Shown here piece after piece: positions 1 through 64,000 of a stretch of DNA of 64,000 bases (its first letter is position 1; each line of letters opens with the position of its first letter). This stretch comes from Eledone cirrhosa. Taxonomy: Eukaryota. Under the pieces are notes generated by a model, which worked only from the letters and a program-made list of their open reading frames with translations, was not told the origin of the DNA and searched no databases. Both the position numbers and the translations under genes were made by a program. The DNA lies in contig OZ024743.1 in NCBI GenBank assembly GCA_964016885.1, positions 313,224,001 to 313,288,000 of the forward strand, written 5' to 3'.

Positions 1-8
1 AAAGTCCT

Positions 9-1090
9 GTGAAAGTAGCTCTCGCAGAACCTCCGACGCTTGTGGAGGTTGCAGTGGCTATTTCGAAGCTGAACAGTGGAAGATCTCCAGGTATGGATGG
101 CATACATGCTGAGCTCCTACAATATGGTGGTGAGAGACTCCTGCAACATCTGCACTCTTTGTTTGGAAGGATATGGGCTAATGAATCCGTACCTGAGGAC
201 TGGAGAGATGCAGTAATGGTGGTCTTGTACAAGGGAAAGGGTAACAGGAATGATTGTGGGAACTACAGAGGTATATCATTGCTTTCTGTCGTAGGGAAAG
301 TTTTATGTAGGGTGCTTCTGGACCGTCTGCTGACACACATTGCAGATTGTGTTCTTCCTGAAAGTCAATCTGGTTTTCGTGCTGGACGTGGCACTACTGA
401 TATGATCTTCTCAGCTAGACAGCTCCAGGAGAAGTGCATTGAACAAGGCTTGGATCTGTATCAGTTTTTTGTCGATCTGACAAAGGCTTTCGATACTGTC
501 AACAGAGAGGCATTATGGAAGGTTCTCCAGAAACTTGGTTGCCCTGATAAGTTCCTTGCTTTAGTTAGGTCTTTCCATGACGACATGAAGGCTTGGATTA
601 ATGTCGGAGGTAACACGTCGGAGCCTATCTCAGTAAAAAATGGAGTGAAACAGGGGGATATTCCAGCACCGACCCTGTTTGCCATATACTTTGCAATGGT
701 TTTCTGTATTGCATTCAGGAATTGCAAGCATGGTGTTTACATCCGATATCGAACCTCAGGCAGCATATTTAACGTCAGGCGCTTTGCTGCGAAGACAAAA
801 GTATTTACATCAATCATAAGAGACCTCTTGTATGCAGATGATTGCGATCTTGTAGCGCACACAGAGAGTGATATGCAGCACATTTTGAATACATTTTCTG
901 ACGCTTGCACTGCCCTGGGTTTGACTGTCAGTCTCAAGAAAACTGTCGTCATGTACCAACCTGCCCCTAGTAAGCAGTACACTGAACCAAACATCTATGT
1001 GTATGGCAAACGACTTGGAGTGGTTGATCAGTTTGTCTACCTGCTAAGCACTGTCAATCGATACGGCAACCTTGACAGTGAAATCTCATC
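9..1090 (+). mobile_element. RTE-clade LINE reverse transcriptase fragment (cut by window start, 3' end replaced by another element)
   Basis: ORF 9..1286 has SPGMDGI, NYRGISLLS, QSGFR, FVDLTKAFDTV, GVKQGD and LYADD motifs; homology ends near 1090 at (TATG)n. Confidence 0.9.
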
Positions 1091-1112
1091 ATGTGTGTAT
1101 GTATGTATGTAT

Positions 1113-1795
1113 GTCAGGTCACCAGTTGGTGCTACTGGTAACATGTATCACAGTACAACCTGTCTCATGGTAGGGTCGTTGGCGACTAAACTGGCAACCC
1201 CACCAAGGTTTCTTGGTGAGGAGAGTGACTTTGGACATCCTGCAGGACTAAAAACAAAACCTGTCAAAGGGCAAAGGAGCTCTTAAGAGTCAATGGCCAT
1301 CCAAAATCACCGGGAGAGATGACCCCTTAGCCTTTGTCAAGGCAGAATTCTAGGAGAAGGAAAACTCTGATATAACACCTGCAACCCTGATGGTATCCAA
1401 TGATGTTGACTTTTTCTTCTTTTTGGTAAATATCATCTTGGTTAAGAGAGTGGGACTGGCTTTGTGCAGTGCCTTTGCTCACTATAAAAGCTTCACAACA
1501 CAGGCATTGCTTTATATCTGGAGATATGTCTATACTTGTCGTCACATGGTACTAGCACTATGTGTCAATAATTGTCACAAGTGTAGTGTTGGTACCAGAG
1601 TTTTCAAGTCGCTGGCTGGACTAAAAAGTCACACTCGTTCAGCGCATCGGTAGGGGTTCTCCTACATGGATATAAAGTAGTGGCCGTACTCGAAAACGAG
1701 TTGGTAGCCACCATGTATGTATGTATGTATGTATGTATGTATGTATGTATGTATGTATGTATGTATGTATGTATGTATGTATGTATGTATGTATG
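1113..1795 (+). mobile_element. Non-autonomous bipartite RTE-derived element, family A, with (ATGT)n tail
   Basis: Near-identical to 8692-9285; RTE-like 5' leader (TAGGAGAAGGAAAACTCTGA), C-terminal zinc-finger remnant (CSVGTRVFKSLAGLKSHTRSAHR), 3' stem-loop and (ATGT)n. Confidence 0.75.
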
Positions 1796-2399
1796 TTCTG
1801 ATAAGCCGTTAGGTTTGTCGAAGTCTCGAACCAAGTAGACACTAGTAACAAAAATATTGACTGAATATGCAAATTATGAGACCTTATGTCAGTGTATGGC
1901 TAATATGTTTATTACCCAAACCCACGAAACGAATACATAGCATCACCCCACTATACACACATGTATATATATATATTCTACATTCTTAAGGATGTAGAAT
2001 CTTAAATATCTGATGTATTTATTTTTCGGGTGACTACCTTCGTATGGAGAAAAACTGTTTCCTCTGGAAAGGTTAAATAACATTAATAGAATGAGTACGT
2101 ATTATGTACTCACTCATTTAAAACTGGTCTTTCTTATTCTTGTAATATGAAACACGAAGGAAAAAATATATATAAGTAAAGAGTAAACGTGAATAGCAAG
2201 GAGGTATACCACAGGATGGATCAAAAGTATTTTCGTATTTCAAGTTTTACTTAATAGTTCCCACAAATAACATACGAAAAGTATTTATTCATAAACATAT
2301 ATACCATCATATTCTATTGTTTGTTGCCATCGTTGTGTTAGAAGCTTATTTCCACGCTTATGCCATTTGGCTGGTTTAGAGGGAAAACACTCCCTGCAT

Positions 2400-3100
2400 C
2401 CGTTTTTAACCTCATCCACATTGTTGTATCTCAGTCCGTGCAGGAAATGTGCCACGGCTCAGAAAGGTGGAAATCTGATGGTGCAATGTATGGACTGTAG
2501 GCAGGTTAAGGCAGCAGTACTAGCCCCTCAAGTTCATAAAGTTTGCGCTAGGTCTTATTGGCAGTGTGTACTGGGGAATTGTCATGCTGTAGAAGTGCGC
2601 ATCTTCGATTGACCAATGTCAGGAAACGGGCTTTCAAAGCATCATATACTCGCTGCAATAGTTAAGCATAAAGGTTATCACTTTCTTCCTCAGTAACATT
2701 TCAACGCCAGAAACGGGCATCTCGAGGATTTGCTAGCAGTTGTTTGCAAATTCTCACACGTTGTTGAGCCTGGTCATTGATCAGTTAACGAGGAACTTCT
2801 CGACAACGTCTGTTCATAAGGCCGAGCTTATGGAGGTGTTGATGGTACTTTGTGAAGGACAAAGTTCTGCCGACAATGTACGAGTGCTTGTGTTTGGTTG
2901 TTCAACTATTTCAAACAGGGCTCCAGCTTTCAAAACAGACGGTCTCCATGGTTTGCCTTCGAAGCTGGTGTCACATCCTTGACACCACGTCTGAACCAGT
3001 TTTGTGCCATACATTCGTTGACAGTTCCTGGGACTTCTACGCCATTAATTTCTTTTGTTATTTCCCTTGCCCTAAGTCCTTTTTTAGCATGTAACGTAAA
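2400..3100 (-). pseudogene. Decayed mariner-type transposase
   Basis: Hand translation of the minus strand gives STRTLSAEL (HTH region), REVPR-L, LLQHDNSPVH and AYSPYIAPSDFHLF (mariner YSPDLAPSD motif), with stops, frameshifts and an internal deletion. Confidence 0.85.
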
Positions 3101-3164
3101 ATGTCTCTAATTGTAAATTTTTCACCACACATTATCAAAGCCGTAAAATAAAGAATAAACAAAT

Positions 3165-3347
3165 AATTGTTTCTACTTTAGGCACAAGGCCAGCAATTAC
3201 CCAGTGCATTACTGGTACTTTATTTTATCGACCCCGTAAGGATGAAAGGCAAAGTCAACCTCGGCGGGATTTGAACTCAGATCGTAAAGGTACGTAACTA
3301 TGCTGGAAAGCATGGTGTCCGACCCTCTACCGATACTGCCAATCCAC
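3165..3347 (-). mobile_element. tRNA-derived SINE (dominant ~185 bp family)
   Basis: A box TGGCAGTATCGG, B box GAGTTCAAATCC, central TTGCCTTTCATCCTTACGGGGTCGATAAAATAAAGTACCAG, end AGTAGAAACAATT. Confidence 0.9.
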
Positions 3348-3389
3348 AACAAATATTGTGTATATGTTATATATGAAAATAAAGAATAA

Positions 3390-3580
3390 ACAATCCAGGA
3401 ACGATTGGACAAGTTGTATAAAATTGGTCCCGCGCTCTTTAACATCATACCAAAACACGTAAAAACAGAAATAGATCCCATAAAATTCAAAAAGTCTTTT
3501 GACAAATTCCTCCAATAAATCCCAGATAAACCGGATATGCCTCCGTAAACAATAACTCTCATGGCCTGGGCAAATACCTT
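3390..3580 (+). mobile_element. CR1/L2-like LINE 3' end fragment
   Basis: Translates to PALFNIIPKHVK...FKKSFDKFL...PDKPD; homologous to 52600-52760. Confidence 0.65.
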
Positions 3581-4095
3581 TCAAAGTTATTAAAGTTAAA
3601 ATTAACATAGAAATACAAGTTGCCAAAAATCATCAGTGAAAATCTGAGAACATTTTTGACTCAATCTGGCATTTAAACATTATCTTGTTTTTTAATCCGG
3701 CAGAACTTGGCGAATTGGCAGAGTCGCTAGAACGTCGGATAGAATGCGTTGCAGTATTCGTTTTGTCTCTCTGCTCTCTGAGTTCAAAAACCACCATGGT
3801 CAACTTTGCCTTTCATACATTCGAGGTCGATAAAAATGTACCAGTCTAGTACTGAGGTCGATTCTTCTTCTATATCTCTTTCTCACTTCCTTTCAATCTC
3901 CATCCTTCTCTGGAAGAAATCTGTTGTATTCATACCTGGAGAAGGATGGAGTTCGCCAAGTTTAAAATGCCCACGAAACGCCGTATGTCACAATGGCGTC
4001 CATACGACTCCATAAAAGATTACGGGACCATTCATGCAATCAGATAGAATAAATATTTTTATAATTGTTACATTAAATGGATCTAAGTGTTGTTA

Positions 4096-4138
4096 AATAA
4101 TACCGGTTTCGATTGGTATGTCAATCTTATCAAATATT
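4096..4138 (-). ncRNA. Minimal type I hammerhead ribozyme-like motif, U3-A8 variant
   Basis: Minus strand AATAT-TTGATAA-GATTG acatac CAATC-GAAA-CCGG-TA-TTATT; stem I is weak (U-U then 4 bp). Confidence 0.55.
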
Positions 4139-4292
4139 AAAAATATGTGTTCTCATGTTTTGTGGGCAGTTAGAATTTATGTGAAATTCTTTCAAAATCC
4201 CATATTATATATAGTTCTTTATGGAGGTGGGGTGATAATAGTGGAAGTGGGATTCATCAGATCAAGATTCAAATGATTCATTAGTAAACCCC

Positions 4293-4378
<86 letters not shown>

Positions 4379-4557
4379 TGTTGTGATATAAGTATGGCCA
4401 CTGTATTCGGTAGTTTTTCTTGGTGTCACACCTTTTAACTGTGTTTTACTCTGGATGAAAATGTTCAGCTTCTCTATCGATTGAGTGCTTTGTGATTGCC
4501 TCAAACAACTCGATTAGAACCTGCTATGTAGCAACTACAAAACTTCAATTCATAACC

Positions 4558-4590
<33 letters not shown>

Positions 4591-4852
4591 ATAAGTAAAC
4601 GGAAATAATACAGTACAATGAAGAAATATATTAATTTAACGCTTGATATAGTAGGAAAAGAGTTTTTCAACAGAGTATAGAATAGGAAATAAAAGATGAA
4701 ATAGAAAATTAGAGAATGAGAAGAGGAAGGAACGGAAAACGTTTTGTTTTGGAGAAGAAGCACGTGTGTATTCAGTCGCTTCGTAGATATATTTGTGTTA
4801 ATGTGCGTATGTATGTGTATAGTTATACATGTGTGGGCACGTATGTACGTTA

Positions 4853-6570
4853 TACGATTGAGGATTAGCTCGTTGTAGATCTCGGCAGCAATGGGCATGA
4901 GTAGTGTTGGGGGTATGAGAGATCACCTTTTTTGGGGACAGGAACCATGCCTGCTTTTAGCCAACTTGTTGGAGGAGTTTTGTTGCTTAAGGTATCATTG
5001 CAGGTTGATAATAGGACTAAAGTAAGTTTGGGTCTTTCCAAATTATACTAAGTATGTTGTCGAGACCGGGTGATCTTTTGTTTTCAAGTGTTTTGACGAC
5101 TTGGTGAAAAGTTCAGTGGAGATGTCAAGTTCAGGTAATACCACAGACTTTGGGAGATCGCCTTCTACAGGGGATGCTTCGCCCAGTAGACCATTGAAGT
5201 GGTCAATCCAGCTCTTTTTCCTAGCTTCTTAAGAGCCTCCTATGGTGATGGGTGAAGGCTTCTCTTTTCTGCTATTTATTTCGTTGACTAGAGCCCATGC
5301 GGCTGCGTGCCATTTGTTTACATAAAGGGTCTTACCTTTGTTTATTTTTCCTTCTACATACCCTGCAAGAGTATGTTGATCCAATCCTTGGCATCAACCA
5401 AAACGGTTTTAGGCGTGGTAGATCTACATATGCACAGATTTTGGCCATGAGAAGAGTAATGGAAGAGATGAGAAACTCCAACAGACAAATGACTCTTGTT
5501 TTTATTGACTTCAGAAAAGCTTTTGACAGCATACACAGAGACATTCTGTTCGAAATTCTACTCTTGTATGGCATCCCAGCAAGACTTGTGGAAGTAATTC
5601 AGGCTCTGTATCTCAACACAAGTGCTACTATCATCACCCCTGATGGCCCAACAGAGTTCTTTGACATCCCAGAAGGAGTGCTGCAGGGTGACACTCTTGC
5701 CCCATTCCTCTTTATCATTGCACTAGATTACGCCCCGAGACTCTCAATTGACAAAATCAATAACAAAGGTATAACCATCAAACCTCGCATCAGCACCCCT
5801 CTAAACATCTCACTGACCTTGACTTTGCGGATGACATTACACTTCTTGCACATTGCCTAGAAAATGCGCAACAACTTTTGACATCTCTCTAGGAAGCAGC
5901 TGCTCTCGTTGGCCTTTATCCCAACGAGGGTAAAACAGAGTACATATCAAACTGTACAAGCAACAACATCAAAGCAATCAATGGCAGTGATATCAAGCAA
6001 GTCAAGGATTTTAAGTATCTTGTGTACTGGATTATGGACTCTGGGAAGGATTTTGCCACCAGAAAAGCCCAAGCATGCTCAGCTTGCAACAGGATGGATC
6101 GAGTTTGGCGCTCAAATCTTTGCAACCACACCAAAATCAGACTCTTCAAGTAACAATTCAACCAATCTTGCTACATGGAAGTGAAACATGGACGCTTTCA
6201 TTCAAACAACAACAGCGCCTTGATGGCACCTACACTCGCCTTCTTCTTCAGAACATAAGGTGGCATCTGACTCTGAAATAAATATATGCCGGCCTCCCAC
6301 GCATATCTGTCGTACGTAAAAGGTAAGTAAGATTTGCTGGCTACTGTCATCGTGCCACTTATGAGGCTGCGTCCCTATTAGTTCTTTGGAAACCACAAGT
6401 AGTCACTAATAACAGGGGGTGGGGGGCAAGCTCTCCTCTCCGATGTCATCTCCTGAGATTCTGGTATTGAAATCCAGGACTTGGCAACGGCAATGAATGA
6501 CAGACCCACGTGGAGATCAATTGTTGAGTCGATTTCGGCTGAGACCACCGGATGATGATGATGATGATGA
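4853..6570 (+). mobile_element. RTE-like LINE, 5'-inverted and decayed, with (GAT)n tail
   Basis: 5364-6550 (+): QNGFRRGRST, FIDFRKAFDSI, GVLQGDTLAP, DFADD, LLHGSETW; 4853-5313 (-) encodes the upstream part (SPGLD, VPVPKKGD, IYNELILNRI). Confidence 0.85.
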
Positions 6571-7074
6571 TGTACGTTATAGTTTAGGTATTGCAAATTT
6601 CATCGTTTAAGAAATGCATATAGAGATGGATATGGTGTTGTTGGTACTGGTGTAATCAATACACACACATACACACACCCACATTCCCACACACATATAT
6701 ATATAGTTTTGTAAATATATGAATGTGGGTTTGATGCTTGTGTGTGTATGTGTATGTGCGTGTGTATGTTTATGTTAATATGTTAGTACACATTTCATCA
6801 CTGAAGAAATGTGTTTTGAAGAAATTCATGAAATTACTCGGAGGAAAACCGATAAGAGATAATTATTTTCTTTTACTGCAGAGTTATACATTTCTATTGC
6901 AAATGTACTTGTTATTCCATTAAAAATACCATTAAGAGAAAGAGGGAGAGAGAAAGAGAGAGATGGAGAGAGGGTAAGAGAGAAAGAGAGAGACGGGGGA
7001 AGTGGGCGAGAGAAAGAGATAGAGAGGGTCGAGATTGATTCCAGAATAATTGTCTTGTGTTCTTGCTAGTTTTA

Positions 7075-7930
7075 GTAATTGGTGGTAGTGTTGATGTTGG
7101 TGCTGATATTGGTGGGGGTGGTGTTGGCGTTACTGGTAGTAGTGTTGGTGGTGTTGGGGTAGATTTTGGTGGTGGTGGTGGTGGTGTTGCTGGTAGTAGT
7201 GTTGGTGGTGGTGGGGTTGATGTTGGTGGTGGTGGTGTTGCTGGTAGTAGTGTTGGTGGTGTTGGGGTAGATTTTGGTGTTGGTGGTGTTGCTGGTAGTA
7301 GTGTTAGTGGTGTTGGGGTTAATGTTGGTGTTGGTGATGGTGGTGTTGCTGGTAGTAGTGTTGGTGGTGTTGGGGTAGATTTTGGTGTTGGTGGTGTTGC
7401 TGGTAGTAGTGTTAGTGGTGTTGGGGTTAATGTTGGTGTTGGTGATGGTGGTGTTGCTGGTAGTAGTGTTGGTGGTGTTGGGGTAGATTTTGGTGTTGGT
7501 GGTGTTGCTGGTAGTAGTGTTAGTGGTGTTGGGGTTAATGTTGGTGTTGGTGGTGGTGGTGTTGCTGGTAGTAGTGTTGGTGGTGTTGGTGTTGGTGGTG
7601 GTGTTGGTGGTGTTGGTGGTGGTGGAGTTGGTGCTGATATTGGTGGTGGTGGTGGTGGTGTTTCTGGTAGTAGTGTTGGTGGTGTTGGGGTTAATGTTGG
7701 TGTTGTTGGTGGTGGCCGTAGTGATGCTTTTGTTGGTGTTGTGTTGATGTTGGTGGTGTTGGTGAGGCTTTTGATGGTACTGTTGTTGGTGTTGGTGGTA
7801 GTGTTGGTGGAGTTTTGTTGGTGGTGCTGCTTGTGTATGTAGTTACGTTGGTTGTGGTGGTATACTTAGTAGTGTATGTGGTGTTAGATTTACGATATTC
7901 GTTTTGGTATAGTTGTTGGTGGTACTGTTA
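7075..7930. repeat. GGT/GTT-rich minisatellite with a 108 bp higher-order unit
   Basis: GGTGATGGTGGTGTTGCTGG recurs at 7333 and 7441; subunits of 51 and 57 bp. Confidence 0.85.
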
Positions 7931-8110
7931 GTGTACGTGCTGATGGTGATGGTGATTGTTGTTGTGGATTTGGTGGTACTTGTGTAATCGATTTGAAACA
8001 ACAATATGTACATTTATCAGGAGACCTACATACATATTTTCACACAAACACATATACTTTTGTATGTATGTATGTATGTATGTATGTATGTATGTATGTA
8101 TGTATGTATG

Positions 8111-8139
<29 letters not shown>

Positions 8140-8141
<2 letters not shown>

Positions 8142-8605
8142 GGGCGGAAGAACTCATAAGAGTCAACGGCCATCCAAAAATGTGTAAATATTTATATACA
8201 CATGTACATATGTATGTATATGTATATGTGTATTGCATGTGTATGTATATGCGCGGGGACACAGAAATAGTCAGGCTTGACACCCGATCGCGCGGTTAAA
8301 CCACTGGGAGTGAAGGACCCCTAACCTTTGTCAGGGCATTCTTCTAGGAGAAGGCAACTCAGGAAACTGGGATAACTCCTATATAAAATCTGCGGTGAGT
8401 AGTTACCAATGATGTTGATCTTTTCTTCTTTTCAGGTTATAGCTACTGTCGCTCAGAGAGTGGGATTGGCTCAGTGCACAGTCTTTCCTCACTTTAAAAA
8501 ATATCTTCACGCACAGGCATTGCACGATAGAATTAGTTAATAAATTTTAATAATGGTATATCTGCAATGGCCATACTCGATAACGAGGGGGCAGCCATCA
8601 TCATC
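8140..8605 (+). mobile_element. Non-autonomous RTE-derived element, family B (5' truncated)
   Basis: Matches 9287-9581 and the reverse complement of 43452-43925; flanked by (ATGT)n. Confidence 0.75.
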
Positions 8606-8640
<35 letters not shown>

Positions 8641-8691
8641 TGTATGTATGTATGTATGTATGTATGTATGTATGTATGTATGTATGTATAT

Positions 8692-9285
8692 GTAACATGT
8701 ATCCCAGTACAACCTGTCCCATGGTCGGGTCGTTGGCGACTAAACTGGCAACCCCACCAAGGTTTCTTGGTGAGGAGGGTGACTTTGGAATCCTGCAGGG
8801 CTAAAAACAAAACCTGTCAAAGGGCAAAGGAGCTCTTAAGAGTCAATGGCCATCCAAAATCACCGGGAGAGATGACCCCTTAGCCTTTGTCAAGGCAGAA
8901 TTCTAGGAGAAGGAAAACTCTGATATAACACCTGCAACTCTGATGGCATCCAATGATGTTGACTTGTTCTTCTTTTTGGTAAATATCATCTTGGTTAAGA
9001 GAGTGGGACTGGCTTTGTGCAGTGCCTTTGCTCACTATAAAAGCTTCACGGCACAGGCATTGCTTTATATCTGGAGATCTCTCTGGACTTGTCGTCACAT
9101 GGTACCATGGGCCCAGCACTATGTGTCAATAATTGTCGCAAGTGTAGTGTTTGTACCAGAGTTTTCAAGTCGCTGGCTGGACTAAAAAATCACACTTGTT
9201 CAGCGCATCGGTAGGGGTTCTCCTACATGGATATAAAGTAGTGGCCGTACTCGAAAACGAGTTGGCAGCCACCATGTATGTATGT
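8692..9285 (+). mobile_element. Non-autonomous RTE-derived element, family A, second copy
   Basis: Near-identical to 1137-1720. Confidence 0.8.
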
Positions 9286-9286
9286 A

Positions 9287-9595
9287 GGAAGGACCCCTAG
9301 CCTTTGTCAGGGCATTCTTCTAGGAGAAGGCAACTCAGGAAACTGGGATAACTCCTATATAAAATCTGCGGCTGAGTAGTTACCAATGATGTTGATCTTT
9401 TCTTCTTTTCAGGTTATAGCTACTGTCGCTCAGAGAGTGGGATTGGCTCAGTGCACAGTCTTTCCTCACTTTAAAAAATATCTTCACGCACAGGCATTGC
9501 ACGATAGAATTAATTAATAATTATTAATAATGGTATATCGTGCAATGGCCATACTCGATAACGAGGGGGCAGCCATCATCATGTATGTATGTATG
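9287..9595 (+). mobile_element. Family B 3' fragment stacked on the family A tail
   Basis: Near-identical to 8312-8605. Confidence 0.75.
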
Positions 9596-9634
9596 TGTGT
9601 ATGTAAATATGTGTGTGCACATATGTATATTTAA

Positions 9635-10155
9635 CTATATATATAAAACTGAGGATGTCTGTCTGTCTGTGTGTGTGTGTGTGTGAGTTTGAATCCCTAA
9701 AACTCGAGAACCACCCAACTGACTGTTTTCAAACTTTACACATGTAATACTTATGGGATCGCAATGGGCGATTTAGCGATCTCTCTTTATAATTCTTAGT
9801 CTTTCTCTTTTTAGATACATACATATAACGTCGCGCCCTTATAATATCTGTCTGTATGTCTGACTGTCTGCATTACGTCACTTACAATCCGCTCTGCGTC
9901 CAAAACGCGCCCTTATAATATCTGTCTGTATGTCTGACTGTCTGCTGCCTCCGAGCAAATGTCACACTCATTACCCAAAGAGTTGGTAAGTGCACACAAC
10001 TTCTTCCTCACGTTTTAAGCCACAGTGTTGCTTACTTACGTACCACCAGGCCCTTACTCTTTTGCCAGCCGTAGTTGTGGCAATACGAAGCTTAGCTAAG
10101 GCGGTTATATATTTCACAGTACCTTATCCCATGCAACACCGGGTACCACTACTAG
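9635..10155 (+). mobile_element. Non-autonomous Helitron-like element
   Basis: Starts CTATATATATAAAA followed by (GTCT)n/(GT)n; ends with the hairpin CCCATGCAACACCGGG and CTAG followed by T. Confidence 0.65.
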
Positions 10156-10165
10156 TATATGTATA

Positions 10166-10224
<59 letters not shown>

Positions 10225-10243
10225 ATGTGTGTGTATGTGTGTG

Positions 10244-10302
<59 letters not shown>

Positions 10303-10489
10303 ACTATCACACATATGCATTCGCAAATTAGTGCAATCAAACAAAGATGCAAATTGATTGCACTTGCATAATCTATATATACATTTACTTATCTATTTAG
10401 TTAAATAATTCACAATTTAAATAATACATATTTAAATACAATAATTTCAAACCAGCTCAAATGCTTCAATAGTCAGTCATGGAAGGATA

Positions 10490-11280
<791 letters not shown>

Positions 11281-11887
11281 CCGAGTGAAATACAGTCACA
11301 ATTTAAATAATACCCATTTAAATGCGCTGGCGTCTAACGAGTTAAGATGCTTTAACAGCCGCCCCTCCCCTCACATCACCATGTGCACTTATATATTGAT
11401 CCTCAGTCGATTGCAGCGAGGACTATCTAGTTTTAGATCAACTAAACGTTACACATAAAACTACCGTGTAAGTAGCTGAGTATTTCAATGACACATGTAT
11501 CACTCTTAGTATAAATCTCAGGCTGAATCAGTGCGACACAGTGTGTGACAAGGTTGTACTCGTTACAATTACTGGTACAGTTACCCCAACGTACGTCTAT
11601 ATAGTTTCTGCCGACAGTCTTCGATGGTCCCTAGATTATGTGTAAAATCTCTTGGACACTGCGCCACACAGTTGCATCATCTCGAACTTTACGGTCTGAG
11701 TTCAAATCCCGCTGAGGGAACTTTGCATTTCATACTTACGGAGTCGATAAAATAAAGTACCAGTAATGCACTGGGATAATTGCTGGCTTTGTGCCAAAAT
11801 TAGAATCAATTATCTCGAACGCAGATCCTTACGACTGCAAGAGGGCTGCTTAACCACTCAGTCATATCTAAGTCTACATAATACATA

Positions 11888-12083
11888 CGAGGGTCGGCTG
11901 AAAAGATCATAGGCTGACCAAGATACTTTCATAGCATGACCAAATGAGGTATATTTTTCAACATAGTCCCTGGAGAGAAAAATCAGTTATTAATAGGAAG
12001 AGTTGAAATTAATGCTTGCAATATTTCACAGCTCTAGCTTCACACTTTCATAGTCAGCTTATGAACCTTTCAGCCGAACCTCG
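11888..12083. mobile_element. Mariner-type MITE with TA target duplication
   Basis: TA|CGAGGGTCGGCTGAAAAGATCATAGGCTGAC ... GTCAGCTTATGAACCTTTCAGCCGAACCTCG|TA; a solo similar end lies at ~34290-34327. Confidence 0.8.
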
Positions 12084-12100
12084 TAGTAAAACATTATTAA

Positions 12101-12279
12101 TTGGCAGTATCGGTAGAGGGTTGGACGCCATGCTTTCTAGCATAGTTACATCCCTTTACAGTCTGAGTTCAAATCCCGCCGAGGTTAACTTTGCCTTTCA
12201 TCCTTACGGGGTCGATAAAATAAAGTACCAGTAATGTACTGGCTAATTGCTGACCTTGTGCCAAAAATAGAAACAATTA
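12101..12279 (+). mobile_element. tRNA-derived SINE
   Basis: Same A/B boxes and body as the other copies. Confidence 0.9.
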
Positions 12280-12489
12280 CTAAAATCTATTTTGCGGTCT
12301 ATTTCACTAGGCAATTGATCAACAACTTTTCTTTTCTATATAGACGTACAGCCTTGTCACACACTGTGTCGCATTGATTCAGCCTGAGATTTATACTACG
12401 AGTGATACACGTGTTATTGAAATACATGCTTTTCTTTGCAATGGTTCACTTCTGATTTTTTATTTCAATTTTACCTGTGTCCCAAATGT

Positions 12490-12710
12490 AAATTACGTTA
12501 TAGCTTATGTGTGTCCCACATTAATATTACGTCATAGATTATGTCTCTCTCATGTATTATCATGTCATAGCTTATATGTGCCCCACATGTATATTATGTC
12601 ATATCATATATGTGTCCTACATGTATATTATGTCATTGCTTATATGTCTCTCTCATGTATATTATGTCATGGCTTATATCTCTCATGTATATTATGTCAT
12701 AGCATATATG
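12490..12710. repeat. ~34 bp minisatellite
   Basis: CATGTATATTATGTCAT recurs about 6 times. Confidence 0.7.
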
Positions 12711-13909
12711 TTTAACTGATCTCAGAATGATATTAACGAAATTGAAAATAAAAATAAAGTAATCAGAGTAATGTTAACATAATTTTGAGAGGAAGAAAGT
12801 CAATGTTAATCATCTTCCAGATACGAATGTTAGTAACATTTATCATGCTTTTGTATTTATTTAATACCCTTAAATCCTGAGGGGTTTTAGGGGCACCGTA
12901 TTGACGGTGTTTTTAGGGCACTTTTTAAAAAGCCTGTTGGAACCCATTTCCTCTTAAGGTTAATACAGCAGATTTCATCCAGAGAAGGAATGAGAGTAAG
13001 AAAATGGAAGTGAGAAAGCGATTTAGAGAAAGAATCGACCTCAATACTTTTTTATCGACCTTGAAAAGCAAAGTTGATCTCGGCGGGATTTGAACTCAGA
13101 GAGCAGAAAGCCGAACGAATACCGCATTCTATCCAACGCTCTAATGACTCTATTAATTCTTTGCCTTAATTCTCATACTACTTTGAGCAAATATTTTTGT
13201 AATCAACCAGCTTGCTGGATATCGATTAAAAAAGAATGACGCATTCTTAAATCTGCGGCATTGGATGCTTCAGAAGAAAATTGTGACTCAATTCACAGAC
13301 AGTAACGCGCCTGGTTTGATGAAACAATGATGGAATAAAAGTTTTAGTTGTTCAAAATCGAAAAGCTAACCCCGAGAAAGAGAACATTCAAAATTCTAAC
13401 GTCAAAGAAAGTGTTTATCATGAAATGATGTCAGAGGCACACAGAAGTCTTAGAAATATGAAGAAGTCTTAGAAATATGAAATATGAAGGGTGGGTTGAC
13501 AAAATTGAAGGAAACACAAGACTACAGATACGGGAGCAAATCAAGAGACATCGCCAAACATATTCGATATGCTTATGATGCTGTCAGTGAGCACAATCCT
13601 ATAACGGGGAGTTTTAGAATCAACTGCCTCACAATAACCATGTGCTCGTTGTCAAAGTTCTCTTAAAACAAAAATATATTTATGCAACCATATTACAACA
13701 CAGATAAATGAAATGGAATCAAATGTTCCATAACGTGAGATGATGCCATGTACTGATTGGTCTGGGACAATCCGTCCAACACTTGGTAACAAAGAAAGAA
13801 AACGGACGTTAAACGATGATGAATTTGCTGATATATATATATTTATATATATATTTATTTATTACTCTATTACGTGTTCCAGCCAACAGACTGAGGCCAT
13901 GCTGGGGCA

Positions 13910-13987
<78 letters not shown>

Positions 13988-14016
13988 AAAGAATAGAGGT
14001 GTAACACACAAGTTAT

Positions 14017-14361
14017 TATATATTGGTAAACGGAATAGAAAATGCTGACAAATTGTTCACAGTTGAAAAATGGTTTAATTAGGAATAAAAGAGTATTAGT
14101 GATTGTATGGGTTAGTATTCAGTTGTGGTTTTAAGTTTTTAAGTTTTTACCGGTTGCGCATTTCTAAATGCTTTTCAAAAATAATTTTGAGATAGAGTGT
14201 CCGTGCTGTTTGAAAAGCATTTAGAAATGCGCAACCGGTAAAAACTTAAAAACTTAAAACCACAACTCAATACTAACCCATACAATCACTAATACTCTTT
14301 TATTCCTAATTAAACCATTTTTCAACTGTGAACAATTTGTCAGCATTTTCTATTCCGTTTA

Positions 14362-14369
<8 letters not shown>
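14017..14369. repeat. Long inverted repeat, ~160 bp arms with a ~30 bp spacer
   Basis: 14017-14179 is the reverse complement of ~14209-14369 (one mismatch seen); flanked by (TA)n. Confidence 0.95.
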
Positions 14370-14417
<48 letters not shown>

Positions 14418-14978
14418 CATGCACAAACACACACATACACACAAACATATAAATATCCAAATAGGAAGATTGTCTTTTAAATGAAGAGAGAGAAAAACCA
14501 ATAAGACAGACAAACAAACAAGCATACAGACAGACATATATTTGTCTTGTGTCTTCATGTTATTGAGCAAAGCATTCTTAGAAACCGAAGAAAATGCCAA
14601 CTCAATCATTGTTAATCTCAGCTGAGATGTGAGCTTCAATCCATTTTAGTTACTGGCAGTGTTCCACAATGTGCAAAAACACAGCCGAAATTATACGAGC
14701 GTGTCTCTATGTTTCTTTAATAGCCGAGGATAATGGAAGTTTGTGTAGCCATAGTTTTATATATTTAAAAGTATTTCCTTGAGAGTTGGCAGCGTCATTT
14801 AAAAGTAGTGATTTGTTAAAGGAGTGTATGAGCGTAGAAAGTTGCCAAAACAGATTGGTATTCTTTAGAAAATAATGTATATATATATAAATATAAAGTC
14901 ATGATATCACGATATGATCTAGTTTCGTATTCTCAGATTGAAAATACTCAATTAAGAAAAGATGAGAGGAAAGAAAGT

Positions 14979-15064
<86 letters not shown>

Positions 15065-15595
15065 CATACACACATATATAGAATGGTAAATGAAAAGAAG
15101 TGAGAAAGAAAAAGACAAACTCAAGTAGAGAATGAGACAGCTTACGTAGCAAATACCACCAGGAGTGTGAAACATTTAATCATGAAGCTAAAGAACTGGA
15201 TGTTTACCTGCCGACAGAGAGACTCACGAATCCATTTGACGTGTACGTGGGAAGCACTAGATTAAACTTGGTACTTGCTATTTCTGATTTTAATGGGAGG
15301 AATTATATATATTCATTGTAAGGAATCGCTCACACACACGCATATAATACATATATCCATATATGTATGTATTCACACTCACAAACGCACACAAAAAAAC
15401 ATACACATATATTTATATATATGTATATAAGGTTGGATATGATATATATATATATACACACATCTCACTGTGTAACACACTTCTCTTTGTGTAATATATC
15501 TGTATTTGAGCTCAGAAGAAAATTCTCTATTCTTCTTTGAGCTAATATTATTATTATTACTGTGAACTGCGGAATACTCTTAATTCCGATCCTCG

Positions 15596-15618
<23 letters not shown>

Positions 15619-15627
<9 letters not shown>

Positions 15628-16885
15628 GAAACACACAGATACATGCGGACACACACATATATACATGAATGCATCCGCACCCAACTGTGAGTTAAGGGTG
15701 CCAACTTCACCGATGTTGCTCAATGAATGACTGGGACAGACTAATTCAGTTTGAACCAGACTGAACCAGTATCAGAGTTAAAAATACATTATGAAGAGAG
15801 AAGAAACATTTAGATATAATTAGTAATAAAATGTATCATACCTAAACTGTTCCTAAATTCCTCGTCTACGTAGTTTCGTGGCATAAACAAAAACAATATA
15901 TCAAAGATATAGAGTCCTTGCGAGGTCTGCCGACTTATCAAGAGGATACCTCATTTTACTAGTCTCAAGAACGCGTCTACACGACGTGAGAAAAAATCCC
16001 AAAAGGCGGAGGGGGAGACAGTCACGCGATATAACGGTCGAGAAACAGAGCTAAGCCTCTTATAACCACGAAGAAAATACCACGGAGGCGGAGGGGGTAT
16101 TCATATCGAGGCCGTAGAAGAGGTAGTGAAGAAGGCGAGAAGTATGAGTAATGGAAGCTTTCCAGTTGTCCCCACACTTCAAAGATTGCTCGACCAGAGG
16201 GAGTTATTAATATATTTAGAAACACACAGATACATGCGGACACACACATATATACATGAATGTATCCGCACCCAACTGTGAGTTAAGGGTGCCAACTTCA
16301 CCGATGTTGCTCAATGAATGACTGGGACAGACTAATTCAGTTTGAACCAGACTGAACCAGTATCAGAGTTAAAAATACATTATGAAGAGAGAAGAAACAT
16401 TTAGATATAATTAGTAATAAAATGTATCATACCTAAACTGTTCCTAAATTCCTCGACTACGTAGTTTCGTGGCATAAACAAAAACAATATATCAAAGATA
16501 TAGAGTCCTTGCGAGGTCTGCCGACTTATCAAGAGGATACCTCATTTTACTAGTCTCAAGAACGCGTCTACACGACGTGAGAAAAAATCCCAAAAGGCGG
16601 AGGGGGAGACAGTCATACGATATAACGGTCGAGAAACAGAGCTAAGCCTCTTATAACCACGAAGAAAATACCACGGAGGCGGAGGGGGTATTCATATCGA
16701 GGCCGTAGAAGAGGTAGTGAAGAAGGCGAGAAGTATGAGTAATGGAAGCTTTCCAGTTGTCCCCACACTTCAAAGATTGCTCGACCAGAGGGAGTTATTA
16801 ATATATTTAGAAACACACAGATACATGCGGACACACACATATATACATGAATGCATCCGCACCCAACTGTGAGTTAAGGGTGCCA
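15619..16885 (-). mobile_element. 591 bp tandem repeat (2.1 units), one hammerhead motif per unit
   Basis: Near-identical ORFs at 16022 and 16613 (offset 591); ribozyme motifs at 15859-15946 and 16450-16537. Confidence 0.85.
16450..16537 (-). ncRNA. Type I hammerhead ribozyme, U3-A8 variant, GUC site
   Basis: TCCTC-TTGATAA-GTcGGCA...TGCCAC-GAAA-CTACGTAG-TC-GAGGA. Confidence 0.75.
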
Positions 16886-17055
16886 TTACTCCATCTTACA
16901 ACTGTCACTCCATATGTAACACTACTCCATCTTACAACTGTCACTCCATATGTAACACTACTCCATCTTACAACTGTCACTCCATATGTAATACTACTCC
17001 ATCTTACAACTGTCACTCCATAAGTAACACTACTCCATCTTACAACTGTCACTCC

Positions 17056-17058
<3 letters not shown>
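16886..17058. repeat. 36 bp minisatellite, ~5 copies
   Basis: TACTCCATCTTACAACTGTCACTCCATATGTAACAC repeated. Confidence 0.95.
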
Positions 17059-17087
<29 letters not shown>

Positions 17088-17384
17088 GGAGAGAGAGAGG
17101 TATAAGTACACAGACACAAAAATAAGATGGTGTAGGACACAACAAAGGAGAGACACAAAATAACAACAAAAGTAATCACATTGGAAATCACAGAATGCGT
17201 GATGAAAGAGCGTTGATGACAATCAACAACTAAACAACCACCCGGTTATTAAACTTACTGACTGCAAAATTATAATAATAAATTAATAAATTGTGGTAAA
17301 ATCAAACAGGCGCATCTTTTTGAATTGGCAGCATCACCCTCCCAAAGTATAATAACAATATATATATATATATATATATATATC

Positions 17385-17700
17385 CAATCCAGGGCATTCT
17401 CACTCCTGCTGGAGGAACACCTCCCTGGTTGACTCCCACCGCTTTCACCTCAGGGATGTAGCCCTACTCACCACGCCTAGCCAATTGTGGATTGGTGAGG
17501 CTATTTAACCCGTAGTTGTGGATGGCCGTTAGTTCCGAGGAGTTCGTCCGCTCTTTTACACGTCCTGTTTTTGTGCTGCTGGGGTTCCAATTACCCGCCT
17601 CATCAGACAAGAGTTGGCGCCGATCACTCGGCCATGAAGCAGGTTGTACAGGGTTACATGACACCAGTAGCACGTGACACCAGCAAACAGGTGGAGTACT
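17385..17700 (-). mobile_element. Diverged RTE-like 5' leader fragment
   Basis: Shares GCTACTGGT..CATGTAACC..GTACAACCTG and AACGGCCATCC with the heads of families A and B. Confidence 0.55.
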
Positions 17701-18400
17701 TAGCTTTGATAAATACCAAATAGTACTAAACAGAGCTCTGTCAGCTTTATCTCCCCCTGTTTGCTGAAAATTTAAAGGTCTTCAAAATGCTTTTAATTAA
17801 GCATACAGTGTATTGCAAAATACACTATATATACATTCATATATATATATATATATATGAAAAATGGCGTGCTGCTTGTTGCAAATGGGGTACATATGAA
17901 TAAAATTAGTCCTTCATCAGTGATCTTCCAACCGTCATTGATATTACTTCGCATTAAAGATCATATACCTCTGGTTGGTGCGTGCAATAACTAAAGAAAG
18001 TTATTGGGACACGTAAAATAGGGTGAAGCGAGCGAGACATGTAAACAAACAGAGATGGTAATGCAACGGAAAGAGAGGAAGAGGAGAAACAAGTCCGTAA
18101 TGTCTATGAACTTAAGTTCGGTGAAATCATAGACGAGAGATACAGACCATCCGACATGGGTGAGATGTGAGCGAGAAAAGGATTTCATATATATATATAG
18201 GAAAATGTTTGACCCCGACGGCATAGCTCAAGCCGTTTCGACGGGTATTTCTGGACTAAATTTAGTCCAAAAATAGCCGGCGAAACGGCTTCAGCTCTGC
18301 CGTTGAGGTTAAACATTTTCCTATTACCCACTCTACTACTCTAAGTATTGAGTACTCTGGTGCGTTATGATCCATCTGGTTCCTTACCACCTTTTATTCG

Positions 18401-18459
<59 letters not shown>

Positions 18460-18613
18460 CCCGACACCTAGCGTTTTCGACTTGCCGAATAGAAATCGAA
18501 TCCACTTGGCATCGCGGTCGGGTTTTTACCTTCCTTTATACCAACACTACTTCTTCCCATGCAATGAGTACTATCCTGATTCTGGTCTCCTCAGTCTCGG
18601 CATCTCATAACTA

Positions 18614-18790
18614 CCGTATTTCCTGGCGTCGAAGACGCTACCCTTTTCCTAAAATAATTCTCAAAAATCTACCATGCGTCCTGGAGGTCGAAGGTTGCAT
18701 TTTTCATTATAAATTTTAAAAAACATTTTTGGTTGTCAAAATTAGGGTGCATCCCCGAGGACAAAGCGTCTTCGGCGCCGGGAAATACGG
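18614..18790. mobile_element. Tc1/mariner-superfamily (pogo/Tc2-like) MITE
   Basis: TIRs CCGTATTTCCTGGCGTCGAAGACGC and GCGTCTTCGGCGCCGGGAAATACGG; TA on the left, T(TA)n on the right. Confidence 0.8.
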
Positions 18791-18838
<48 letters not shown>

Positions 18839-18967
18839 GTGAATAGTGGTAGCTATGGTGCTTCCATAGGAGGTATGCCAAAATTAGCACTCGATATTCA
18901 TTAGAGTAGAGTGTAGATATTATAAAGAAAACGAAAAATCAGTGATGCATCTGGACTTAGTTTATTT

Positions 18968-19058
18968 CGTGTTACAAATGTTTCGCCGGCATGTAGCTCG
19001 AGTCATGGTCCTTGTATGGATCTGGCTGATTCTACTTTTGCGGGTTCTTTCAGACACG
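18968..19058 (-). ncRNA. Degenerate hammerhead motif
   Basis: CGTGT-CTGAAAGA-...-GAAA-CATTTG-TA-ACACG; one extra core base and an imperfect stem II. Confidence 0.5.
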
Positions 19059-19939
19059 GGTGTTACGCCCGGAGCAAATTTTATCACTGGGGTGTTATCA
19101 TAAACAACACCCTCAAAAAACCCTATTTCCACTTTTGACATGCTATTGGTTGCTTTTATTCCATGTCATCACAAGTTCTGGTCAGTGTCTGCTGCCACAC
19201 GGTTTATCATCAACCATTATCCGTCCGACACATTTCAAAGGAGTCATGCTGGGTTCAGTACTTCACACGTCTGCTCACACTTCAGAGTAAGAACCCACAC
19301 ATACTAAAATACACACATAACAACACACACACATGCATACACATACCCATCTATGCATACATACACGTACGCCTACATGCGGAGACAACACACCCGCACA
19401 ACATACATCGAAGTATATATACTCGCACAACGTCTCTCCCTCACTTCCACGGACCCATTCACACCCACTTGTTGAAACATACCACCACGAGCCTTCTGAC
19501 GGCTGTTTACTTCACGCTCTGTATCACTTGGGATAAGCATATCCTACTCAAACATACACATATATACATACATACGCGCGCACATACACATACGCCCAAC
19601 ATTTAAATATATATATATCTATATCTATATATATATACACACTCATACACACACTTATATACATACACACATACATACATTTATACATACACATGTGTAT
19701 ACACATACATCTATATATACACACATATACATACATACACACGAATATACATACGTTCATAAACATTACCTACACACCTACATACACACACACATATATA
19801 TATATATTCATATACATATATATATACATATATACACACAAAAGAAAAGAGACAACTTAAGACGCGTACGCACATTCACACATATACATACAAATACCCA
19901 CACATATGCCGATATACATACATTTACACATGCATACGC

Positions 19940-20019
<80 letters not shown>

Positions 20020-20336
20020 ATGTACGTGTGTAGGTAATGTTTATGTACGTATGTATATTCGTGTGTATGAGTGGACATGTGTGAGTATACACTTATATAT
20101 GTATTTGTGTGTATGTATATGTGTGTATATATATATATGTGTGTGTATACACATGTGTATGTATAAATGTATGTATGTGTGTATGTATATATGTGTGTGT
20201 ATGAGTGTATATATATAGTAAGTAGAATCAGCCAGATCCATACAAGGACCATGACTCGAGCTACATGCCGGCGAAACATTTGTAACACGAAGTCCAGATG
20301 CATCACTGATTTTTCGTTTTCTTTATAATATATAGT

Positions 20337-20577
20337 TGTAATAAAATGAAAACGAAATTCCATTTCTCACTCTTAGTACGGCACTTACTTAAATGCAAGC
20401 TTGAAACTAGTACATCGTTCCTGTGTCAGTGTTGAACAAAAAGGTGACGTGGTTGCCTTAACACCGTGCGGCATAAATTCAGGCTGTTTAGTTTGTTTAC
20501 AAACGAACAAAGCGAGCGCTATAATAAGCGTCCGCTAAACTGATGCGTACATATATGTATGTGTACCTGTATGTATA

Positions 20578-20610
<33 letters not shown>

Positions 20611-21132
20611 GCATGCTACTGTACGTCTGTATACATATATGTATGTACGTATACATACATACTTACATTTAAGTAAGTGCCGTACTAAGAGTGAGAAATG
20701 AAATTTCGTTTCCATTTTATTACAACTCATCGTTTTCGGTGGGCCTGACCGATTTAACTCACTCGATATGCAAATTAGGCTGCTCAGCCGTTAATTTTCA
20801 TAAGGAAAGTATATACTTTCGAACGTTCAACTATCTGGCAGATGGGTATACGGTGCTGATGATAGCTAACAAGCTTGAAACTAGTACATCGTTCCTGTGT
20901 CAGTGTTGAACAAAAAGGTGACGTGGTTGCCTTAACACCGTGCGGCATAAATTCAGGCTGTTCAGTTTGTTTACAAACGAACAAAGCGGGCGCTATAATA
21001 AGCGTCCGCTAAACTGATGCGTACATATATGTATGTGTACCTGTATGTATATATATGTATATATATATATATATATGCATGCTACTGTACGTCTGTATAC
21101 ATATATGTATATACGTATACATACATACTTAC

Positions 21133-21135
<3 letters not shown>
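20337..21135 (+). mobile_element. Hammerhead-bearing element (family C): partial tandem with ~474 bp period and an inverted 5' piece
   Basis: 20397-20668 repeats from 20871; 20337-20395 is the reverse complement of ~20666-20724; relatives at 58050-58440 and 59268-59830. Confidence 0.8.
20850..20892 (+). ncRNA. Minimal type I hammerhead ribozyme, GUA site
   Basis: ACGGTG-CTGATGA-tAGCT aaca AGCTt-GAAA-CTAG-TA-CATCGT. Confidence 0.8.
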
Positions 21136-21990
<855 letters not shown>

Positions 21991-22261
21991 TAAAACATGT
22001 CTATAGAATCACCAGATAAAATATATACCATTTCCTCTCCCAATTAGCATAATTAACCATATAAAAATCGATTAGACCAAGCTATAAGAATAAAGGCTTC
22101 TATGAAGAAATCTCCGACAAATAACCGAAAGCAGCCCTTCGCTTCGGTTGCCACGGAGTATTTATCGAGTATTTCGACAGCTTGTATAAATCGCTCAGAT
22201 ATAGTCAACTAAACAGAATTAGGTGTAAAATAAACTAGGAGAAAAGTGAACATATTTAGTT

Positions 22262-22339
22262 ACCTCTACCATGGTTTCGTCCGCATTTTAAGATATCCGA
22301 TAGCATCGGACATCTAGAGCACCGGACTCTTCAGGAAGT
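22262..22339 (-). ncRNA. Type I hammerhead ribozyme with extended stem II, GUA site
   Basis: ACTTC-CTGAAGA-GTCCG...AGATGTCCGAT gct ATCGGATATCT...CGGAC-GAAA-CCATGG-TA-GAGGT. Confidence 0.85.
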
Positions 22340-22490
22340 TAGCTCAAATTTAGACAATAAATTTTCCAAAGTGATCGCGCCAAGAATACATTCAAAAATG
22401 GCTAAGAATCGTGACGTAGCAGCGGTCAGGTTAGAAAGAATATGATTAGTTGCTTACGGCTGGTGGCCTTTTGCTAGAAAGCGCAGCACA

Positions 22491-22521
<31 letters not shown>

Positions 22522-22523
<2 letters not shown>

Positions 22524-22614
22524 GGGTGGAGCAAAAGTCGCAATACATAGGAAAAATAATTACATTTTTAAGTTTCCATACTTTTCCTATGTATCACGAC
22601 ATTCGGTTCACCCA

Positions 22615-22651
<37 letters not shown>

Positions 22652-22783
22652 TAAATATATATATATATATATAGGGTGGCCCAAAAGTCGCGATACATAA
22701 AAAAGGAATTATGTTTTATATCAAAATAAATAAATAGTGAAACTTAAAAATCTCCTATGTATTGCGACTTTTGGACCACCCTA
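22522..22783. mobile_element. Two adjacent Tc1/mariner-type MITEs (~95 and ~110 bp) within (TA)n
   Basis: TIRs TAGGGTGGCCCAAAAGTCGCGATACATA and TATGTATTGCGACTTTTGGACCACCCTA (22672-22783); diverged copy at 22522-22616. Confidence 0.8.
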
Positions 22784-22784
22784 C

Positions 22785-22820
<36 letters not shown>

Positions 22821-22842
22821 TTACACATATATATAGATATAT

Positions 22843-23027
22843 AATTGTTTCTACTTTTGGCACAAGGCCAGCAATTATCCCAGTGTATTACTGGTAGTCT
22901 ATTTCATTGACCCTGTAAGGATAAAAGACAAAGTTAACCTCGGCGGGATTTGAACCCAGACCATAAAAGGCCATAACTCTTTGCTGCAAAGCATGGCGTC
23001 CGACCTTCTACCGATACTGCCAATCCA
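22843..23027 (-). mobile_element. tRNA-derived SINE
   Basis: Reverse complement of the family consensus. Confidence 0.9.
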
Positions 23028-23134
23028 ATAATACCATATAAACATAAATTTTACGTACATAAATTCATCCTCCCAATTATTACATATATACTCAGTGACA
23101 GCGATATTGGTGAATCAATGAAAATAAAATATAC

Positions 23135-23825
23135 TTAATGTTAAGGACTGAACTAATCACAATGGCGTCTCGTTTCTATAGCTACAGTCTCTTTAATAAA
23201 AACTTAGCTATTCGCATTTGTGCTTTTGTTCCTATGGCTACTTCTTTAACGCGGCTGAGTTTGCTGCATTTGTATCTTGTAGCTATGGTTGCAGTTTCAT
23301 TAATTCGCACAGAGGAAAAATCTTTGATGTCTCGTAGTCATGGTTTCAATTTCAGTAATACTGACTGAACTAGCCACGTTTATGTCTATTCTCATAGTAA
23401 CTACTTGATGAATACGGACTGAGCTAACCATATTTGAGTCTCGTTCTCATGTTATGAGTTTTATTATTATGGAATGTGCTAGTCATGTTTATGTCCCGTC
23501 CCTATGACTACAATGTCATTCAAACGGATACAGGAAACCTCATTTATGTTTCGTTTTCATGGTTAGTTTCATTAATACGAATTGAGATGGCCTTATTTGT
23601 ATCTTGTTTCCATAGCTACAGATTTTTTAATAAGCACTGTGTTAGCCCTATTTGTGTCATATTCTGATGCTTACGGCTTCCTTAATAAGGACAGAGCTGG
23701 CCATGTTTACCATCTCATCAATACGGAATGAACTAGCTATATTTCTGTCTCGTTTCCATGGTTACGGCGTTTCAATGATACGGAGCTAACCATCATTTGT
23801 GTCTTGTAGCTATGGCTACAATTCC
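23135..23825. repeat. Old, diverged ~54-55 bp tandem array
   Basis: GACTGA(A/G)CTA-like motif at about 23147, 23254, 23363, 23418, 23472, 23580, 23635 and 23690. Confidence 0.7.
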
Positions 23826-24414
23826 ATGCTCGTTAAATTATATGATCCATCAGCCGCGACTCTAAACTCTAAATCTCTCAACACATAATTAGGAATCTAG
23901 CAAGCTAGTAATGCAATCACTGGAACGAAAATAGAGCAATTTATCGATGTAGAAAGTATTCCTATCTCCTAAAGTGTACTAGACTGCAAATAGTCAGCAA
24001 AATTGCAATTGATTCCGATTCTTTTACATATAAATGATTCCTCCATATATAATGACTGTTCTATGTTTTGCGAATGAAGTGCCGCCATTTTGAATGGGGA
24101 AAATAAATAATAGAAAAAAAAAAAACGTAGCGTAGCTTATGAAATCAAGTGAAATTGTTTATTCGGAGTGAAACTTAACTGAAAGACCATCAGGTAATAG
24201 TAATAAATGAACTCACCCTTCCCCACCATTTCATAGAAATCTGATAACCTCGTTATGCGAACACCCACAGCCACACACATTGATACACACATACACGCAC
24301 ACATATACACTCACACAAACACAGACACGCATACACACATACACACACACACAAATCAGACACACAGACATATATTTTGTTGAACGCTGTTTTTGATTTT
24401 GCCATCCACCACTC

Positions 24415-24808
<394 letters not shown>

Positions 24809-25260
24809 CCTCGCCCACTTATTCCTGGGAGGATCATGAGGACACAGTCTTCAAGCTCTCCTTCCATCGGGTCCGGTCAGAAGCAACTATTTTCAATTGA
24901 TCTGGTTGGATACCCAAGCGAGATCAGCCGAGCTCGTGGATCTTATTCAACCATCTTGCTCGGTGTCGTTCCCTGGGTTTGCCCGTAAAATATGTTCAGC
25001 GATTCTTTCCTGAGATATTCTAACCACATGTCCGTCGTATTGGAGCTGCAATCTCTCAATTCCGATATCCGAGCTACATACTCTATCGAATAGCTATACT
25101 CAAAATACCCTTCAGAGGAACTACATTTCGACCGCTTGTATTCGAGATCACATTTTTTCGGTATTTTCCCAAGATACATGATCGTAGGTTAGGGTTGGCA
25201 CGAATACCGAATTGAGTTTAGCTTTTGCGCGTACTCTCCTTCTAATGACTGAATGCTGAA
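24809..25260 (-). mobile_element. RTE-clade LINE 3' fragment with (GAA)n tail
   Basis: Minus strand gives SVFVPTLTYDHVSW, RIQAVEM, GHVVR and ASDRTRWK; abuts (CTT)n. Confidence 0.75.
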
Positions 25261-25261
25261 G

Positions 25262-28200
25262 CTGACAGTTCCAACTGTCTGACAGGTACCGACTAGATTT
25301 CCCTAATGCGCCAGTGTGGACCTGGGCTAACCGCATAGAGTCATCTAGATCGTATATAGACAGGATATTCATAAGGAAAATAGACAGAAATAGTGTAAGC
25401 TGTCCACGTTTTGAAACAGTCGCCTATTCAGATCACAAGTTTGTGATCTGTATGGTCGACCTAGATATGACGCGTAGGTTAGGACCTGGTTACTGGAATC
25501 TAAACATGTCATTTCCGGCACGTAAGGTTTACAGGGACCTGGTCAACAATTTAGTTAAGAAAAAGTTGACAGGGGGAGTCGTCAACAATAGATGGTGGTG
25601 GTGGTGGTGGTGGTGGTGGGGGGGGGGGGGGGCTCTCTCAAAAGAGAGATTAGAGTAATGTCGATAGAGTTTAGCAAAGAAGTAGCGTTAGAGAAAAATA
25701 GAAAGGAGGGGGAGTTGGTAGATAAGTTAGGCTATTGGTAGTGGCATTGCAACTGACGTGCTAGCGGCGAGAATGGCATTAGACCATTTCTTCAATGCGA
25801 AACACGAAGGTTGCATTGTCAGAGCTAAGGCGCGTGCTCTGAGAAACGAGGGAACCAAAGCTGTTCGATGGGCCCGAGTGACAGAGGCGCAGCGTGGTAA
25901 TAAAACCACGATTCGGTCTTTGACAGACCGAGACGGACACGAGCTGAGCGATTCTAAGCGGATGTGTGAGGCCTTTCGCCAACATTTTGCTCGGTTGTTC
26001 GGGGGAAGTGGCGGGTCAGAGATGGTGGCGGACTTCAGTCCCTACCTCGAAGGATTGCCGCAACTCTCGACGGCTGACGCTGGGCGCTGCGAAAGGCCAA
26101 TTACTTCAGCCGAGATTCAGGATGCCCTTGTCGGCTGCATGAGGCGCAAGTCACCCGGTTTGGATGGTCTGCCCTACGAGCTTTGCGTAAATATGCCAGA
26201 CTTGTTCTCCAATCTCCTCGAAGCCCTCTACTGCAACTGGCAGCAAAACGGGAGTATTCCCAGTTCTGTGAGCCGGGGCGTAGTGACGCTGATAAGGAAA
26301 GACGAGAACAAGAGGGACACATTAGACAATTTCAGGCCCATAACTCTGCTCAACACAGAGTTTAAGATTTTGGCCAGGGTGTTAGCGAAGAGGTTGGCGC
26401 TTGTCGTCGGGGATTTGGTTGGGGAGGCGCAAACTTGCGCAATCCCAACCAGGTCCATACACGACAACCTCCACCTAGTGCGATACATCATAGAGAGGGT
26501 AGGGTGTAAACCTGGCTTCGGTGGGGCTCTGATCAATTTAGATCAATCGAAAGCATTCGATAGGGTCGACCATCGGTACCTGGAGGCTGTCCTCAAGGCA
26601 GCTGGCTTCGGCCCTGTCTTCAGAAGCTGAATCGCTGCAATGCACAGTGGCACCTGCTCGATGGTCAAAATTAATGGTCACCTTTCAGAACCGTTTCAGG
26701 TCTCCCGATCGGTCCGTCAAGGGTGCCCTCTCTCCTCCCTTCTGTACGTATTGACTCTCGAGCCGTTGCTGCGGACGCTGGAGCTGTTGCAGGGCATCCC
26801 GCTCGAACCGGGACGCGGAAAGGCTGTGTCGGCTTATGCGGACGACATCACCGTGATGGTGTCGGACACCTCAGAAATCGAGGTGGTCGGCAACTTATTG
26901 GAGGAATATGAAAGTTTGACGGGAGCAAAACTTAACCCGGAAAAGTCGGTGGGCTTGCATCTCAGCACCTGGAGAGGCAAGACCATGCCGTCCAACAGCG
27001 TCGTTAGGCGCTGGACGGACGGACCAGTACAGTTGCTCGGGGTTTGGTTCGGGCCAGACCTCCAGGTGGATAAGAATTGGAACGAAGTGACGGGCAGGGT
27101 AGCCAGTCTCACCCAGAAATGGGCTGGGATGAAGCTATCACTGAAAGGTCGGGCAGAGGTGGTGAACGCGTCCGTCATCTACTACCGTCTGACCGTCGTC
27201 CCTTGCCCCCGTTCGCGCCTCGCCATCTTGGAGCGGCTCCTCTTCAAATTCTTGTGGAGGGGTTAGGTTCCGCTGGTGAGGCGTTCTATCTACAGCCAGC
27301 ACCCTCTACGTGGATCGCTGGGCATGCCGTGGCTAATGATGCGCAGGCAATCGCTGAGGCTGCGGTATCTCCAGATATTCTGCCTAAACGGTGAACAGGT
27401 GTGGTCGCCGTTTGTCAGACCGGCCTTTCCGCAGCTCGTTTTTTTGACTGAGCTGCAGTCCTGGGTCAAGAAGAGACCGAGACTGGGTGACTGGCATCTG
27501 GAATGTTGCCAGGCACTCACTGCCCTCTACCAGGCGGGCAATGCGGTCAGTGGAACTTCCACTCTCGAGTTCTATAGAGGATTAGTGGTGGGCAAGTGCG
27601 ACGACGCACTCGGAGAGACTCTGGGAGTCAACGAAGTCGAACTAACCAGTCTGTACTGGAGGACTTTCGAGCCGAGGACGATGGATAATTTCCAAAAATC
27701 CCTCGCTTGGCAGTGCTACCGGGGGCACTGCCGGTGCGAGATAAACTCTACAGGCACGGAAGTGCTGTCAGACGGACCTGTGCGAGATGCGCGCAGACCG
27801 GCGACAAAACCCTTCTGCACGCACTCGTCCAGTGTCCGTGCATTACTGACTTGTGGAGTTATGTTGAACAGCTGTTGTCGCGTGTAGAAGGGATCCGGCT
27901 ATCGGCCGAGTCCATAGTGAAGATCGACCCGTCGCCTTCTTTTGGCCAGGAAGGTCAGGCAATTTTCCTCTGTCTGGTGGCAGTAGCGAAAGAGGTTGTA
28001 TGGTGGACGAGGTTGAAAGGACTGAAGACAGACACTTATATCTTCGGCCAATCGCTCATCAACTTTTTCAAGTTTCACTTGGAAAGGAAGGTGAGGGTGG
28101 AGAGAGAAGTGCTGCCCCCAGTACATTTGCTGAAAGCTGGGTGAATGTGGCGAGAATGGCCCGTGTGAGTGGGCCTACTCTGGTCATGCGGCTGTAGGTA

Positions 28201-28440
28201 GGTACATTTGAGGAGGAGAGGATGCCCTTCCAGGGTGCTCGCGAAGCGTCGGGTCGTTCAGGATTGGTGGGGTACCTGAGCAAACCCTGGGTGGTCATCC
28301 CCCCTATTGGGGTATTTTTTCTTGTTGTAATTTTCTTGTTACTTTGTTATTGTGATTCATATTGTTTACTCGATTTTTCTGTAAAACCCCACTGTCCCAG
28401 TCTTTTGTATTGTCCCCTATATGTCGGCCCTTGTGGCCAA
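25262..28440 (+). mobile_element. Tx1/L1-clade LINE ORF2 (endonuclease C-terminus, RT, CCHC finger), disrupted
   Basis: SYIDRIF and SDHK (APE), KSPGLDGLP, NFRPITLLN, LDQSKAFDRV, VRQGCPLS, AYADD, CARC..HALVQC; stops and frameshifts split the ORF. Confidence 0.92.
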
Positions 28441-28441
28441 T

Positions 28442-28616
28442 TTGGCAGTATCAGTAGAGAGTCTGACGCCATGCTTTCCAGCATAGTTACGTCCCTTTAC
28501 GGTCTGAGTTCAAATCCCGCCGAGGTTAACTTTGCCTTTCATCCTTACGGGGTCGATACAATAAAGTACCAGTAATGTACTGGGTGATTGCTGGCCTTGT
28601 GCCAAAAGTAGAAACA

Positions 28617-28668
<52 letters not shown>

Positions 28669-29060
28669 GTAGTAGTAGTAGAGCGTCTGACACCATGTTT
28701 TGCAGCATAGAGTTATGGCCCTTTACGTTCTGAGTTCAAATCCCGCCGAGGTTAGATTTGCCTTTCATCATCGTGGGGTCGATAAAATGAAGTACAAGTC
28801 ACGCACGCACTGGGGTCGATTTAATCGAATTTCCTTTCCCCCCAAAAAGATTGCTGGCCTTGTACATTATCGGTGGATTGGCAGTATCGGTAGAAGGTCG
28901 GATGCCATGCTTTGCAACAAAGAGTTACGGCCCTTTATGATCTGAGTTCAAATCCCGCCGAGGTTAACTTTGCCTTTCATCCTTACGTGGTCGATAAAAT
29001 AAAGTACCAGTAATGCACTGGGATAATTACTAGCCTTGTGCCAAAAGTAGAAACAATTAT
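28442..29060 (+). mobile_element. Three head-to-tail tRNA-derived SINE copies, one with an (ATT)n tail
   Basis: Consensus repeated at ~28442, ~28670 and ~28872. Confidence 0.88.
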
Positions 29061-30230
29061 TAGTCTAATTTTTGTTGCGTGTCTTCACTGCATTACCGAA
29101 CAGAGATCTGTGCGCATTGGGTATGTGCCGTATTGGTGGTGTTGTTTCTATTGTATTGCGAGTAGTCTTATATTAATATGTGTGCAGTGCCTAGTAGTAC
29201 TAGTAGCACTATTTTTTGTATATTTTTAGTTATGTATCTATGTTTTTTAATCACTCCCTTGAGCATCCCTTATTATAGGTATGGTTCCTGTTGTCATAAT
29301 CACTATTTGGATTATTTCTCTCTCTATGTTGGGACACTTTCTCCATTTCCTTGGAAGGTATATTGTCGTCTGTGGGAATTGACACATCAATTAGAAGACA
29401 TTACCTTTCTTTGTTGTTTTGACTATAGTATCCAGTCGGTTGGATTGGACTTCTCGGTTTGTGTGTATTGGGATATCCCAGAATATAGTTGCTTTGTAAT
29501 TCTCAGACATCTTTTCTGGTGTGCGCCTGTACCATATATTTCTGCTGGTATTTCATAATGTTGGCATAACCGCCAGTGTATCTAAATCCAAACTCTATCA
29601 TGTCTGGATATATTCCATTTTGCCTAAGACTGGGCAACCAGAGATAATGTGGTTGATTGTTTCTTCCCATCCTCCACATATACTGCAGTTACTTACTGTG
29701 CTATGTTTCATTATGTACTTCTAGTGGTTTCTGGTGAGGAAGCCTTGGTTTCGTGCTGTATTTAGAAATCCTTCTGTATCGGCGTTTAATTCAGTGCTTC
29801 GCAGCGAGTTTTGTGTATTAGGCTTGTCTACTCTCTCTCTATTCAGCTTTTCAGGTATTAGTCATTAGTTTTTTCTTGCCATCGTCTTCAATTTGTTGCC
29901 ATCGTCTTCAAATTAAATTTTATATTTTCACATTTCTGTTGTCTTATTTCTTTCCATTTTCCTAACAATTATCAGTCAACCCAGCTTGTTTTGAATTTGT
30001 TGCCTTCCTTGAATACAGAAAATAATTATTTGCTCATGTTTCGTGACTATATGTATTAACTTATCTTTATTCTTCGGTAGATACTTTCGTAGTCCTACAG
30101 TGCCTATTTTATAATAGTTCTCTAGTTGCTTAAGGCCACTTCCTTATTTTGTTAGTGGTAGGTGTCATTTTTCTACATCTTATTTTGGATGGTGTTTTCT
30201 AAATGCAGTCATTATTTTTCTTGTTTTTAA

Positions 30231-30414
30231 GGTGGTGAATTGGCAGTATCAGTAGAGAGTCGGACGCCATGCTTTCCAGCATAGTTACGTCCCTTTACGG
30301 TCTGAGTTCAAACCCCGCCGAGGTTAACTTTGCCTTTCATCCTTACGGGGTCGATAAAATAAAGTACCTGTAATGTACTGGGTAATTGCTGGCCTTGTGC
30401 CAAAAGTAGAAACA
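30231..30414 (+). mobile_element. tRNA-derived SINE with 18 bp TSD
   Basis: ATTATTTTTCTTGTTTTT at 30211-30228 and 30415-30432. Confidence 0.9.
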
Positions 30415-31844
30415 ATTATTTTTCTTGTTTTTTTTTCTGTCGATTGCACCTAGTTATTTTAGCAGCCAGTTCATGATATTAAAACTGAAACTTATTACTG
30501 AGATCGCTAGAATAATGATGCCTATTACCTTATTCTTTGTATTTATTTGTTTTAAGTAGTAATCTAATCCAATATTTTCTTTCGTGAGTGTGTTGAACCA
30601 TGTCCCAGCTCGTTAATTCATAAGTATGTGTATATCTGTGTTTGATCTAATTGTCTTGTCTCAGTTATATAGCATGATATTAGTGTTTTTACTAGTTGTC
30701 CTCTCTTCAGAGTTATCCTGGTGCATTTTCTCGTCCAAATTCATGCCTATTTCTTTTGTCACTCCACGTACTGTCTGTAGAAGTGTTTCGAGTTGGCTCT
30801 CTTCTGCAGCATACAGCTTTAGATCATCCATATACAGGACATGGTTAATTTTCTTGTAGCATTTACAACCCAGTCTAGTTAAATTTAGTGTTTCAGATAA
30901 TGGTGTCAGTGCTAAGCAGAGAAGAAGTGATGATAGGGAGTCCTCTTGAAATATCCCTCTGTTTATTGGGATGGGCTTAGCTTTTATAGTTCAATACTTC
31001 TGCAGAATTATTTGCTTGATAAATGTTTGTATTGCTGACACTGCTTTATTCATGGCTAGTGCGTTCAGTACCCATATATGAGGAACAATGTCAAATGCCT
31101 TCTGGTAGTCAATCCGTGCCATATTCACGGTCTTTTTATGGCTTTATTGATTAGCTATTAGTCTTTAAAGCCATATAAGCCTCTGCAGCATCGTATCTGT
31201 TCTTTTGGGGGCAATTGCTTGGTCAGTTTCAGCAATACTATTACAGTTAAAGTATTGTATATTGTATATGTTATGGGTCTGTAGTCTTTTTGTCTTGCTG
31301 TGTTATTATTCTTAGTGAGCCAGTCAGGTGTTGTTTTCTGTTTCTGCCAGCATCTCATGAAACATTTTTCTAAGTAAACCACGTGTCTCTGTTAAATAAT
31401 CCAACCAAAAGTTTAGGATCTGGTCATGTCCCGGTGCCTTCCAATAGCTTGTTTTTTCAGTGTGTTAGAGCCATCACCTGTTGTAGTATTTTCCCACAAT
31501 TGTTTATGTACTGTGTTCGATGTTCTTGCTCGTTCTGTGAATGGTAAGTTCCCTTCTCATTCTGCCCATAAACCTCTCTAGAACTCTTCCACTTCTTTAA
31601 CTTTAGGAGCTACTTTTACCTCTATTTGGCTCCTATGAAGTTCCTGGCAGAATCGTTTTGGATTGAAGTTAAATAACTGGCTTTGTTAAAAACACCTTTG
31701 GCGCTTTACATATCTCCGCATCCTTTGTGCCTTTGCAAGTATTTGTTGTTCGCTTTTAGTTATATTTTATTTCTTTAATATTTTTATTTTCTTTCCTCTT
31801 CCTAGTTATGTTGTTTTCTTTCCTGTTTAATTTAAGAATTTCTT

Positions 31845-32870
31845 GTTCACGTTTCGCGGGGTGCTTTGTTACAAGCTCACAGATCGTCTCGATGCGACCA
31901 TGCGATGCTGTGCGAAGCTCATCTGCAATATCAGTTTTGACAGCACCGGCTGGCAACAGGCGAAGCTCCCAGTGATGTTCGGTGGCTTCCACAACATATC
32001 CGCATCATATCTGGCACTGCCGCCTAACTCTCTTCAATCTCTTCCAGTCGCACCCTCATGAGCAAGGTCCTCAGCAAGATGGCAGAACCTGACGTGACCC
32101 AAGAACTGGAGCAGGCCCGGCCAGACTGGACCAGGAAGGCCTTTCCAACCCCCAGTATACAAATGTCATCACCTATTATCACTTATTATCATGCCGCCAG
32201 AGCGAAGGCCGGTTCTCCCGACATGCTGCTACCAACGACATACTGCGAAGGAGCTTCGACGCAGGCAGCTTCCCGTCACACCTGGAGCCACCAGGCCTCG
32301 ACCGTAGAGACGGCAAGCGCCTTGACGTAATTAACCTTTTCCATTGCGAAGGAGGTAAATCCCTTATCTGTGACGCAACATGTTGTGACACTTCTTCGTC
32401 TCCAACTTAGATGCCTCTGCCACAAACGCCGGTCCAGCGGCCTGTAATACAGATGACAGAAAGATAAGCAAATACCAGGGCTTGTCCGGTGGCTTCCTCT
32501 TTGCACTGGTCACCGTCGAGATCTCTGGTATCCTTGGACACCGGACAGCTGACCTCCTTCGTAAAATCGGATCCATAGCAGCCCGCCTGAGGAAGGAACC
32601 CCGCGAGGTGTGGCGGATGTTACAGCGAGTGTCTCTGGCTATTGTCCGACGAAATGTCGTTGACATTTTGTCCTCGGGGCGAAGCCAAAACTTCGCTCTG
32701 ACCTAGGTGTCAGTCTGCCACCCTCTCTCCTTCCTCCTTCCTTTGATTAATAGTACTTGCTCTTCCTCTCCTTTACCCCTCATTTATGGCATTTATAATC
32801 CTTTCCAATGCTACCTTCATTTTCTGCATGTTTGACAAATTTATTGTTATATCAATAATAAATAAATGAA
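31845..32870 (+). mobile_element. CRE-like non-LTR retrotransposon 3' fragment
   Basis: [21 protein letters not shown]-region remnant, VTVEISGILG and LQRVSLAIVRRN; GC-rich island ending in AATAAA repeats. Confidence 0.65.
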
Positions 32871-33634
32871 ATTTAATAATATATTAAAGATTGAGGGGTC
32901 TTTTCTTTTCTTTTCTATCTTTTTTTGTATCTTCGATTTCCATGTTTGCGTTTTATTGTTGTTTGTGTAGATCTAAGGTAGTTCCCACTTTCTTTCTCCA
33001 CAACAACTGCTGCTGCTTATATTGTTATTTAGCCTTAGGATACTAATGTTTCTATTCGTATTTATTACATTTATGATGGTTAGATTAGCGTTTTTTTAAT
33101 AATTGATGCTGTTTTATTATTCATTTTTAATATTGGGAGGCGTATTCTTGGATTCGTTTGAAGTTCTTGGATTATTTACAACTGTATCCTACTATCATTT
33201 GTGCCTAAATCATCATCATCATCATTGTTGTTGTTGTTGTTGTGTGAGTGTGAGTGTGCGCGCGCGCGCGCTAATACCCATATTTTTCCGTCCAGTGGAT
33301 TTATACGCCCGATTATTAGACCGTGTTATGTAGTCACTGTTGTGGTGACTACGTAACACAGTGACTGTTTCTATTTCAACTATTATTGGATTGACAAAAT
33401 CGTTAGAGTATCAGACAAATATCTTTTGGTATTATTTCTGGCACTTTATTTTATCACTTAAAATTCCACCGATGAAAGCTTTGTTTTTCATTGCAGGCTC
33501 AATAAAATAAAGTACCAGTCATGTACTGATTCGATTTAATCGCCTTTCTCCTCGCCTAAATATTTCTGGCATCGTGCCTATGTTAGAAACCGTTATTAGC
33601 TTCATATATATAATATGCAGTGCAGTAGTTATTT

Positions 33635-34033
33635 AATGGTTTCTGATTTAGGAAAAGGGAGGGAAAAGTCGATTATATCGACCCCAGTGTGTGACTGGTA
33701 TTTATTTTATTGATCTTGTAAGGATGAAAGGCATAGCTAACCTCGGCGGGATTTGAACTCAGAACGTAAAGGGCCATAACTCTATGCCACAAAGCGTGTT
33801 ATTCGACGTTCTACCGATTTTGCCAACCCACCAGCAGATACTTAAATAATTGTTTCTACTTTTGGTACAAGGCGAGCAATTATCCCAGTGCATTAGTGGT
33901 GATTTTTTTTATCGAGCCCGTAAGGATGAAAGGCAAAGGTAACCTCGGTGGGATTTGAACTCAGAACGTAAAGGGCCATAACTCTATGCTGCAAAGCATG
34001 GTGTCTGACGCTCTACCAATACTGCCTATCCAC
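33635..34033 (-). mobile_element. Two tandem tRNA-derived SINE copies
   Basis: Reverse complement of the consensus at ~33635-33832 and ~33847-34033. Confidence 0.85.
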
Positions 34034-34880
34034 TGCTCTTAGTTATTTAAATAATAAAACAGACGCAATAAACTAATGAATAAAAATAGTAGTCTGGTAA
34101 AAGAAGTCGTGAAATAAATTGGCATCGCTGGACAAAAAAAAAAAAAAAATTGCTGACTATGAAGGTGTGATGCTAGAGCTGAGAAATCTTGCATGCATTA
34201 AGTTCAATTCTTCATATTGATAAGTGCCTTGGTTGTTTTCCATGGATTATGTTGAAAGATAAATCTTATTTGGTCATCCCATTAGACTATCTTGGTCAGC
34301 TTATGAACTTTTCAACTGACCCTTGTATGAATTACAAAACTTTGAATAATAGATTCTATGTCTATGTTTTGTTTTTTTGGTTAAAATTGTTTTGTAAAAA
34401 TTTAAATATATAGAAAGTTAAATATGGATAATCTTTAGTTTTTTTTAATAAATCAAAATAGTCTTTAAATGTGGTTAACAGATGCATTTTCAATCTAAAG
34501 TTAAAGAAAGATGAATTTTAATGAAATTTATTTTTATGGATGAAAATAATGTCTAAATATGGTTAAAAGTTTCGTTTTAAAGTTTGAATCTAAAGAAAAT
34601 TAAATGCTGATAATCTATATTTTTAGAGATGAAACAAAATGTTTCAACATTCTTGGCTGTTTTAGTGACTTGGATGAGGCGATGATGGTGCACAGCTTGG
34701 ATGCAGTCGATCGTATGAATTTCTAAAGTCTGTCACTTATTTTATCGGTCTTGTTTGTGTCAAACCGCTAAAAGCATAAGTACAAACACAAACACAACTG
34801 CAAACATAGTCACACTCACGCACACACACACACGTACGCACACACACACATACGCACACACGCACACACACACACACACC

Positions 34881-36430
34881 CCATCTTCTCCATGGGCCTT
34901 ACCCTCCTTGATCTTATCCTTAGCTCTCCGAAGCTCCTCTTTGGCAAAGGATCCTGGCTCAATATCCAGTTCCTCAAACAACTGTCTGATCTCCCTGGTG
35001 TTCAGGACTGTTGAGGGTGGCTCTCCTAGTAGATTCTTAAAATGGTTCAGCCACTTCCTCATTCTATCGTCGGGCTTTCTTCCCTGGATCTGACACGAAC
35101 TCCCTCTCTTCCTCCCAGTGATCTCGTTGATCATCGTCCAGCTCTCTTTACACTTACACTTGTCAACCGCTCTCTCTATACTCTTGATCTTCTCCATCAG
35201 CATCTCCTCTTTGGCCTCAGTGTAAGCGGCACAGAGTATTTTCTTCCTCACCTCCACATACTTCTTCCCCTCCTCCGTAGGATCAGCATGGAATTGCTCT
35301 TTGGTACTGCTCTGAGGTGTTCTCTGGCTGCACACACTTTTGGTTCTGCAGACCTGTTGTCCCTCCTCTTCCCTTCCCTCCTCGACACCAGGGCCTCACT
35401 TGCTTCTGCCACTGCAGTGGTGAAGTGCCCGTAACGCCTCGTTACACCCTCTTCAGTCCCTCAATCTCTCTCTCCTCTGCCTCTCTCCATAGAGCACTGA
35501 ACCTGTTCCTCCCTTGTACCTCTCCTGTAGTTTATCATCTTCATTGAAAGCTCCCCATTCATAGATAACTCTCTGGGGCTTAGTCTTACTCTTTCTTAAA
35601 CTAACCCACCTTGCACTGGAGAAAAACCAGAACTCGGGCTTCACTGTAACACCGGCCCAGAGCAGGAGAGTTAAGGCTAAAAAGATACCAGATGCTGAAT
35701 TTGCTGACGACATAGCTCAGGTGACAAGCACAGTGAAAGAGGCAGAGGAGTTGATGTGAGAGGTGGAGACTATGTCGATGAGTGTGGTGCTGAGAATGAA
35801 TGAGAGTAAAACCAAGTATTCGGTAGAGAACATCAAGAGGCCTGAGAGGTGTATGCATTTTGGTGGGAAACTGCTAGAGTTGGTTGGGGACTTACTCTAT
35901 CTGGGAGCAATGGTTGGGAACACAGAGGACGATGTGGTGGAGAGGGAGAGCAAAGCCTGGGCGGCATGACACAGTTTAAGGTTTGTTTGGAAGTTGGACC
36001 TTCGTAAAGATCTGAAGATCCGTCTCTTCGTCGCTACAGTGGAGTCTTTGCTGCTGTACGGGTGTGAGACTTGGACACTGACCAAGTGACTCACTCAGAT
36101 GGTAGATGGATGCTACACGAGGATGCCGGGATAGCCCTAAACATTAATCAGTATGTACTGAGAATGATGAACTGTACGGGATCCTCCCAAAAGTCAGCTC
36201 GAAAGTGACACAGAGGAGACAGGTTAGTTGGACATGCACATGTTCAGAGTTGACATTGCACTCAATGGTCCTGTGGAAGCCCCTACACGGACACACTGGA
36301 AGACGGAGACCGACGATGACATATGTTGATGCCCTAAGGATAGACACAGGTCTCTGGGAGACAGACGCGGGACATATCGGCGATGATGAAGGACAGAGGC
36401 CGCTGGAGAGATCTCATCCATGAATCTCGG
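34881..36430 (+). mobile_element. RTE-like LINE with inverted 5' part and deleted RT core
   Basis: Minus 34881-35600: WLNHFKNLL..KAHGEDG; plus 35636-36430: EFADDIA, YLGA, LLYGCETWTLT, GRRRPTMTYVDAL. Confidence 0.8.
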
Positions 36431-36445
36431 GAATTTTACCCGCCC

Positions 36446-36496
<51 letters not shown>

Positions 36497-37039
36497 GTAC
36501 AGCGGGCTTCTGTAGTTTCCGTCTACCAAATCTCACTCCCATGGCTTTGGTCAACCCCGAAGCTAAGCTGCCACACAGTATGAGTGAACCCAGGAAAACT
36601 TTATTGCTCTGCGAATTTCTGAACCACACAGTTATATCTGGCTTAAAAAAAATTATTTTTTATATTAACTTTAAAGAAGTTAAATGTCGTTAATCTCTAT
36701 TTTTATATATGAAACTAATGTTTAAATATGGTGTAAAAACGTTTCAACATAACATAGAACACATTTGTCTTAATATGCTGATTAACGCAGATGTCAGCTA
36801 TTTTAAAACCCAACGTTTTCAATTAGTTTACTTCTGTGTCTCCTTTTTTTTTCACATAAACATTTGGAAACAGAATAAAAGAATTTAATCTGTAATTAAT
36901 TGTGTTAGGTTTAATTAATATTAGTTTCTCCAAATTAAAAGTTTAAAGTACATTCCGAAACGTTTAAACTTTAACCCAAGAAAAATAAAAATTCAATATG
37001 TAAGGCTAAATTTATCAGAGGAAATTATTCATTAATGAA

Positions 37040-37110
37040 GGACCGCAGTCTAGTGGTTAGAATGTTCGTCTCACGACCTTAATATCGCGGGTTCGATTCC
37101 CAAACAGTGC
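37040..37110 (+). mobile_element. Decayed tRNA-like head of another SINE family
   Basis: AGTCTAGTGGTTAG (A box) and GGTTCGATTCC (B box); no clean acceptor stem. Confidence 0.5.
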
Positions 37111-37439
37111 AGCATATCGTGTCATTAAGTAACACAATTCATTTAACGCCGCTCCTGTTTTTTTTTAACCCGTAACTTGTGAAGGATTTTCTTTAAAACC
37201 TAGCGGAACCCATCTCCTTCCAAGTTTGAATATAGCAGATTTCTTTCAGAGAAGGATAGAGAGTGAGAGAATGGAAATTAGAAATAGATATAGAGGCATA
37301 ATCGATCCCCAACACTTGACTGGTACTTTTTTATCAACCTTGAATGGATGAAAGGTAAAAGTTGACCATCTTTGAAACTATATTCTTTGTATCTCTTCTA
37401 CTATGAGATTTATTATCTATTATTGTTATAATTCCATTG

Positions 37440-38510
37440 GCGGTTGGCAGAGTGCCGGACAACATACAGTTACGGCTGTTTACGTTCTGAGTTCAAATAC
37501 TGCCGAGTTTAGCAATGCCTTTCAACCTTACGAGGTCGATAACACACTGGAGTCGATTTAATCAACTTTCCCCTCCCCCAAATTTGTTGGCCTTGTGCCT
37601 AATTCAGAAACCACTATATTCCCATCAGTATTTTAAACTGGAAAGATACACGAGACATTTGTCCAAGATACCACTCTATGTGCTCGAACCCGGACTTTTG
37701 ATCACGAAAGAAATCTCTTAACAATTCGACCATGCTGTGTCCATTATAGTAACATTAATGCATTTTGGACGGGTGATAGACTAACAGAGGCGTTGGAGCG
37801 TCAGACAAAATGCTTGGTGGTATTCATTGTCGCTCTTTCCCTTCTCAGTTAAATAACACCATGGTGAAATATTGCCTTTCATCCTTCCGAGGTCAATAAA
37901 ATAATACACCAGGGAGGGTTAGGGTCGATTTAATCGACTTTTCCTCTCTATACACAAAATTGGTGCCCCTGTGCTTAAAGTAGAACCATTATTATGATTG
38001 AGTTCAAATCCCGCCGAAGTTAGCTTTGCTTTTCATCTTACGGGGTCGATAAAATAAAGCACCAGTAACGTACCGAGGATGATTTAATCCATTTTCCCCT
38101 CTCTAAAATTGTTACCCTTGTGCCTAAATGAGACACCATCGGTAGAGGGTCGGACGCCATGCTTTACAACAAAGAGTTACGGCCCTTTATGGTCTGAGTT
38201 CAAATCCCGCCAAAGTTAACTTTGCCTTTCATCCTTACGGGGTTGATAAAATAGAGTACCACTAATACACTGGGATAATTGCTGGCCTTGTGCCAAAAAG
38301 TAAAAACAATTATTACGGTCTGAAATTGCGGTGGATTGGCAGTAATGGTAGAGCGTCGGACAATATGCTTTGTGGCATAGCGTTACACCCCTTTACGTTT
38401 TGAGATCAAATTTTGCTGAGGTCAACGCTGCTTTTCATCTTTTCGAGATTGGTTGATACATTAAAGTATCATCCAAACACTGTTATCAATTTAATCGACT
38501 CTCCCCCTTC
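37440..38510 (+). mobile_element. Cluster of ~5 same-orientation SINE copies of differing age
   Basis: B box and central domain repeated; best copy at 38138-38312. Confidence 0.8.
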
Positions 38511-38890
38511 CGAATTCTTCAATATCTTAAGCAATAGAATTAAATATCTATCTATGACTATGACAGGGAATTAGATTTTAGCTTCTGTTCACAAATTATT
38601 TATAGTAAAACATTCAATCATAGTTGCTGACCCAGAAAAGTACAGCTACTACTATTACTACCACTACCACCACCACCACCACCCCTACTACTACTATTAC
38701 CACCAACAGCCTTACTACTACTACTACCACCACCACCACCACCACCACCACCACAACAACAACAACAACACTAGTTTATAAGCTATCTCATCGCATCTCC
38801 GCGTATGAGCAAATCACTCTTTATATATATATAAATATGTGTATGTGTGAGTGTGATGTACATATGCACACACATATATAGAGATAGATA

Positions 38891-41483
38891 AATTTCTTTA
38901 TTAGCCACAAGAGCACAAAAGAAGGGGAAAATACAAATGGGGAGTTTACATACAGGTATATGAAAATAAAATTATTAATACAATAACAAATAACAATTGA
39001 AATCCCCAATAGGGGGAGGTGTTATACAGGGGTTGTACACACCCCGAAAAAATGTACAACCCTCATCTCCAGGAGCACCAAGAGTGAGTACTCCCTTCCT
39101 CTCTTGCTCTTTTTCCTCAACCTACAGGCTTATATAGAGAGAAGGCCCAACCACTCCAACCATCTTTGCCACATTCACCCACCTTTTATAAAATTTGCTG
39201 GGGTACAGCACCTCTCTCTCCATCCTGATTCTTCTTCCAAAATGATATTTGAAAAAACGAATCAGTTGCTCGCCGGAGAGAAAGGTGTCTGACCTCAGCC
39301 CTTTCAAACTCGTCTACCATATAACCTCTTTCGCCATAGCCATAACACAGGAAAACCGCCTCTCCCTCGTTTTTGAAGGAGGGTGGCCGTTTGATCATGA
39401 CAATGGACTCGGTGGTCAACTGGATTGGTCCCACCCGCGACAATAGTCGTTCTACATAGCCCCACAGGTCAGTAACGCCCGGGCAGTGTACGAATGCGTG
39501 TGCGACAGTTTCCTCGTCGCGCACGCATCTCGGACAGATCTTTTTCGAAGGGTCCCTACCCGGACTCCCGTGTCTGTAGAGCTTGTCTCGAACTGGTAGA
39601 GCTCCTCGGTAGCACTGCCAGGCCAGGGACCTTTGGAAGTTGTACATTGGTCCCGGGCGGAAGGTCCTACCGAACAGACTGGCCAATTCGTCCTCCTCTA
39701 CGCCTAGAGTTTCTCCGAGCGTGTCGTCGCACTTGCTGCGGACCAACCCTCTATAGAATGTCGAAGTGGAGTCTCCACTGATCGCCGGGCCCGTTTTGCC
39801 AGAGGACTGTGAGCGCCTGAGCACATTCGATGTGCCAGTCGCCCACTTTCCTCGGTCTTTGCTTGACCCAGGACTGCAGCTCGGTCAGCGAGACGAGTCG
39901 TGGGAAGGCTCACCTCACGAACGGGGTCCACACCGGTTGTCTGGTGAGGAATACGTGGAGGTGCCGCAGCCTGAGCGCGTGTTTGCGCATCGTCATCCAC
40001 GGCATCCCCAGCCCTCCGTTTGAAGGGTGTTGGCAGCAGATGGATCTTTTCACCAAAGGAGCCCGTTTCTTCTAAAGGAATTGGAAGAGCGCGCGCTCCA
40101 TTTTGGTGAGCCATTTGGCTGGATAAGGCACGACGGCCAAGCGGTAGTAGATGACGGACGCTATAAAAGTGTTCGCCACCTCCGCTCGGCCTTTCAAGGA
40201 TAGTTTGCACTCGGCCCACTTCTGGGTGAGCGCAAACACCTTGGCCGTCACTTCCGTTCCAGTTCTTCTCCACCTGGAGGTCCGGACCAAACCAGACCCC
40301 GAGCAGCTTTACAGGTCCTTCCGTCCAGTGTCCGACGACGTCATCGGAAGGCATCGGTTTGCCTCTCCACGTTCCGAGTTGCAAACCGACGGATTTGTCC
40401 CGGTTCAGCTTCGCTCCTGTGAACCTTTCGTATTCCGCCAGCAAGGTGCCGATCTCCCGATTTGCGAGGTGCTCGACACCATTACTGTCACGTCGTCGGC
40501 GTAGACCGACGCCGCTTTCCGCAGTCCTGGTTCCAAAAGGATGCCTTGCAATAGCTCCAACTTCCGCAGTAGTGGCTCGAGAGTCAGTACGTACAGAAGG
40601 GAGGAGAGTGGGCATCCCTGTCGGATGGATCGTGTGATATGGAATGGCTTCGAGAGGTAGCCGTTCACCTTTACCCTTGAGCAGATGTTGTTGCTGTGCA
40701 TTGCAGCAATCCAGCCCCTGAACACGGGTCCGAAGCCTGCCGCCTCGAGCACCGCATCCAGGTAACGATGGTCAACCCTAACGAAAGCCTTAGATTGATC
40801 TAAGTTGATCAGGGCCTCACCGAAGCCGGGTTTACACCCTACCCTCTCTATGATGTATCGCATGAGGTGGAGGTTGTCGTGTATGGACCTGGTCGGGATT
40901 GCGCATGTCTGCGCTTCTCCCACCAGGTTTTCGACGACAAGCGCCAGCCTCTTTGCCAACACCTTGGCCAAAATCTGTAACTCTGTGTTGAGCAGAATTA
41001 TGGGTCTGAAGTTGCCTATGTAATCCCCCTTGTTCTCGTCCTTCCTGACTAACGCGATTACGCCCTTGGTCACAGAACTGGGAATTCTCCCGTTCTGCTG
41101 CCAGTTGCAGTAGACCGCTTCCAGGAGACCTGAGAACAAGTCCGGCATTGTTACGTAAAATTTGTAGGGTAGACCGTCGAGACCTGGAGATTTGCGTTTG
41201 CCGCATTGTCTCAGCGCGTCCCCGATCTCAGCGGCCTAAATCGGCCTTTCGCAGAACTTCGCCTCGCTGTCCGAGAGTCGCGGTAGGCCGTCGAGGTATG
41301 AACCGAAATCCATAGCCCCTCCCGGCGCGCCGCCCTGCCCGAACAGTTGAGCAAAGTGCCGCTGAAAGGCCGCGCACATCTGCTTCGGCTCACATATCAC
41401 GCGTCCGTATTGGTCCTCCAAAGACCTAATCGTGGACTTGTTGCCACTTTTCGCCTCCGTCACTCGGGCCCAGCTAACAGCTT
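38891..41483 (-). mobile_element. Tx1/L1-clade LINE, 5' truncated, with 14 bp TSD
   Basis: ORFs homologous to 25758-28144 (VYADD, CPRC..HAFVHC); TATAGAGATAGATA at 38877-38890 and 41484-41497; AATAAA at the 3' end. Confidence 0.92.
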
Positions 41484-42511
41484 TATAGAGATAGATAGAT
41501 GTACAAAAACAGTTTTCTTTTAAAATTTGGAATAAAGTTTGATTAAATTAAGTGCCGGACTAAATGCCCCAGTATTTGTTGCATCTCCCTGCATTCTGAG
41601 TTCGAATCCCACCGAGTGAACTTTCCATTTCATCCTTTCAGGGTCAATACAGTTTCTTGAATAATGATATTCGATAAACTGAAGGCGAGACTGGTTCATT
41701 TAATGAGTTAGTGGCTGAGTATTCCACATACACGTGTACTCATTATAAATCATAACCCAAATCTGCATAACACAGTATATAACATGGCTAAGCCTGTAAA
41801 TTGCAGGTACAATCCACTCTACGAGCTTCCACGCTGTTTACGTCAGCCCAGTTTCCCTCAAAAGGCTTCAGCCAACTCGAATCTATTGAAATAAGCCAAA
41901 GATACCAGACTGTGGGATAGAGCTTCTAACATAATGAATATCATGATTCTTAACTACTTGCTCATACCTCTGTCATTAAGTATATAGCAGGAGAATCACT
42001 GGAAGGGCTTCTTTCAGAAATCAACATGTAAGTGGCTGAGCATTCCATGGACACGTGTATCCTTAACGTATTTCTCAAGGTAATTCAAAATGATAGTGTG
42101 CAACAAGGCTGACTCTTTGAATTACGGCAACAACATACAACTCATTTTTTTCCAGTTGAGTGGTCTGATGCAACGTGAAATAAAGTGTCTTGTTCAATGA
42201 TACAACGAGTGCAAGTGACCTAGTATTCAACAACAGACGTGTGTAACCTTAACGTAATCTTTCAGTGTGACACGGTCCGTGAAAAACCTGGCCCATTGAA
42301 TTACAGGTACAACAGACAACACATTTTTGCAAGCGGAGTGAACTGGAGCTACGTGAAATAAAGAAACCACATGTTGAGGTGTGATCTAATTTACAAACTT
42401 AGGATCAGCACCCTAACCACCAATCCACGCAATTCCAGAGTATTGTTATATATTGTTGGGGTAATCGCTGGCCTTGTGCCAAAAGTAGAAACTATTATTT
42501 GTTATACTACA

Positions 42512-42921
42512 AGGGCGGTGGGTTGGCAGTATCGAAGGGCGGTGGATTGGCAGTATCGGTAGAGGGTCGGACGCCATGCTTTGCAGCAAAGAGTTACGGC
42601 CCTTTATGGTCTGAGTTCAAATTCCGCCGAGGTTAACTTTGCCTTTCATCCTTACAGGGTCGATAAAATAAAGTACCAGTAATACACTGGGTAATTGCTG
42701 GTCTTGTGCCAAAAGTAGAAACAATTAAAGGGCGATGGATTGGCAGTATCGGTAGAGGGTCGGACGCCATGCTTTGACGCGTAGAGTTACAGCCCTTGCC
42801 ATTCTGAGTTCAAATCTCGCCGAGGTTAACTTTGCCTTTCATCCTTACGGGGTCGATAAAAATAAAGTACCAGTAATACACTGGGTAATTGCTGGCCTTG
42901 TGCCAAAAGTAGAAACAATTA
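42512..42921 (+). mobile_element. Tandem SINE pair with a duplicated 5' head
   Basis: Full copies at ~42538-42727 and ~42729-42921. Confidence 0.9.
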
Positions 42922-43376
42922 TTTGTTATACAGACTCAAAATAAAGTGCTAGTAATGCACTGGTACTACAATTGACTTTACCCACCCGCTAAATTGTTGG
43001 GCTTGTCTCTAAATCAGAAACAACTATTTATTATATAGACTAGTGGACCAGTACCGTCAATAATCACGGCAATAGCGTTGAACGTATTTAGGTTTTGAAG
43101 GCCAGGATTGAGAGGCTATATATACTAATATTATTGAATATATGAGCAATTATACAAAATGGAAAATTTACGTTTTGATTAATTTATGGATTTCTTAAGA
43201 GAAACCTTATAGCTTATGTTGATTACTGATAAGTGGAAATGATAAAACGGTAAAAATGATACTTTAACAAGTCATTTCTAGTATAGAATTACATAAATGT
43301 TCAACATGTATCTACAAATGACAATCAGGATATAGGAGGGCCGGAATACAGCACGTTCATACCTAGCTGGCCGGCG

Positions 43377-43451
<75 letters not shown>

Positions 43452-44070
43452 GATGGCTGCCCCCTCGTTTTCGAGTATGGCCATTGCACGATATGCCATT
43501 ATTAATAATTATTAATTAATTCTAACGAGCAATGCCTGTGCGTGAAGATATTTTTTAAAGTGAGGAAAGACTGTGCACTGAGCCAATCCCACTCTCTGAG
43601 CGACAGTAGCTATAACCCGAAAAGAAGAAAAGATCAACATCATCAGTAACTACTGAGCCGCAGGTTTTATATCGGAGTTATCCCAGTTTCCTAAGTTGCC
43701 TTCTCCTAGAAGAATGCCCTGACAAAGGCTAGGGTTCTTTCACTCCCAGTGGTTTAACCGCGCGATCGGGTGTCCAGCCCGAATATTTCTATGTCCTCGC
43801 GCATATACAAACAATGGACCCATATATATACACATAGATATACATACATATGTACATGTGTATATACATATTTACACACTTTGGGATGGCCGTTGACTCT
43901 TATGAGATCTTCCGCCCTTTGTCAGGTTTTGTTTTCTGTCTTGCAGGGTGTCCAAAATCACTCTCCTCACCAAGTAAATTTGGTGGGGTTGCCGGTTTAG
44001 TCGCCGACGACCCCACCATGCGACAAGTTGTATTTGGTTACACGTTACCAGTAGCACTCAAGAGTGACCC
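43452..44070 (-). mobile_element. Non-autonomous RTE-derived element, family B, longest copy
   Basis: 5' ~190 bp shared with family A; the remainder matches 8140-8605. Confidence 0.8.
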
Positions 44071-44239
44071 GACATACATACACACACACACACACATGTA
44101 TATATATATAAGTTAAATTTTTTTATTATTATTACAATTAATAGTAGGGTTATTTGCCTTATTACTGTTGTCGATGTATTTAATCTTATTTATATAACCT
44201 GCTCTATTTCATTATAATATTCTGCCTTATCGTCAAAAA

Positions 44240-45658
44240 TATTTTTATTAGCGGAGATGCATGAAATCCGTTGTTGGACAGAAATGTACAGTTAAAACCA
44301 GTGATAATATATTTAAGTATGTCGGTGAAACTTCTACAGAATTTAAAAGTCGTTGGAATAACCACAAATGCTCTTTCCGAAGATTTGATAAAAAATCTTC
44401 AACTTCTCTTTCAAACCTGATATGGAACTTAAAATACAAGAATATGGACTATTCATTAGCTTGGGAAACTGTTTCAAAAGCACCCTCGTACGGAAACACA
44501 GCTTTATCTAGATTCTGCAAATTGTGTATTGAGGAAATCTTTTTCATACTAAAATGTAAAAACTCTATTAATCTAAGAACGAATTTATTTAATTCTTGTA
44601 GACATCGCTAGAATTTAACATTCAGAACTACATATAACTTATAATTATACTTATAATATTTCTACTTATTTCCATAACAATCTCATCCACTTGGTTTTAA
44701 TATATTGATATCTCTTAATCATAATATCTATAACATTTGCTATAATTCCACTTCTTAAAGTTTCATAAAATATATACGTATATAATTCTTATATTTTTTT
44801 TAAATTTTAATAATTTGTATTTCTTTATTTTTATTTCTTTAATTTTTATTTCTTTAAAAATTACTTATCTCTTATAAATTATTTAAAAAAAAAAACTATC
44901 TCAAATTTTTCACTATTTTTTTCAATGCTTTATCAATATTTTTTCAATACTTTATCAATATTTCAGATTCTGGTTAAATGTATCTTTCAACATCTAAACT
45001 TATTTTGACTAAATAGTCTCACACTAATGAATAAATAAATTAAACCGGAGTTTTTTTCCCGTATCTTCCCATTTTAAATCATATAAATATAAATATTCTT
45101 ATTAACTTAGTTAATTTAATTTAATTTAATTTAACTTAATATTTATTTACATTAAATACAAAACCAATATCCCTCATAACTCAGTAGAACAATTATCTAT
45201 AACATGATATACCCATTTATTTATTTATTTATTTATTTAATTATTTACTTATGACAAGAAAAATATTATATTACAAACAAATTTTAAACAACTAATAATC
45301 GTAAATACACGTACTATTAAGATATATACTTAGAATATATTTCCTTCAAATTAACGTTATATGGGTTTTATTCATCTTCTCTTGTTTCTTTCTTCTCTCT
45401 CTCTCGCACTATCTTATCCTCTTCTCTTATCTCTTCTTTCTCTCTCTCCATAGTCGTTTAAATAAACGGTTGTTTTTCAATTATTTACATATTCATTTGC
45501 ATATTCACACATGATTTTGAAAATTCCCTAATATATTTCCACTATCAAGTGAATATCCAACCGATAAGGTATGATTTTTATGGGTATGTCTCTATTTATA
45601 AAACAAACTTTGTATTTTATCTGATGAAAGCGTACCAATGTGTCTTGGTACCCTTGAA

Positions 45659-45665
<7 letters not shown>
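44240..45665 (+). mobile_element. Penelope-like element 3' part: GIY-YIG endonuclease, AT-rich trailer and terminal hammerhead core
   Basis: KYVGETSTEFKSRWNNHKCSF...CKLCIEE...NLFNSCRH; CTGATGA-stem-GAAA at 45621-45659. Confidence 0.85.
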
Positions 45666-45720
<55 letters not shown>

Positions 45721-45935
45721 TAAGTTAAAGTGTACATCTACATATGTATACGGAAGTATTAGTATGCATATAAATACACACATGTATACATATGTACATG
45801 TACTCAGCTTTTCACTAGACACTTTACAGTGAGTGTCAGCTAGTCTGTATGTAACCACACAGACGGACCGGGTTTTAGAGTCATACGGGTTTTCAAGGAA
45901 ACACATTTCCTCTATTCTCCAGAGGGCCAGACAGG

Positions 45936-45980
45936 AATATTGGACTAGTTTCGATGTTATTACATCTCATCAGCAATATT
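45936..45980 (-). ncRNA. Minimal type I hammerhead ribozyme (inverted copy)
   Basis: Reverse complement of 46055-46099. Confidence 0.9.
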
Positions 45981-46054
45981 TACCCATCTTCCGGCTTCTC
46001 TGCATATAACGATATGTGCTTTTAAAATTCTCCAGAGAAGCCGGAAGATGGGTA

Positions 46055-46099
46055 AATATTGCTGATGAGATGTAATAACATCGAAACTAGTCCAATATT
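46055..46099 (+). ncRNA. Minimal type I hammerhead ribozyme, canonical core, GUC site
   Basis: AATATTG-CTGATGA-GATGT aata ACATC-GAAA-CTAG-TC-CAATATT. Confidence 0.92.
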
Positions 46100-46383
46100 C
46101 CTGTCTGGCCCTCTGGAGAATAGAGGAAATGTGTTTCCTTGAAAACCCGTATGACTCTAAAACCCGGTCCGTCTGTGTGGTTACATACAGACTAGCTGAC
46201 ACTCACTGTAAAGTGTCTAGTGAAAAGCTGAGTACATGTACATATGTATACATGTGTGTATTTATATGCATACTAATACTTCCGTATACATATGTAGATG
46301 TACACTTTAACTTAATTGTTTAAGCGTCAGTCATACAAAAGTGAGTTAGAAGCGAAACGAAATTTAATTTCGTTTCGTTATTT

Positions 46384-46474
<91 letters not shown>

Positions 46475-46558
46475 TAAGTTATTCCGGGTTGAATCGGAGG
46501 TAACCACAGTAATAAGGTACTCAATACATACCAGAGTATAAAAGTTTTAATATAGATG

Positions 46559-46609
46559 AGATTCTACAGGACTAGAACTGTTTCATTCTTTAGAAATCAT
46601 CAGGAATCT
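46559..46609 (-). ncRNA. Type I hammerhead ribozyme, GUA site
   Basis: AGATTC-CTGATGA-tTTC taaa GAAt-GAAA-CAG ttctagtc CTG-TA-GAATCT. Confidence 0.75.
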
Positions 46610-47114
46610 GGCTTTCCAAAAATAAATGTACTGGTATTTATATATTTTCAGGTGGGAGGAGAGGGTGGGGAGTGGGATTGGTGGAGGTCATTGTTTGAAA
46701 GAAAAGGGAATTCATTAAAAGCTAATTCTTTAAGGTTATAATTTATATTTAGAGTGACAAAGGCAGAAAGGATTCTATAAACAGGTTCAGAATAGGGTGC
46801 CCCTCCTAATTTTTAAGTTTCTCTTAAGCTAACAATGCCTATATTTCAGGTGTCTATAAGGTGGTTGTGGGTCGGTCATGGTTGATGGATTTAAAGAAAA
46901 GGGAAATTCTTTAAAAGCTAATTCTTTAAAGCTCTACTTAGAGTGACAAAGACCAAGAGCATTCTATAAACCAGTTCAAGATATTGGGTGACTATCATTA
47001 TTGTTATATTTCTCTTAAGCTATATTCCAGGTGTCAAAAGACGCATTCACATACACACACACACACACACATATATATATACACATATACACACACATAC
47101 ATATATATATATAT

Positions 47115-47145
<31 letters not shown>

Positions 47146-47670
47146 CATATACACACACATACGCACATATACATATATATATATATAATAATTTAATACA
47201 ATAACAGAGATAGTTTAAAGCTAAACTCTGACTGGTAACCATCTCACTCAACAAACATTAGGTTACATTAAAATATAAACCCAATTTAAGTGTTTGGGGT
47301 GCTAACAATATGTATAATGTGGAAAAACCAGTTGTATTATTTTATGAGATATAATTAAAGTTAAAGTATATCTCTCTTTCCAAACAATTGTTTCATTATA
47401 AGTTTTCTACAAGTTTGGGAGAATGTTTCCAGTTTATGTAGAAGCCTAATATATAATCATGTAAGAATATATATATATTTAGGTGGGCACTTATAAATCA
47501 TCAGTGGAAGCCCATTAAACATTGATATAAGAAAACAATTTCTTACCGCTGTCAAAAATCATGTCCGTAAAGTTGCTCTCTCTCACCCCGAATGACCGCC
47601 AAATTGGAAATTCCAGCAGTTTTTGACTGAGGAAGTATCATAGCGACACGAAGCGGGAAGGGGAGACAAC

Positions 47671-47758
<88 letters not shown>

Positions 47759-47768
47759 ATACATACAT

Positions 47769-47808
<40 letters not shown>

Positions 47809-49072
47809 TCTCTTGGCCTTTGTCACTCTAAGTAGAGCTTTAAAGAATTAGCTTTTAAAGAATTTCCCTTTTCTTTAAATCCATCAACCATGACCGACCC
47901 ACAACCACCTTATAACACCTGAAATATAGGCATTGTTAGATTAAGAGAAACTTAAAAATTAGGAGTGACACCCCATTCTGAACCTGTTTATAGAATCCTT
48001 TCGAAACAGTAAGGATATTTTCGAAACGTCAATACTCATCTTTTTCCATTTCTCCGAGGGTTCTTAATCCCACTATCAGGCTAAATAATTTCTTTAATTT
48101 CTTTAGTCAAAATACGGCGATAGCTTACATTTCTAATATATATATATATTGATATGTCTTAGTGCACACTTATCTGTGTATGAATATATTTCAATCACTT
48201 TCTTATAATGATTACGGCTCGATTTTATTCTCTGAATTCTATCTTGAGTTGCTTTTAGAGACAAGACATATGTTTGATTTTGTATCCTTCATGACACCCT
48301 TTACTCTGAAAGTAATAATAATAATATATATTCCCTTACGGTTGAGTAAACCTTAGGCGGTAACTAACTGCTTCTTCTAGCAATGAACCTACTTGCCATC
48401 CGCCCTACCCTTCACAGCACTTATATCTTGACCGTTATATTTTCACCCCTTTTGAATTCGTTACTAACGGCGATCAAATCGGAAACTTTGCTCCTAACTG
48501 AGGGAGTCTCTTGAAAAGCTCGGAGCCTCATGGATAATGCAACGATTAGACACATCCACAAAGTACGAGCGAAACTATCGAATTTTTGGTATTGTTTATC
48601 TATATTTTCTTCAAACTTACATTTTAGACTTAGCTCCGTTTAATTCATTATTTGTCTAGTTAATTTCTACGGACTAATTAAGTTTTGTCTGACTGTTCCT
48701 CACAGAGAAAAATCGATAACATTTATCTGTTATTTCTTCAAAGTTACATTTTAAACTTAGTTCCGTCTAATGATTATTTATCTGGTTGATTTTTATGGAC
48801 TAAGGGAAACAATTGGATAAATTTTGTCTGACTATTCTTCAATCTTATAATTATATATATATATATATATATACATGAGATAACAAGTTATCGTTTTAGG
48901 TAATCCAGTTAGAGGTTGGATAGTTTTAACGTACGACGTTGTTTGACTGAACAAGAAGTTTCCTTAGTTAGATAGCGAGTTTGCGAGAATTCCCATGCAG
49001 GTTATTCTTGGAGTAATAGTAGTGAAAGAGTGAAGAATAACATGGTCATCTGTACAAAAAGGGTTTTATTTA

Positions 49073-49187
49073 CAGTATTAACAATTGTTTCATTGATCAG
49101 GTGAGTCTAACGGCCGCTAATGACTCGCAGTTACGTTACTCGACTTTAAATACAGTGTGTGTCTTTGATCAAATCATCGGAATACTG
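49073..49187 (-). ncRNA. Type I hammerhead-like motif, U4C variant, long stem II insert, GUU site
   Basis: CAGTATT-CCGATGA-tTTGATCA...TGATCAAt-GAAA-CAATTG-TT-AATACTG. Confidence 0.7.
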
Positions 49188-50136
49188 GAGGGTGTAACAC
49201 ATGGCATTGGTATTTATAGGTACATCGGGTAATCAAGTGGGTGAAAACAATAACATCAATAATAAAAGATAATAATAAAGAAGTTAGAATGAAAATGATA
49301 AAGATGTAAAAAATAAGTAAAAAATAAGTTCAGAAAACGATTGCTGATAATAGTAGTGGTGGTGGTGGTAGTTGAAATTACAGTGGTGAATAAGTGGATG
49401 TGTAAAATAGTGATGACGGTAAAGATAACAATAACATGAAAAGAAATACTAAATACATGATATGTCGTATAAATGTAAGAGTTATAATCAAATCTCAGGA
49501 TTAAAATAATAAAAAAAATAACAGACAAAAGATAAAAAATAAAAAATAGAAAATAAGTAAGAGAGGAAGAGATAGGGGACAGGAGACAGAGTGAGGATAC
49601 GGATTCAAGGATGAGACATAAAGGGTAGGGCTAAGGACGGGGAAGGATTAGATAGATAGATAGATAGATAGAGAATAAAAAGTGAAAGGGGCAGTGATAA
49701 TATATGGGTGATTAAGGTCTGGCAGACTGATTGTTTTATCTTAATGGAACTGGTGCGGTTATAGAGAGAGAGAGTGGAAGAAATGCTGGGAGATTTATGA
49801 TGTTGATTTAATGACCAGTTGGTCAGTTGACAGCTAATAATAGTGGGGTGGTGTGGAGCTAGTACATTAAAACCCGAGTGGTTCTGCTTGAATTCTGAGA
49901 TTGCTGGATCGAATCATGCCGGCTGCAGAACTTGGTAGCTGCTTTGTGCCTACAGAAAATTGATCGTTCTATTTTGTTGTTAAGCAGCATTTTATCATTA
50001 GTCCGTAGAAATTAACTAGACAAATAATCAACTTCGAGTGATTAGCGGCCTTTAGACTCACCTGGTCAATGAAACAATTGTTAATACTGTAAATAAAATC
50101 CTTTTTGTACAGCCGACCATGTTATTCTTCACTCTT

Positions 50137-50258
<122 letters not shown>

Positions 50259-51274
50259 AATGAATAATAACAGGTAGACATCATAAAAAGGTAATTTATT
50301 CTGTGTGCTTACAAATGTTTCCACGGTGGTTATAAAGCCTAGTTATGCTAGTTTTATGTTGTCTACCTGTTATTATTCATTCTTTATCTACACTCCGGAA
50401 TACAGAAGGATCAGGAATTGAGTTTCTTCAACTATTCTTCCATAACTCGTTGAGTAACCTCTCACCGTACGTCAACTCTATCCAGTGTAGTAATTAACCA
50501 TTACTGCATCCAGGATAATCTTATATATATATATATATAGTGAAAGAGTGAAGAATAACATGGTCGGCTGAACAATATATATATATATATATATTGTATA
50601 GCCGATTGTTTTAAGTTATATATATGTTAAACTTATATATATGTTAAAACAATGAAATAAAAATAATTCATTTTAGTTGAGGTCATGACCCTTTGAAAGG
50701 GTCATGACCTCAACTAAAGTGAATTAATTTTCATCTTAACATCATATGAAAAGAAAACAATCTGATTGGTTAGTTCTTCAACTACCTCCAAACAAGGTCA
50801 TAGAACTAAACATAATACTAATTTACTGCTAATTTTGAATAAAATTATTATTGCTTTTGACAACAGCTGGTGTAAATATTCCATTTATCTGATATCTTGT
50901 AACTAACCTTACATAGATCGATATCGAAGTATAGTTACGATGTATTATCATCGCCTAGAAACGATCGTAAAGCAGTGAAGTATATTTCTAATGACTTGAT
51001 TTTTTATTTCATTGTTTTAACTTATATCATGACTCTGTTTTCCTTTTAATGTTTTATTGTTTTCCGGGATTTATTTTAACCTACAACATTTTCAACATAT
51101 GGATTTTCTATTTCTAGTGGTAGTAGATTGACCTCTCCGCCTCTGCCTTCTATCTTTGCACACGACACTGGACAGAATTGCTTCCACATCATTCATTCTC
51201 ATCTCGGGAACAATTTTGAATAGCGCCAGTTCGTAGTTCGAACTCGAGAATTTTATATTCTCCGAGTGAAAAGA

Positions 51275-51360
51275 ACCTTCTGACGAGAATCTTTCTTTTC
51301 AATGGGGGCCCGTAAGGACTATCCATTTATTTTTGAGGCTCGAAACCGTACGGTAAAGGT
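51275..51360 (+). ncRNA. Type I hammerhead ribozyme, GUA site
   Basis: ACCTT-CTGACGA-GAATCTT...GAGGCTC-GAAA-CCGTACGG-TA-AAGGT. Confidence 0.8.
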
Positions 51361-51718
51361 AACCATAGCAGGTACAGTGAATTTTTAGAAATTTATTTTA
51401 AAACCTTTTCTTATTTGCTAAACCTTGATTATATATATACTGTATATATATATTAGAAAGTGAGGTTTTTTTTACAAGATGAAAAATAACCGATGTGTCC
51501 TACAAAGTGAAAGTATAAGGAAAAGTATAAGGATAAAAAATGAAATCGAAAATGTAACTGGAATCTTTTTAAAAAAATATATGGAGGGTTTGTGGAAACC
51601 CTCTATCTCAATTCTACTTTTGACAAACAGAAGAACAGCGAAACCGGTAAAGGAACCAAATAAATATATATTTAAAAAAAAAAAATACTTCAGTTGCATT
51701 TTCGATTTCATCTTTTTT

Positions 51719-51776
<58 letters not shown>

Positions 51777-52049
51777 CTCAATATCGAGTACTCATTTCTC
51801 TCAGTTGTCAACCACATACGGATATATGTATATATATATATATATAACCACATACTGATATATGATGTATACATGCTCCCTCCTCCTCATCATCCAATTT
51901 CTTCCCTTTCCCTCCCTTCCCTACCTCACCACTCCACATCCTCTCCTTCGTCCCCTCCCCGCCCTTCATTTCCTATCTCCACTTCCACCCCTATATACAT
52001 ATATATATATATTTCCGTTGGAGTTCTGAAATACCGATGAAAATCTCCA

Positions 52050-52860
52050 CTTTTGCCCGATCCCACCTTGAATACTGTTGTCCACTGTGGTCTCCCCACA
52101 CGAAACAAAGTAACATGAAAGTTGAAGCACCCGAAAGATCGATTACAAAAAAGATAGATGTCATGTCAGACCTTGACTATTGGAGTCGATTAGAAAAGTT
52201 CAACCTTTATTCTCTTCAACGTCGCTGTGAGCGCTACATTATCTGTATGATGTGGGTGGTGAATTGGCAGTATCGGTAGAGGGTTGGATGCCATGCTTTG
52301 ATGCATAGAGTTACGGCCCTTGCCATTCTGAGTTCAAATCCCGCCTAGGTTAACTTTGCCTTTCATCCTTACGGGGTCGATAAAATAAAGTACCAGTAAT
52401 GCACTGGGTAATTGCTGGCCTTGTGCCAAAAGTAGAAACAATTATCTGTATGATGTGGAAAATATTCCACCAGCTTTGCCCAAATGATGTTGGCATCACC
52501 TTTAATGTACACCCAAGGCTTGGGCCCCGTGCTATCCGCCCAGGACAAAAACCTCACTCGCATCTTATAACAACAATACGGCACAATTATTTCACCTCAA
52601 TTGGCCCTGCTCTCTTTAACATTACACCAAAATACATCAAAGCAGAAACAGACCCATCAAGTTCAAGAAGTCTTTGGATAAATTCCTTCAAGAAATCCCG
52701 GATAAGCCTCCTACACCCGGATATGCCTCCGTAAACAATAACTCTCTGATCGAGTGGGCCATGGTGCCCAAACCCTGATTTGTAAGACTTCGCCAGGTGG
52801 TGTTATTAAGTTAGACATGGCCTGGGTCAATACTGGCCGAAACCTATCAAAGTTATACGA
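52050..52860 (+). mobile_element. CR1/L2-like LINE 3' fragment split by a SINE
   Basis: RSHLEYCCPLWSPH, LDYWSRLEKFNLYSLQRRCERY, GPALFN. Confidence 0.85.
52256..52440 (+). mobile_element. tRNA-derived SINE with 18 bp TSD
   Basis: ATTATCTGTATGATGTGG at 52238-52255 and 52441-52458. Confidence 0.93.
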
Positions 52861-52979
52861 ATGTACTTTAAATTCATAGCGAAAGGCCTTCAAAATATTT
52901 TAAAATAAACATATAGTATATTAGTCAAGTATTGGGGGTCGATTCTTCCTCTATATCTCATTCTCTCATCCTCTCTGCT

Positions 52980-53058
<79 letters not shown>

Positions 53059-54673
53059 ACTCACTCTTTCTCTGGAAGAAATTGGCAGTGTTCTGTCCTA
53101 GAGAGGGAATGGCTCAACCACATTAAAATACTCTCGACATTCTATATGTCATGAAGGTGCCACTACGACGCCATCAGAATTAAAGGGCCCATATATATAT
53201 ATATATATATATATATTTATGTATGTATACGTTTATATCTGTGTATATGTATGTGTACGTATATCTATGTATATGTGTGTCTTGTGTATGTAGGCGTGTA
53301 GGCGCGTAGGCGCGTAGGCGTATATATAAGTATAAGTGTATATATGTATACGTGCATGCATACCTGTGTATGTATGTGTGTGTGTATATGTGTATGTGTG
53401 TACTTATGTGTCTATGTATGTGTGTGTGTCTGTGAAATCCCCAGAAGAGATCATCAGTGACTGAAAGTAATGATGACATTTAGACACACTTCTATTGCTC
53501 TTTTGTAGGCGAACACATTTACGTTAATCTTTATAAATAATGTCAGTTCCATTACCCACTGAAAAGCCTGCGTTCATATCAAATCTCTCAATAAAAACAG
53601 AACTATGGAAACTTTTTCGTGCTATTATGTCTCCATTTCCATAACAAAATCATCTGTAATCCTTACTTTCTCTGTTGCTCTCTGCTGGTTTCTACACGAC
53701 AATATATTTTAGTGTTAGTTTATCAATAAATTGCCGCCATGCTTATTTGGGAACGAAATTTTGAAAATAAAAAATACGTAATAAATATAAATCTTATTCT
53801 CAAAATAATTAAAATCGTTTTAATTATATTTTGATTCGTGGAAATTATTTGAACGTAATTTATAGGGAAAAAATATTAATATTTCGTATTTCTTCTCATA
53901 TTAAATAATTACTAGCCAATATGAAAATAATTTGAGTCACGAAAATGATGGAGCTATGATATAAATATTAATATATAGATTGAGCGCTCTCATTAACAGC
54001 GGGCGCAAGCTGCATGAAACCGATTGACTATTGTGATTATACCATTCTACGCGCGATTTCACGCTTCGTAACCAATATCCTGCATGCAACAGATTGGCTA
54101 TTGAGACTATACCATTCTGTGAATGACTTCACCACTCGTAAGTAATATCTGCACTGAAGAGCTCCACTTATTTTCAATATCACACTCAATATTATTTCTT
54201 TTGAAATAGGGTTCCAAAAAATTTCAGCTGCATACTTCACAATGCTTCGCATGAATTATATCACTACATAAATATATTAAGCCTACGTTCTGGGTTTAAA
54301 ATACTGATATATATAAATATAATAGATAACAACTCTGCAGGTAGAATAGCTAACAATCTTATATAAAAAATGTAGGTTTTAAAGATGCTTTCTCCTAAGA
54401 CTGTACCTTCTATTAAAGCTATAATTTACTGGTGAACCCAGCATAGCTGATCTTTTAAGAAATTCGCTTCGCACTCTTAAGATCATGGGTTCATAACCAC
54501 TGCAGTGTCATATACCATAGCCTCAGGTCGACTCAAGTATTGTGAGTGAAATTGGATGAACCGAAACAGTTTGGAAGCCTGTTAGGTGGACTGTATCTGA
54601 AATTGAAAGAGACAGTATTGTCACACTGAATGTCCAAGAGTACACGTGTCTGTGGAATATTTACCCACTTATA

Positions 54674-54856
54674 TAATTGTTTCTACTTTTGGTACAAGGC
54701 CAGCAAGTACCCCAGCGCGCGACTGATACTTTATTTTATCGACCCCGTAAGGATGAAAGGCAAAGTTAACCTCGGTGGGATTTGAACTCAGATCATAAAG
54801 GGCCGTAACTCTATGCTGCAAAGCATGGCGTCCGACGGTCTACCGATACTGCTAAT
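54674..54856 (-). mobile_element. tRNA-derived SINE
   Basis: Reverse complement of the consensus. Confidence 0.88.
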
Positions 54857-55123
54857 CTACAGTCTAAGTTGGACTGTGCGATTAATTCAGATTGTCAGAT
54901 GGGAAGATTCAATCAACTTCAGTAGTTACCTGATATTTTATTTTATCAATTCTGGAAGGATGGACAAAAGGAAAGTGTGGCCTCAGTGGGATTTGAACTC
55001 AGAACGTAAAGAGCTGGAACAAACAACATAAAATACTTTCTCCTATGCTCTAATGACTCTGCCAACATACTACTGCTATTACTACTACTACAGCTGTTGC
55101 TGCTGTTGCTGCTGTTGCTGCTG

Positions 55124-55177
<54 letters not shown>

Positions 55178-55421
55178 GTAGTATGATTGATGTAGAATAA
55201 ATTAATTAGTAACATTAATACTAAGATAAAAAAGAATGATAAAAATAATAAGAAAAATGGCGAAGACAAACAGAAAAGACGAGAATGAAGGAAACAAATT
55301 AAAATTAGAATTTTATTGTTGATAATAATAGTATTTTATAAAATTTTTAATCTTTTCAGAAAAAACACTGTATTTGGTTTTGTCAAGCAACTAATCAAAT
55401 TTTGTTTAACAACGTTAAAAA

Positions 55422-55491
<70 letters not shown>

Positions 55492-55509
55492 AATATGTAT
55501 ATATATAAA

Positions 55510-55551
<42 letters not shown>

Positions 55552-58518
55552 ATCAGAAAATCCCCTTAGTGATACAACTTCAAATAAAATTCTTTGAGTT
55601 GATGGTTTTGTTGTTTAAGATTATATAGCAATCAGTTTGAGTGGCCCAAAGGAAGAAGAAAAACACACAGACAAACGCATTAACTTGATATTTTGTTTTA
55701 TCGTCCAACTGAATTCTTGCAGTCGATTGAATGGACACCAAAGAATTCCCTCACCAATGCCCAGTTACAATACGAAATCATTATTAACCCGTTCCTGGCA
55801 TTATTTCTCCCGAAATACATTCTATTTTAATGAATTAATCAATGAAGAAATTTGAGAAATTTAACAAAATGAATAGTTATTTCATTACCAATATAATATT
55901 TGTAACATAATAAAATTATGTTGGAAGATCTAATTTTAATCGGAACCCTTTAAATGTTTGTGACCATATTTCTGTAAAACGAACTTAACCAGATATAGGA
56001 CACCCTAAAGAATTGAGATTGATCGTCGATCAACATACTCTTTTTTTAGACCTACATGTTTGTTTTAAAATTACATACTCTTGTTGGATACATGTTCTAT
56101 TATACTAAGCATTTTATTCTAAGGTGTTTTATATAAAATTTCAAGTACGAACTTTTGTTAAGTTATGTTCCAAACAACAACTTAATACTATGGTTAGTTA
56201 CATTACTAAATGAATTCAAATGTTCGATTATTTTAAAAATTATCTAAAAAGATGTCACCTGACACATCAAAATATAGCACATCATTTGCATATATTTAAT
56301 ATGTTCCAGAAGCTTTACGTCATGTAACAGAAGATCATAAAACCCGACGAAAATCTTAAGATATCGGAATGATCGGTTTTGATAGTGTTAACCCTTTTCA
56401 TGCCAATCCGTCCAAAATGGGCTCTAGTCCTATGAAACAAAATCATCCAATTTAAAGAATTCCTATTTAGATTAAAATCTTTCAATATAATTTAATACAA
56501 GAACCATATGAAAAGTTACTATCTTTGTAATAAAATCATAATTTTAGTCAATCCCCCAAATTCTTCATTAATTAATTGACCTATAGTGTATTTCATTAGA
56601 AATAAAGTAAGTGGTAATTACCAATTTGTAATAACAATTAAATATTTGTGAGCGTAAGGTCCGCAGGGCTACATCAGTAGGCTTAAAAACACTGATAAAT
56701 AACAAGGAACGAAAACTGGGTACAATTAGGAATCACTTTTTTTATTATTTACTCTGCATATGTGGGAAGAGTAATAAACATTAGTTTATTACTAATCAAC
56801 ATTGGTTCCGATAAAGTAATGTACTGTGGTGTATGTATTTGTTTTGGTGGAAGTATTAATGACTGCAAGGCCAAACTGTAAATATCTTTGTTAGAGCTCG
56901 ATTCGGCTATTTCCCAAGAACACGCAAATCTAGTCTAGAAGAGAAATCATAGTGAAAAGACTAGTTGATGGAAAAAAACAACCAAACATAAGAATCTGAC
57001 CGAACAGACTGACATGGTGGGTGCTATGACAGATGCCTCTACCTGGTTACCTGTCTAGATAGAGATAGAAGAAATATAATCTTTCTTAAGCCCACTTGCT
57101 ACGACCGTTTAATTGTTTTGGTACAGTTTTGTCAGGAAGTGGTGGTAGAGGTTAGTGTCCATGATCCTTTTCAGGGCCTCAAACAGCGGTGAGAGAGATG
57201 GAGGAAGAAAAGTACCTCCAAATCGATAACCTGACGCGAATGCTTACAACGGACTGAAGACCGCTAAAATCCCTTAAGGTGCCAGGTGGCGAACTTAAAT
57301 CGGGCGCCTGAATATGTCTAGAAATAGCAGTCAAATCACCCTCAAAGCCCACTTATCACCTGCTAGAAATATAGTAATCATCTACTAGGAATAGTTCTTT
57401 CTCCACACAGTTTTCTATCTTAAAATCATAAAGCTCTATGTATGTTGTAACTATCTGGTCAGTCCAACTTCAAATGATACTAGAAACGACACAATATCGG
57501 AATACACATAATTACACGAGGACACGCACACACACATGCACACTCACACATCCAATCATAAAGAAACACACATGCATTGATGAATATACTTTTGAACCAT
57601 TATTTTAAACTCTTTGTTGCAACACTTTCTGAATGGAACATTGCCTAAAGTGTATCTAAGCTTTCTTTAATCTTAAATGACGTAGACATATTTAATCTGC
57701 TTTTATCCTTTTATCAATATGAAAATAACTTAAATACAAAAATATAAGATAAAACACCAAAAAAATACAATAGAAGCTACCCAATCTGACAACACTTCGG
57801 TCGGGAAATCGGCATCACGAGTGATTCTGGGCGTTCCTACTGATTTAGATTATGCAATAAAAACAAATTGATTTGATGTATACCTTCAGGACCAAAGATT
57901 TTTTTATATGGAATTACAATTTTTTTCCCTTTGAATTCTAAAACTTTTGCACATTCATATTTGAAATTCCATAGCATAGAAAATGTCAATGAAAAGATTA
58001 TTTTCTAAATATGTATGAAATAGCAACATATGCAAATAACTTATCGAAAGATTGTATCGTCTACCTTCCTGTCAGTTGATTGAACGTTTGAAAGTATATA
58101 CTTTCCTTATACATATTAACGGCTGAGCAGCTGATGACAGCTAATAAGCTAGACACTAGTTCATCGTTCCTTTGTCAGTGTTGAACAAAATGGCAACGAT
58201 GGTTGCTGAACACTGTGCGGCTAATAATTCGGGTTGTTTGTTTACAAACAAACAGAGCATTAAAATAAATGTTCGGTAAACCCATACGTACATATATATA
58301 TATGTGTGTGCATGTATGTATGTATATACATACTACTGTACGTCTATATACATATATGTATGTACGTGTACATACTTATATTTAAGTATCAGCCGTACTA
58401 AGAGTGAGAAATGAAATTTCATTTTTTCCATTTATATATAAAATATATATAAATGAAAGTATAGAAATTATTGTGAGCGTGAAGCCAACAGTATTTCATA
58501 ATATATTTCATTTTTTCC

Positions 58519-58582
<64 letters not shown>

Positions 58583-58650
58583 CGTAAAATAAGAAAATCT
58601 TTTTTAAAAAAATTTTTTAAAATTTTTTTTACTTACTTACTTAAATTTTC

Positions 58651-58732
58651 ACTCCAACTAATTAGTTTCTGCAATGGGATAAAGACAGTTACGTAATCTA
58701 ACTGTCGAGAATTCATTGCGTCATCAGGGAGT
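58651..58732 (-). ncRNA. Type I hammerhead ribozyme with extended stem II, GUU site
   Basis: ACTCC-CTGATGA-cGCAATG..GACAGTTA..TAACTGTC..CATTGCa-GAAA-CTAATTAG-TT-GGAGT. Confidence 0.8.
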
Positions 58733-59234
58733 CTATTCTCAGCTAAGTCTCCAGGCAATGCGCGGACACTGGCGGCTCATATAAAAATAATAATAATTCG
58801 GTAGATGGAACAGCTGGCGAGGACTGAATTTCATGCACTGAAATCCTCACTGCTTCTAGTCAAATGGCCGATTCTAAAGAATCAATCACGTGACACAGAG
58901 GCTAGTCAGAAGGAATGGGATGGTAAGATGACTGACGCCTACTAACCCCCCCCCCAAAAAAAATTTTTTTTAGAAGTGGTTTTGGCAGGTTTGCTCGACA
59001 AATCAGTGATTTGGAGATAAATATAGATAATTTAATATATCAACTAACATAAGCGCACAGATGCACGCCTATGCCAGCAAATACACAGGTTATGTCATAG
59101 TACCTAGGTGGTTCAATGCAGGAGGATGCAGAACAATAATATAAAAGACGTAAAATAAGAAAATCTTTTTTAAAAAATAAAAAAAAAAATTTTTTTACTT
59201 ACTTACTTAAATTTTCACTCCATATATTAAATTA

Positions 59235-59270
<36 letters not shown>

Positions 59271-59473
59271 TATGTATACGTACATACATATATGTATACA
59301 GACGTACAGTAGTATGTATATATATATACATACATGCACACATAAATATATGTACGTATGGATTCACCGAACATTTATTATAATGCTCGGTGTGTTTGTA
59401 AACAAACAACCCGAATTAAGCCGTACAGTGTCTAGCAACCATCGTTGCTCATTTGTTCAACACTGACAAAGGA

Positions 59474-59516
59474 ACACTGTACTAGTTTCAAGCTTATTAG
59501 CTATCGTCAGCAACGT
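59474..59516 (-). ncRNA. Minimal type I hammerhead ribozyme (family C), GUA site
   Basis: ACGTTG-CTGACGA-tAGCT aata AGCTt-GAAA-CTAG-TA-CAGTGT. Confidence 0.8.
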
Positions 59517-59678
59517 ATACCTTCCTGCCAGATGGTTGAACGTCTGAAAGTATATACTTTCCTTATGCATATTAACGGCTGAGCAGCCTAATTTGCATAT
59601 CGAGTGAGTTAATCGGCCGGGTGCACCGAAAACGATAAACGGAAAAAATGAAACGAAATTTCATTATATGTGTGCATG

Positions 59679-59716
<38 letters not shown>

Positions 59717-60056
59717 CTACTGTACGTCTGTATACATATATGTATGTACGTATACATACTTATATTTAAGTAACAGTCGTACTAAGAGTGAGAAATGAAA
59801 CTTCGTTTCATTTTTTCCGTTTATATATATATATATAAATGGAAAAAATGAAATATTTGTGTATATATATATGTATATATGTGTGTATATGTATATGTAT
59901 GTATATTTGTATATATATATATATGTATATATATAAGTATATATAAATATGTATGTATGTATGTATATGTATGTATATATATATATATATGTATGTGTGC
60001 ATATGTGTATGTGTGAGTATGTATGTATGTGTATGTATATATATATATATATATAT

Positions 60057-60535
60057 ATATGAAAAAGTGAGTCCTTCATCAGTGACCCTCCAACCGTCCT
60101 CGGCATTTCATCGCTTTAAGGGCCATATGCCTCAGGTTGGTGCGAACAACGGCTAAAAAAAGTCGTTGGGACACGTAAACAAAGGGGATGCTAGAGTAAC
60201 AACAAAAAAGTTTAAGCAACGGAAAGTGAGCAGAAATAGACAAGTCCCAGATCTCTATGAATATAAACTCTGTGAAATCGTGAACAAGAGACAAAAGACC
60301 ATCTCTTGTTCACGATTTCACAGAGTTTATATTCATAGAGATCTGGGACTTGTCTATTTCTACTCACTTTCCGTTGCTTAAACTTTTTTGTTGTTACTCT
60401 AGCGTCCCCTTTGTTTACGTGTCCCAACGACTTTTTTTAGCCGTTGTTCGCACCAACCTGAGGCATATGGCCCTTAAAGCGATGAAATGCCGAGGACGGT
60501 TGGAGGGTCCTGATGAAGGACTCACTTTTTCATAT
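60057..60535. repeat. Inverted repeat with ~235 bp arms and a 10 bp spacer
   Basis: 60057-60291 versus 60302-60535, few mismatches; diverged relative at ~17890-18180. Confidence 0.95.
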
Positions 60536-60577
60536 GTATCCCATTTGCAACGCCGCAGCTCCATTATTATCATATTT

Positions 60578-60627
<50 letters not shown>

Positions 60628-60764
60628 TATTATGTGAACAGAGAACATAAAACAGAGATGCAGCACAATTGATATGGTCTTTGATTTCACGCTGTGTATA
60701 TGTATATATATGCAATACATTAATAAATTAATAAATGGAAACTATACTTATAAAACTATATTTA

Positions 60765-62755
60765 TTTTTTTATACATATTTCAAGGGCAACCAAAGCAAA
60801 TTATGGTGCGCTTTCATCAGATAAAATACAGATGTGTTCTATAAATAAATATTGACATACCCGGAAAAAAAGACAACGTTAACGGTTGGAGCTTCCTGGA
60901 TAGTGGAGATAGTACATTTATTGAGGGTGATACAAAATTATGGGTGAGTATGCAAATGAGTGTCCGAAAGGTTGAAAAGATAACGGTTTATTTAAATTAA
61001 ACTGTTGGAAGAAGATGATATGTAAGGGAGAGAGAAAAAAAGAAAAAAAGAAAAAAGAAAAAAGAAAGGAGAAAGATAGAAGAGGAAAGAAAGAACGATT
61101 ATATATATTGATAGTGAAGATAGAGTGCATGAAGAAATATGTTTCAAAGGATAAATATACACAGCATAAGTATATCTAAGTGAAAGAAGAAATAAGATTA
61201 ACGTGGAAGAATAATATTTATAATGCAGGGTTCATTACGTTTTGATTATAATACTTATAATGATAGGTTGAACAATTAGATTAAAATTAAAAATTAGAAA
61301 TCAAAATTAAAGATTAAAATTTGCCTTAATATTAAAGATTTAATTTAATAATTTAATATTAATAATTAGTTTAAATGTGTATGTTAAGGATTATAAATTA
61401 TTTAAATAAATATATAGTATTTTACATTAGAGAAAGTCTAGTATAGTTTATTTTATTAAAAGTTGTAAGTCAAAATTTAAACATCCAAATAATTCTAAAT
61501 TTATGAAAAATTTACGCGAGTTTACAAAGGAATAACCACTTAATTATATTATAAAAACAGTAAGGAAATGTAAAGGAAGTTAGAAGTGACTTTTTAAGAT
61601 CTCAGATGACTCCAAGAATTAAATGTTATAAAGTTAAAAAGTTAAAAAAAATTTTTATCTTAAGAATTCTTAAGATAAAATTTCTTTTTTACTTTTTAAC
61701 TTTATAACATTTAATCCTTGGAGTCATCTGAGATCTTAAAAAATCACTTCTAACTTCCTTTACACTTCCTTACTGTTTTTATAATATAATTAAGTGGTTA
61801 TTCCTTTGTAAACTCTCGTAAATTTTTCATAAATTTAGAATTATTTGGATGTTTAAATTAAAACATAAACCATGTTATTTTATATGAAGTCATAAATTTA
61901 CTTGCTATAAAGTTAAACAATTTAAAAAAAATTTATCTTAAGAATATATTTAAAGCATAAACCATAGGTTATTCCACATATATATAAAAAAACCTATATA
62001 TAAAAATCATATGTTTTTCCACATATATATATAAACATTTGGATATATATATTAAAAACGTTTGAAGATATACAAATATAATAATATTGGAAGGTATGAA
62101 AATAATGGTTTTTCTATATCTTTCAAAGGAATTTTCAAATGATTTTTCCTAAAACCTTCCGTAAGTTTTTCAAGAAAAATTTTTCTTAAAGGAGTTTCAA
62201 GCAGTCATATAAAAAAATTCAAGCAGTCATAAAAAAATTTCAACCAGTCATATAAAAATTTTTTATAAAATATTTTATATTTTATAATCTATCGATAGGT
62301 GTAATAATATAAAGTATATAGTATATATATATATATGAGGTAGAGATAATAGAAAGTAAATTAAATATATATGAATCATATATAGATATAGAAAACATTA
62401 TGTAATGGAGATAAATTATATATTACATTTTATATATATATTTAAAAGTTGAGTTTAAACGATGTTTACAGGAACTAAATAAATTATTTCGCAAATTAAT
62501 AGAGTTCTTACTTTTTAGTATAAAGAATATTTCTTCAACGCAAAGTGAGACATTTTTGGATAAAGCAGTGTATGAAGGAGCTTTGGAAATAATTTTCCAA
62601 AGTAAAAAATAGTTAATATTCTTGGATTTTAAGTCCCATAATAAGTTAGATAGAGAAGTTGAAGATTTTTTTACCAATATTCGTAAAGGAACATTTATGG
62701 TTATTAAAACGAGATTTGAAGTCTGTGGAAGTAGAGCCGACATAGTGAAAGGAGT
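60765..62755 (-). mobile_element. Inverted Penelope-like 3' part: GIY-YIG remnant, AT-rich trailer and hammerhead core
   Basis: SSTSLSNLLWDLK..SLCVEEIFFILK..NLFSSCKHR homologous to 44261-44611; CTGATGA-stem-GAAA at 60779-60820. Confidence 0.8.
61474..61859. repeat. Spacerless palindrome with 193 bp arms centred on GAATTC
   Basis: Centre at 61666/61667; a few arm mismatches. Confidence 0.93.
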
Positions 62756-62779
62756 TTTCATTTGTTTTGACATTATAAT

Positions 62780-64000
62780 TGTATACTATATTTTTAAGAA
62801 AACACTCTGGGAAATCACATCCCAAGTAATTAACTGGTTTACTAATATTAGAAATAAATCATCTGCTTCATTTCTACAATTTGATATAGATGCTTATTAT
62901 TCCTCTATATCACCCATACTCCTGAACAAAGCCTTGATATTTGCCAAAAATAGATCAAACTTAACTATGGATGACATTAATATTATCACGCACGCTAGAC
63001 AAACACTACTGGAATTTCAGAATGAATACTGGACCAGAAATACATATAGTAATCTCTTCGACATTACTATGGGCACTAGTGATTCTGCTCAAATTACCGA
63101 TCTTGTGGGCCTCTTTCTTTTATTTAACATAAATTCTTCTTTTCCCCACCTTAAAGGTGGTTTATATCGTGATAACTGTCTTCTTCTTTCCACTAATCTT
63201 AGCCTATCAGAAATTGAAAAAAAAAAAAAAACTTATTAGAACTTTCCTCAAAGACTATTACAATCTCACTATTACATTTGAAAACACCAGTAAAATAGTT
63301 AATTTCCTAGATATAACTTTAGTTTTATCTACTGATACCTTACCATAAACCTAACCAAAACTTACATTATATACACTAATAATCCAATCACCCTAGATCC
63401 ATCCTTAAAAACCTAGCATGTAATATCTCACTCAGAATCTCTAACCTTTCATCTAACCAGGATGTATTCGATAAAAATGCGCCCTTTTATAACGAAGCTT
63501 TAGCTAGAAGCGGCCACAAAAACAAATTAGTCTATATACCTTGCACCAATAATACTTCAAACATACAACCCAATATTACGAACAAACACCAAATGAAAAA
63601 CCCACACCTAAATGCCACTCACACTACACCCCAAAATACCAACCTAAAACTTAATTTCTCTACCTCTTCTCACATAAAATATAATGACTTTCAAAAAACG
63701 ATTCATCCTAATACTCCAATATATGTTAACAACATTACTAACAACATTCCTAATAATCAGACTAAAACACCTAAATCAGTTAATCTAACTAACCTATATA
63801 TAATAAATTCACTAATAGTAAGTCTCTTAGTAAACATCCGGATACATCGTATAAATATAAAAAACAATATCGAAACCGTAATAGACGGGTTACTTGGTAT
63901 AATGCACTATTTAATCTACAAATTAAAGATAATATCCTTAAAAAAGTTTTTACTATCCTAGAGAAAAACTTCCCGCCAAACCATAAATACCATCAAATTT
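62780..64000 (+). mobile_element. Penelope-like reverse transcriptase, frameshifted, running off the window end
   Basis: FLQFDIDAYYSSI, ITMGTSDSAQITDLVGL, GLYRDNCL, VNFLDITL and the linker RRVTWYN..KNFPPNH. Confidence 0.85.

What the first reader, a model, noticed from the sequence alone, without database searches (positions are those of the whole stretch)
58574..59222. 566 nt unit whose 5' end coincides with the predicted ribozyme cleavage site
Seen: ~80 bp at 58574-58656 recurs at ~59139-59222. On the minus strand the upstream copy begins (T)GGAGTGAAAA, the sequence immediately after the GUU site of the hammerhead at 58651-58732, with no ribozyme sequence before it. The offset is 566 bp. 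Inference: the inserted cDNA came from a self-cleaved RNA running from one cleavage site through the next, a genomic footprint of in vivo ribozyme activity.
Basis: partly seen in the sequence, partly recalled or inferred. Interest (0 to 1): 0.75.

Follow-up and report, generated by a model that had tools for sequence, protein, structure and literature searches.

The report
Ribozyme-cut pile-up in retrozyme insertions
This is one copy of an abundant 566-base protein-free repeat with a hammerhead-ribozyme motif and the two-armed insertion shape of Penelope-type jumping genes; across the genome about 2 in 100 passes stop at the predicted cut, roughly three times the chance rate, which likely records occasional self-cutting in the animal, but this particular copy is only about even odds.

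Summary
Observation confirmed: minus-strand 59221-58656 is a 566-nt unit starting at the base after the predicted GUU cut, followed by unit 1-83. The family has 1461 exact matches to unit 1-24. 3' ends are fixed at unit ~83 or ~200; 107 of 108 classifiable two-armed insertions carry one of each, the Penelope one-sided-tail signature. Genome-wide, 26 of 1461 passes stop at the cut (9.5 expected, p 7e-6; 19 versus 4 just upstream, p 0.001). A sister family agrees but weakly (25 versus 11.4; 17 versus 11, p 0.16). So breakpoints are not random, but about 98% of passes read through: cleaved RNA is a minor template. Stalling at the ribozyme duplex or microhomology could also explain the excess. No RNA data; no autonomous partner found. 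Verdict: new non-LTR retrozyme family likely mobilised by a Penelope-like enzyme; interpretation partly supported. The scan noted such pile-ups before in other hammerhead families of this genome (and their absence in two).

The parts
58656..59221 (-). One full 566-nt unit of the repeat, from G1.1 (59221) to U17 (58656); longest stop-free stretch 52 codons
58573..58655 (-). Terminal partial pass, unit 1-83; ends at the family's short (no-tail) 3' end; last 4-5 nt shared with (TA)n
58651..58732 (-). Type I hammerhead motif: stem I ACUCC/GGAGU, core CUGAUGA (58727-58721), C.A mismatch next to the core, stem II 58719-58714/58676-58671 with an extended hairpin, GAAA 58669-58666, palindromic stem III, GUU 58658-58656; predicted cut between 58656 and 58655; intact (read through) in this copy
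   Evidence: sequence, folding, covariation
58656..58667 (.). 12-nt palindrome covering stem III; predicted to drive dimer (double-hammerhead) pairing
59221..59222 (.). Head-to-head junction of the two arms: long arm starts at the predicted cut, 1-nt (T) ambiguity with the short arm
   Evidence: locus L176 = window
59222..59245 (+). Inverted short arm, unit 182-~201, ending at the family's long (tailed) 3' end
58522..58577 (.). (TA)n target flank, left
59237..59268 (.). (TA)n target flank, right

Best explanation
The element is a protein-free hammerhead repeat (non-LTR retrozyme) that was likely pasted into (TA)n by a Penelope-like reverse transcriptase-endonuclease, which would prime both cut DNA strands on one RNA at two fixed sites about 120 nt apart and join the two cDNAs head to head, and the small pile-up of 5' ends at the predicted cut likely marks the minority of templates that had self-cleaved. 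Shown: the unit, two fixed 3' ends, (TA)n targets, the one-of-each rule, close identity of partner arms, the excess of stops at and just after G1.1, and read-through in about 98% of passes. Inferred: the enzyme, a shared RNA for both arms, cleavage itself, and that most templates were uncleaved multimers or re-ligated circles because the ribozyme is slow (U17, a C.A mismatch at the base of stem II, a misfolded monomer, a dimer requirement). In the window copy the long arm would have started at unit 83, passed one intact ribozyme and run off at the next cut, while the short arm started at ~200 and stopped after ~20 nt at the foot of the 135-187 hairpin.
For: 1461, 314 and 1762 exact matches for three sister families. 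3' ends at ~83 or ~200 followed by (TA)n/(TC)n. Of 126 two-armed insertions, 107 have one short and one long end, 1 has two long, 0 two short, 18 have a non-standard end. Partner arms differ by 1.9% on average against 6.0% to other copies (108 comparisons); passes within an arm by 1.4% against 5.3% (219 comparisons). Family A stops at offsets -4,-3,-2,-1,+1,+2,+3: 3,1,7,11,8,5,7 against 2.8,2.2,4.5,2.8,2.1,3.3,4.2 expected. In a sample of 219 arms the 14 nt from the cut hold 20 breaks against 5.3, first of 566 windows, 0 of 2000 simulations as high, while the 14 nt upstream hold 8 against 7.7. Stem II covaries across 10 sequences: 94.6% of cells paired, 9 double-sided changes at 2 pairs, 0 of 500 shuffles as high. 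The predicted dimer (-55.8) beats two monomers (2 x -23.1) and frees the CUGAUGA core. Literature: inverted copy, one-sided tail and (TA)n targets (PMC8557442, passages); two RT start sites downstream of the ribozyme on both DNA strands (PMC11167929, parts 1-2 of 4 read).
Against: Family C replicates weakly: 25 against 11.4 at the site, but also 11 against 6.1 just upstream; internal contrast 17 versus 11, p 0.16, and 15 versus 11 (p 0.26) counted by insertion. Other 3-nt hotspots of similar height exist (6-8, 450-452, 133-135); the cut-site triplet ranks 4 of 566, scan p 0.15. Some site junctions carry microhomology that blurs the break (5 of 26 by my reading; 6 nt in L107). The active monomer fold has probability 0.005, and in the dimer U17 pairs with A14. 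Rfam does not call the motif. No autonomous partner was found. In vitro, a Penelope-like protein used uncleaved RNA and no reads ended at its cut (PMC11167929).
Confidence: 0.6

Rival explanations
1. Same element and enzyme, but the pile-up comes from the reverse transcriptase stalling at the ribozyme helix (stem I, or the 17-bp dimer duplex ending at unit 5) plus microhomology joining; no cleaved RNA is used and the window junction is a stall.
For: The highest 3-nt window is 6-8, at the 3' foot of stem I (6 against 1.0), and the second-best 14-nt window (170-183, 11 against 5.0) overlaps the 3' foot of the strongest hairpin. Family C also shows excess inside the palindrome. The ribozyme looks slow.
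Against: In family A the peak is at -1/+1 (19 against 4.9) and falls to baseline within 2 nt upstream. G-rich starts are normally cold (ratio 0.61 for 6-mers under 50% A+T). Some junctions begin at G1.1 with no microhomology (L101, L111). The foot of stem II shows no excess (531-564: 17 against 18.3).
Confidence: 0.25
2. The match in this copy is chance: 5' truncation falls all along the unit and one copy in a few hundred lands here, whatever causes the small family-wide excess.
For: Breaks cover the whole unit (211 breaks, mean 0.0022 per nt). About 9.5 of the 26 site junctions are expected by chance. The T at the junction is explained by the partner arm.
Against: The T-preceded class to which this copy belongs is the most enriched (11 against 2.8 in family A, 13 against 3.4 in family C).
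Confidence: 0.3
3. The RNA 5' end at this position is a transcription start, not a ribozyme cut.
For: Not tested here.
Against: It needs a start site that coincides to the base with the predicted cut in two families whose stem I differs.
Confidence: 0.07
4. Cleaved unit-length RNA is the normal template, with the enzyme jumping from each cleaved 5' end to a 3' end to build the tandem arrays.
For: Passes within one arm are nearly identical. One lineage of three copies joins G1.1 to a point upstream of the ribozyme (L368-L370).
Against: About 98% of 1461 passes cross the site without a break. Changes at the junction are few (3 of 1461 at U17) and similar in number to neighbouring positions (8-11), so no scar of jumping is seen.
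Confidence: 0.08

Closest known systems
Metazoan non-LTR retrozymes (coral, mussel, axolotl: PMC7229834, passages seen; bioRxiv 10.64898/2026.07.22.740005, parts 1-3 of 5 read)
   Same: Non-coding, low-GC tandem and dispersed repeats with one type I hammerhead per unit; palindromic helix III suited to dimer cleavage; proposed dependence on Penelope-like elements.
   Different: Unit of 566 nt is above the 150-450 bp of PMC7229834 but inside the 51-972 bp range of the preprint. RNA, circles and cleavage are not shown here. The passages I saw do not describe two fixed 3' ends, twin arms or breakpoint maps.
Insertions of endonuclease-bearing Penelope-like elements (PMC8557442, passages; PMC11167929, parts 1-2 of 4)
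   Same: 5' truncation, partial tandems, inverted 5'-truncated copy, a tail often at one end only, (TA)n targets, two RT start sites downstream of the hammerhead.
   Different: No ORF. Tail about 120 nt against 30-40 nt. The one-sided rule is nearly absolute here (107 of 108), whereas in vitro no strand difference in start site was seen. A small excess of ends at the cut, whereas PMC11167929 found no reads there.
R2 retrotransposons with a 5' HDV-like ribozyme (PMC3774820, abstract only)
   Same: Precedent that a ribozyme cut defines genomic 5' junctions, with variable microhomology joining.
   Different: Different ribozyme and enzyme; in R2 the cut is the normal full-length end, here it accounts for about 1% of passes.
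Minimal and palindromic hammerheads of Penelope pLTRs (PMC4209133, passages)
   Same: Type I, palindromic helix III, predicted dimer action and low activity.
   Different: Longer palindrome (12 nt), GUU triplet, C.A mismatch at the base of helix II, long helix II extension.

Membership tests
Type I hammerhead ribozyme | Core CUGANGA, GAAA and NUH in three-helix order | tested here: met
   Window 58732-58651; core columns invariant or nearly so in 10 sequences. GUU is listed as a cleavable NUH site in PMC3138052 (passage); that it is slower than GUC is recalled.
Type I hammerhead ribozyme | Helices supported by covariation | tested here: met
   Stem II: 2 pairs with double-sided changes, 0 of 500 shuffles as high; related sequences can inflate this. 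Stem III never varies, so it is uninformative.
Type I hammerhead ribozyme | Canonical purine-pyrimidine pair 10.1-11.1 (recalled) | tested here: not met
   C.A opposition in all 10 aligned sequences.
Type I hammerhead ribozyme | Match to an Rfam hammerhead model | tested here: not met
Type I hammerhead ribozyme | Self-cleavage | not testable with these tools
   Only indirect: excess of 5' ends at the site.
Non-LTR retrozyme | Non-coding unit of a few hundred nt with a type I hammerhead in each tandem unit | tested here: met
   96 natural units of about 480-580 nt between cut sites; longest stop-free stretch 52 codons in the window unit.
Non-LTR retrozyme | High-copy, dispersed and tandem | tested here: met
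   1461 + 314 + 1762 exact 23-24-mer matches; arrays of 2 to more than 8 units.
Non-LTR retrozyme | Expressed as linear and circular monomer RNA | not testable with these tools
   No RNA holder was available to test.
Non-autonomous Penelope-like element | Two fixed 3' ends with a tail at one end, and an inverted 5'-truncated copy | tested here: met
   107 of 108 classifiable two-armed insertions (126 examined).
Non-autonomous Penelope-like element | AT-rich microsatellite targets | tested here: met
   (TA)n or (TC)n after nearly all standard 3' ends.
Non-autonomous Penelope-like element | Sequence shared with the pLTR of an autonomous element | tested here: inconclusive
   No shared continuation among 109 non-partner flanks of 361. 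A young 785-codon RT/endonuclease-like family shares only 21 of 25 nt, E 0.08.
Autonomous Penelope-like element | RT plus GIY-YIG ORF | tested here: not met

The most novel reading that the evidence does not exclude
Genomic copies work as a fossil 5'-RACE: a slow, dimer-dependent GUU hammerhead with a non-canonical C.A base at helix II cleaves in the germ line, about 1% (up to about 7% if the trimmed ends at unit 2-12 are counted) of reverse-transcription passes run off the cleaved end, and every two-armed insertion is made by one enzyme dimer that primes one DNA strand at each of two start sites 120 nt apart on the same RNA.
Probability: 0.4. Interest if true: 0.62.

Novelty: new member of a known kind. 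Interest (0 to 1): 0.4.

Why it matters
[quoted passage not shown] A breakpoint census gives a number (a minor route, about 1% of passes) and a direct test with a dead-core mutant. The near-absolute one-short-one-long rule and the shared template of partner arms constrain how these enzymes resolve both DNA strands, and tie a retrozyme to Penelope machinery by insertion footprint rather than by co-occurrence. The element class itself is known, and this scan has met the same pattern in other families.

Tried and rejected
Rfam: no hammerhead call. RNA: no RNA holder listed; contigs of 4 runs laid, 0 records from the one guessed RNA run; no verdict on expression. Early impression that second passes stop at the cut far more often than first passes: genome-wide 13 first-pass, 11 second-pass and 2 later or complex among the 26 (my count), so dropped. 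Idea that the long-end arm collides with the short-end start (stops at unit 70-100): 5 against 2.1, p 0.06, and 5 against 3.4, p 0.26, in a wider set; arm lengths uncorrelated; not supported. Repeated starts at G1.1 within one insertion (L171/L172, L376/L427) look like duplicated junctions and were not counted as independent in family A; L427 is among the 8 at offset -2 in family C. Internal deletions (L114, L175, L308, L359, L368-370, L420, L436) were not counted as breaks; L431-433 were counted once; L124/L125 once. Autonomous partner: flank comparisons, Pfam on 4 neighbouring ORF pieces (0 families), a protein search and the family-C loci found none. First pair count used wrong columns, redone. 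First multi-reference tracing was swamped by (TA)n matches, redone. Circle versus uncleaved multimer versus strand transfer between repeats cannot be told apart. The (TA)n-joined listing (first 100 of 221 rows, 29 junctions) showed the same step but is partial and was not used in the statistics. Literature searches for a published breakpoint pile-up at Penelope or retrozyme hammerheads listed none that reports it by title or abstract start; most subscription papers are not held, PMC5850863 was not held, and no supplements were read.

Full report
Observation. The repeat is real: 58573-58656 and 59139-59222 align over 84 columns at 90.5%. On the minus strand GGAGTGAAAA begins at 59221 and 58655, 566 apart. 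I number the unit from G1.1 (59221 = 1) to U17 (58656 = 566). The insertion reads: (TA)n, an inverted short arm (plus strand 59222-59245, unit 182 to about 201), the junction, unit 1-566, unit 1-83, (TA)n. The T before 59221 fits both U17 and the short arm, so the junction is ambiguous by one base.

The ribozyme. The motif at 58732-58651 has stem I ACUCC/GGAGU, the CUGAUGA and GAAA boxes, a six-pair stem II with an extended hairpin, a palindromic stem III and GUU. Rfam does not call it. In 10 sequences from sister families the core is invariant or nearly so and stem II covaries: 94.6% of cells paired, 9 double-sided changes at 2 pairs, 0 of 500 shuffles as high, slid controls 26-51% paired. 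Features that predict slow cleavage: a C.A opposition at the base of stem II in all 10; U17; a monomer whose best fold pairs the core with stem III (-23.1 against -20.6 kcal/mol, active fold probability 0.005); and a dimer through the 12-nt palindrome (-55.8) that frees the core but pairs U17 with A14. Palindromic helix III and dimer action are described for animal type I hammerheads (PMC4209133 and PMC7229834, passages). Cleavage was not tested.

The family. The window lies in a 3.0-Gb genome. The best-scoring relatives are 97-99% identical (40 of 1696 candidates scored). Exact 23-24-mers at the cut site occur 1461 times (family A), 314 times (B) and 1762 times (C), with 0 matches for the reversed controls. 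Natural units run about 480-580 nt (96 units). The window unit has no stop-free stretch over 52 codons.

Insertion anatomy. Arms end 3' at unit about 83 or about 200 (BLAST extends to 205 into the repeat) and run into (TA)n or (TC)n; 5' ends scatter. Of 126 two-armed head-to-head insertions, 107 pair a short end with a long end, 1 has two long ends, none has two short ends, and 18 have one or two non-standard ends. Partner arms differ by 1.9% against 6.0% to other copies, and passes within an arm by 1.4% against 5.3% (108 and 219 non-independent comparisons), so both arms likely came from one RNA or one source. An inverted truncated copy, a tail often at one end only and microsatellite targets are described for Penelope-like elements (PMC8557442, passages), and the tail corresponds to two RT start sites used on both DNA strands in vitro (PMC11167929, parts 1-2 of 4). 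The tail here is about 120 nt, not 30-40.

(a) Sample: 199 of the 200 matches listed were covered by fetched loci, giving 219 arms and 211 breaks over 96,417 bases at risk, 0.0022 per base (one arm pair, L032, corrected by hand). Positions 565-1 hold 8 breaks against 1.7; 2-12 hold 12 against 3.6; the 14 bases from 565 hold 20 against 5.3 and rank first of 566 windows (0 of 2000 simulations as high); the 14 bases upstream hold 8 against 7.7. As a 3-base window the site ranks 4 of 566 (scan p 0.15), beside 6-8, 450-452 and 133-135. (b) Whole genome, family A: I searched for the anchor preceded by a non-matching base at each offset and sorted every hit into point change or break (23, 29, 76). 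The three offsets compatible with the cut give 26 of 1461 against 9.5 (p 7e-6), 21 against 8.8 outside the sample (p 3e-4); -1/+1 against -3/-4 is 19 to 4 (p 0.001). The 26 arms come from 25 insertions. (c) Replication in family C (86, 90): 7, 4, 8, 13, 4, 6 at -4 to +2 against 3.4, 2.7, 5.5, 3.4, 2.6, 4.0; 25 of 1762 against 11.4 (p 3e-4, using family A/B's mean rate), but 17 to 11 in the internal contrast (p 0.16; 15 to 11 by insertion, p 0.26). Both families together: 36 to 15, p 0.002. So the excess is solid in A, weaker in C, and amounts to about 1% of passes.

Mechanism. Most likely a Penelope-like RT-endonuclease nicks both strands of (TA)n, primes one at unit ~83 and the other at ~200 on the same RNA, and the two cDNAs are joined head to head or to the target through short homologies (inferred). 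About 98% of passes cross the cut site, so the usual template is an uncleaved multimer or a re-ligated circle; these data cannot separate the two, nor strand transfer between repeats. A minority of templates would have a cleaved 5' end, giving stops at G1.1 and, after trimming, at 2-12. The main rival is stalling at the ribozyme helices with microhomology joining; the peak at 6-8 and the second-ranked window near the 135-187 hairpin favour it, while the sharp fall two bases upstream in family A, the G-rich context and blunt junctions such as L101 and L111 favour a physical RNA end. For the window copy, 64-75% of its junction class is excess; allowing about one chance in three that the excess is not cleavage leaves about even odds.

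What was not found. No RNA run was available for a test. No autonomous partner: no shared continuation among 109 usable flanks, and a very young 785-codon RT/endonuclease-like family shares only 21 of 25 bases with the unit; its assignment as Penelope-like is from recalled motifs.

Comparison and novelty. It works like, and meets the testable features of, a non-LTR retrozyme, with the insertion footprint of a non-autonomous Penelope-like element; expression, circles and cleavage are untested, and one recalled canonical pair of the hammerhead is absent. A 2026 preprint already proposes that animal retrozymes derive from Penelope-like elements (10.64898/2026.07.22.740005, parts 1-3 of 5). R2 gives the precedent that a ribozyme cut shapes genomic 5' junctions (PMC3774820, abstract). 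My searches listed no paper reporting a breakpoint pile-up at a Penelope or retrozyme hammerhead, within a library that lacks most subscription journals; supplements were not read. Earlier unchecked notes of this scan report the same pile-up in other families of this genome and its absence in two; none matched this family by sequence. Verdict: new member of a known kind; observation confirmed, interpretation partly supported; interest 0.4.

Noticed in passing
window 58058-58424 (+), 59261-59511 (-), 59514-59808 (+): The insertion sits among arms of an unrelated short hammerhead repeat (core at minus 59510 with a 4-nt palindromic stem III and GUA; a decayed copy near 58140; another copy at plus 20856): repeated nesting in the same (TA)n area.
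   Followed up: partly
window 45973 (-), 46062 (+), 46603 (-), 22334 (-): Further hammerhead-like motifs of other families; 45973 and 46062 form a head-to-head pair.
   Followed up: no
window 60084-60509 and 61455-61878: Two long palindromes (208-nt arms, 99% complementary; 212-nt arms, 92%), possibly twin-arm insertions of other elements.
   Followed up: no
L291 1171-3525 (+) and many other places: A very young, high-copy family with an intact 785-codon frame bearing RT-like and C-terminal endonuclease-like motifs (recalled); 44,149 candidates, top 109 at 97-100% identity. No Pfam hit for a 376-aa piece.
   Followed up: partly
L368, L369, L370 around 1500: Three family-C copies lack the whole ribozyme: sequence upstream of stem I is joined directly to G1.1, as a jump from a cleaved end would give.
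   Followed up: partly
L110/L196, L111, L376/L377, L391/L392: Symmetric insertions in which both arms start at or within 2 nt of the predicted cut; symmetric junctions also occur elsewhere (unit 228, 531, 8), so not unique to the site.
   Followed up: partly
L165-L167, L184-L187, L191, L206-L208, L277: Long tandem arrays of the unit that fill whole 3-4.5 kb loci, i.e. local satellite-like expansion.
   Followed up: no
L103, L104; L352-L364: Point variants that turn GUU into GUC or GUA exist but are rare (2 of 1461 in family A; 10 of 1762 in family C), some shared by several units of one insertion.
   Followed up: no
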